From NCBI GenBank assembly GCA_010015805.1, contig ML978123.1:1426001-1490000 (forward strand): a DNA stretch of 64,000 bases, read 5' to 3'. The notes under the pieces are model-generated. The model saw only the letters and a list, made by a program, of their open reading frames with translations, was not told the origin of the DNA and did no database searches. Positions within the stretch are counted from its first letter, which is position 1. Every line of letters starts with the position of its first letter. This DNA is from Rhizodiscina lignyota. Its lineage: Eukaryota. This document shows positions 1-64,000 of the stretch, piece after piece. The position numbers were made by a program, and so were the translations under genes.

Positions 1-283
1 GTATAAAAGGATTTGCCTCATGTTCGATCGACGCTACGCTAGTCTAAAAAAAGAAGTGGCGGTGCTGTTGTGGCTTGATCTCACCCGCAGATTAAGTCTC
101 GGGCGGTGGAATTATTTTCCGCGGTGATCTTCTCGATGCTGAAGCCGACTTTCATGGTGGTGAAAGAACATGGGAAGGAGATTGGCTTCTTTACCATGAG
201 ACCATACAGAGTCCTTTTTCTCTGTTACTGCCTTCCTTGAACTATTTCCGAAGTCGTGCTTGGGGTCCTTTGAGACCGCCAAC

Positions 284-3106
284 ATGACGAGCCGTAAGCA
301 GCAGCGCCTTTGACAGCTTTCTCTCATGAGCGACCCACTAACTTTTACTTGGGATGCAGTCAAGCAATTCATTCGCAATGTGCGCGCGGCAAAAACGATT
401 GCGGATGAGAGAGCAGTCGTTCAGAAAGAGAGCGCTGCCATTCGAGCGAGCTTCAGGGAGGAGAGTCATGATTCAGGTGTCAGGTACGCCATTTTCTCAA
501 ATCACTGGCAGAGCAGCTACTGATTTTCTGGCAGGCGAAACAATGTCGCGAAGCTGCTTTACCTCTTCACACTCGGCGAACGTACACATTTTGGCCAGAT
601 AGAATGTTTGAAGCTGCTTGCCTCACCGCGCTTCGCGGATAAGCGGTTAGGATATTTGGGGACTATGCTACTGCTGGATGAGAACCAGGAAGTGCTGACA
701 CTTGTCACAAACTCCTTGAAAAAGTAAGTGGACTTCTTCGTACGCTGAGGATACGTAGCCTGATGATATGGCCTTGAACAGTGACCTCAACCATTCAAAT
801 CAATACATCGTCGGTCTCGCCCTCGTCACCCTCGGTAACATTGCTTCGGTCGAAATGTCCCGCGACCTATTCCCCGAAGTTGAGACAATCTTATCTTCCT
901 CCAACCCATACGTGAGACGAAAGGCTGCCTTATGCGCTATGCGCATTTGTCGCAAGGTCCCTGACCTCCAAGAGCATTTCCTCGAGAAGGCAAAACTCCT
1001 TGTTGCAGACAGGAATCATGGCGTCTTACTTTGTGGCCTGACACTTGTGGGAAGCATGTGTGAAGCGGATGATGCCGAGGGCGGCGAAATGGGAACTGTC
1101 GAAGTGTTTCGACCACTGGTCCCAGCTCTCGTAAAGACTCTGAAGAGTTTGTCAAGCTCGGGCTATGCGCCAGAGCATGACGTTACTGGAATCACAGATC
1201 CATTTTTGCAAGTCAAGATTCTGAGACTCTTGCGAGTCCTGGGACGAGGGGACCAAGAAACAAGCGAACAGATCAACGACATCCTAGCACAAGTCGCCAC
1301 GAATACAGACTCCTCTAAAAATGTCGGCAACTCTATTCTTTACGAGTCCGTTCTTACAATTCTCGACATTGAAGCAGACTCCGGCTTACGGGTTCTTGGT
1401 GTAAACATCCTTGGAAAATTTCTTTCGAACCGCGACAACAACATTCGATATGTCGCTCTCAATACACTCATAAAGGTCGTCGCAATCGAGCCTAATGCCG
1501 TGCAGAGGCATAGAAATACCATTCTGGACTGTCTCAGGGATCCTGACATTAGCATTAGGCGGAGGGCGCTGGATTTGAGTTTCACCCTTATCAATGAAAG
1601 TAATGTCAGGGTTCTCATTAGAGAGTTGCTTGCATTCCTCGAGGTTGCAGACAACGAATTCAAACCGACCATGACGAGTCAAATCGGGATTGCGGCTGAT
1701 CGATTTGCGCCAAACAAGCGGTGGCATGTTGACACAATGCTCAGAGTCCTCAAATTGGTATATACAGTGGCTGCCTAAACAGTTTTTCAGGATGGCTTAC
1801 ATTTTTCAGGCCGGTAATTATGTCAAGGAACAAATCTTGTCATCCTTCGTTCGCCTTATCGCTACTACCCCTGATCTACAGACATACTGCGTGCAGAAAT
1901 TGTACGCCAACCTCAAAGACGACATTACTCAAGAGGGCCTCACGCTTGCTGGCACATGGGTGATAGGGGAATTCGGCGATTCTCTTTTGCGTGGAGGAAG
2001 CTACGAAGAAGAGGAGCTGGTGAAGGAAGTCAAAGAAAGCGATCTTGTTGACCTCTTCACTACCATCCTCAACAGCAGCTATGCGGGGCAGATCGTCATT
2101 GAGTATATCATCACTTCTGCTATGAAACTCACTACTCGCTTGTCCGACCCAGCACAAGTCGAGCGAGTGCGACGGTTGCTACAGAGCCATCAGCGGGATT
2201 TGGATATTGAAGTGCAGCAACGTTCTGTCGAATATGGTAATCTCTTTGCGTATGATCAGATAAGGCGAGGTGTCTTAGAGAAGATGCCACCACCAGAGAT
2301 CCGGGAAGAGAGCCGAGTTCTTGGCGAAGCAACGGCGAAGCGAAAGCCAACAACATCGAAGAAGAAACCAAGTCAAGTAACGGAGCAAGACATGCTTCTT
2401 GATTTAATGGGAGGTTCAGACCTTCCGACATCAGATGCGAGCCCCATCAATGGCAACCAACAGAACAATGCGGATTTACTTGCTGATATTCTCGGCGGAG
2501 GGTCCTCGTCAGCACAACAGGCGGCTCCTCAAGCAAACGGGCAGCAGCCAAAGTCAAATGTCAATTCTATCATGGACCTCTTCAATGCACCAAGCCCGGC
2601 AGGGACGCCTGCTGCAACCGCCGGTGCCCCAACCTCTGCCTTCGCTACACCGCCCACCATGTCATCACCGCCTCCGACAACTGCAACCCCACCAGTAGGT
2701 GGCGGCCCACCTGCTCACGGTGCATATAACAAGAACAATCTGCAAATCACTTTCCAACTTCGGCGTGATAATGCAGCGATCCAGGTCCTTGCCCGATTCA
2801 AGAACACCGGTGATTTCCAGAGTTTGAGCGCTGTAAATTTACAAGCAGCTGTGCCGAAAAGTCAGCGGCTACAGCTCCAAGCGATCAGTAATGCGGATTT
2901 GAGTGGCGGAGAGGAGGCAACTCAGCAGATGAGGATTACAGGCGTGAATGGGGTGAGTCAGCTTTCAATTTGCGTGAGGATCATTTTGCTGACAGAACTT
3001 TGATCAGCCACCACCTGCAAGACTGAGGTTGCGACTGAAGATCAGCTACTCCATTGGAGGAGGGCCACCGGTCGCTGACCAAGTTGATTGGTCAGAACCG
3101 GCATAA
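284..3106 (+). CDS. APL4: AP-1 adaptor complex gamma subunit (gamma-adaptin), multi-exon
   Basis: Spliced start [21 protein letters not shown] (ATG 284, intron 294-359). Adaptin N-terminal repeats ([36 protein letters not shown]) and a C-terminal gamma-ear ([13 protein letters not shown]). TAA at 3104-3106. Confidence 0.96.
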
Positions 3107-3343
3107 CGATGTTGATGCTGTAATTTTCGAAGTGCGTCTATCGATAATGAACAGGCCTTGGCTGGGGCGAAATTTCAATGGGCGATTTCAGGCACTCTTT
3201 CTCCATTGTCGCAAGCACTAGCACCAAATGAAGATTTTGTGACTTGCGGACCAGCTAAAAAAATCGGTGTTCGGAATGTAGGTATGTGATATGTTAAGCT
3301 TGGTGTTTTAAGCATTCACGCTCTTCCTTGCTCCACGGTATTC

Positions 3344-5202
3344 CTACACGCCAGCGAGCCCGTAAAAGTCACTCACTCCTCTTCGGAAGCCTTGCTCCCA
3401 CTCCCAGAGGAAGTCTCCAACTTGACCAGTCTCGCCAAGGCGCTTGTGAATCCAAACCTCCAAACATCCTATCTTATCACCACCTGCTAGTAGTGGCCCT
3501 ATTATTTAAAGTGTCAGCGAACGTCTTGGGTGATTAAGAGGAGCTGGGACCAGTATGGGAACTTACCAAGTAAACTATTGCTTCTCGCACTAAAGAATGA
3601 TATGGCATCGGAAAAGCCAAGCTTCCAGCCCGCTTCAAAGCGCCAGTGCCCGAAGTTCTGCCCAGGTGCGGTCTGGTTCCAATAATCGGTGTGCTGCTGT
3701 ACTGCGACGACACGAGAATTGTCCTGCTGTGACTGTGCCGTGGAGACTCGGGAGGATACATCGCTGGGACTGAGCGTCAAGTTCCAAGGCGGGTAGACTG
3801 CCGGAGACGGCGATGGTGGAGGTGGGGGAGTGGTGTTCGGCGTGCACTGCTGGACAAATCCCCAGTCACCGCCGGGCATCCAATCCATCTTGTACGTCCA
3901 GAAGAAGCTGCCGCCTGCGCGCTGCTGCCAGCGGTTGCTCTGAGCGTTGCCGAACTGCTTGACGAGCTCTCCCCTGTCGCCTCCGCCAGCCTTTGACCAT
4001 GAGCTGCCATCCATAACGCAACTGTACTCTCCGACGACAACTTGAACGGCGCCGCGGTCGACTATGCTTCCATCTTTGCCATCTAGCTCGGTCATCTTGT
4101 TGCTAACGTCTGCGATTATTTGCTGCGGGCTCATTGCCTTGTTTGCGTCGGAGAACGCCCAGTAGTAGTGAGTATCAATGATCACAGGGTTTGTTGCCGC
4201 GGCTGCAGAGTTCGAGCTGTTCTTTCCCAGCGTGTAGCTGATACACTGAGATAGATCCCAGCTATCTGAAATGTATAACGGAATACTTGGATCGATACTG
4301 CACGTCTGAGCGATGACGGTGTCGTACCAGCTGTACATTCCAGGAGCATTGTACTCCGCTTCGTTGCATATCTGTAGTCCGATCACCCCATCGAGTGGGA
4401 CGTTCCGGATCTCCTGTGCCATGTAGGCGAGGCATTTTGTTGCGAGATCGAGATTTGCTTGATTTCCCCAAAGCGCAGCGATGCCGGAATTTGTTCCGGA
4501 GTGGTCTCCAGTGTTCGCCCCGCCGGGAAGTGCATGCAGATCCAGAAGAACTCCGATGCCATGAGAGTGACAGCTCGACACTATGGACTTCACGATGGAC
4601 CAGGCATTGGTGTACACTGACGCGTATGGCTCGAATGGGGTGGATTTGCAGAAATGGGGGCCAAGCGTGAAATAGCCAACCGGCAAACGGATGGATGTGC
4701 CTTGATATTAACCGGTCAGCATTCTATCATAATAACCGAAAGTTGATTATCCAAGTGCGGAATTGTAATGCAATGATTTTGCAACATTCATGACAGCATC
4801 TGCCTTACAAGAAGCGCTGTTGACAAGCCAAGAGAAGTCGCTGTCAGAAATGGCCGATTGCCAATGCTGTTCCCACTTTGCTCTTGTTGCATTGAGGCCA
4901 ATCGCGCTCACAGAGGCCTTGACAGCCTCTAGCTCGCTGGACTGCTGAGCTGTTGCATTGCTGGGAAACATGCTACCGCTAAGCCATTTCTCCAGCACAA
5001 ATATGGAACCAAGGTTTGTGCCATGCTGGTAGCGGTATCTAAACACATCGTTCGACGTTGGTGCGGATGGAAGGGCGCAGTAATTTGGATCTTGAGATGT
5101 CATTGGGACCTGTTGCCGTTGTACGGTATGTTGAGTTGGGGTGCTGTGGTCGTGCAGAGTCTCGTGGATTGCGTCTTTAGCTTTGTGAAGAAAGGAGCGC
5201 AT
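3344..5202 (-). CDS. Glycoside hydrolase family 5 (beta-glucanase/glucosidase, YBR056W-like), no signal peptide; 3 exons
   Basis: GTNLGSIFVLEKWL, SIRLPVGYF, LDLHALPGGAN, the NEA acid/base motif and the VGEYS nucleophile motif. Last exon reads GDKIGCLEVW...WEWEQGFRRG, with TAG at 3344-3346. Confidence 0.9.
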
Positions 5203-5921
5203 GGTGAATCAAGGTTTTGCTCTCGTAGGTTTCGGTGATTGGAAAGAAGATGCTAGAGGAAATTTGGCAGAGAGGTTGATGAAAAGCTCTTCAGGTGCTT
5301 CGTTGGAAGTTGACGGTCAATGAGCAAAGCAGGGAGAAAGAACCACTCATTGCCTTGCGACACTACTGAAGGCAAGAACGATAGCCTCTGGCGAAGATAA
5401 TTTGTACGGGGAAGTGCATGAACCCAACATGAATTGGTTACCTACTGCAGCACGTTGGTGGTTGCTCGAGGACTTGTGGGCCTGCTGACGTGGAAGGAGT
5501 CTTGGACCTTCGCTAAAGAGTCGAGCGTCTGCTGGGCATTTAATCGTTCAATCGAGCTCAATGAAGTTGCAAAGTTTCCGCTACATCACTGAAATCATCT
5601 CAAGCAATCTGATAAAGCAGGCATTTGGAGATAGTGGGAATAACTGGAAAGCAAATACGAGCGCTATCAGCGTCCCTTCGTGTTGGAACTTCGAGATTCG
5701 TCCGTGGCCAGTCAGCACAGCCAGTTTCAGCAGTAAGCCTCGAACAGCCTTACGCTGAAAAGCAAGGGCTGTTACTTAAGCCTATAAAATACAATGCTCT
5801 CAAACTCATAGGCTGCTGTAATGGACATAAGTAAACCTCAGCCCTCCCTCTGATGTCGACGTAGATTAGCGCAAGAGAAAACCTCGGCGCTCTTGCTGCT
5901 GTTGAGCACCCTGAACGCAAA

Positions 5922-7819
5922 ATGGACGACACGTTCGACGTAATCGTTGTCGGTGTTGGTTAGTAATTAATTTGATCTAAGAGACTCGGAACTCGCTCTG
6001 AATAGCGGACAGGAATCTTTGGACTCCAAGCAGCGCGAACGTACCTCGATCTCCATCCTGAAGCGAAGCTCTTGGCGTTAGAAGCTTATGAGCATGCAGG
6101 AGGCGTCTGGGGCAAATGTGAGCTTAATTCAATGTCATCTCTATGGCTGGTATCAACTCCTCAACTTTGATCCTGTAGATGACGTTTGGAACTTGTAGCA
6201 CGATGGTATCCTGGATTCTGGACCCAAGGAGGCTACGGTTTGATGGAGTGGTCTGACAGACCTTTCGGAGACCTCCCCAAGGACCACAACTGCTACCTCT
6301 TCAAGGCCGAATATGTCATCGATTACATTGAGAAGTACCTGGATAGTCATGTCTACAATGGAAAGAGCCTCCGCGATCGCATTCGATGCAGCTTTTCTGT
6401 CGATAGCGTATCTAAAATGCCAGAAGGTTTATGGAGTATCTCAGGACATAGCAACAAACCGAATGAGCCGCAAGAGACGACTGTTTATAAGGCCCGAAAG
6501 GTCATGATAGCTTCCGGCTTCACTTCGATCCCTTCAATACCCAATTTCAAGAACGACAACTTCTCTGGGAGAATCATCCACAGCAGCAACTTTGGCCGTG
6601 AGGCCGACACGATTCTGGCTACCGCGCCGAAGAAGCACATCTCCGTACTTGGAGGCGGGAAGTCTGCAGCCGACATGGTCTACGCCGCTGCCAAAGCTGG
6701 CCACGATGTCAACTGGATCATTCGAAAACATGGGTCAGGCCCGGGGCTCTTCGCTGTACCTTCAAAGATGGGCAAATACAACAATCCAACGGAGATTATG
6801 ATGACGAGGGCTGGTACAACGCTAAGCCCAAGCCACTTTGGGAAGCCTAACTTGTGGACGCGATTTGTTCATGGCACCTGGTTAGGAAGATGGCTGCTGC
6901 TGAACATTTTCCACATGATAGGGCAGGATTCAATTAAGAAGGCCGGCTTCGATTCCAATGAAAAGGCGCTTGAAGGGTTCAACAAAATGAAACCTGAGGC
7001 CAAGTAGGTATTCTCCTATTGAGTTGTTGCGAGTGTAGCTGATGCGACTCATACAGCGAATTCTGGCTCAATGCCGCGGTGGGAATGGTCCAGGTCGAAG
7101 ATTTCTGGCCTACCATTGCCGAGAAAGTGCACGTATACCGCAATGATATCTCACATCTCGCCTCCGACGGTATCCATCTCGAAGACGGCCCTGTCATCCC
7201 GTGTGACATTTTCTTGCTCGGAACCGGCTTCAAGGAGGAGTATCCCTTCTTCGACGCTGCAGAGCACACGAGGCTTGGCCTGTCCCACCCTCCAACATCG
7301 AACGCGGAGCAAGATGAATGGCTGAGTCTTCAAGAGGAGGCAGACAAGGAGATAATCTCGCGCTTCCCGATGCTCGCACGCGGACCAGGCTTCCAGAAGA
7401 CACCCAGAGTGACGCCATTCAGGCTCTATAATGCTATCGCATCGCTTTCCGATCCCACCATAGTCTTTTTGGGCTGCGTCTCGCTGGTGAATATGTTTGC
7501 CGGAGCTGAATGGCAGGCGTTGTGGGCGAGCGCGTACCTCGACGGCAACATCGAGCTGCCCTCCAAGGAGGAGATGAAGAAGCAAATCGCAATGGATAAT
7601 CAGTGGAGCCGGCGACGGTATCCTTTCTATGGAGAAACATCAGGCATTTGCTTTGATATGGAATGCGTACTTTACGGGGATCGGTTGCTTAAAGAACTTG
7701 GATGCACGAGCCATATTGATGGACTTAGTGGTTGGCAATATTGGACAAAGGTGAACTTTGCGAATCAGTACAAGGGCGTTATGGGAGAGTATGTTGCGAA
7801 CCTCAAGAAGCAGAATTAG
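5922..7819 (+). CDS. Flavin-containing monooxygenase (FMO-like), multi-exon
   Basis: MDDTFDVIVVGVG|IFG (FAD Rossmann motif split by an intron), AGGVW, FMO signature FSGRIIHSSNF, NADPH motif VLGGGKSAADM, and LGTGF. Confidence 0.9.
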
Positions 7820-8000
7820 CTGGGATCTGTAGAACAGGGTTTCTTTTTGATAACAATGGTAATTAATACGAACTTCAGCCGCAGTAGGGATAGTAATCAC
7901 CCAATAAGACGCCAGAAACGCCGCGCTAGAAGACCTTCATGTACTAAAGGATGACACGGAATAAAGGATAATACCTCTCGGAGAGCCGAGGAAAGTCCAA

Positions 8001-11000
8001 TCATGATTCATCGCTGTCATTCGTCTTACCAGCCCCTATAAGCCGCACATCTTCAGCTCCCGCGACCCTATCGATCTCCGTCGAGATCGCGAGCACCCAT
8101 CGATCCCTCTCCGCACGACTCCTAGCCTTGAACACAATGCTTCTGCCCTTTACGCCCAATTGACTGACGTGCCTAAGCCTTGCGCGAGTACCTGTCTCAC
8201 CTTCTCTTTCTGCTGCCTCGCTGTCTCTGCGCTGCTTGTTCTTGCCGACTGTATGAGACGTCTCAGGCGGCACGCCTGCGTCTTCCCCAGCTCTGGCCGC
8301 GAGCGCTTTGACGGCGCCACTGCCAGGAACGCGGAGCCACTCTTTCTTGCGCTGGTACCACAAGACGAAAGTGCACATAATGTCCTCATCGCTGACTCGC
8401 CAACCGTCGTCGGCGTACCATCTGTGAAGTCCACTTCTGCCCGGCCGATTGCTGTCAAATGTCTTGTTCGTGTACAGCAGATCGTTCTCAGTCAGCAGAC
8501 CTGAATACAGATAGCATTCGGAGAGATCGAGATCGAGGGCACGTTCACGTTCGTGGTGAATAGTTGGGATGTCCTTGCCCGTGCGAGTGCGGAGAGTAGG
8601 TGAGAAGATGAGTACATGACCGGGAACAAGGAGGACTGAGGTCAGAGTGAACGTGGAATGGAGTCGAGGCTTGCGATATAGCTGTCCGGACATATGGATC
8701 GTGCGACAACAAGAGATTCCGCACATATTGTAGAGCAGCGGACTCGCATAGGTCTGCGTGACTTCCCACTTCTTCGCAAACTGGCCCATGGTCGCCTCGG
8801 CGTCCTCATCGATTCCGAGCTCTTCAATGTTCTGTTTGCGGACAGACTTGAGCATATCCATCTCGCCAACAGTGCGATGTTTCCAGTAGCGAACGAGCTC
8901 TCGAAGTCTCCGCTTCCACTCTTTCTTAGTGGTCTTATCGAACGCTTGAAGGCGGATAACAAGACTATTGCTCAGGACCAGTTCGAATGTTCGCTCGTCA
9001 TCCAAACTTTCGGTCGCCCCGTCGTCTGCCATGGTATCGGGGACATCCTCATCATAGTCAACGTCTGAGCCTTCATCTATGTTCTCATCGGTCGGAGTTG
9101 CTCCTCGTTTGATGTTCCGAACTTTTCTGACGTTGCAAAGATCAATATACCCGTCACACTCGAGAATGATATTTAATCTGCGTTCTGCTTCGTCATGTGC
9201 GTCCTCATCGTGCTCCCGAATCAGGCCCAAGTCATGCTGTCTGTTTCCGAGCCAAGTAATGGCACCATCCCGTACGGGGTATGGATTGACAGCGTAAATC
9301 AAGGGCATCTTTTCCGCAATTTGTCGTGCATTAGGTGTATTGGAACTTTCAGTGATCGGTAGCTTAGGCGGCGGAGGAGGATATGCTTTTGCAGGCCTGG
9401 AGAAGACGAGGAATTGATCGTGGGTGGAGAAATATAATCTTTTGTAGAAAAGCTTTCCCATTTTCTGATGTGCACCCTTCTGCGATGTCAGTCGGATCAG
9501 AAAGCCTTCAACTGGAGCCGGCTCTGTCAAAGATTTCCCATGGCGAGTCGTTGCCGTTGTCGGCGAATGAGTCTTCGGCCGCATCTCAAGTTCATGCGAT
9601 TTCTGCATTGCGATGGTGCCATACATCTTACGCTCGTTGGCGCCATGAATCCATTCGAGACGATCATAGCGCTTCCAAGCCAATCCGATTCTGTCGTTTT
9701 TTGTCCAAATATCCAGAATCTCCGCCCAAGCTGGATCTTTCCTCAACATCTCGCTGCAGCGTTGAATGATTCTGCTGGAGACAGCCTGCTCTTCGTCCAT
9801 CGTCTTCTTAAGAGCATTCACATCTATCTCGCCGTCTACTGAAAAGTCTTGAGATGCCTCAATTTCCTTGAACGGATTCTTAAGACGAAGCGTCACACTC
9901 AGATCTGGGACCACGACTTGCAATTCTCTGGTCCGGCGCCAGCCGAGGATATTTCGTAGGAAGGTGTACCACTCCACAGCATTTGCGCTTGATCGTGCAC
10001 GCAGCACGTAGATTGTAGTGCCGCGTGAATAAGGAACCCAAATTACCACTGACTTGTCCAGAGAAGAAAAGAGGTTGACATGTGATGTCTTCTTACTGAG
10101 AGGTATCTCGTACTTCGTGCGCTTCTTCGTGTTGGGATCCTGGATTATAGGGATGACCTGTACAACTCTGTTAGCTTGCATCATCTCCTACAACAAAAAT
10201 GCCCAAAAAATATCTTACTCTTGTTTTGTACATTTCCAACAGAAAATCCGAGTCATCATCATTGCTTTCTCTGCAAACCACCATAAACTCTCTCCACTTC
10301 TCTGAAACCCGGCTTATCACACCAAGGCTACCATTTTCATCGTAATCGTCTGGCAGATGCTTGTCAGCGCTAACATCGACACGCACGAGCATCTTCTCCA
10401 TCTTGATAATCCGGCCCTTTTTGCGTCTGCCTTTCAGAAAATCAGATGCAGAACGCTGCAGATTCATTTGAGTGACTTTGGCCATGTGAAGCAGTTCAGC
10501 TCTGCGAGAATCTTCGGGGACGGCAAAGGAGACCAAGACACTCCTCCGTCTTTCATGATCTCCATCAGCTGGGGCGACATCGTGCAGAGGCGTGCTGGCA
10601 GGCTCTGATGGTTTCACCATCTTCGACAGTATATTCCCAGAATTCGACCGGGAGGGCAGTTCCTCTTCGGCCACATTCTCTGCAGGAGTAGGATCTTTGT
10701 GGTCAAGCAAGGATTTGGTTGACCCTGCACCTGTTCCATTGTCAACAGTGGAACTGCCAACACCCATTTGACTCTCTGTCATTGATTCTATTCGAGATGA
10801 CCCTCCGCCCGTCGTGCCTTCGGTAGTGCTATTTCTTGGCGGCATCCCGAGACCCGTTGATGTCCTCTCACTGTCCTTTCCTGTGGGCTGTTCCGACTCT
10901 CTGGCACCTTCAGAGACCTCACGAGACTCTTCGGCTCCATCCAGTCCAGGAGAGCTTGATTGCATGCTCAGCCTTGGTGTATCCTCATTAAGAGGATGTG

Positions 11001-11484
11001 CGCCCTCCTGTACCTCATCTGACCCATCGCGTTGCCGATCAACTTGTCGGACATCCTTATTCGGATTGGACGATCGCGCAACCTCAACCTCTCCCGTCAC
11101 GTTTGCCTCTTGCTCGCCCTCTTCTTCATCTTCCTCGTTCAGTATATCATCGGGCTGTCGAAAGGTTTGGTGATATGTAGCCGACGTGCTTGGTCCTTCC
11201 AAGCCCGACAATCGACGTTGCGTCGAGACATTGGGGTCGGCGTGGAATGTAGCAGCACGGGAGGAGTAGTTGAGGTGGAGGTGGTGCTTGTACCAATCGC
11301 GGCGGTGGCTTTTCAGCCAGCCTTCTGGAATTGGGCCGATGAAACAGCGACGAGATGTTATGTATAGGTGCTCAGGATTCGCATGGGACAACCGCTGCGC
11401 AGTATAGGAATATGGGTCGAGGGAGGCATGCTGGCTGCTCAGCCGCTGGGATTCTGGAATTCGCGTCTCCGCGTCTTGCGTCAT
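8001..11484 (-). CDS. SPO71: Spo71/Mug56-like PH-domain sporulation (prospore membrane) protein; 2 exons
   Basis: N-terminal SYTAQRL...TSRRCFIGPIPEGWL, WKRYDRLEWIHG, PVEGFLIRLT, CGISCCRTIHMSGQLYRK and C-terminal SIVFKARSRAERDRWV. One intron at ~10167-10217. Confidence 0.88.
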
Positions 11485-12136
11485 TGACGCGGCGCGGGTG
11501 GGTGGAATGGAGTGTGAAATTAAGAAACTACGATGAGGACTCAGACCAAATGCATATTAAATAAACAACAATAGGACCGCTAGCAATGCATGAACCGTAC
11601 AAATTGAAGAGGTGAGGCAGCAGGTGCGAGGCAAAGGGCGGGATGGAAGTGCTGCTCAGTTTAATTACCTAGCCACATCGAACTTGCAAATGAGCTAGGT
11701 GCCTATCCTAGGTGCAGTCCCGGCCGATCGTGACGCACACGCGAGGAAAAGCTTGGCGGGAATTGTCCATATGATCGTTATCTGGAATGCAGAGTAAGCT
11801 GTCGATTCCATTTTAAACTCTATCGTTTCAGGTCAATCTCGCACTGTCAGACCCCAATGTACAACGAGCTTGCGTTAAGGTTCAACCAGATTCCATTCAC
11901 CACCATGTGCATTAAAGATCTACTATGCTCTTTTCGGCCGATTGGGCGCCAAAGATGCTCAGCCACTGCAGCCTCAAACCTAGGGCAATATAAGAGATTG
12001 TGGCTTTAATGCTGACCAAGTTGCGCCGAATCCTGCATCAGGACCTCAAAGCTAAAAAGCAATGCGTTCCGCAGGCGTAGAAGAGATCCTAAAATGAAAC
12101 TGAATTTCAATTTGACATTCTACAATCTCCACCATA

Positions 12137-14180
12137 ATGACCGATCCGCTGTCCGTGACTTCTGGAGTTGCGGGGCTGATTGCTCTGGTTGCCACGACTA
12201 CCCAGAGCCTAATAACCATAATCAGTGATCTTCGAGACGCACCGGCAGATATTCAAGATGTGAACCATGATGTCCACGCCTTGAGCTCGCTAATCAGAAC
12301 GACGGACGACTTATATCAGGTGTATGGGCTGAAAGCTGACGATGCTGCGTTGACGGACACTTTCAACGAATGTTTGAGTGGATGTTTACGTCCAATGAAA
12401 GATTTGGAGAAGATATTGCAGCGATTTTCAGGTACGGAGCGTGGAGGTGGCAGAAGAAGCCCCATGAGAGTTATGATGTGGACGATGAGAAAAGGAGAGA
12501 TTCGTGGTCTGAGAGACAGGTTGCGTGACAGCAAGGCTAGTTTGACGCTCGCGGTCAGTGTCTTCAATGGGTGAGTCTGTGCTCCATACAATGACGATAA
12601 CGACTGACAGCTCTTAGTCACGTATCTGGGAAAGGTCAGGATGAAATTAAGCGGGACATTCGCACCGGATACGAGGAACTGCTTCGCGAATTCTCAAGTC
12701 TGCAGATCGGAATTCGAATACGTGATCGGCTAGAAGGCGACGTCACGAGTATCTCTGGTCGCCGTGCCTCTCTATCCAACAATACGGATGCTGGAATTCC
12801 GATGCAGAAGTTCCTTGCCACGGGTGATGAGTGGGAGAATGTTTCTGCAATAGAAGGCACTGTACCTACGGATGCCCTGTGAGTCCTCTCTGCTACTGCT
12901 TGGAGCCATGCTGACCGTGTCCCAGAACTGCAGATGATGGCTTCACGATGATTGAGTCGCCAACTGATAGAGAGTTTAAGCCACCGACTGTTGAGCCGAA
13001 CGAAGCGTCGTTATTGCAGGCAGTATCGAGCGGCAATACGAAGAGAATCACCCAATTACTGGAAGCTGATGAGTCAAATGATCTGACCTCCGAGAGGACT
13101 CCAGAAGGACTGAGCGCGTTACATGTTTGCGTAGAACTCAACGATTGCGCTACCACAGAACTGTTACTAAAGCACGGAATGAACATGAACCTGAGAGACA
13201 AACGCCGGAGAACGCCTTTCATGTTAGCTATTGATCTTCACTCTGTTGAAGTTGCATGCCTGCTCATTGAGCGTGGTTGTGCGCTCGGCACATTCACTAC
13301 TGATGCTCCAGAAGGCCTGAAGACCGAGGAGTATGGCGACGATTATCATCGCATGCTCACGTCTCTATCAACGAGACTTAAGGGATCCGCAAGGGGTCCG
13401 TTCTTACTCCATCGCGCTATTCAGCAGGGCCAAACTCATTACCTCAAGGTTCTTGTGGATGCAGGGTTTGACGTTAATGAAAGAGACGAAGAAGGTGCGC
13501 TTCATCATTCCCATTTTCTGTCGTGCTCGCTGTACTGACTGGATGCAGGAACGGCACCATTGCACCATGCAATTGTGAGGGGAAATATGGACGCTGCAAA
13601 GGCCCTCGTAGAGGCATCCGCCGATGTGAACTGTTTCCTTGCGGAAGGACCACACCCTACTTTGGCACCAGCACGAGACCGAGACTACACTCCTCTGCTC
13701 CTTGCGGCCGCCGCTCGCTCCGATGCGAAAATGGTGCGTTATCTCATCAGTCACGGCGCCGATCCCAACTTCGTGCTGCCAAAGCACCATGATATTGTTC
13801 TTCAATGCGTCTGCGCATACGACGCTTCTATCGGCGCAGCTCTCATCGAAGGCGGCACAAATGTGAACCATCAGTCCGAAGGTGGACACACGCCGCTTTA
13901 TTGGGCGTGTGTATGCCGCAACGTACCGCTGTTGAAGTTGATTCTACAACAACCGGATGTCAATATCAACGTCCAAACGTACGCGGGAGAGATGACGGCG
14001 GCTCACGCTTGCGTCCAGTTTGATCGCAAGGGGCCGCTGAGAGTATTGCTGCAGCACAAGCCTGATCTGACTATAGTCGATGCAGAAGGTTTGACGGCGT
14101 TAGATGTAGCTGAAGGGATGGGAAGGTCGGATATGATTGATATGCTGAGGGCTGCAGAGAGGGCCGCAAGGGCAAGCTAG
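12137..14180 (+). CDS. Ankyrin-repeat protein with an N-terminal fungal STAND-type (HeLo-like/SesA-like) helical domain; 4 exons
   Basis: MTDPLSVTSGVAGLIAL...DLRDAPADIQ...LRDSKASLTLA N-terminal domain. Ankyrin motifs GLSALHVC, RTPFMLA, APLHHA, YTPLLLA, HTPLYWA and LTALDVA. GT-AG introns near 12571, 12879 and 13495. Confidence 0.82.
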
Positions 14181-15925
14181 ATGGTCGCTGAACGTCAATA
14201 GACTCTCTGTACAACCATTTTCACTACCCGAACGATTAGTTGATGTAGTTTTTGTATTTTCTACACAAGTATATTCGTATCGGCCGCCCTTGATTCCTAC
14301 GGTTCGTTGCACTTTCTGCAGAACCGTTTTTATCAGCTAGCGCCTGTTGGTCAAAGCATTGGAAACTCTGATGTGGAGCCCGATACTCTTGGGTGCCGAC
14401 GCTTTCAAGGAAACTAGACTGTGAGACAATGAGCCTTTTGTTACTTTTCCGAAACCAGGAGCGCTTCTTCGTTCTGCCGAAATCTTTCTTCCATAGCATC
14501 TTGGAGTTAAGTTGATATCGTTATGGCTAATAACAGGAGCTTCTGTCTTACATAACTGGCGCGGCGAGCGATGGGGGTGTGGGAGGGTGTGGGAGGGTGA
14601 TGGATGAAGCAGGGAACGAAGCTCATCATAGCTTTAACCTGCTCAAGAGTAACGTGGTATTTCTCCGGTATGCCGGCCGAAAATCATGCGCCTCGGCCAG
14701 CCAGCACTGCACGCTCCTCTTTGAGAGGAGCTGTCCATCTGGTGGTGACACCCAGAATGAAACGCGATTTCGGCGGAATACTGTTTCACAATCAGCAATG
14801 TAAGCAAAGAGCAATCATTGAGCCTTCAAGAACCTGATCGAGCCGTTCACGTTGGCTGTTAGCTAACCCTAATCATCCTCGAGAAGCGCAAGAGCTCTTC
14901 GAGACTTCGATTGATCGATTGCGGTGAGAAGACTGTCTAGCGAGACCGAGCTCCTCTCCGTAAACCCATCACGAGCCACTTCCTTGAGCCCATCTACAAT
15001 GTCTAATTACCTGATCACAGGCTCGCGTCTGGTGAGAACAAATTTCTCTCACAATCCATCGCACCGAATTCGACCGCCCGAACTGATCCCCAGTCCTCTC
15101 GAGTCTCAACAGAAGAATACTCGGAGCAAGTAGAGGTATAACAACAGGTCGAGGAGGATGTAGAGTGTAGAGACAGGAGTCTTGGAAGCGTCTGAAGATA
15201 CACCTCGGCAGATGTTCGTGGATGTTCGCAGGCTGTAGCGTATTGTCCTTGATAAAAATTTGGTCCATGGCTGATCCCTGAGGCGTCTCGGACACGCGCA
15301 TTTCTTGAGTCTTTTCGTTTATTTTCAAAACCAAAAGATTGAGACTAGCTAGATAGCCGACTTCAGATAGGGAATATGGAACCAAATGTGAAATTTCACC
15401 TAATGCGCCTAAGACTGCACACCGTCTTCTTTAACAAAATTAGATCCTAAATCTCAGCTCTCCGCCCTCCCTCTGAGCGTGAGATGTAGCTGAACCTGTC
15501 AGTGAAAAGGCGGAGTCGATGCGCGTTGTAGACGCTACTGGCATGCCGAATCCTGCTCGATTGCCGGACTCAACATTTGATCTACTTGTCTTCTCTTGTC
15601 AGAAAAGGCTTCGAGCCAGAACGCTGTAAACGCTCATAGCGCTCAGATGGTCGGAATGTGCGTCGCAGGCTGGCTCGCCATAGTGGCCGCCGAACCGGGG
15701 AGGCGCGCCACCTCATTCTGCGACCGTGCCCGTAGAGACGCCTCACGCCTCCACGCTGCTCGCGACACCAAAGAAGTGCTATAAATCTGCCAATATCTGA
15801 CCGACATCATTGAGACTCGCGCATTTTAGGACTTGTTTTCTGCTGGCCGCTCCGGCGTTGGTGCTGTGAGCAAAATAAAATAAAATAGCAACACCTCTAA
15901 TTGCAAAAATATGCTGGTCGTGCTG

Positions 15926-15936
15926 GGAATTGAACC
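15926..15936 (-). promoter_or_regulatory. Pol III B box (TFIIIC site), downstream of the terminators
   Basis: GGTTCAATTCC fits the GGTTCRANTCC consensus. Confidence 0.6.
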
Positions 15937-15954
15937 TGGGCGGTAGCAGTGTCG

Positions 15955-15977
15955 AAAAAAAAATCCGCCAAAAAAAA
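15955..15977 (-). terminator. Tandem oligo-T Pol III terminators (T8, T9)
   Basis: A8 at 15970-15977 and A9 at 15955-15963 on the + strand. Confidence 0.55.
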
Positions 15978-16190
15978 CTTGTGGCCAGTGACCTCTTCCG
16001 TTTGATCTCTGTAATGGGACATGGGACATATGATGACTGCAAGCAGTAATAAGTGTAGACATCATAAGGGGGACATTGGGTACATACGGGCGGCCTGCCG
16101 AAGAGCGAAGCCTATTACGGGCGTTCGGTTTGATCGGAAGTAATAAATACGGAGCTCCCCAACTGAGCCATTCGCGCTTCGGCATTGGCA
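15970..16190 (-). ncRNA. Candidate RNA polymerase III-transcribed structured ncRNA (~210 nt), family unidentified
   Basis: On the minus strand: TATATATTAAA at 16215-16205, A box TGGCTCAGTTGG at 16170-16159, T8 at 15977-15970, T9 at 15963-15955 and B box GGTTCAATTCC at 15936-15926. The 5' and 3' halves form nested complementary stems. Confidence 0.6.
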
Positions 16191-16215
16191 ATCAAAACTC
16201 AGAGTTTAATATATA
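16159..16215 (-). promoter_or_regulatory. Pol III TATA element plus A box
   Basis: TATATATTAAA lies ~45 nt upstream of TGGCTCAGTTGG (TRGCNNARYNNG consensus). The spacing fits a start near 16186-16190. Confidence 0.55.
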
Positions 16216-16605
16216 GCCATAGATCCCAAGCCCCCCCCCCTCCAACGGAGCATTTTCCCACACCATTACCAATAAATCCCGGTAATAATGCGTTTGATTT
16301 CGCGTCCTACTCTAATAGGATTATCCTTAAGCATCCAGATAAATCATTTATGCGCTGTTCCGGGGCCTAATTCCCTTCTGTCCTTCTACAAAGTTAGTAC
16401 ATCTTGAGCGACGCTCAGGGCGGGTAACCTTCGGCGGTCAATCGCTCAAGGATGCAGTCTGCAGCACAGTGCACGCATCCAGTTTTTTTGCTGCTCCACT
16501 GCGGCCGCGGCGAGTATGCATGCTATGTTGTAGTTGACCTTATGCATGATTGCTCTTGACGTGCGGTGAGTAGTTAGTATTGGTGGGAGATACAGTCCAT
16601 TCAAT

Positions 16606-16812
16606 CTACTCGGAGATCGCTGTCGATGGTATCGCCGTGGGATGAATGTAGAGAGGAAATATCGACTTCGAGCCGAAGGAGTCGTAGAGACTTTTAATGA
16701 AGACTTCTTTGAGCAGGAGACTGCGTTGCTCAGCTGCAGCCTTGATCGGCAGAGCATGGACGTTGTCGCAGTCCGCAAGCCGAACTCCTGCTCTTTACAA
16801 AAGAGACGACAT
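16606..16812 (-). pseudogene. Possible decayed GNAT (diamine acetyltransferase-like) N-terminus
   Basis: MSSLL*RAGVRLADCDNVHALPIKAAAEQRSLLLKEVFIKSLYDSFG, with an in-frame TAA at codon 6. The resemblance was judged by eye only. Confidence 0.22.
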
Positions 16813-18640
16813 GAGAAGGACAAATATATAAAGGTGAGAACTTCGATATGGAAAGACAGAAGGGCAGTTGATATATTAAAGACGTCTCATTGGGGTTGCG
16901 GCAGGTCAGTGCATGTGTATGTAACTCAGGGGAAAGGACGACGCTGACCAACACTACCTCGCATGGGCGAGGCTTCGCAGACAAGAATGTGAAATACGAA
17001 AGACGGCATAGCTGGACTATGGAGTCAAACGCAAGAGACGAGATAGAGAGCTCTGCTAGATGAACAGACTATATATCAAGACAGGGGCAGGGAAGTTATG
17101 TCGTAGTCTCCTGTATACACGGACAGCATTTGAGGGGAACAGGCGATGGGCTTTAGCAGAGACTTGCTAATGAATGGAATGACAATACGAAGTAATTACC
17201 TTGGAAATCGAGATCAACGTAGCTTGCTCCGAGAGAAAAATCACTAGAATAGTGATGAAGACAGGCTCTAGGAGAAACATTGGTCTTTCCAGACCATAGC
17301 CCAGAACTTGGTCAATATCGTGGCCTATATTGGTCTCCCGGAGCTGTCAACCTTGCCACGGCAGTCATTGTTCTTAGCAGCGAACATGGCCTTCGGAATG
17401 TGAACCCAGATGGCCATGACAGGAACAGGATGTCCACACGTACCCAGAGTCAAGGCATTGTGCCCATTGCAAACTGGCATGTCCACCCTGAGCATCAGCT
17501 CTGCAAACATTGACTTTTCGTCCGTGAGGAACGTATGCGGTGAGATGGGTGGTTGTGCTCTGTCAAAGTTGCAGTCTTTGTGTCCGTGGTCCAAGTGCCT
17601 CACCTGTTGTCAGTTACGGTGTAGGTCTCCAACGGCAAAACGGATTGTCTGTAAGTGGTGGAGCTGAAACAGCATTGTGACACCAGCGATCTTTGACTTA
17701 TTGCTGGGCTTCTGGCTGACGAAGCCGCTATTAGCAGGTAGGATAACTGGCCAATTGGTATCTCCTGCAGGAGACTGGCAAAAGTACTCGGGCTCCTCCT
17801 CGGAAGTTCTGAGATTGTTTCGAGGTTCTCCCGAACCTAGTGTGCGCAGTGAGATCGAGGCACAGATGAAGAACACCGAAGAGCTGACCGAGAACGGGGC
17901 GATAAGGATGATGATGCCGACGAAGGAAGTGATGAGAGCAGCATTGCAAGTTTGCCGAAGACTCTTGTCTGATCTGTGACTGTGAGAAATTGTGAGTAAG
18001 CGAGTTGTGGTGTATGTCGGAAAGATCACGCAGATTGCAAAGCTGTGGGCAAGGGCGCGCATTCGGCTTTCGATGCTCAAGCCTCAACAAAAGGATTGGC
18101 GATGACAACATGGGAGTGACTGGGCTTAGAGCCTATTTCGTGCTGGGGTTGCGGCAGTTGCGCCAGCTTCATCGACGGAGATTGAGGAAACAATGGCTGT
18201 GGGCGCGGAAGACCGAGAAACGAACCCAAGGCAGTACGCGTCACCGAAGAGGTGGGCAGAGGTGAGATTAGCGATAGAGACGTTGTACAACTGGTCGGCA
18301 GGCGCGACTGGTCGGGAGTGCGAGCGCGTTCATTTGCAATGCATGCATGGTGTGGTGAGGAGAGGGAATGCGGTGGGGGAAAGTGATGACTCGAAAGGAC
18401 ACAAGTGTAGTTCAAACAAGGTTTGAGGCTTCTGCATCGGAGAAATATGTTTGCTTTTGTGGGGCTTGCTAAAGTGCGATGGCTTGGGTGGCTAGTGCGG
18501 CCAACATCGTGCCTTCCATACCTAGCGGTATGTACACAGACCCCTTGCATCAGCACAGCATCTCCTACATCGTCTTTGAATCAACTACAGCGCTTGAGAA
18601 CCTTGAAATGTCGCATCTTGTTGACCGCTGACGAGAAATA

Positions 18641-20863
18641 ATGGAAATAATACTCGACAAACCAAAGCCAAGGCCGTGGCTCCAACCCGGTAGCCTCCCT
18701 TCGATACCACCACATCCCGACAGCGAACTCGGCAACGACCACTCGACAGATCATCTAGAGAGTAGCGGACAAGTCAGTATCATCGATATAATGATTCACC
18801 AGCGAACGATGTCCCTCTCATGCCTTTGGGATGCCGGGGCCAGAACCGCTGACCTTCCTTACTCGATGATCTGTCACTCGACGATAAACACGGGCGACCA
18901 TCTACAATCCTTCGCACGCCGTCATTGGCGCATCTACCCTTACAGCTGGAGAAGCGTCGAGTCAATACGATTATCGCTGGTCGCGAGAGCGTTCTGCACT
19001 ACTCCTGGGCAGCACAGCTTCGATCAGCGAGGCGCCCATCTCAACTCTCGCTCCTCGACGCGGAGCTCACCTTCAGCACACTCGCAATATAGGCGTGCCA
19101 CGCAGAGCATCCTCTCACATCGGAGCGACATGGATAGCGTTGAGATCCTCGCATATACAGTGATAGATGTCGTGGTACCACAGTCGATGACATCCCTCAC
19201 TTCTACACTGGCGGCCCATGTTGACACGGCATCGGGGCTGTCAGCATATAAGGCGGAAACCCGAGGGCTAACAAGGCATCGCATCGGCATGGAAGTCTCC
19301 CAGCGTCATCGCGTGTACTTTGACTATTGTGGGCACCAAGCAAGCCAGCTAATCTCGTCACCTTCGTCCTTGGATTCCGAATCAGCGATCAGAACGGCCG
19401 GTCAGAGGAGACATCTGGACACATTGGTTGCTTGGAACAATGGATAACAACCTCTTCGGAGAAGAGATGGCCTAGTCGTGGCTTCTTCGGACACCGGTGA
19501 TGTTACGATGGCTGGTTCTCTATCCCCTCGGCCGTCTTATCATGCATGGGCCTTCCCTCTGCGCACAGCGCTCGACTGCAGTAGGGTCAACCTGAGCACT
19601 TACGGAAACTGTACTGGCCACGGTATTATCGTCATCTCTGTTCGACCACACTGCCTTTCTGTAGTCGACTTGCCGACTGGAGCTCCGAACCGGGCCCGGT
19701 TGTTACGGACTCGGAGACAACGAGAGCGCTTACGAACTCCGTAGCCTCTGAATCTCTTTCGTGGGGAATCTCAATCACATTTGTGGTCTTGGGTTGTTGC
19801 GCACGTCGCTCCTTTACGTGCAACGCGTCCTGTGCTGGTGGAGATGAAAGGCCAAATGCAAGGAGCTTACACCTGCTCCGCATTTGTTGTATTCTGTCCT
19901 CCAACTTTATCTTGCGGTTGCGGGTGCAACTCACTATCTTCCGATCAAGGCCATCTGCAACGGGCAAGACTCTTCGCACAATCATGCCGTTGGCGCTGGA
20001 AGCACTCCAGAAAGGCATTTCCGAGATGGCGCCGACCACCGATACCACTTGAATGCGAAGTCCATGGGATATTCAGCTAGTCTTTGACGTCTTTGTTTCT
20101 AGAGGCACATCAATGCTCTTGTCGGCAAGCAGTAGAGCTCAAGCTTTACACAGAAATCCAGAGGCGAGAGGCGATAACATTGGTACTGTCGGTAGCTCGC
20201 TCAATGTTTTGCCAAGAGGGACGAACTGGAAGATTACTCGAACCTTTGCGCTCCGTAATCTTCTGCTGGCGCTATTCGGACGCCGACACGCCTACTGTTC
20301 GCGAGAAGAAGCGAAAATCCATTAAGCTTCAATATGAACCAGCCGGATCGCCATTCAACTTTTTGGGCAAAATCATCCGGATGCTGTCATTGTCGATTGC
20401 GAAGAGTGTACTCGTCTCCCACATTGGTGTGGATGCTTCGCTGTCGTATCCATTTGGACGCAGTCCGTTTGTCTGTCCGCCATTGCTGGTACATTATGCC
20501 CTTCAAGGGTTGAATAATCCGCAAATTCCGGGATGGCACTGTGCCGTGAGAGACGGATGTGGATCCATTTCCAGCACATGGGCTCATGTCTCTAGAGATC
20601 CCCGTACGGGGACCCGATGTGGATATTTCATTTCTTCCCAGAACTTGATGTGGCGACACTTGACGTGGCCTCCGAACTCATTCTTCTGGCGATGGCCTGA
20701 GCTACCAATTCCATGGCAGCAATCGAAAAATCACCTGGCGATTGATGATGTTGTTCTGAAGTGCCTCTCTCGGAATGCTGGATCCAAGTGGAATCTTGTC
20801 CGGGCTGATCTTTTGTTCAATGCCATCAAATCCAGTGACCGGAAGCGCACCTGTATTCTCTAA
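18641..20863 (+). pseudogene. Possible frameshifted relic of a fungal-specific transcription factor gene
   Basis: Fragments in different frames (LYSVLQLYLAVAGATHYL; IMPLALEALQKGISE; IQLVFDVF; FVCPPLLVHYALQGLNN) resemble the Fungal_trans_2 region. There is no intact ORF and no Zn2Cys6 motif. Confidence 0.25.
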
Positions 20864-23689
20864 ATATGCCTCTCTCAAATTCCAGTCGCCAAATGAACTG
20901 CAATCTCTTATTGCTCGAAGTCCGATCGTCCCAAGCTCTTACTGTATTTCTGCTTCAATAACATCTTGTTTCCTTGCGTCTTCTTGTATTTATTGAGGCC
21001 ATGGAGCGTCTCGTCTCGTCTCATTGTTCTGTTTTCACTTGTCACTTTCAATTCATGCATCGTATAACCATTTCAGAGTTTTCGTCTTGCCTTTTCGAGC
21101 TGAGGTTCCGCGAATGTTATCCGGAGCTCGGCGTCTCAATCTACAGTACTGTTTAGATGGGTCCCTGGTTGACTACCGAATCATGAGAGACAAGTCTGGC
21201 ATGCCGCGTCCTTCCCAGTTTCGCGACCGAGGGGCACAATTGAACTGAGCTAGTCCGTACTCACGCTTATGGCGTGAACACGATAGTGGTCGACAATCCT
21301 GTACCTCCATACGGTTCTCAGTGTTACTGGGAGGTCGTGCTCTTAGTCAGGAGCTTGACGGCGTTTGATTGTGGCCTTTTACCTCGCCCTCGGAGAGTGT
21401 TCGCTCGGATTGGCCCTGTCCACTATGACTATCGGCATCCAAGTTTATGAGTATATCCTGTTGGATTTCAAAGCTCCGAAACCAGGAGCCAGTACAGACC
21501 ACTGGCATATCACCCATCTGAGGCACAGTCTGCCTTGAACCGGTCTGGGGTTTGGGATCGTTGTTTTCCCTTAGGACACTTCCGGTATGGGCCGTCTACC
21601 TGTATGTTTAACTGTTCGGCCTCCGAGTAGTCCAAACGTCTGGTCAGTGTATCTTGCTATCTCTTGACATTGGTAGCCGGTCCTCCGTCCCATTGTTGCA
21701 ACCGAGTGGCACGCCAGCGGAAGGGATATCTCAGTTTCCAATGCTTGTCCTGCTCGGCCGCGTCTGTGATCTTTCCGAAATATGCTGTTCACCGATCGGG
21801 TTCCTCCTGACATCGAAAGGACAACGTATCGGAATGGTGATGTTTGGCTGGGCTGAGCTCCACTAGCGCCATCCTTTCTTCTCACTATTAGCTCAATCTT
21901 TGCACATGGTCAACGGGCAACGTATCATCCATTTGTTGTGCCAGGCTAGGCCCTTTGGGTAACATCCCACGGCACATGCTCCCTGCTATATGTGGTGTGT
22001 GAGCAAGCTCGTCTTTCGTTCCGTCGCGATTCGCGACGATGGACGGCCGAGCTTGTTCCTCAGCTACTGATTTCTAGGCTGCTGTAATTCGTAAGTGTTG
22101 CTCTATGCCTCAGCAACCGCGATTGCACCATATTGTTCCCGTCGCGATCGCGCTTTGATAGGGTGTGTCGGATACAAGAGAGACTCGGCGCCGCGTAGAA
22201 GAAGGATCGCGTCGTGGGTATCGAGGCATGGCGATCTCTTTCCTGGCTTCGCCTGGTGGGACTTCAGTTTATGCTAATATCCCTTTGCATCGCCGAGCAT
22301 TGCTAGGCCTTCTGGCAAAGCTTTTGCTTTGGTAACGCTCTTGTTTTGGTCGCGCGACGACAGTGCGGTTCGATAAGGAAGGGAAAAACAGACCGTAAAG
22401 ATCCTCTAACCGATGGAATTAGCCCTCATCTAGAGGTTATTGACCACACACCTGCTTTGGGCAGAACTGCTAGGAAAATCGAAGTTGTCTTAGTTCTGTT
22501 GGAGGTCGTCACCCTCCGCTGGGTCTGTCGTCACTATGCCCAGATTCATGGCGCGCAAAACTATTATGGGCGCCGTTTTCGAGCTGAACAAAGAGTTATG
22601 GTCACTGCACAAGCAGATCCAGTTTTTTGGTTTGTTTGTGGATGATGCTACTGACAAACTGGTCACCGTGTGGCAGCCGGACACCTAAGCGGACCGGTGC
22701 GAAAAGAAGCGTCTGACGAGACGAACGACGTTGGATTTCGAGAATCGTATAGATTGTTGTTGGCAGCGACAGGAATTGCCAGATTATCGAGGAGAACTGC
22801 AGATTGTTTATGCGTGGAAAGTCTTCCCGGAAGTGCGTATTCTGTTTTCTAGCGCAGAGGCGCGCGTATTCTCGTAGCCGCGTACTACCTGCTAATACTC
22901 CTGTCAGATATGTTTTAAGCAAAGGATGCGATGATTCTTTTGGAATGGAAGCATTTCGCACCTCTGGAAGTTGCTAAACTTGACCGTAAATCGAGACTGG
23001 GTAGGTTTTCCTCCAGCTGCCCAAACGCCGGCGCGCCGCCAGCACGCTCACAGCTTCGCCACTCAAATGCCTTACGCAAACGCATTTGGATACCATAAAA
23101 AAGGTATTACTAGGCCACTGAAATGTCAAAGACCACTTCGTATACGCTTCTAGATGGGACGCGTAGAGGCGAGCTCCCTAAGGAGGGCCGACATCAATGT
23201 ATGCCTAAACATCACGACAATTTGCACAAGTGAATTCGCGGCCCTTTCCATTATTTTCGACATCACTAATCTAGCACAACAACTTATGCGAGGCTAATCT
23301 AATCTTAATACATGTCTAGAGAGCTCTTACGACGATTGCCACAACGTAAATGAACGCTGCGGCATGATAATAAACAGTTCAAACCTTAGTCCAAACCGAC
23401 AGTTGTTTTGACGTTTGGTATCTTACATCAGGCTTACTGTTTACAATCGCCTAACATAGTCCGCTACGATCTCAGCATAGCTGCGTAACGAATCAAGCAT
23501 GGCCAAGCATTGGTTCTCGACAGAATCTAATGTGATAGTAATCTACTACGGTAAAGGCAACATACAAATTCAACAGCTCCTCTCATCTCAAATCATCACA
23601 GCAAATATGACACGAAGGATGAACACTAGAGAGCCAGCTTTCTTCGTCAAGCTCCCACTCAAGGCGGAAGGCAAAATGAAAAAGAGCCA

Positions 23690-23882
23690 GATGGTCGCGT
23701 CAGCCGGAGGTAGTACAATACCGGCGACACAGTGGTCGGAAACCAATACCAAAGGCATATGGAATCTTCCCCGGTGCCAAAAATTTTAATAAATGATCTT
23801 AGGGCCGTAGCCCCGTAATCAGAGATTAAACTGATTAAGAACAGATACTACACTTGATCTAAGCCAAACGGCAAAGAGAGCT
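23690..23882 (-). ncRNA. U2: U2 spliceosomal snRNA
   Basis: Reverse complement reads AGCTCTCTTTGCCGTTTGGCTTAGATCAAGTGTAGTATCTGTTCTT (branch-recognition GTAGTA). Stem IIa AATCAG/CTGATT, IIc complement ATTAAA, Sm site AATTTTTGG and a terminal stem-loop IV are all present. Confidence 0.97.
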
Positions 23883-23919
23883 AAGGAAGAGAAGTCAAAG
23901 TTGGGCGAAGAATGGCGAG

Positions 23920-23928
23920 TTTTTATAC
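23920..23928 (-). promoter_or_regulatory. TATA box of the U2 gene
   Basis: GTATAAAA on the minus strand, ~40 nt upstream of the U2 5' end. Confidence 0.55.
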
Positions 23929-24043
23929 TCAGAGAAAATTTGGCTTTGGTATCTAGCACCTTCGTGGCCCTTAGTGCTTTTGCAAGCCACTGAGTGGCGG
24001 TTGGCCAAAAATAAACCCAAAGTGGTAACCACGGCCCCCCCAG

Positions 24044-24069
24044 CTGTCACGGCAGACTGTCACGGCAGA
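24044..24069. repeat. Perfect 13-bp tandem duplication CTGTCACGGCAGA x2
   Basis: Read directly at 24044-24056 and 24057-24069. Confidence 0.85.
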
Positions 24070-24712
24070 ATCTCACAGCCACTGAATGTCTACCTAGATC
24101 AGCAAACTCGGCAAATTTGCCACATCTTCTTTAGCATTTTGCCTCCCGAGAGCGTACGCTGCGTAGCACCGTGCTGAAGTACTACTTTTGCTAGTTTGGC
24201 GATGGCTGAAAAGCATGGAACAATCGCTCTTTCGATATTGACTCTGAAATTCCTTGTCTAGGTGTAGGCCGCTACCTTCTACACACCGCCTAGCGCTTTC
24301 CTTGGAGGATGGCGATGCTGGACACTGGCGAAGAGACGATGCCGCCCTCTCAGCGAGAACGCCGAGGAGACTATGGTCTAGATATTGGGTAGGCACATAT
24401 GAATGTTTTGTGTAGGACAGACACGAGGATAGCTACTCTTGCCATATCATACAAGATATCCACCATATTTGGTAATATTACCTGATGGGAAACTGGCTCA
24501 GCCATCGCATATCACCATTATTTGGCGACTGTTGACTAAGGCTCATCTCCCTTGCCAATGAAGTGAGGAGACCTCAGAGCCATCTATGGCATCTCTGCAT
24601 TCACTACGAGATCCGACGGAGAACTAGCACCACTCTCGCTGTGGCTCTAGAGCGGGCTGACGGCCACTATATTCATCCAGCTCGTAGCTCAAAGTTTGTT
24701 GCCACTCCAAAG

Positions 24713-25530
24713 TCAAAGTTTCTCGCCCGCAGCCTTCCTGATCACTCCCACTGTGAACTCTGGTCTGCTTAGGAAAGGAGAGTGATCTCCATCACACCTC
24801 TCAATCTTCCAGCACTCTGGGTTCGCGGCAACGATGGCTTCCTGTATTTCAATTTTCACGGCTTGGTCATTCTCGCACATCAAATACGTGCTCGGGAGGT
24901 GACGAAATGCTTCATACGTCAGCGGCGACATGAACGCCTTCCAGGCATGGCTTCGGAGATGCTTCTTTGCTTCGGCCTGGAGTTCTAGAGAGCATTCGTT
25001 GTAAAACCAGGGTTCCGTGTCGCGCACATAACTCAAATCGCCCTAGTTACATTCGTCAAACGTTCCGCTAATGAGTTTGTTACCAGATGCAATACCTCTA
25101 TTATCGTCCTCTCCGCTTGGAGCGGCTTTCCTCCGTTCCTCTGCCATACCCAGGCCCCAAGCGGAATGACGACGGCACACATATATACCATTGCGACTAC
25201 GCCTCCTCTTCGAACACCGCTACCCTCCCAATCCTTCTTCGTCAGTCCTCTCACAGCCTCCGAGCCCACCGTCCCGCTGTACGAATGAACGACAAGGACA
25301 ACATCTTCTCCCTGGTAAAGATGAGACAAGAGCGCAGCTCGAATGGCGTCGACGTCTACATCCCAAGATTGCGGTGGAGGCTCACCACGGAGATCACAGC
25401 CAATACTGGGTAACGAAACAGGATGGGTTTTGTATCCATGGCTGGAAAGAATGGAGGTTATGGGCTGGAGGCACGCAGGATCATGCCACGCTCCAGGGGA
25501 GAAGGCGATGGTTGGCTTGGGTGAGGACAT
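24713..25530 (-). CDS. Alpha/beta-hydrolase (Abhydrolase_6, methylesterase-like); 2 exons
   Basis: MSSPKPTIAFSPGAWH, nucleophile VHSYSG, YLMCENDQA and catalytic His in GDHSPFLSRP. One intron at ~25040-25095. Confidence 0.9.
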
Positions 25531-26308
25531 GTTGTCCGATGAGCATTTAAAATCATGTCGGCGGTGGGATCTTATATATTTCTCACGGTGCATAACTACT
25601 AAGCTCATTCGCCTAAGTTGAAGGAGGCTGACGGCGCTTCCTACTTCGGTCAAGATTGTGCTCAAACGGGCCTATGACAGACGGATGCATTACTAAGCCT
25701 CCTTTGTACTGTGCATGAACTAGCTACAGGTAAGAGGATGATCTACAAGATATCTTTCAAGCGGATATATTTCTGGAGATTGAGTCCATTTCCATTTTCC
25801 TACCCAGATGGCTAAATGTGTTGTTGCGCGGAGAAGGTCTCCCGATGCTGGAAAACGCAGTCTGAATATCCATACAAGCTCCTGGATACGCGCAAATCTT
25901 GATTGTAGATCTCCTTCTATGAATAAAATAAGGAGATACGTATGTCTGAAGTGTTCTCTTGCACATCATCCACTGCCGGCAAGCGGCTCAAGAGAAAGAC
26001 GTGCCTTCTATCCTCAAATTCAATCTACCAATGCAAACTGCGGCCAAGCTCTGCATGACGAGCATTGCCCTAGATAGACTGCTGAGCAGTCTAAAAGCAT
26101 TGGGGTGAAACATCCACAAAGTGTCCATTTACGCAAGAAAAAAGTCCGTGAGGGAAGTCGAGTTCTCTGTCTTGTCGTTCAGATACTATTAGTACATCAG
26201 AGCAAAGCTTCCCCAACGCCTCGCTGAAAATCAAATGAAGCAAAATGACCAATAGTCCATCTGCCGTAACCCAGTGGCGATCTAAAGAAACATCGTGAAG
26301 TGCCGTTA

Positions 26309-28186
26309 TCAATCGTAATGCATGAAAAGCTGACTTATGCTCTCACCAAACTTGTTCCGCCTGATAGCCTCCGATAGCAGAGAACTCACGTCCAGAATGG
26401 TCAGCTTCTGGCTTCTTTCCGCCTTCTCTACATCGATGGGGAAGCTGTTCGTCACAATGATCTTCTCGATGCACTCGCAGCTCTCCAGTTCCTCAAGGCA
26501 GTTGTCGCCAAAGAGGCCGTGTGTGGCAAAGCAGTAAACTTTTGTCGCACCCCCGCGCTTTATAACGGTCTCGGCTGCCGCAACCCATGATCCCGATTTG
26601 TCGATCATGTCGTCGATGAGGAAGACAGGTCGATCTCGTACGTTGCCAACAAGTGTGACCATCGTTTCGACTTCCGAGTCCTGCAAGTCTTCCTCCTCTT
26701 CCTCAGAAGTTGCCCCTACATCGATATGGCCACCGATCACACTCTGAGTCTTGAAAGATGAAGTTGTAGATATGAATGAAGACATCATGTGCTCGGGAGG
26801 GTCGCCGGCATCGGAACTGCCTCCCCGAGCACTGTGCATGCCATCGTATCCAGAGATACGAGCGAGTCGTGGAGTTGCGCTGGCTGACGCGGCAGAGATT
26901 GATGGTGAGGGCTGCTGCTCCTCTTCGTCAACGATGTGGCCGTGGATAAGTCGACCCGTAATTACGTCGCGTGCGCGCTGAGAACTGTGAGGATCTGTCC
27001 ATAGATTGGTCTAACACTCATTCACTTACCTCGTCCGTAAATTCCTCCTCAAGCTCAGCAATTGTCGTTGGCTCTGTCCGACTTCTTCGAAGATCATTCG
27101 CTGGGGGTGTATCGGGTGTATCGGGGGGAGGCGCTGGGCTGAGCAGAGGTATTATTGGAAATTTATCGTCCGGTTTTAGCGGAATAGGTTGTGAAATCGC
27201 TCTCGAGCTTCTGGTCCCCGCGCTGGGAGTACCCATTCCGTTTGGAGTGGTATCATCGCTCTCAACCTTGTCCTGCGTTTCGACCCCCTCGCTAGTGAGC
27301 TCTTTCTTTTCGTCCTCTTTCGAGTCCAGACTCCCGTTCTCTTGATGCTCGTTGAGGCCATCCACAAGCTTCTCCAGTATCATACTTCCAGCCATAGAGT
27401 ATGGATCATGCAAGTGATGCCCAAGAAACCTTCGTCTATCCGTCGTCACAATGCCAAAACTCAGCTTGAGAGCATCTGCTAAGCTGGTCACTCTCTTCGT
27501 GCCGCCTGCATTCTTGCTCACAACCACTGCTTCTTGCCAATTGCGTATGTGTGTCTTTATCCACCGTGCGATAAGGGGCTCTGCGACGAGGTTGTCCACT
27601 GTGCACTTGAAAAAACCCTGCATCTGGCTCGCGTGGAGATCGATTGTGATGACGTGGCTGACGCCGGCTACATGGAGGAGGTTGGCAACCATTCTGGCTG
27701 TAATGGCGCCTCGATGGGACTTTTTCTTCGATTGACGGCAGTAGGGGAAGTATGGCATGACGGCTGTGACAAGTTAGATCTCGCCTGAAGACCGAACGAC
27801 TGTCATAATTACCTGTGATACTCTTCGCTGATCCGCCTTTGCATGCAGATATCATAATGAGTAGTTCAACGAGGTTGTCATTGATCCTGAGCTGTCAGTC
27901 TTGTCCCGGTCGATTTGTGCGATATAGCCATACCTGCTGCTGCCACTTTGTACGATGTAGACATCCTGATCGCGAATTGAAGTCACTGTAGCTCATTAGT
28001 TATCACACTCACTACTTGAAGTATTGAGTACGGCGCAGCTTCACAAGACGTACATATTTGCACGCTCGTCTCTCCATTGCTAAACTTTGAGAGCTCAGCC
28101 TTGCCTTGTTTCTGGCCCAGTCGATCGCATATGCCCTCCACCAGCGCAGGATGCGACGAGCCTGAGAAGATCTGGGCCTGCCGCAT
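26309..28186 (-). CDS. Ribose-phosphate pyrophosphokinase (Prs5-like, with a long insertion), multi-exon
   Basis: MRQAQIFSGSSHP, FSNGETSV, MPYFPYCRQSKKK, DLHASQMQGFF, VVSKNAGGTKR, IDDMIDKSGS and ATHGLF. Confidence 0.95.
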
Positions 28187-28623
28187 CTTGTCTGGACATG
28201 GAGAAGTGCGTTGTTGTGGATAAGAGCTGCTTGAGAGGAGGGGTACACAAATTTCGAAAGCCGTTGCGGCTCACGCGATGTCAAGGGTCCCCACGTCTTG
28301 CTGCAGGTCGCCGTTTAAGTTAATGGGAAGCGCGGAACCTTGACTTTAGGGCGGAGGATTTACAGCTAGACAAAAAGTGTGGTGATATACACATTTAATT
28401 GAGTAATTCGCTCGGTTGCTATCCGTTCTCACTTGTTTGCTCGTACTTAGTTACCGCGCAGCCCTGTCCGCATGAAGCGATAACAGCTTTTGGGACACCT
28501 TTTTTGATCGCCAAACGTTCTGATTCATACCTGCATATATGGCACCGTGAGATTTTATAAGATGTAGCTAACAACGATCATTTTTAGGATGCAAACCAAA
28601 TTCTAACCATCCTATCCCCGACA

Positions 28624-29283
28624 ATGGCAGCAAACGTACGCGACGCTGTCACCCTCCGCCCGGCGATGACTGCCGATATGGCTCCAATTGCCAAATTCCA
28701 CGCCTGGTACGTCGAAAACACAGTTATAACGTTTCGCAAGGACGCAGTAGAGCCATCAGAGCTTCTCGAGGGGTATCAGAAGATCCTAGACCAGCAGCTG
28801 CCATACATTGTCGCTGTCCCCGCGCAGGGGACCGTTGAGGAGCAAGAACCAATTGGTTTCTGCTATGCGTCAGGTTTCCGTTCGGTCAAAGCAGGATACT
28901 TCCAAACTGCCGAGCTGTCTCTGTTCTGTCACCCTGAACACAGGGGCCGAGGCATTGGTACAATGCTACTTCAGCGCATGCTTGCGATCCTCAAGGAGCC
29001 GGAGAAGTTTCCGGAGTATGCAGGGCCTAAGGGCCCAAGGACAAAGGAGGAACGAGTGAGACAATTCATCGCATGTATGAGTGTGGATGTGGATGCAAAG
29101 AAAAAGGGACTGGCGCTGAAGGAATATTATGAATCTTTTGGATTCGAGCAGAGAGGACACTTGAGAGAGGTTGGATTCAAATTCGGCCGATGGTGAGTCT
29201 GTCCCTGAAGCCCGTTCTTGCTGCCATATTGATTGGGCAATATCAGGATCGACACGATCTATTTGCAGCTCACTCTGTGGTGA
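28624..29283 (+). CDS. GNAT N-acetyltransferase (phosphinothricin-acetyltransferase-like); 2 exons
   Basis: YVENTVITF, LSLFCHPEHRGRGIG (acetyl-CoA motif) and GFEQRGHLREVGFKFGRW|IDTIYLQLTLW*. Confidence 0.9.
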
Positions 29284-30642
29284 GAATCGCTCGTCTAGAT
29301 CGCGGAGGCACTTTTTTTCCCCTCCAGTAGGTCCTGTTTACAGTGAGCATACGGGAATATCTTGATAGCCTCCGTCCAATATTTCCTTATCTATGCTTAA
29401 ATTGTGGTTCGCGATAATTAGGCGGTCAAAGAAAAGTGCCAGACCTCTCCTATCGAGGGGAGCATTCCCTGCTATCGTTGAATTGCTGACCAACCAAGAA
29501 AAGTTTCGAGTGGACCGCCCCACAAGAGGATGGTCGCATGAGTGAAACAAGCCTCTGAAACGGGGCAATTAATAGACACGACTCCATCTGGGGAACTTCG
29601 GGCCGTTTGGTGAGGCTGCCAAAGCGAACTGTTCGTGCTCACGATGGTCTCCATCGGCAGCATCGGAATGTCGGCAGGGAGTACTCTATGGTCACCGCTC
29701 ACCTCAATATTGACAAAGCTTTAGATCGAAGATGACCGTTCTGGCTTCAGCAGACTGTTGTGCCGTGTCACAAAATACGTCATAAGCACGCAGCGGGAAA
29801 TCGCATTTGGAGAAGCTGTGGGTGTGTGCAGAGTTTGAGATCCTGAAATTGATTGTGAGCAAAATGCCTAGGCAGACTACCCCTACCAAATTCAGGACCG
29901 CGTATATGGACCTAAGTATACATCGGGGTGAAGGGGAAAAGGAGAGGGGCATGGACAATAAAACAATCTTCAGCAAATCAATGGCCAGGATACGTGCCAC
30001 CGGAAGTGAATCCGATGGGTACAGTAACGTGACTCAAAATCGCTGTGCGTGATCCAAAACTTGAGAAAGCCGCCAATGCGCCACCAAAAAAAAGCCCGCG
30101 AGGGCCGAACGTTGGCAGCGCACCACCTTGGTGGTCCAACAGTCTAGGATATCGCAAAGTGCCACGGTGCTTTCGCCGGAACGTGCAGGGGGGGATTTCC
30201 AGGAGAAAACGAGTGATTCGCCAGGACGCCATGCTTTTTTTCTTTTTCATGACAGGGAAGGGACAGTAAGAAAACCAGCCGCCGTTGTCGCTGAGCCGTG
30301 CATCAAAAAACCCTCGCCAAAATGCGATCAAGGAAATTTGGGTCGTGGCAGAAAGCCACGTTCAAGGCGCTGAGAAAGGTGTAATTTGTGGTCGCGAACC
30401 TTTGGGTCAATGGATCCGAGTCCTCGGATCGCCCTGGCACCATTGACGTCGATCGGTGCAGGCACACGAATGGAACCTTGCAACGCATCTGGGGCATGGG
30501 GCATCAGCAAAGAACTCGAACACAGCAACGTTTCAAACAATAGGAAAACGAGCAGACTGTCGCAAGGTGCCATTGATGGGATAAGTGAATAGAGAGACTG
30601 CCAGCGCTTACCTTTCGCGAACCTCATCACACCATTCTCGAT

Positions 30643-30807
30643 TTAGGCCTTGTACGTGCAGGGTTGGCACGTCTTCAGCTTGCACTTCGAACACTCGTAG
30701 ATGTACCAGTGAGGGCCGGAGTGGCACATGTGGCAGTTCCACAAGATGAGGGTCGTGTCCGACTTGAGGAGCTTGAAGTCGTGCTGGCAACTGCCGGATG
30801 CAGCCAT
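30643..30807 (-). CDS. 54-aa Cys/His-rich (C1-like zinc finger) microprotein, below the ORF-track cutoff
   Basis: MAASGSCQHDFKLLKSDTTLILWNCHMCHSGPHWYIYECSKCKLKTCQPCTYKA*. Good start context (AAAAATGG), strongly C/G-ending codons, three CxxC pairs, and consensus introns in both flanks. Confidence 0.8.
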   Translation of the reverse strand: MAASGSCQHDFKLLKSDTTLILWNCHMCHSGPHWYIYECSKCKLKTCQPCTYKA

Positions 30808-33800
30808 TTTTTGGATCTCGGTGTTTTTGGTTGTTTGGGTTGAGTTTGCCGTGCTGACTATAAACTGTTAACGAAATCACGCGTTGCCTTTGAAAAAAGG
30901 ACGTCATTCGGAAGATTCTTACGTGTAGGTGCAAGACCGGAGAATATCTGCAGGATGCAAGGTACCAGCAATTGTTTGGTGAGGTGTGGGAGTGTGGAGG
31001 TGGAAGTTGGAGGCTGCTTGAGTTAAAGGTCGAAGCAAGCTGATGGTGTTGGGCCCAAAGGGGCTAGCGCAGGCTACCAGGGCTGTGCACAGGGCTCTGG
31101 CGCGTGGACTTTAAGGAGAGCTAGCAGGCAAGGTTGACGTTGACCGCAAACTCGAATCTCGCGGATGTCGGGTATGGAGATGGAGTGGTCAATCACAGTT
31201 GGGAATTGATGGAAGTGCCGCGTCGGTTTGGAGGAGCCGTCAACCTTATATCCTCCAGCACCCACGGATCATGCTGGTGCGCCTGTGACAATTGCACTGT
31301 TGCTTAGCCTGTCTTGGATGGCCTCTCTATCACGATGTGACTGCTACTGCACCGGCTTTGACAAACGACTGATATAGGCAGCGTCACAAACGCTATGGCC
31401 GCGCGCTCAAAGTGTCAGTGAGGGCTCCAAAGGGGGAGCCGTCATACCTATACTCCCTCGACTGTTCCCTATTCCAGCCAGTCGTCAATCGAATGCGGCA
31501 TGGCTGAGCGAAGCTTGTCAAACTTGGATCCTTCTGCCGGGGCCACGGATCTGGGAAAGGTTGCAGTCGCGCCTGGGTGTAGCTGAGAGCCCGGCGATGG
31601 AGGGCCAAAGACTCGTCATCCGCATCACTCGGAAGGGAGGGAAAGGGCGGGTGGATATCCAAGGGCTCACTGCTAGTGGCGGGTGCTACAAGATGCGATT
31701 TGGCCTCGCCGTCATGGGCGGCAGAACGACAGGGAGTGGGCAATCGGGGGCGGGTCTTGAGTGTGCATGGAAGCGTTCCTTGAGCTCAGAAACGCTCACC
31801 GGCGTGCTGCAACGGCCATTCTTCTGGAAGGGCTATCGATTGCGGAGGTGGGAGAAAAAGGAAATGCTCCAATGGCTGGCGCAGATGGCGTCGTGGAAGC
31901 GCGGATCGCCCATTAGCGGGCTGATTTTAAGGTTTAGGTGCTTCTGCCATGATTCAGGCGGAGAATTCCTCGCACAATGGGCACAATCCCTTGAGCATCC
32001 CTCCTCCCCTTGAGGGCGAGAGGGAGAAGCAGCCAGCCAGCCTCGCCGTTTGATTGCTCTGCTCACGGCGCCGAGCGGACCAATGCAGATGCCGGTGGAG
32101 ATGTCGGGTCGCCGAGTAAGCAGCCATATCGACATCACGCGACGAGGGTGGAGGTGGAGGATGGGCGGGAGTCGAGAATCGCGAGGTGCAGAGGCGTCGA
32201 CAGAGGGACAGAGGTTCGCAGTGCGCTCACCGAGCGTCGCTGCATGGGCCGACGTCAAGAGGCCTGTCTGACCCAAAGGAGCGGCTTGCAGCACCGAAAC
32301 TTCCCACATCCATGGCTGGCGCGCAGGGAAGGACAGCCACTGGGCCTAGGAGCCGTCGGTCTCGCGTTGGACCTGACTCTCTCCACCTCCTCAGTCCCAG
32401 ACCCCTCCCAAGTCACAACCCAGACGCCGAAGTATTGAGCCGTGCCGCTTCCGCTCTCAACGCGCTCCTACACGGCCAATCGAGCAATCCTCCTCTCCGG
32501 CATTTCTTCCTTCGTTCTCGCTATAGACTGGTTTCCGCTTGCCGCCCGCTTCTCACCGCATCCATGCCGGCCATCCTTCAAACAACCCTCCCGCCAGATC
32601 CAGCACGTTGTGCATGCCTCGTCGGTGCTTCTGCACCTTACTCCAACCGGCAGATTTGTGGCAGGGTACACAGATCATAGCTTGGCTTGGCTCTCCTGCA
32701 AGATCCATACCTACTGTGCTCGAAACCTGGGCAGAAGATTCTGCAGCCCTGCGTCGCTTGTGCTCCCAGTGCCGCCACAGGTAGCACATGGAAGTCTTCC
32801 GCTGCATGCAGCACAAACTTAGGTTGACGACAAAGGCGATGCGTTGCTTGCGAGCAGACCAGAGCATCGCAAGTTGCAGCAGCAGATCTTGTGACCTCAC
32901 TGGGATGTCTGGACCAGGTACCGATGCACCTCATATTCAGCCAGGAGCGCGCATGTACACGACTTCAAACGTAAGAGATGCTGCGGGTCATCAACCGTAT
33001 GTAGCCGTATCCCCTGGGCCATGAAGAGCCAATTGCTCCTCCAACAGTCGCTCCTACACCGCTGGACCTATGGTAGAGCCTCTATACGCGCGCTTCCATG
33101 CGAGTTGGCAACGTTGGACTTTGCTGTTACGGCGATCCCGACTTCTGCATTCGGTGCCTTGCATTCGGCCGGCCTGCCGGATGCGGCCTGCTGCATCAAT
33201 ATAAAACTCACCAAGCCGACAGCTATTTCTCCTACTCGCCCGTGGCTATGTCCAACTTCGCTTGCAACGTCGTCGTCGATCGCTCGTGGGCATGGGCGAT
33301 GGTGTGATGCCGGCCGTCGGCGCTGCCAACTTTTGCACTACCCGTCAACTCCCTTGTAGCGCGATTTGCACTACTCAAGGTCTGAAACCTGTCTTTGAGC
33401 ATTGTCAGACCGCTTCTGCGGGCCGTGGCAGACCGCTGCGGATGCTGTGCAACTCGAGAAGCGAGCGACCACGCCTACAGAATTCTCTTTAGGCGACAGA
33501 AGCTTTTTAGGGAGCGTGGCACTCTCACACCATTCCGCATATCGCTCAATCGACTCTTCTATGACTGTTCCATTTATATTCGTGTGAGTTGTATCACACT
33601 TCTAGAATATCTCCTTCTTTTAGAGCTTCCACCTGGAAAAGTTATTGCTATGCATCACGAAATGGGTACTGAGATGCCATTGATATTTCGGACGTGTCAT
33701 AGAAATAAAATTCATTTCCAACCAGGTTACAGATGTGCCATTATATTTCAAGAGTCCTCTTGTTCGTTTCTTGGAGGCGAAAGCGTTCACATCATCTTGC

Positions 33801-34520
33801 GACTTGTCCGCTTGTTCAGTTCAATGTCTTTTTTTTTAATATAGACGTGTACTTGTCTTGGAGACGAGTGAGGAAAGTCCTTGCACCGTTTTGAGATACT
33901 GCTAGTCAAATCGTGCAGTCTAGATCTCGGTCTTTGCTGCTCATCGGTCAGTTGTGGATGGAGATATTCCATATCTGCTCTCTGATCTCTATCTCTGAGA
34001 ACAGTGGCAATCAGTTCTCTCTGCATATCGCTTCTACTTCCACAAGCCACAAGCAGCCATTTCCCGTGACACCTCGCACCCGCTGAGGCTCAAATTCAAG
34101 CAAGCCTCGCGACTCAGGTACCGGAAGCAATCAATTGGATACCAAAACGGCCTGCAGGAACAGGGGATGGCGCAACGCCGATCCAGGTACCGCTATCATC
34201 GTGATGGCGCTTTGCCAGGGGATGCTGGTTCCGTGACACAGCACAATACAGCGGAGCTGCAGGATGCGGCGAAACAGTACCATTATACGGCAGGGGAGAT
34301 GCTTAATTGGCTCGAATGAGAGTGGTATAAATAGAAAGAGGCTTCTCAAACAGCAGTTGGTTCTGATTTTTGAAGTTTTCAGACTTGCGGAAGGAACTCT
34401 GCAGAATGGCAGGATTGTTAATGTCGAGTTCTGAGCATCGGGCTGCGTTGTCCCACTTTCTCCTATTCTACAACAAATCCATATTCTCTCCAATCGAGAA
34501 CCATTCACATCTCCATCCAA

Positions 34521-37331
34521 CTAGGCCTTCAGGCCTTCCAGCAGCGCACCCTCGCCCTTCTGCTCCACTGCCTTGAAAGCATCACCCTCACCATCCAGTC
34601 CCTTCTCCGCTCGCAGGTATGCCTCTTCACTACGATCTGTCAATATCTCCAGGTCCCTCTCGCTCAGAATGTGCTTTCCACCCTCATCTACATCAAACTT
34701 CTCGCCATCACCCCTTCTCAACAACTTCTGCAGTTCCTCCAAATCATCCCGGTCCTCCCGTTTCTTCGCACTCGACTCTCCCCGAAGCAATCCACCCTTC
34801 CGAATCACCAGCTTCTCGAGCCGCCTTTTGCCCTCTGCCTGCTCAAGTAGCGTCTGCTCGACGGTACCACGCGTCGCAAACCGGTACACAATGACGTTCC
34901 TTGTCTGACCGATTCGGTGTGCGCGATCCTGTGCCTGCAAGTCTTGCTGCGGATTCCAGTCGCTGTCGAACAGGATGACGGTATCTGCGGCTGCAAGATT
35001 GATTCCCTGGCCACCCGCTCGTGTGGATAGTAGGAATAGATTGCTGGCATCTTTTGCGGCGCGGCCGGTTGCAGGCGTATTGAAGGCCTTGATCTGTTCT
35101 TGCCGCTCTGACTGGGGGACTGAGCCGTCGATGCGACATATATTCCAACCTCGCAGCTGCGTGGCGTACGACTCGAGGAGATCGAGTTGTGTCTTGAATT
35201 GACTGAATATGAGGACTTTGTGGCCGTCGTTGAATAGTGCGGGTAGGAGAGAGTCAAGGAGAAGCATTTTGCCGGATGAAGATACCAGCGTCTCATCTGG
35301 TATCTGTTCTGCCCTGTCATTTGCTGCTGCCGAGATAGAAAAGGGGTTGAAGAAGTTGTACGGAGAGTCGCAGCACAGCCGTAGTTGCATCACGGGGTTC
35401 TGCAACTTCTTGGACGCAATTTGACGCTTGGCCAGTATCAGCGTGTCTGCACGGATCTGTTCTTCCTCTTCTTCCGAGTCCATCGGTGTATCGTCAGTCT
35501 CCTCCTCTTCTTCGTCTTCCTCAAGCTGCCGGAAATACTTGCGGTCACTGATTTCTTCGTAGTTCTTCCGCTTCGACACCTTGCGCCCTCGGCCGCTCGT
35601 AGTTGTGATAGGAGACGATGCCCTGCTAGTCTTTGCACTCTTGTTTGGCGTATTGGCGCGGCTATTGTCGATAGCTTTTCGCTTGAGGCTGGCTCTACTG
35701 CCTCCGCTGCGAGGAGTGGATGTACCACTGGTGAGCTGCTCGACCGCCTTTTCTTCCAAATATGATCGACTCGTGCCGTCAAGTATCGCTTGGTATAGTT
35801 CCCTTTGCAGAGTAGTAAGAGGGGCAAAGAGAACGTATTCTCGCTTTCGAGGCATAAGCTTCTCAACGTCCGCCTTGATACGCCGCAATAGGAAAGGTTT
35901 GAGGATAGCATGTAGAGAAGCAACTAGTCGCTGTTTTCGTTCCTCGGAGAAAATTTGCTCGTATCCATTGCGGTCCTTCAGAGCAGAGAAATCGAACCAA
36001 CTTTCAAATGACTCCAGTTTGTCGAAGATTGAAGGCATCAAAAAGTGTAATAACGACCACAGCTCGGTTAAGTTATTCTGCAAAGGAGTGCCGGTGATGA
36101 GGAGGCGGTTGGCGGATTGGTATGATTGAAGCTCGCGGATGAGACGACAGTTGAGATTCTTAATCCGATGGCCTTCGTCAATAATAATGAACTTCCAACC
36201 GAAACCAGCAAGAAACTTCCGGTCGTTCATGCAGATCTCGTAGCTGGTCACGACCACTGGAAATTCTTCACTTCCAGGCCGTTTGAGCTTCTTCCGCCTG
36301 ATCTCTTCGCGTTCGGGCTTGCTACCATGATACAAGACGACTGGTATTTTTGGTGTCCATTTGCGGAACTCTTCCACCCAATTGCTCGTAGTACTGAGTG
36401 GAGCGGCAATCAGGAATGGCCCAAAAGTGCCCTTTTCCCGTAAGAAAGCCAAGAATGATATCGTCTGGATTGTCTTCCCAAGGCCCATTTCATCGGCCAA
36501 AATCCCGTTCAAGCCGTTCTCATAGAGAGAAGTCAGCCACTCCAAGCCCTCCAGTTGGTATTGGCGCATCGTGCCACCTGTAACAAGCTCCGGCTGTCGA
36601 GCTGAACGTAGATTCTGGATCCCAACGTCACCTGTCTTTACGTCCGAATCCGCCGCCTCTTGCAACGCAGCTGAGATGTCTCCTTTGCCGGCTTTAGCCT
36701 CTATATCCTCTTTCTTGAAATAATCAGATATCTTTCCGGCACTCTCTGACGTTTTTGGCTTTCCACGTCCTCGAGTTGGCAGAGATTTGTTCTTTGACTC
36801 TGGACTTGCCGGCTGAGCATCGCCCACAGTACTGCCCGTAGTTGTACGAGTTGCCCTTCGTTGTGACGCTTCTGCAGCTTGTTCTGCCTTCTCTTCACGC
36901 TTCTGCGCGCGTTTTCGGCCCTTCTCGTCCTTTGCCTCATCTTTCTCTTCTTGGCGTTGCATCTGTGAGAGCATGATCGTGGAGTACAGCTGCTTCAACA
37001 TTAGCTATCGCTGTAGAGCGGCAATCAGCTGGATTACCCATACTTTGCTCTGGCTAAGAAGATACTCCAAGGCTTTAAACTTCTGGTCAACGACTTCTTT
37101 ACCTCCCTCTACGTCTTTGCGTCTCTCCTTGGCCATGCGCTCATCGCGCTTCGCTTCCTCCTTTTCCCGGATGCGCGCCATCTTTCCTTCCTCTTCCCGC
37201 ATTGCCTTGGATACACGATTGTCATTTAATTCGGCAGGAGGCGGTGATGACGCAGGAGTGGAATGCACTGATCGAGAGCCCGCGGTCGCAGGGCTTGCAC
37301 TGGACGCTAGGGAGGTGGTTCTCAAAGGCAT
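34521..37331 (-). CDS. SNF2-family chromatin remodeler, LSH/DDM1/Irc5 (MUS-30) subfamily; 2 exons
   Basis: N-terminal KALEYLLSQSK|LYSTIM, QPELVTGG, GILADEMGLGKT, DEGH, LITGTPLQNNL, LLSTRAGGQGINL and DSDWNPQQDLQAQDRAHRIGQ. Confidence 0.93.
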
Positions 37332-38107
37332 AGTGAAGCTCGTGGTGGCGCTGAGTGGGAAACAAAGTCCGTTGCATGCGACAAAGTCTCTCAGATTGAC
37401 ATGTAGCGCAACAATGGAGCAGATATGTGAAGGATATGGGTATACAGGCACGGTTCCTGGCGGAAGGGTGCCTGGACGATGAGGAACGAGGAGTACAGAG
37501 ACGCGTCGCGTCATAGAAGGGACGCCACCCACGCGAAACTAATTTAGGTCAGATGGCCGACCAAAGGAATTTTCATAGAGATCGAGCACATTTTCCTCCT
37601 GAAAAGGTCCCATCTCTTTGGGAACATCCTACCTCGTACCGTGCCGCCAATATAACGAATGATCATATGACGGGAACCTACCTAACTCCTCTTCCCTCTA
37701 GAATCTATGCTCTCAAATTCTTCTTGGTCACGTGCTTTCGCGTTCTCACGCTATTCCAGTGGAGCCTTCATCTTCGATCCCTGATTGGTGCGAAATTTGC
37801 CAAGGGCAGACATCAACCACCAACGTACCTGCGGTAGATCTTCATCCCATCCCCGTCCCTCCGCATCATGAAGAGGCACCAAAGCAAACATCTTAGGGCC
37901 GATCGGGGAGATAGATCTTTTCCATGGCACATACATGCTCTTTGGCGGCTAGTGTAAGCTAACAGGAATGCCAGGTACCGAGTAATTATCCGCCTTGATG
38001 CTCCTCTCACCGTTCCTGGTAGGTATATATTGTATTTCTCCTCTCGATTTAGGTTGTGTAATCACTCTAGCACGAGAATTTCTGTTTCGACCATTTTTCG
38101 GCGCATC

Positions 38108-39514
38108 ATGAGGCTCTTAACGCTCTGCATATCTGCAACATTGCTGTCCTGTGTCTCCGCGAAGAAATCATGCGTGATGCCAAAGTCTAAGTCTGGAGGG
38201 GATGATACTCCTGGAATTGTCAAGGCCATCTCACAGTGCGGAAACGATTCTTCATTTTGGTTTTCCGCTCACCAGACTTACAACTTGTACACTCCCCTGA
38301 ATCTTTCCAATCTGGGAAATGTCGAATTCCTGTTTGAGAGCAACATTACAATTCCGAAGAACGTCACTGAAGTCCAAGCGATCGTCAACGACACCAGCGT
38401 CTATCCTGGGCATTGGATAACCATCAAGGGATCTAATATTGTTTTCAAAGGTAGTGGTCGAGGCGGTGAGGGATGGTTTCTGGGTAAGTTCGTCCTTTCA
38501 AAACGTGTATTGCTCGACTGATACATTCCCAGCACACGGCGAAGAATGGTGGGCAACTGGGAATCAAATTGCAAGGCCACACTGGTTCAGCTTTAACGGG
38601 AAGTTAGTGAAAGCACCCATCGTGCATAGACTTTTTCTTCTGACAACTTCTGCACATCCAGCGACCTTCAGATCATGAACCTCAACATTCTCAATCCAGT
38701 GGCCTGGGTATTCTCAATCGGCGGCACAAACATTCACATGAAGAATCTCGTTCTTGATGCACGATCAACCAACGGCTTTCCTTTCAACACGGACGGAGTG
38801 GATTGCAGCGCGTCCAACGTCTTGATCGAGAACTTCGATGTTGCTAACGGTGATGATGTGATTAATGTCTCTCCTCCAGCTCAAAACGTCACGCTGCGCA
38901 ATGTTCGTGCCCAGGGATCGCACGGCATCAGCGTCTCGTGCTCCGCTGGCTCCGGCGGTAACTATCTCTTTGAAAATATTGAGATCTCCGACAGCCTCTT
39001 TGGAGCACGCTTTAAGGGAGTCCTGGGAACGACGTGTAACATCAGCGATGTTACTTGGAAGAACATGGTCATCAAGAATTCCAGCTATCCGATCCACTTC
39101 ATTGAGAACTATGTTGATCAGGAGCAACCGGTCACTGGAGATCCTTCAGTCGCGGCATATGCTAAAGATTTCACATACGAAAACATCGTGGGCACGAGCA
39201 GCAATGTTCTGGAAGATGGAAGCTGTATCAGCGATCCATGTTGGAGCTTCACAACGGGGCAGAGTCCAGAGAAAGCAATTTACCTGCTTTGCAATAATGC
39301 GGAGCACTGCAAAGACTTTCATTTCAAAGGTATTGACCTGAAAACTCCGGTACGTCTGCGCTTCGCCCCTCTCGAACAGGACTGCATAAAAGATCATAGC
39401 TAACGTGCGGTATGATAGGGTGGTAAGCCAGCCGGCGAGGAGTGTATCGGCCTGAACGGCGTTACGGGAATGGGAATTACATGCACAAATGGGACCATAA
39501 TCCCAGAAAGATGA
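38108..39514 (+). CDS. Secreted glycoside hydrolase family 28 (exo-polygalacturonase/rhamnogalacturonan-acting), multi-exon
   Basis: Signal peptide MRLLTLCISATLLSCVSA. GH28 motifs FNTDG, NGDD, GSHG and ARFK. Confidence 0.9.
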
Positions 39515-39921
39515 CAGAATGCCCACAAGGATTGCGGCACTAGATCACAGTCTGTTCGAGGATCTATTCTTCTATATCCATAAATTAAGATACTCTTAAT
39601 CCAAACTCAGGTCTACATATCGTACACGTGGCTCCGCAACATCACACACATTAGCGGCGCCTACTCTCATCAGCAAGACACTGACAATTTCTCACTCCTC
39701 GGCGCTTCAACAGAGGACCTCGTTAGTTACTTGATCTCTTAGTTCAGTCAAAGATGCTCTCTCAAATCTCAGTTCAAATTTTGATGGCCCTGAAAATTAC
39801 TTATTACCGATACCTTACTCTATTGCTGTTGATCCCTGTATCTGACTACATGCTCAATATCAAAGAACAGTACTCTCAATTTTCGCGAATATGATCATGC
39901 CACTTGCGCTCTTCCTTAATT

Positions 39922-41018
39922 TTATGCAACACGATCCGCAATATCTTTCAGCAGAGGCTTGTAGTCGCCATTGTATCCCGTCTTCTTCATCCACTCGCCA
40001 AGGCTTTTCACTCTATTCGGCAAGATCTCATCAAGCAGCTTATAATCCCTCTGGATCAGACCCTTGTTCCCTCCGCTGGCTCGGTATAGATTCATCCAGT
40101 TCGTAAAGTTCTGGCGAAACGTCATGAACGTCGTATCGTTTTCCACGGCTCCCGTTCCGCGAAGGCCAATCTTGGTGTCGGGACCATTTGGTAAGTGAGC
40201 GAACCCAAGCTCGACCCAGGCGTCGACGGGTACGTCATTGTAGTGCGCTGGCTTTCCAGTCACTGCAGTAAATGTCTCGACGAGATAGGGCCAGCTGACG
40301 TGCTCTGTTGCGACACCGAGTTCCATTGCTTTGGATTTGTCTAGATTCTGGAACATCCATAACGCGACCAACGCAAGATCTTCGAGATGGATCATCGGCA
40401 TGGCTCCGTCTTGACCCAAGGGTGCGGTAAAAATGTATGTTCCATCGTCAGTCTTCGTAGGTCTGAGCAGCTCATTGAGGCTTTCCATGTATGGGCCACT
40501 GTTCAGGATACTCCAGGCCATCGGAGACGTGCCTTGAGCTTTGATGAACTCTGAACGAAATTCCTCAGCAGGGGCCCCTTTACCAAAACCAGGGACAACA
40601 TACCTTCGACCTTGCCCTTTGCATCGTAGTGACCAACTCGAAACTTGGGGTCATAGTTGCCGAGCTTGCTGATGTATTCTAGACCTCCATACACGAAATG
40701 CTTCACATCCGACATGCGCGCAATCTCCCAGATTCGGATACCCCAATAGAGCTCCGCCTTCTCGCCAATGGCAAAGCCATTCGTGTTCACGAACGTTGCG
40801 TCAATGCCCTTAAAGGCGCGGAAGAGATCATCTTCATTGTGGGGGTCACCCTCAATCAGGGAGACGTCCGGAAGTGCAGCCAAATCTTTCGCGTGTGTAG
40901 TACTGGCATCGCGGGTGAGGATCTTGACATGAAAGTCTCCAGAATTGGAGAGCGCTTTTACAACTGCAGAACCTTGGGCCCCTGTACCGCCGATTATGAG
41001 AACTGTTTGCTTTGCCAT
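39922..41018 (-). CDS. NmrA-like NAD(P)-binding protein; 2 exons
   Basis: LIIGGTGAQGSAVV, VNTNGFAIGEKAE, GHYDAKGKVE, SGPYME and PMIHLEDL. Confidence 0.92.
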
Positions 41019-43132
41019 TTTGTTATGGTTATGTTGTTCAATTTCGTTGAATAGATTGATATGTGTTTTTGGTACTGCTGATGATTTGATCTCTGGTGTG
41101 TCTGATCCAATTTATACATTTTGATCCCTTTCTCGACCGAGGCGGCCGAGTGTAATCTACTTGCAGTTATTCTGAATTGCATGTAGTTATGCGCGAGAGA
41201 GGATGAAAGTAGTATTGTCGCGGTGATTCTATTCGTCCAAATAGCGCCGAACAGGGAGGTCGCCGATTAGTGCGCGGCCGTCTGTGAAATACTAATCACG
41301 ATTTCCGCACTAAAGTCTGGAGATCTACTAACGCTCCCAGGAATTAAAGAACATTCTGGTTAGAAAATGCATTGTAGGAGTTTAGAAAATCTCCGTTTGT
41401 GTGTGGCGGTGAATATCTTGTAATTCAGGGGGAGAGGTTTCTGCTCCATCATTCGTGATAGCTATGATGGTATGACGCATGAGCCGGATGGTTACCTAAT
41501 CGGGAAAATTGTATGTAAGCATGTACCAAGAGCCTCAATCATCGCAGTGTTTGATCACTAAGCTTACCCATCGAACTATATCATATAGAGGTACGCGAAA
41601 TGTTGGTCTCAACCAAGAATGGATCGACCACTGTGTCAAGCAATTGTAGTTCTTCCGACGGAACCGAATTCGATGCTTCAGATTCACACCGGCTGATTCG
41701 GCATGTCGTTGAAAGACCATAAGAGTAAGGAGATCGTTAATAGTCTTTGGGAAACGCGGAATCCATCGCAACAGGAAAAGTTTCACGTCAGATGGACCGG
41801 TGATTGAAGGGACTTGCACTATTTGCGGTATCAAGACTCACGATCCTCTCTGAGAGGGCGTGCTGTAAATCCGCCAGCCAGAGTGTAGATCAATGAGTTT
41901 CGTTCAACTTTCCGGACAGTCGAAAAGCAGATCTTAATCCAACTTGCAGAGTACCATCATCACAGAAGCTCCTCTTGGACCTATTTGCTATGACGAGCAG
42001 GGCGCGATCCCATTCGGTCACCAAGACTTGGCACACCCACACACCACACTGTTGAGAGTCCATCATCGTGGTAACTGGAGGTGGTATCGGAATCGCTAGA
42101 TAAATTATGGAAGTCGTTTGCGGTCGCCCGAGCCACGAAAGTCGTTATCGTTGGTCGACGGGAGAACAAGATTTGAGAAGTAGGTAAAGTCGGCTCGGGA
42201 AACTTGAGCTGCGAAGATAACGATCTATGTGCCAATTTAGATGTTGGTGAGCTGAAGAATATGAAATGAGATCATGAACTCAAAAGTCCTTGAGATAGAG
42301 CTTGGCAGAGTTTACTTAAACAATCGGACAAGAAAAGTTGAAGTGTAGGCAAGAGCAGCGTACAAATTGGAACAAATAGACACACTCGTCAAAAGAAGTC
42401 AAATACAAAATTGGGTACCTCTATTGGAAACTCGTCTCTCTTAAAGATGGACAACACCTAAAGAGGCATGTAAGAATTCATGCTATTTGGCTTGAACATG
42501 GTGCAGTTATATACCACAGAGCTGTTGGGTAGCTGTCTGTTGGTTTGCTTCAGAGCTGACTACCGCAGATATGACGAGAAATGGGCTACTGTATTGATAA
42601 GAGTATCATGAATACTCAAATTTTGCGTTTCACGATGTAATCAGGGCAGACTCACGGCGAGAAGGTGGCTGAAATTCCCTGTCTTGATGTTAGGTGCTGT
42701 TAAGGATGACATCGAGAATTCCCTTAGGTGTCTCAAGTACGAACAAGCCACGGCAAGGGAAGTGATGAAGGGTGAGATGAGAAAATGCGGTGAAAGGCAG
42801 AGTAATAAGATTTACATGTCGTTCGGGAGCCGATTTGTGGCAGACCACCACCTCCTATTGAAGATGAAATAGAATATTCAGGAAATTAAAGAACAGTATC
42901 AAGCATAATAAGAGACTCTCCTTGCCCCACCAGAAGAGGTGTAGTTGAGGTCGACCCAGAGACTCAGGACGGACGAACTTCGTCAAGTGAGAGACGATCG
43001 GCTTATATCCGGCTGATATTCGGAGCGCCCAGCCTCCGCTTGTGTAACCGCGTCTCGCGTTTTGAGCAGAGCTTGAGTTCGACCTTTGCGACAATCACAA
43101 TGCTATGACCAGGCACACCTGAATCTGCGAAA

Positions 43133-45787
43133 ATGAGGATTGACGAGAAGGACGAAGACGCCCTCAAGGCCTGGGTGGTCAAAAAGCTTGAGAATATGTA
43201 AATCCCTACTCTTCTAATCCTCAAAGCAAACCAATAAATGGCAAAATACAATAGCTAACAATTGCCACAGCTCCGATGCAGACCCCGAAGTTCTCGGAGA
43301 ATACATCGTCGTGCTTCTCAGGAATGGAAATGATTCTTCAGATGAGCAGGTCAAGCAAGATTGCTTGGAGAATCTATCGGATTTCTTGAAAGACCGTGCG
43401 TCCACTTTCACAGATTGCAGGCCAGCACAAGGACAGACACCCACTGATGTATTGTAGATACGCAGAAATTCGTTGACGATATCTTCGCCGCGATACAATC
43501 CAAATCCTTCTTAGCCTCCGAAACTTCACCCCCGAAGACTCTTACACCCACCGCTCCTTCGTTCAACCCTCCGACGGGGCCTGCTGCACGCTTTGGTCAT
43601 TCACTTGGTCCAAATGGCTTGGAGTCTCAGTCTCAACTACGTAAACGATCATGGAACAACCGCGAGGAGAGCCTGCCCACTGATGGGCGTGACGCTCACT
43701 ACAACCGCGACGACCGTAACATCAAGCAAATGCGTCGCGGAGGCAGGACGCAGGACGGCTTTGGAGGTAGCGGAGGACAGCGAGGACCCTCCCGGGGCCA
43801 GCAGAGCCCTATTGGAGGAATGCCAGGCCAAGGACAAGTCTCGATGCCTCAGACGGGGGGTTTTCCTCAAATACAGGCACAGCAACCCGCATTCCCACCA
43901 TTCGACCCGAACGAAATGGCAGCGCTAATGGCAATGACTGCTGCTCACATGGGCTTCCCCAATTTACCAGGGCAGCCCCAGTTCAGTCCAAATCAACCAA
44001 CATCTAGGTACCAGCAATACACAGGACGCCCAATGCCGCCGAAGAAGCTAGGCCAGCGATGTCGAGATTATGACAACCAGGGATTCTGTGTTCGTGGCAG
44101 CTCATGTCCATACGAACATGGCAATGACCGTATCGTCGTTCCCAGTGCGGGTGCGCCAGAAGAGTACGATCCAACGAATGCATCGCTGTCTACTGTCGCG
44201 GCTGGCCAGTCGCCAACTCGAACTTTCAATAACAGCCGTGGCCGTAGCGATCGAGGCCGCGGTGACAGGCGGCATGATCGAGGAGGGCGTGCATCTTTCT
44301 CAATGGCAGGGCCCAATTACGACCACTCGAATACCACGATCGTGGTGGAGCAGATCCCCGAAGAGAAGTTCACTGAGGAGGACGTCCGTGGCTTCTTTGG
44401 GGAGTTTGGAAAGATCCTTGAGGTTAACATGAAACCTTACAAGCGACTTGCGATTGTGAAGTATGAGGATTTCTTTGGTGCGAGAAATGCTTATCACAGC
44501 CCAAAGACCATATTCGACAACAGATTCGTCAAAGTCTATTGGTACAAACCCGAACAGCAGCATAATCTGCCTAGTGCCTCAGCCGGTGCTGCAAACGGCA
44601 CCAATCCTGCAACGAGCAAGACGTTTGAGGCACCGGAGCAAAAGGGCGATAGCGATGAGATGCAGATCGACATGGCCGAGTTCACCGCAAAGCAAGCCGA
44701 AGCACAGAAGGTGCACGAAGAGAAACTGAAGAAGCTGCAAGAGGCCGAGACTCGGAAAGAGGAACTGCTTCAGAAAGTGAAGCAACAAGCCGAGGAGAGG
44801 AAGAAGTTGATGGCAAAGCTGAAGCTGAAAGAACAGCCAGGCAAAAGCTCTACCGCATTGGCGAATGGAGCTGGACAAGAGGTGACAGAGGCAAATGGGG
44901 GTAAGAAAGGTATGTCAGTGGACGAGAAGAGTTCAACTACAGATACTCTTAAAGCCAAATTAGCAGAGCTGGAAGCGGAGGCCGAAAGCAGGGGAATGAG
45001 CTTGGACGAGCCTCTCTCGGAGTGGGGCTCCTTCAGAGGCAGAGGTCGTGGCGCAGGCTATCGCGGTCGTGGTACTTATGTGCCATTCGGAAGGGGCTTC
45101 AATTCTTATCGTGGGGCGGCCGGCTACAGAGGTAGAGGTGGCGCTCCCTACGTTGGTGGTGGCGTGATGAGGCTGGATAATCGACCGAAGCGAGTCAGTG
45201 TGAGCCTTTCTAGAAGCGGACAGGAGGAGTGGGATGAAAAGAAGGATGAAGCTTTGAGGGTGCATCTTATGGTACGTCTGTTCCGATCTCTATTATCCCC
45301 CCTCGAACCTAAACTGCTACACCGGCAGAACTGACAGAGTTTCTCAAATCAGAACAACTTCGAGATTCAGTCTGTCGAGCCCCACCCACAGCGCAAGGAT
45401 GTGCAGGTCGTCACCTTTAAGGAGCGTTACGTGGCAGAGACTTTCCTAGCGAATACCTCTGTCATCGAAGGCGTCGGTAAAGTGGACGTTGCTTGGGTTC
45501 CAAACACCACCACTGCACCTGCTCCTATCATTGCGGCACCTCCTGTTGCAAAGGCCGAGTCGACTCCCACAGTCATAGCGGGAGAAGCCAAAGAGGGGAT
45601 GAACGAGTCAAAAGACAACGTGACCGGAGACACGGAGAAGAATGAGCAGACAAAGGAGTCAAAGGAGTCAAAGGAGCCAAAGGACGCGAAGGACGTGAAA
45701 ATGAAGGACGCGAAGGACACGAAGGACGGGAAGGGGACGAACGAGGATGCCAAGGATGATGACGAGGCTTGGATGGACGTTGCATAG
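43133..45787 (+). CDS. PWI + CCCH + RRM RNA-binding protein (RBM26/27, Rmn1-like), multi-exon
   Basis: MRIDEKDEDALKAWVVKKLENI/SDADPEVLGEY (PWI), CRDYDNQGFCVRGSSCPYEH (CCCH), an RRM ending IFDNRFVKVYW, RGG tracts and LDNRPK. Confidence 0.9.
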
Positions 45788-46127
45788 TCTGCTAAGAGAA
45801 TTGAGCGATTCCTCTTCTGAAGGGAAGAATTTGGGTCTTCTACCATGATGAACGCTCTCAAAAAGCATATCTTAAGCTGTAGATACTTGCGGTAACAAAA
45901 TCACTTCTGTTAACGAACAGAATTGCGACGATTCCGCATATTTCCATTATTCGTCACTATGGTGACTCTACGGCAGTTCGACTACAAACTACCAGAGATC
46001 TCATCCTAGTGAGGCGGCCGAGGAAGTTTCTGTCAGCAGCACATATAGATCTTACCTGATCCGATGCCGCTGTCACTTAGAACTGAGTAATTTTACTCCA
46101 CGCTGAAGATGTCGCTGGGCTACTCCT

Positions 46128-48665
46128 TCATCTGCGCCTCTCCCGATCGCGCTCCCGCTCCCTCTCTCGCTCCGCATACCTGTCTCGCTCACGATAGCCA
46201 TCCCTATCTCGACGCGGTGAGCGATCCCTCTCACGTTCGCGATGGCCTTCTCTCTCGCCGTGCCTATCGCGCTCACGCTCACGCTCACGCTCCTTCTCCC
46301 TCACAATATCCCTGTCTCGTCCATGGCTCCTCACATCCCTGTCTCTGTCTCGCTCCCGCTCTCTGTCACCGTCCCGCCTGCCTCCAGTCTTGTCAGCACT
46401 CGTATTCCTCGCAGGCGGGTTCGCCACCTCGATTTCTACTTCATATTCCTCTTCCTCGACGCGGAAATACCGCTCCACCAGCTCCTTCTCCTTAATTGCG
46501 CGCACCGCATCCAGCATGAAGCGCACAGTACCTTCCTGGCCGCGCGCGCCGATCTGGCGGGTGGCGTAGACAGCAGAGGGCGAGATACCGGCCGTGGGCG
46601 AGGGCTGTGTGGCAGGAGTGTCGCGCTCGCCACGAACGCGGTCCTTGTCCTTGTCCTTGTCACGCTCGCGCGAAGGAATACCGCGGTCGTCAACGGTGGG
46701 GGAACGCGGTGTGAGACCGTTACGGCTTGCAGGAGTCTTAACGCCATTGGCGGGCTTCTTAGTCGTAGTTGGAGATGACGAATCGGCATCGGAGACGGGA
46801 GCGGAGCGCCAGTTTGTGTAGCGCGGGAGGTTCTTGGCCGTGACCTCTTGGTTGAGGGCGATCCGGACGGCGATGAATTTATCGAGGGGGAACTCATTAC
46901 CGATGATGGTGTATTGCTTGTTGTGGGTGTAGAGGTCAAGAAGATCAAGCAGTGTCTCTGCAATACACATTGATGTTAGCCGGGGGACTTATGTGAAAGA
47001 AGGAACAAGGTACACCATACCCATGATTTCGGCGCGAGTGACCACCCATCGATCATACTCGAGACCATTTTCACCGACTACTCGATCCAGAGGGAAATCA
47101 CGAAGCCGAGCAGCAAGCTCGACAGACGCAATAGCCATGCATGTAGTGGTCTGCTTCAGTGGCGCAAACGTTCGATACAAGTCGATGCAGATGTAGTACG
47201 CAGTCATACCGTCCTCTTTTTGGAATCCGCACCACTTAGCGAGCTTGACGCACATAGTATCCGGATGGCGGTTGCGGAAATCGAACCCGTTGGCCTCCAG
47301 CATCAAGCGTTCAAGGCCAATGATGACTTTGGAAGGTTGTTCGAAAACCTGGCGAGTATCAGTATGGCTAAGAAAATATCATACGATGCACAGGAGTACT
47401 CACCGGATCGTCGGGAGTGAACCACTCCTGAGCTGGATGCTTGATGTTATGGGCGGCGCAAAGGATCTCACGAGACTTCTTCAGCGTGTCTTCAATTTTG
47501 CACGCCGCAAATAGCGCGGCAGCAGCAGCATCCTAATTGCGTATATTAACGTCGAGAGCATAAATGATACACCGCATAGAGGATAACAACGTACCTGGTA
47601 CTGATACTCGGAGTCTGAATGTACCAAGCGGAACTTGTGGTAGTACACGACAGCAGTGTGAAAAGTCTTCACGGGTCTTTGAATTGTTAAATCAGCCGAG
47701 GTACTTATATTTTGTTAGAGGTGGATCTTACAACTGCAATGCCTTGCGAACTTGATCTATCCAGTTCACGCCTTGGAGTCTGACTGCTTCCTCGCGGTTC
47801 TCATTCATGTGAATGATAGCCATGCACTGCCGAATCTGTTGTTCAAAGATGTAACTCTTGGCAACTTCGATGAAAGAAGGATGTGGGCCTGGCAGGTCAT
47901 CCTTGGGAGTGAGTGGCATTGCCGGTGCCATTGTGTCGTCTTCTGGAAGATCGCCTACGGAGTACGCGTCCTCGATGGCAAGGTCTTGGATAGACGCGTT
48001 TTCGAAATCGGCGTCTTCAGTCTCGGCGTATCTGGTATGAGTCTCCTCGGTGTCAGAATATTCGCTAGCAGCGTCCTGAGTCTCAGCGTTGTCGTCCTCA
48101 GGAGAAGCCTGGACGTCAAACGGCTGATCCTCCCTCGCTTGTCGTTCGTGACCTTCTCTGGCTTCTCTGGCTTCGTTTTCCACCGCCGATCTTGGCTTCA
48201 GAGGTCTGTATCGACTATGAAAACGCAGGCTCTTACTCGATCTACCTTGTTGACGTCGAGGGGCGAAGCTCGAACCACGTTGAGGTAGTTTCAGTGGTGG
48301 ATTCTCTCTGTCACGTGGTGGTGGTGACGACCGTCCAGGCAGTGGAAGTTTCAACTTCAGCTTTGGTGGTTGGTTTTTCAACTTCCAGTTCCCATCAGCC
48401 TCTCCCTCTGCTTCTTCGTCGTCGTCGTCCTTGGGAAACCAGTACGAAAGCGATGCTGAGCTGCTGGCTCCAGAAGAGCGAGTCTTCTGTATGAAGCGTA
48501 ATTTTGTGCCAGATAGCGCGCGTTGCGGTACGTACTATTTCATGCGACTGTTCAGAGGCCCTGGATGACAACGGCGCCACGCTGCGCGATTCCGCGTCAG
48601 AAGAACGATTCGCCTGTTTGAAACGTAATCCTGGATCAAGCAGCGTGTTCTGCAAGACGTACCAT
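46128..48665 (-). CDS. CTK2: Cyclin subunit of the RNAPII CTD kinase (Ctk2/cyclin K-like), multi-exon
   Basis: GPHPSFIEVAKSYIFEQ, RLQGVNWIDQVRKALQL, TFHTAVVYYHKFRL, LEANGFDFRNRHP, IDLYRTFAPLKQ and GTVRFML. The 5' end is inferred from ATG 48665 plus two introns; an alternative start lies near 47932. Confidence 0.85.
46135..46370 (-). repeat. RE/RD dipeptide low-complexity coding tract
   Basis: RERERDRDRD...RERERERDRERRR at the cyclin C-terminus. Confidence 0.8.
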
Positions 48666-49169
48666 TTTTCACGCTGTTGTGTGGGATTGCGGTTGTTGAT
48701 TGAGGAAAGTGAAAAAAGAGAGGTGCTGTGGTTTGTTAACACCTTCATGAGCGTTTAGGGTAGGTGAACTCGAGCTCTTACCAAATCTGGTGGCCTTGGG
48801 CTTGGACCCTTCGGGGGCATGCAGGTACCGAGACGGGCCGATAGCGGCGCTCAAATCTATGCGCACCCTGCGCAAACAAATGTAATGAGACTGAATTTCA
48901 CTTATGTTAATAAACGTGTTCAAAGGGAAGAAAAAGATTTCTTGAAATATGAGAACTTGTGCATTAGAAGATTGGTGCTAATTAAGGAAACCCGTACTCT
49001 GTATTTTACGTCTCATGCCGAGTTTTTACTTAAACTTCTCAGACATTTATCGTTCAATCTTTGCATTTTACGCGTGTCAAGAGTGGCAGGTGGATGATAT
49101 TCATAATCTGGATCGCCAATGTGACCACCCTTTACATTCAATTCGAGAAGCATGTCTCAAGTATGGTTA

Positions 49170-51189
49170 CTATCTACCAAACCCGAACCAGCCCTTCTTT
49201 GCCGGCTTTTGTTCTTCCTTCCCATCAGCCTCCTTCATACCGTTTACCTCTCCCGGCGCTGGTGCTTGCACTGCTCCACCATGTCCCGGATAATCAATAT
49301 AGTTCCAGGCCACATCCAAGAAGATCGGCTTCACAGGCACCGGCTTCAGTTTCGGAGGATATGTCACCAAATTCTCCAAGTCAACTCCGGCCGCGGGATA
49401 CTCGTGCAGACGCTCTACGATCGGTGCTGCAGACGTAAGATTCTTTTGTGCTGCCAGGTTTGAGTTCACGTTCAAGTTGTGTAGCTCGACGAGGCCGCGG
49501 TATTGTGTTATTAGAGACTTTAAGCGAGTATGAAGCTGCTTCGCTGCATTCGAGGATACGTCGACTTTCAGGGGCGCATCCGCTGGAGGTTGCGGGGATT
49601 TTACAGATGCCGATACTGCGTTCGATGCAATTGTCTCCGCACGTAGTAGGAGCGCAAGAGCATTTTTGGGGTTCGATACGATTGCGTGGGAGTATGCAAT
49701 GTTCAAGCATCTGTTCAAAGTTAGAAAATGATCAAAGAATACAGATTTAAGCGAGACAAACTTCAGCGCCTGGAAGTATGCCCGCTTGCCTTCCAGTTCC
49801 TCAATGAATGCTGCATCGCGAACTGCACCTCGCAAGTCCTTCACAGAGTCCAAGCTCTGCAGGACTTCTTCGTACAGATGGACCCTCTCCCGCAATTTTG
49901 CAAGTTTGCGGCCGGTCGCCTCTTCCTTCATGGTCTGCTCCGCTGCGCCTTTCCGTCGCTTCTTTGGTCTCGGCTGTTCGCTATTGAGATCTGTGCCATC
50001 GTTCTGCCCAATCAGGACACGGTTCCTTCCCACTCTCCATGCTACGACGTCGTAGTTGACAGCCAGACTGGTGACTCGGAGATCCTGCATTCTAGGATCG
50101 CCTTCATTAACTCCTTCTTTCTCCAACTCATCAATAGCTCTCCTGGTCGCATCTGCGGCATCTTGGCTGGCAATAATTACATCGTCATATGCTGTGGCTT
50201 TTTCTCGTGGGACAGCATCCGGGTTTGAGACAAGGAAAGATGATAATCGAGTCTCTGCCGTAGTCACGGATGCCAGTGCCTGGCCAATCAAGCCATCGGC
50301 GATATTAGCTTTCCGCGAGCGCCATGTGATTGACGTTGGAATATCACCGATCGCTTTGGGTACTGCTCGTAGCATTAACGCACAGTCAAAACATATGATG
50401 GACAACATCTAACTTACTTGCTTCCGAAGTTTGGTCCTCCAACGCAGCGGGATCTACACTCTTCACCAAATGAAGCAGCGCAGTATCCTCCTGCGGAAAG
50501 TAGTCCCTCGCAATCGCCTCAATCGGCAATGTCCTTGACTTCGGGAAAGCCTGATACGATGCGAACCGTATGCTCGGGTCAATCGTACCAGACAGGACCT
50601 CTTTGTGCACCTCATTCTTGGAATGCCGCAGCAACGCTGTATATGAAACCTGTGCCATAGCAAATCTCTCCAGACATGACTTCCACCTCTCTTTCTGATC
50701 AGCTCCCTTTGGCCCAGAACCATTCGCCTGCTTTTCGAACTCCTCAGTCCCTGCTAGTGTGGAAGCGTACGCTTTAGCCTCTAATAGATCTACATCTGTG
50801 GCTTTGCTCTCCTCTCTCTTGCCCAAAGCTTCCACTAATATTTCTGCCGTCTTCACTGCTTTGTCCAATCGGCTCAAGACATGACTTCGACTCTCTCCTG
50901 TCAGTCCTTTGCCAGGATTTACTTGTGTGTGTTGGGTCTTTATGTGCATCGCATGCGCCCATGCTCGCTCTGCCATCATGACCAGTAATCGCGCAAATTC
51001 AGCATTAGAACCGATATCTGCGGCCGTAATAGCGGCTTTCGGCGCATATTTTGAGTTCTTAGGCGTGCTACGGCCCAGGCGTTTGCGGAGCGAGAGGAGC
51101 TGTCGAGACAATTGGGAACGGTAGGTGCTGTAATCGCCGAGTTGGAGGGCACGGTCGCGATTAGAAGTGATGAAGGATGTGAGATCCAT
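49170..51189 (-). CDS. SRP68: Signal recognition particle subunit SRP68; 3 exons
   Basis: MDLTSFITSNRDRALQLGDYSTYR, AERAWAHAM, IDPSIRF, YPPKLKPVPVKPIFLDVAWNYIDY and KKGWFGFGR. Confidence 0.95.
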
Positions 51190-51495
51190 GGCTGATGAAT
51201 TGCTGGACCCGTAAAGGTCCAACTGCTGGCCAGCAAACAAAGGGTGGTGGGGTCTTGTGAGGCATCTGAAAATGATATTCGGGGACAGTTTTTACCGCTC
51301 CGCGCGGCAAGTCCCGCGACCGAGGCGCATTGTTGGCGACGTCATGGTTTACTGCTGAAGATGCACGACTCGCCAGGAGCAAAGGAATGTTCTCGTCTCT
51401 ACACCTCCAAGGCATCAATTGCTTTCTGCAACACAGTACGTGTTCTCATCTCGACATCCGCCACCACCTTCAATGTCACAAATATAATACTTACA

Positions 51496-52524
51496 ATGTC
51501 AACCCGCCGCAAACCAATAACAACATCCTCTTCAGCTATCATCGCAAACGGCACGCCCGTCTCTCCATCCAACATGTCACAACCACAAAAAAGCCCACAC
51601 TCGCCCCTACTCCCAACACCGCTTGAAGCTGTCTTACTAGCAATATACCCCGGCACTCTTGTCCTTGGCTCCATCTTCTCCCTTCTCTCCCCCCAAACCC
51701 GAGCCGCGCCGTACGACTCGCTTTCGCAGTCGCACCCAGCCGACTCTGCACCCTCGTACTTCGCGCAGAAGAAAAACATCTTCAACGTCTACTTTGTCAA
51801 GATCGGCTGGTTCTGGACGACCATTGCGCTTCTCCTCTTCATCTTCACGCACCCCTTCCTCGGGCCTCGTGGGCGCATTGCCACTTTGACGCCACGGCGC
51901 ATTCAGAGCGTGCTGCGATGGGGACTCGCGACGCTGTGGTGGGGCGCGGTGACTCAGTGGTTCTTTGGGCCGCCGATTATCGATCGTGGTTTCAGTCTCA
52001 CAGGAGGGGCATGCGAGAGGTTGGAGGAGAGCGACAAAGTGCAGGCGAAAGAGGCGGGACGAATACTCACGCACGCGGCATGTCGAGCTGCAGGAGGGCG
52101 GTGGAAGGGCGGCCATGATATTAGTGGCCACGTCTTCTTACTCATCCTTGGGAGCGGGCTGCTGTGGTTTGAAATTCTACCGGTGCTGCTGAAACGCTCG
52201 AAAGGCTTGATGACTGATAGGGTCGTTCAGAGTGCCAATGGTACGGTTGGGAGTGTCAGCGAGCTTGACGCAGCCCCCACAGAAGGACCTGGCAGCACAA
52301 AGGTCGAGAAAGGCGATGAAAAGGTGGCAGGTTTCAGCGTCAAATTCGCGCTGGGAGTAGCGGGATTAAGCTGGTGGATGCTTTTGATGACCGCAGCATA
52401 CTTTCACACCTGGTTCGAGAAGTTCACAGGACTGCTAGTGGCCCTGATAGCGCTCTGGACGATCTACTTTTTACCGCGAGGAGTCCCAACTGTTCGACAA
52501 GTCGTCGGCATGCCAGGTGTATGA
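51496..52524 (+). CDS. SCS3: FIT-family ER protein (Scs3, acyl-CoA diphosphatase)
   Basis: NIFNVYFVKIGWFWT, TQWFFGPPIIDR, GGHDISGHVFLL and WMLLMTAAYFHTWFEK. Confidence 0.93.
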   Translation: MSTRRKPITTSSSAIIANGTPVSPSNMSQPQKSPHSPLLPTPLEAVLLAIYPGTLVLGSIFSLLSPQTRAAPYDSLSQSHPADSAPSYFAQKKNIFNVYFVKIGWFWTTIALLLFIFTHPFLGPRGRIATLTPRRIQSVLRWGLATLWWGAVTQWFFGPPIIDRGFSLTGGACERLEESDKVQAKEAGRILTHAACRAAGGRWKGGHDISGHVFLLILGSGLLWFEILPVLLKRSKGLMTDRVVQSANGTVGSVSELDAAPTEGPGSTKVEKGDEKVAGFSVKFALGVAGLSWWMLLMTAAYFHTWFEKFTGLLVALIALWTIYFLPRGVPTVRQVVGMPGV

Positions 52525-52718
52525 AAGGAGAGGTAATTCACGATTGGATGACTGCATTTATAACGTTTAGTCTTATACATAGACTAGCAGAATACCCTTT
52601 TGACGCCGCTCCATAATAGTAGGGATGAATGCGCGCCTTTCAGGGCATCTCAATTCCAACCCGTGACCGCTACACAAAACTCCAAAATCCGTAAATGAGA
52701 TGGAAAGAGTCTTAATTA

Positions 52719-53588
52719 TCAACAAGCACAGCCCTCCTTTGCACCGACATTATCCCGTGGTCCAGTCAGATTCACCCTGCTCTCCTCCTGCTGTCTCCCT
52801 GACTGACCCGCCGCTCCCCTTGGTCCCTTTAAGCTGGTCTCAGGAATCGCATTTGCGATCGCGGTGAATACTTCCGCCACGTTCATGCCAGTCTTCGCAC
52901 TCGTTTCAAAAAACAACAGAGCCTCCTCATCTGCATATGCCTTTGCCGTCGCCGCAGGTATCTTTCTTGCATCACCTTCGCCCTCCTCCCCCTCTTCGCC
53001 TTCACCTTCTGCGGCTGCACCGGTCTCTGCCTCTGCGTCGCCACCGGATGATGAAGACGGGTTCGCAAGGTCAAACTTGTTGCCCACGAGCGCAATGACG
53101 ATGCCCGGACTGGCTTGTCGCTGCAGCTCGGCGACCCAGTGCTGCGCTTTTGTGAGGGAGGAAGCCTTGGTGATGTCGTATACGACGAGGGCTGCTTGGG
53201 CGTTGCGGTAGTACATAGGCGCCAGGCTAGCGAAGCGCTCTTGGCCTGCCGTGTCCCAGATTTCGAACTTGATAGTGCGGGTTGGGAGGTTGCATTTTTG
53301 AGTGAGGAAGGCAGCTAGAGCATGATCAGTCGTGTCCGTATCTCAATTGACTTCATAATGAGGCATGGCGGCCGCAACTAACCTCCTATCGTTGGTTCCT
53401 TGTTCTCTTGGAAGTCGTTATTTACGAAGCGCATGACGAGCGAGGACTACATGACGGGATTGTTAGCTGCAATTTCATCATGATATAGAGCTTCGAGGTC
53501 GTACCTTTCCCACAGCTGCCTCACCAAGCAGCACCAACTTAACGCTGCTGCTCGGCTTTGGCGCCTGCGCGCCAGTTGAATCTGCCAT
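52719..53588 (-). CDS. VPS21: Rab5-family GTPase (Vps21/Ypt51-like); 3 exons
   Basis: [46 protein letters not shown] and C-terminal CAC. Confidence 0.93.
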
Positions 53589-54214
53589 GTCGGAGCTGGG
53601 CGGAGGTTATGAGGGAGGAGATGTCTTTCGAAGGAGGCTTGGGAGAGCAATGAGGGCTCTCAGACGTCAGTGAGTGTCTCTCGCTGTGTTTCCGCGGGAA
53701 GATAGCTGGTGCTAGCAGAAGTGTGGTGCAGCGAGGGAATAATATGCAAGCATTAGGACTGCCTGGAAGCTGTGTGGATGACGCTCAAGCGTTGCCTCGG
53801 TGTGGCTGATTGGCCAGATGCCTCCGACATTCTTGGCAGTGTCGACCTCAACTCCTTTTCTTACTCCGTAATCCAGTTGCTAATTTTATGTCACGTTTTG
53901 TTTTCTGACTGCAGTTTGCAATTTCCATCATCCCGTACTTCTATAAATCTCATACAAAGCTTTATAAACATGCAACTGTATTCGGGCGAAAATACTACTA
54001 ATGTCTTAAGTCACCAATTAACGCTTCCTCAAAGTAACTGGTGGTTATTGCACAATTGAACAAATAGAATCGTATTTGTCACAAGAAGCTCCCGAGGAGC
54101 TAATATTTACAGGTAAAGAAATAGGATTACAATTCGGTAATATCCCAGTCTCGCTTTGTTGCAAGCCTGGTGCTTCTGATCGTTTTTCGTTAACCCTGTA
54201 TGCAAAAACCACCC

Positions 54215-57200
54215 CTAGGAACGTCCAAGAATCCGTCCATATGCATCTTCGACCTCCTTTGCAACCTCAAGAAGCGTAACAATCACAATCTGATGCGTGA
54301 CGTTCGGCAGCCTGTCCCTGTGCAACCCAATCCACTCCAACGGCGGAGTCGCTTCGCCCATATCACGTAGCTGTGGAGTCTCGATGATCGGCGGCTCTAA
54401 TGCTGTATACTCATATTTCGATTGAGGGACGTTTACGACAGCCGTGATTTTCTCCTGTTGCTGGGCTTCGTCCTCATGCTCCGATCTCCCAAGAATATCC
54501 TCAGTTACGCTCTGCAATGGCCCTGACGATTTAGACGACCCGGACGAGGACGGCGGGCCTGTCGTAATCTTCACTGCTGATTCTGGCAATGGTTTACCCA
54601 AACGAGCAGCCAGTGTGCGCGTGTGCGTCCCCCACATGCCACGTATGAAGCTGATGCGTGAAAAGTTCCAGCCAACATCAACTTTGCCTTCGAAACTACT
54701 CTTGAAGATGTAATCGATACGATTGTCCTCCGGCTGCTGCCATGTCTGCATTGCTGCGATGACTTTTGGCACCCGTAAAATCGTGCCTCCCCGTGCAGAA
54801 GATGTGACGGTCGTAACGACGTCATCAATTGCTATTTCGCCAACAGGCTTGAGCGGGCCAGCTCCAGATGAATGAGGAATGGACGCAAGTGCTACTTTCA
54901 GCTGTCCGAGCGTCATGCCAAGTGCGCTGTGGATTCTACCGCCCTCGAGCGCAACAGCAAAACGAGCTTGAGCGTCTAAGGCTTCGAGTAGGAGCACTTG
55001 GCTGTCAGTGAAAGAGTTCGGGAACGCGCCCACACTCAGTGACTGGAGTGTAACGACAACGTCGGTGTGCAAAGATATTGGTGCTTTCAAAGCATCGGAC
55101 TCTTTCTTCGGTGCTGCCAGCGTTTTACTCGCCATCGCTGACGGGGAGAGCGAAGACTTCCGTCTGAGGAATTTTTCCACGTCTCGCAAGGACTGTGCGT
55201 ACGCCGTCCGGTTGTCCTGAATCAATCGCTCGAATGCTTGAATTAAGGCAACGACTTGCGACGCTGTGGTGGCCGTAAAATACGCGTGTACTTTGTCGCC
55301 GTTCAGAATAGCAATGAGCCTATCGTTTCCAAGTCCTTCATCGATCTTCACATTGTACATCATGAAGTCGAACGAAGTAATGTCAGAGATCGCGAAAGCT
55401 TGGTAGTCGAAAGCTGCCTTGAGGCGCAACCGCCCAAAACCTACTGAGGCTTGAATCCGGGGGGCTTGCCTGAAGCCACCTTCCTCACGAGGCCAAGTAA
55501 TCGAGGTTCGTACGCGGATACCGTCGAGCTCAACAAGGCCGCTCATTCTTCCGGTGCTGTTCACGCCGATACTGCCAACACCAATGCACAAGTTCTGCTC
55601 CCAATTAGAACTTTTCTTCGAGGACGCCCAGAGATCTGTTATTTTGAACGAAGAACGTCCAATTGCCTGACCCAAGTCAAGGTCAACGCTCATCTCTTCA
55701 ATCTCTATCGTGGCCGTCCATGGGAATGCAGCAGCAGCAGATACCTGTTGATAGCGCTGCACAAGATATTCCTGCGGGGCCGCTGTAGTCTCGACCGGCT
55801 TGGGCGGCTCTTCCGGAACCTGTCTGATTTCCTGAGGGAACCAGATCTCTCTGAATAATAGGAAGTCCTGGAGCTGCCGTGCATTCACTTGGGTACGCAT
55901 TGGACTAATCTTGAGAATTGCAGATATCCCTGCAGTGCCACTGAGATGTTTGCTGTTGATAAGCGACAGAACGATTGAGTCTGCGTCGAAGCTGAATGTT
56001 GATTCCCTCGAGTATACATGCTGTACGGATGCTTGGAAATTCTCGACAACTGCGGCCAAGGCGAAGAAATGATTCTGCTCACTGGATCTCACGCTGTTGA
56101 CGGTAATGTAAATGTCTTCGAAGCGCGTGGTTGCAGCAACACGAGCAACAGGTTGGCAGCTGAGGCTGAATTCCTGTTTGCACACTCGCACGCCAATATT
56201 GAGTTGTGTCTTCCCCAAGACGGCGGAAGGGTCAGCCGTGAGAATCTCAGAGTCCTCAAGGAACTTTTGCGGAGGCTTTGGAGGCGGCTTGGGAGACCCG
56301 GTATCAGACTGTCGGACAACTTCCTTCACAGTGTCCGATATCTCAATGATCAACGGCACAATTGTCGGATATAGTGTGTTTGACGAGGCGTCTATTCGGA
56401 GCTCCACATTGAGAGAGGACTCGGGTGCTTCCTTAAATTCAACCTTCAATGCTAAGCCTGGAGTCCGTACAGATGCACTTGTGATATTGCTGTCATCGAT
56501 GAATTGCCCGTATTTGCCTTTATCATGTGGCCGACCGGTGGATAGCACTCCAATACCAAATTGAGACTGCGACACTTTGCGATCTTGCAAGTGGATTGTT
56601 GCACCGGCAAAATCCGCATCTACCACCAACGAAGCAAGACGTTTGTTGCCGAAAGGGTTCTTCCGTGGGCTTCCTGTTGATGTGGGGGTGCTTTGCCATG
56701 TAGAAGAAGCTGTTTGGAACTTCTCGACAGCAAGAGTGATTGACCGCTGTATCATGCTTGCAGGCAGAACAAATTTAGGTTCGAGTTGAATGTCTAAGGG
56801 CTTCCCTGCAGCATGGAACCACAGACTTCGATCCGCTAAGCCGGAGCGATGCGCGACATTGAACACGACTTCTGGCAGAAGCGCGGAATTCCAAGGTCGG
56901 GCTGAGGATGGCAATGCAGACATATGCATGAATGCCAGCTGCATATCGAGTATGGCAAGCCTTGCTTTTTCTTCAGACTTCGTAGCCAAGTCTATGGTAC
57001 GAATTGAGAACACAAGATCTTCGCCTTCGTACCCATGAAGGATGGGCACCGAATTGCCAACGATCCATCTGATCTGGATGTCTAGAAGCTTCACGCTGAT
57101 GGAAGACCGGAACACCATGCTAGACTGATTACTGTCTCCATCCTTCTCAGAGCGAGCTTCCTTAAACGCGACCATGGATGCCTGTCTTTTCGGCCGCTGT

Positions 57201-60200
57201 AAGCGCTGCAAGTAGCGGCGTTCTCTTGAGAGATCCAATTCTTTGATTCTGTCTTGAAGGTGATTGACAACATCAACCACTGCTGAAGCAGTCTCTGCGA
57301 ACAAATTGACATGCAGGCCTTGGCTTACAACGTCAAAGTCATGCTTCGCGAAGCCTCGTTCGTCAACTGAAACTTTGCAGTTTACTGAAGCGGAGACGGA
57401 GACATTACCACAATGACGTTCCCCTGCTTTGTCTGTGACAGAGAGGTCTGCAAAGACGCGCCGGACGCTTGCTTGAATATTTGGTAACGGAAGAGCGTCC
57501 GATCCCATGGGGTCTGAATTGGAAACATAGACTTGGCTGCGCCCCAATCCGAACGATAGCTTTGCCGCAGCATGGTTTGCTAAACTATGTGCAGCTGCTG
57601 TCACCTGAATTCCGGCTAGTACACAACTGATCTGATATTCGACGGCCAGTGACGACACGGTTGGGCTCGATGGTGGACTTAGACTAGATTCCGGGAAGAC
57701 TTGCTGGTACCTCCTCTGTACGGTTCCAATATCTGCTTTAATTGTGTCGAATGTTTGGCTGAGCTCGGGTCTTCTGAACGTCTCCATCAGTCCATGGAGT
57801 GCCGAGGCATCAATCTCAATTACTTCTACAATGACCGACGCAGATAGGCTAAGTCGCTGGGCGTTTTGAGTAATGAAAAGTTGCGCGTTGACTGGAGGTA
57901 GTTCAACAACAGCAATGGTATGGGACTCCCCGTTTTCGCCACTCCGAAGGTAATGCTTATGCCGGTCAAGATCAGTATCGACTTTAAGGGCGAAATTTTG
58001 TTTCAGATCCGGGATAACCGACAGTCTTCCAACCTTTCCAGCAAAGGAGTATGATAGCGACTGTAACAACGCAAATTCGATTTGATACGAGGCCATCTCT
58101 AGCGCAATCGTAATCTGGGGTAGTTCCTTTCCTCGTGAGGGCGTTGGAGGTGCCGGGCATGGATTGTTGCTTCTGAATGTATTGAACATTTCGATCTGTT
58201 GCTTTAAAGATGACGCCTCATCCCGAAGTACAGCATCGACAACCTCGATCAAACCAAGGATCTCTTCTCGGCCATGTACGAGAACAGTCCTTGCCGTTCC
58301 GACAACCTTCACTTCTTCCGAACTTTTGGCACCTGTCGCTGAGGAGTTCTGCGCCACGACGAGACTTGGATCTCGGCTCTGGAGTCGAAGTAGGTGACCA
58401 CTGCGTGAATGTAGATCTGCCGTTGCAGACTTTGCAACCAATAGAGCGCTCATGGACTGTTCGCTGTTTGCCGAAACCTTCTCTTCCCCCACTAGAGACA
58501 GCTTCAGATCAGTCGCGACATTCTGGCCACGGAGATTAATTGTGTCGAAACTGAGGACAGTTGTATCCATTGAGATGACGACCTGTACTTTCGAATTGCC
58601 TTTGGGGAGAACCGGAGTTGGGCTGCTTCCGTTTTCAGCAAGCAAAGCGGCATGATACTTTTCATTTTGCAGAATGACTTCACATAAAGTCTCTGCTAAT
58701 TCAACAATTTCCCAGTTCAAATGAAGTCTAGTAGATTTCGAGACCACTTGAACTAACGTTGCTTTGAGCGACGGCTCAGTTTCCAGCATTAAGCCGCTCG
58801 GTGCGCGTGGCGGAACCAACGAAACAGCAACTGCGAGATCGTTCATGGAGAAACTGCTCTGTTTTGGTCCGGGATCAAGGACAAACGCCACATTACCGGA
58901 CCTGATAGCCAAGTCCAATGGTTGATCCTTGCTAGGTGTAGCGTCGCTGGGTTCCTGCCCAGGTCCGTACACAATCCGGAATGCAATACTATCTTTTACG
59001 TGAGAGAGATCCCAAGCGCGCCACCTGTCCCAGGTATCAATCACCGTCTGCTCCGAGTTAGGCGAAAGAGTGAAGGAGTCGCTTAGCATTGACTCTGAGA
59101 GTATCCTTAACTCCTCTTCGGATTGTGATACGAGGATGTTACGAAATCGAGAAATGATCTTCCATGAGTCATGCTGTCTAACATGGCCGTGACTGGAGCG
59201 GACAGCGTATGTCGGTCGCGTAAGGAAGGCTGGATCTGCAACATCTCCACCAAGCACGGTAAGATGGTATACCAAATACTTGAGCCGCTTCGTTTGCTGC
59301 GCTTGGAGCTTTTGGGAACGAGCCACGATTTGCTCTACTAACATCGTAGTCCTATCGACGAGTCCTGTCAAGTATTCCACCTTCCGACTAGATGATCCCA
59401 ATTGGAGGGCTCTGAATGAGAGGTTGACCGATAAGCTATTGCGTGACACAAGCCAGAGCAGAATCTCAGTTATCTGCAATTGCGTGACTACGTCATTTTG
59501 CCCGTCATTAGAGAGCTCTCGGAGAGAGACTGTGATCTTATCGAGGAGTACATGTACTGATAACAAGTTCTTCGTTTTGTGCTCTGCAGGGTGGGCCACC
59601 GTTCGAACCGTGACGGTAGAGGGAGCAAACGATGTGTCGAATTGATCTTTGCCCGTGTCAAAGTGATTGACAAAGCGAGCTATGAACGCAGGAAGCTTGA
59701 CGGACAGGTCAAGAGATTCGCCTTTGCCTTTCGTGCGCTTGTCGTGAGCTGCTATCCGTGCCAAAACATCCGCGTGGTATGAGTCCAAGACATCTTCAGG
59801 CTTTTGTGGTTGCACAAGCGTCAGAGCGTTGATAGCACAAGTCAACGCCCCAGGTGAGACAAGACAACGTAGACCAGAACTAACCCGCACGATAATGCTC
59901 GTGTGTTCGAAGGATTCGTCGAAGATGTCAGTAGTTCTGTCATCGAAGAACAGTGTGGTATCACCATTGCCCGATTCAGTACTACCTGTTTTATTGGGGA
60001 GATCTGGAACTTCAGAGAGATCGAGATCAACGTTGTCCATTGGATACGTAGGGGCTGCAATTGGACTAGAAAACGCCACTGTTGTGTGGCTACTTTCTGA
60101 CTGCTGGATGTTTTCATCAACGGAGCCCTCATTCGGCCTCGCGGAATCTGATGCTGCTTGCAAGGTTGAGACTTTCGAAAACCTACTCGACTGTCGGGCT

Positions 60201-63200
60201 GAACGATCTCGTTTCTGCCGACCGAGGCCTGTCCGAGAACGTACGACTGATTCTGCCAAGCTGCCTTCTGATGCCCTCCGACGTAACCTCCTTTTGGGGA
60301 CGAAGTATGACGAGGCGACGGAGGAGGGCGCGGATCTACCTCTTCCAAAAGTCGATGCAGAAGAAGAAGCTTCACTTCCAGCACCAGAAATGGACGGCTC
60401 GGAGGCGACTGGTGCTGGTAAAGATGGCAGCACACTGGCTGGAGGCTCAACAAGCGCAGTTGCTTCAGCTTGACGACTTGCGGAATGTCCCTTATCTGCA
60501 AGAATTAGAAACTGAGCCCGTTGTGTACGCTTGTCGTGCAATCTGAGATGGGCCTGCTGTAAAGATCGTTCATGTTCGAAATTGGCCTTCCGCTGGAGGA
60601 CATTTAAGGTCACAGAAGTCTGTAGGTATGCATGTGTCCTAACCTGCTGTCTCTGTCGTGAACGACCTGAATGACGTGAAAGAGAGCGGCGATCAACACA
60701 TGCTACGACAATATCTGGCACTATAACATTGACGCGCCCAGAAAACAATTGATTGGCCCAGTCATTGAACTCGACACTTGCAGGTTTTAGATCAACGAGG
60801 ATTGCATCCTCATCAACGTGGAGCCAGAGGTGAATTGATGCAGTCCTGAGCTGCAAGAACGTAATAGCGTGAAGAACGATCGGATTCGCAACCGGCAGCG
60901 TATTTTCGGCGTCACCGAAAGCAACAGGCGATGCTTGGGCGACCTTAGCAAGGATGCTGAGAAAGTCTTCGAGGCACTCGCCCGATATGTCGCCCACATC
61001 GACGTCCCAGTTTTCCACGTATGCTGGCTCGACAGGGGGTAAGCCGAAAAGTCGGTTGCCCATGAGATGGACAGAGTCGATGAATATTTGTGTCTGTCCA
61101 GTTGAATTCTGCGGCACATCTTGGTCGAACGTCACATTGCCCAGAGACACGCTAAGAGGGCTAAGGTCTAACATGAGATCCATGTAGTAATTTGTGATGC
61201 GCAGATCGACTGTAGCGTAAGGGACGTCGATTGTGACATTGTCCGAGGCATTGTAAATATTGGACGGAAGGGCAGCACTTGCATCATCCACGACGATAGA
61301 GAGAATGACGTCCAAGTCGTTCCCTCTATTCGAAATTTTATCCGCCTCGAACTCTCCAAGTGCATCGCCCTCGACGATCATCTGCTGGTATTCTTCAAGC
61401 GTTCGGAAGTGGAGGTCATCGCCAAAGTAATTCTCTTTGATCCTCACAAAGTGGTGTGCGAGGAAGCCATACATCAGCAGGAAGAATTTTGAGCCATGGA
61501 TATCAAAAACCAAAGTGTCGGTAAGTGCTATCGAAGTGTCTGTGAAGGCGGTGTGACTTCCTCGCAAGGTGACTTCTTCGAGAGTTGCGACTTTCCTGTA
61601 CGGGGCAAACGTGCCCATGGTGGTCTTTGGAGGCATGCATGTGTCCAGACCGAAGTCCAAACCTTTCACGTTGAAAGGTATCTCGTTCTTCACAGGCCGG
61701 TAACGGTCAAGCGGTATCCTAACATCACCGAAAAGTCTTTGTCCATGCAGAATGACAAAAGTATTATCTTCAAAGCTTGAGGGCTCATTGATGATGTTGG
61801 CATCGTTTGTGTTCAAATACAGCTTGAAGTTCTGAAAGTCAAGATTGAGGCTGTAGACGAAAGGCACAAAAGTGAAATAGTCCGGTGGTGGCCCCGAGCT
61901 CCAATCGAGTATCATGTCCGTGAGCAAAAACAGATGGTCTCGGAGTATAAAGATTTCGAGATCTCTGCTCGCAATGTCGAAGCGCCATTTTCGGAGAGCG
62001 TTCCAGCCGAGAGGATACGAAAGGTCGCAATCGAGGCCAAAGCTCCCAGATCGCCACAGTAATCCATGATTGACACTGGAAGATAATTCTGTGCCACGAA
62101 TATCTCCGATCAGAAAGCTGCGAAAGCCATCTTTGCGAGCATACACATCCATGTTGTAGTTGATTGTCGTGTCTTTGAAGACTTTGATATCAATCCAAGC
62201 AAAGGGGCGCAGATTTGGTGCAGCACCCGTCTTGTCTCGATGTCGGAAACGTCGTCTGCTCTTTGCTTTTCCATTCTTTTCTTTCCCGGATTTATGACTT
62301 GAGACCATGTTCTCCGCTTGGCCTTTCCATTTCCAGTCTTTTGAGTTTTCTCGAAAGGGAATTCGGAGGGTAACATCTTCTTCGACGCACATATATAGCT
62401 TGAAAACTGAATTGACTCGATACTGTCCAGCTCCCAGCCTCTTAGAAGGGACAGCGTCCACGTAGGTAGGTGGAAAGAAGATTGATTGGAAATTGATTCT
62501 CTGACGATCAGCCCACGGCCCATAGTTTACCGTGCCACCGTGAACATGTAAGTTCATACCATACTCCGGCGGTAGCGTGCCATTCATATCCTCAGGATCA
62601 GCTGGTGCGCCCGCCGCCATATCGTCTGACAGGCTGCTCACAGGTCCCGGAACATCCCAATAGAACGAGAATTCGATCCTGCTAATATCGGCTATCGTAG
62701 ACGACTTGGCGTATTCTATTGGGTCCCACTCGTTGTGCTCATCGCTCTTTTCATCATCAAGATATCGAGACAACCCGATCCATCGCTCCTGGCCTGGAAG
62801 CAGAGGTGACACACTGGTCATGCGAAACTTTGTCTTCTCCGCAACTCTAGTTGCAACAGATTCAAAGGATTTCCGGAACGAAGGCGACAGTCGCTCTAGA
62901 AAATGCCACGCTTTCTTCGGCCGACGAAGATATTTGCTAGATTTCTTTCCATCCCCAGGGGGGCCATTGAGAGCCTCATCCTTCAATCTCACTGCTGTTG
63001 CCAGCTGCATTTCTTTGAAATCAGGATTGGGTTTGATCGTAATGACAGGATGTATTACGTCGAACTGGAATATTTGCTTGTAGATGTCGAGGGGTCCGGC
63101 ATGACCAGCTTCAAAGACGCCACTGGCACTATCAATCTTTGCCGTTAGAATGGACTTGGTATTTTCATTTCCCAGAACAGCAGCAGCCTTGTTGCATTCG

Positions 63201-63992
63201 ACATATATGGGGAAGAGGCGCAAGAAAGCTGGCAATGGAGGCTTTCGGTAAACTGCATGCGCATGATGTCCAGGTCCCGCATCATCGGATAACGGAGATT
63301 CCTTTTCTTCGCTGGAGCTCGAGGTAAAGGGTGAGATGACCTCGGGCTTCTCAGAATCGTCGAAGTGGGTTTGTACATTTCCATTTGCCCGTACTACGTT
63401 TTCAATGATAAAATCGTAGGCAGGGCTCCTGTTGTAAAGAAACGCCTCCACGCCCGAGACCTTGATCTCAATCCGACATGGCAATGACTTGTTTGTCTGC
63501 GAACCACCCTTCTCTATGCTATCTGCATCCTTGCTGTCCTGGCTATTCGAAGTGCCACGGCTGGTCGAGCGTCCTGTCGGCTTCTTCGTGTCTGCTGCGG
63601 TATGGACCTCGGCTTCCCGAACCCTGCTAAGCCAGTATCGCCAGGTGATGAAGCCTCCATGAACAAATATAGTCTCATTGTGGGCATGGTAGCGAAGGTC
63701 TTTGAAGAAGATGCGGCCTCCGAGGAAGGATATCTGGAGGGCTTGGATATCAATGTACGCGCGATACGCTCGCCATGTATACGCTCTGATGCCGTAGGAG
63801 ACGAGAGTGCTGAACAGTCGGTTGAAGTAGAAGAGGAAGAAGATGGTGAGAATTCCGCAAGTAAGCAATTCAACCAGGAATACCCTATAGAATCGTTAGC
63901 GATGTAAGCCAGATGAGAGGGACAGAGCATGGTTACCAGTTGAAGCTCGACTCGCCGTTCAACGGCTGGGAAATCAGACCTCCGCCCGCCAT
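54215..63992 (-). CDS. CSF1: Csf1/BLTP1 bridge-like lipid transfer protein (~3240 aa); 2 exons
   Basis: Start MAGGGLISQPLNGESSFNW|VFLVELLTCGILTIFFLFYFNR, NYGPWADRQR, and C-terminal IETPQLRDMGEATPPLEWIG. Confidence 0.93.
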
Positions 63993-64000
63993 GCATGCTA

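Follow-up and report, generated by a model that had tools for sequence, protein, structure and literature searches.

The window, by which we mean the whole 64,000-nt stretch of Rhizodiscina lignyota DNA analysed here, holds a single Rfam family, U2 snRNA, the gene of which is full length and lies on the minus strand (23689-23884; RF00004, 120.2 bits, E 8.6e-24, model positions 1-192 of 192). The protein-coding surroundings of the element described below were explored in a Pfam scan of 10 ORFs of at least 120 codons. On the minus strand, the overlapping stop-free frames 8001-10187 and 10171-11556 share Spo7_2_N, PH_SPO71 and PH_4 domains and probably represent one SPO71-like sporulation gene (8001-11556), split near 10171-10187 by a short intron or a frame change. 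On the plus strand, two adjacent ankyrin-repeat frames at 12915-14180 (Ank_2 and related Pfam families) are probably parts of one gene, the end of which lies about 1.75 kb from the element. Five of the scanned ORFs, located between 14969 and 20863, gave no Pfam match, and the translations of the stop-free frames that flank the element on the minus strand (14969-15430 and 16446-16886) look non-coding and are likewise without a Pfam match, which places the element in about 3.4 kb (14181-17609) without a recognisable gene. This gap, in which further unannotated transcripts may lie, is presumably long for the usual gene spacing of filamentous fungi. A 121-codon stop-free frame runs through the element itself (15826-16191, minus strand), and none of its six protein candidates reached E<=0.01.

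The features of the element are collected in Table 1. The TATA-like element, the A box, the T8 and T9 runs and the B box were all found on the minus strand where the sequence-only reading had placed them, and both boxes are perfect matches to their consensus. They are the sole A box and the sole B box of the window, and they lie on the same strand, A followed by B. In the yeast SNR6 gene, a TATA element lies upstream, the A box is found within the transcribed region, and the B box occupies the 3' trailer past the terminator (PMC5356446, excerpts). Each component of this layout is present at the locus, namely a TATA element near -30, an internal A box, an oligo-T terminator, and a B box beyond the terminator. 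A run of ten G residues (16231-16240, minus strand), the only G run of at least 8 on that strand in the window, is located 16 nt upstream of the TATA-like element.

Table 1. Positions of the promoter, terminator and tRNA-like features of the element and of its predicted transcript, from 5' to 3' on the minus strand.
Feature	Window positions	Strand	Remarks
TATA-like element TATATATTAAA	16205-16215	-	Upstream of the 5' stem, 31 nt from its base
Predicted Pol III start zone	16184-16189	-	From the tRNA start-site rule and the distance to the TATA element
5' arm of inverted repeat, TGCCGAAGCGCGAA	16171-16184	-	Inner 7 nt correspond to tRNA acceptor positions 1-7
A box TGGCTCAGTTGG	16159-16170	-	First base corresponds to tRNA-like position 8
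D-arm-like hairpin GCTC-AGTTGGG-GAGC	16154-16168	-	D stem perfect
Degenerate internal B-box-like sequence GATCAAACC	16127-16135	-	35 nt after the start of the A box
3' arm of inverted repeat, TTCGCTCTTCGGCA	16096-16109	-	Closes the 89-nt 5' domain
Local hairpin	16029-16066	-	13-nt arms, 85% complementary, 12-nt loop; pair probabilities 0.84-0.95
T8 run, predicted Pol III terminator	15970-15977	-	Implied RNA about 210 nt
T9 run, predicted back-up terminator	15955-15963	-	
Consensus B box GGTTCAATTCC	15926-15936	-	234 nt after the start of the A box, 18 nt after the T9 run
tRNA-3'-end-like tail, CACGACC-A, 5-nt spacer, T5	15905-15922	-	T5 at 15909-15905

The spacing of these features can be compared with that of known Pol III genes. 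In tRNA genes, position +8 of the mature tRNA is where the A box begins, and the transcript starts another 10-12 nt upstream (PMC5356446, excerpts), a rule which would put the start at 16187-16189, 26-28 nt past the first T of the TATA element and immediately ahead of the base of the 14-bp stem formed by the two arms of the inverted repeat. Counted from the first T of the TATA element, the predicted start zone as a whole extends from 26 to 31 nt downstream, and it lies 10-12 nt upstream of tRNA-like position 1 (16177); the same T is 31 nt ahead of the stem base and 38 nt ahead of tRNA-like position 1. At the other end of the putative transcript, a terminator of eight T residues allowed zero read-through in a wild-type S. 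pombe strain, according to excerpts of the same source (PMC5356446). Motif order and spacing, as read from the letters, fit a Pol III unit closely. TFIIIC has been described as elastic with regard to the spacing of the boxes (PMC5356446, excerpts). Yeast tRNA genes, however, have an A-B spacing of 31-93 nt (PMC5356446, excerpts), which the 234 bp found here greatly exceed, and this counts against the reading preferred below.

Taken alone, neither box exceeds the chance level, with one A-box match in the window against 0.73 expected and one B-box match against 0.97 expected, the matches being to general consensus patterns rather than to patterns supplied by a tool. The arrangement was assessed against 2000 dinucleotide-preserving shuffles of the whole window. 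An A box followed within 400 nt by a B box on one strand occurred 0.0055 times per shuffled window, and 0.002 times when a T5 run was required between the boxes; none of the 2000 shuffles contained the pair with a T run and a TATAWA string 25-60 nt upstream. These odds are somewhat overstated because the shuffles ignore the enrichment of T runs and TATA strings in fungal intergenic DNA. TATAWA occurs 17 times on the minus strand of the 64 kb. Runs of at least 8 T number only four in the window on both strands together, and two of them are in this element and on the matching strand. The order of TATA element, internal A box, oligo-T and downstream B box claimed in the sequence-only reading is present and, by the shuffles, non-random. 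That short motifs met by chance, in intergenic DNA rich in AT and T, would be in keeping with the frequency of each box taken singly and with the very many windows scanned, but this account has to face the rarity of the A-B pair and of the full composite in shuffled DNA, as well as the perfect D stem and the exact acceptor register of an inverted repeat that has no equal in the window; its probability is put at next to nil. The combination of motifs is not due to chance, which is not a serious explanation of the locus.

The inverted repeat, a feature absent from the sequence-only reading, consists of two 14-nt arms of which 13 of 14 positions pair; the window contains no other inverted repeat with 13 or more of 14 positions paired and a loop of 40-90 nt. 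The inner end of the stem lies one base before the opening T of the A box, and its inner 7 bp take the place of acceptor positions 1-7, followed by U8-G9. The 89-nt 5' domain has a minimum free energy (MFE) of -29.9 kcal/mol (z -1.67), a modest signal, as 12 of 200 shuffles folded at least as well. Within this domain, the B-box-like sequence GATCAAACC fits the loose core GNTCRANNC and fails the strict B box. At the far end of the element, the B box together with CACGACC-A and T5 has the look of the 3' end of a tRNA gene with its own terminator. When the two tRNA-like halves are brought together, 3 of the 7 acceptor positions and 3 of the 5 T-stem positions pair. The acceptor register, U8-G9, the perfect D arm and the tRNA-3'-end-like tail all argue for tRNA descent, and the locus, judged by these features, seems to descend from a tRNA gene. 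The A box is framed by acceptor-like and D-arm-like sequence, which points to derivation from a tRNA gene rather than to a new class of structural RNA.

The locus is not, however, a tRNA gene that the standard models recognise. ARAGORN called no tRNA gene in the window, nor any when introns of up to 400 nt were allowed at the default threshold, and neither the region, nor one of its halves alone, nor the 5' domain matched the Rfam tRNA model at E<=10. Excision of intervening sequence restored a tRNA in none of 3835 variants at default stringency. A tRNA-Lys with a 207-nt intron was called by ARAGORN at a relaxed threshold only, as one of three calls in 1.2 kb, in the company of evident false positives and with a different 5' end, and was rejected. 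Candidate acceptor partners, the best of which paired at 6 of 7 and 5 of 7 positions, were at the level calculated for chance over about 270 positions and were also set aside.

These results bear on the view that the element is a silent or poised relic of one or two tRNA genes, which may bind TFIIIC in the manner of an ETC site, possibly as a chromatin boundary, and which yields no stable RNA. This view is a rival of real weight, and we regard it as possible although on the unlikely side. It is in line with the tRNA-like pieces at both ends of the element (acceptor and D arm, 16184-16154; B box, 3'-acceptor-like 7-mer and T5, 15936-15905), with the unstructured body documented below, and with the existence in yeast of TFIIIC-only ETC sites and ancient tDNA relics (PMC5356446, excerpts). 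It is harder to reconcile with the pattern of loss, since neutral decay that disrupts four of the seven acceptor pairs and two of the five pairs of the T stem would rarely spare both perfect boxes, the perfect D stem, the TATA element in its correct place and the two strong terminators; the perfect state of the boxes, D stem and TATA next to broken tRNA features argues that factor binding, and not tRNA function, has been kept. The excision variants, none of which restored a tRNA, also speak against it. Moreover, the acceptor-like stem has been lengthened to 14 bp, beyond the length found in a tRNA, which is not an outcome of simple decay.

The sequence-only reading had held that the body is neither U6 nor a tRNA and belongs to no known family, and both Rfam and ARAGORN agree with this: Rfam returned no match to a known family at the locus, with nothing meaningful at E<=10 over 15400-16800 or 16090-16190 and only U2 across the window at E<=0.5. 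The covariance models of SRP RNA, RNase P RNA and RNase MRP RNA gave no match at E<=10 in the region or at E<=0.5 in the window. Several short motifs nevertheless recall such families and have been considered under the hypothesis of a very divergent known Pol III RNA, be it U6, SRP RNA, RNase P/MRP RNA, or a snoRNA preceded by a tRNA-like leader, the arrangement seen in RPR1 and SNR52, the boxes of which sit in the leader (PMC5356446, excerpts). An ACAGAGA heptamer is found at 16012-16006 (minus strand) beneath a promoter layout like that of SNR6, but no AGC occurs downstream of it and the Rfam U6 model is also without a match, so that the RNA is not U6. AUGAUGU occurs at 16065-16059 (minus strand), but neither RUGAUGA nor CUGA is present in 16189-15970, so that the RNA is not a C/D snoRNA. 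ACA is found at 15982-15980, 2 nt before the T8 run; the H/ACA-like alternative raised in the earlier reading nonetheless fails, as the single ANANNA (16008-16003) is so close to the 3' end that a 3' hairpin would have to fit into some 20 nt. The hypothesis of a divergent known family has thereby already been largely refuted and is considered very improbable.

The locus is also single copy. The sequence-only reading had named many dispersed degenerate copies, the mark of a SINE, as a finding that would refute it; none were found. No second copy occurs within the window, and in the one public run that contains the stretch just one of 15,746 contigs matches 14500-17500 at 80% likeness or more, in one uninterrupted piece; that run may be the window's own source, which makes the match informative on copy number only, and copies below 80% identity escape detection. 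A SINE or other dispersed tRNA-derived repeat was ruled out by this single copy (at least 80% likeness). The insertion of a mobile element between the two tRNA-like halves was rejected as well, the terminal repeats or duplications being 8-12-mers at chance level and the locus being single copy. An internal duplication of the 5' domain in the body was not significant (45 of 1000 shuffles under strict and 187 of 1000 under permissive settings). As for shorter repeats, the putative transcript contains three copies of the heptamer ATGTCCC (16076-16070, 16029-16023 and 16022-16016, minus strand), the last two in tandem, and GATCAAACCGAA (16135-16124) recurs as GATCAAACGGAA (16007-15996); none of these is statistically significant as a duplication. 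Exact-match pattern scans of a fungus-poor metagenome collection returned no loci, either for the 17-mer of the A box and D arm followed by a B box at 200-230 nt or for the 19-mer of the 5' core alone. In the literature on fungal Pol III ncRNAs with A and B boxes, there was no fungal case among the matches listed.

The expectation that about 180 nt of structured sequence lies between the promoter and the T runs did not survive folding. Folding of the 205-nt body gave an MFE of -44.4 kcal/mol, where shuffled versions averaged -49.6 (z +1.24) and 180 of 200 equalled or exceeded its stability, and the 3' 118 nt (z +1.29) are, if anything, less structured than random sequence. The four helices proposed in the sequence-only reading are complementary to varying degrees: 15981-15989 with 16162-16171 pairs at 6 of 9 positions ungapped, or over 8 bp given one bulge; 15995-16000 with 16135-16140 at 6 of 6; 16009-16018 with 16111-16120 at 8 of 10; and 16029-16035 with 16060-16066 at 7 of 7. 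In the ensemble of the 214-nt transcript, from which pair probabilities were taken, only the last of these, which is local, stood (0.84-0.95), whereas the three long-range helices had a probability of 0.0. The proposed structure alone amounts to -16.3 kcal/mol and, when enforced, yields -31.4 against an MFE of -48.7, a cost of 17 kcal/mol. On these predictions, the putative transcript shows no sign of a structured RNA body. With regard to the preferred reading, a predicted body stability below that of shuffled sequence and a 5' domain that is only modestly stable count against it.

The folds that do appear, an imperfect 89-nt hairpin formed by the 5' domain overall and a second hairpin downstream (16066-16029), are what might be expected of a Pol III small-RNA precursor of the milRNA type, in which the 5' domain would be cut by enzymes of the RNase P and RNase Z type and the 89-nt or the downstream hairpin would then be diced. 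In Neurospora crassa, milR-4 offers a precedent: Pol III makes a precursor that contains tRNAs, co-transcribed with the milRNA, RNase Z releases the pre-milRNA, and a cluster of T residues lies downstream, as at other N. crassa milR loci and after the present hairpins (PMC3547838, excerpts). The common ground with milR-4 and with the tRNA-miRNA units of MHV68 thus comprises a Pol III unit, a tRNA or tRNA-like moiety, a downstream hairpin and a T cluster (PMC3547838, excerpts). The locus differs from them in its 5' moiety, which neither ARAGORN nor Rfam accepts as a genuine tRNA, so that recognition by RNase Z is uncertain, and the predicted downstream hairpin, with its 13-nt arms, is short. 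A milRNA-like precursor is rated as unlikely.

Together, the sequence features suggest, with a confidence that stays somewhat below even, that the locus is a single-copy, tRNA-gene-derived Pol III transcription unit, in which a split SNR6-like promoter gives rise to an RNA of about 210 nt. In such a unit, TFIIIC would contact the B box through tauB and the A box through tauA, bridging the 234 bp between them, and TFIIIB would be positioned on the TATA element. Pol III would start near 16186 and would terminate in the T8 run, with the T9 run as a back-up. The first 89 nt of the predicted RNA of about 210 nt would form a stem-closed tRNA-like domain, made up of a 14-bp extended acceptor-like stem and the D-arm hairpin, and the remaining 118 nt or so would be weakly structured except for one hairpin. 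The tRNA-like 5' domain may act mainly as a promoter and possibly also as a processing handle. What had been proposed as a possibly undescribed structural or regulatory Pol III RNA retains its promoter layout and loses its structural body, in view of the folding results, the fate of the stems and the tRNA-like context. By comparison with described loci, the RNA would most likely be a lineage-specific, low-abundance product of the ZOD1, iYGR033C and RNA170 kind rather than a conserved structural RNA, and the locus is probably a lineage-specific orphan unit rather than the first of a new class of structured RNAs.

In yeast, the Pol III machinery still occupies ZOD1 and iYGR033C, two tRNA genes of ancient origin, the first of which is transcribed at a low level (PMC5356446, excerpts). 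With RNA170 (ETC5), they are the closest described counterparts of the locus, with which they share a single-copy orphan status, tRNA-type boxes, the lack of a conserved structural RNA and, as it seems, tDNA descent (PMC5356446, excerpts); the locus differs in its boxes, which are 234 bp apart with terminators between them. SNR6 has in common with it the upstream TATA, the A box inside the transcribed region and the B box past the terminator (PMC5356446, excerpts), whereas the putative RNA of the locus is not U6 and its A box lies in a tRNA-like acceptor and D-arm context. RPR1 and SNR52 resemble it in having a promoter-bearing tRNA-like 5' segment followed by an unrelated RNA body (PMC5356446, excerpts). 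They differ from the locus, which has only a degenerate B-like box internally and its consensus B box past the terminator, and the body of which matches neither RNase P RNA nor a C/D snoRNA.

To our knowledge, the fungal Pol III transcriptome outside budding yeast is poorly mapped beyond tRNAs, 5S, U6, SRP and RNase P RNAs. Orphan tDNA-derived loci are raw material for new Pol III RNAs, such as BC1 and the tRNA-linked milRNAs, and for TFIIIC sites that act as chromatin boundaries. If silent and unconserved, the present locus would be a mere curiosity; as a single-copy locus with a complete SNR6-style layout, it would offer a convenient test case for the birth of a gene from a tRNA gene, and its promoter and terminator would make a candidate compact Pol III cassette, with which guide RNAs, for instance, might be expressed in this fungus. 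A bolder reading, which we hold to be doubtful, takes the locus for a lineage-specific Pol III ncRNA gene, newly arisen from a tRNA gene in a filamentous ascomycete and equipped with a U6-style split promoter, the 89-nt tRNA-like minihelix of which would direct cleavage by RNase P- or RNase Z-type enzymes and so set free small RNAs or a functional RNA about 118 nt long. If this is true, fungi would have their own equivalent of BC1 or of the tRNA-miRNA units. Rodent BC1 RNA is the product of a single-copy, tRNA-born Pol III ncRNA gene with a tRNA-like 5' hairpin domain, an upstream TATA, internal A and B boxes that lie close together, and a centre rich in A. The fungal locus resembles it in its single copy, its tRNA-like 5' domain and its TATA element, and BC1 stands apart in its kingdom, its closely spaced boxes and its A-rich centre.
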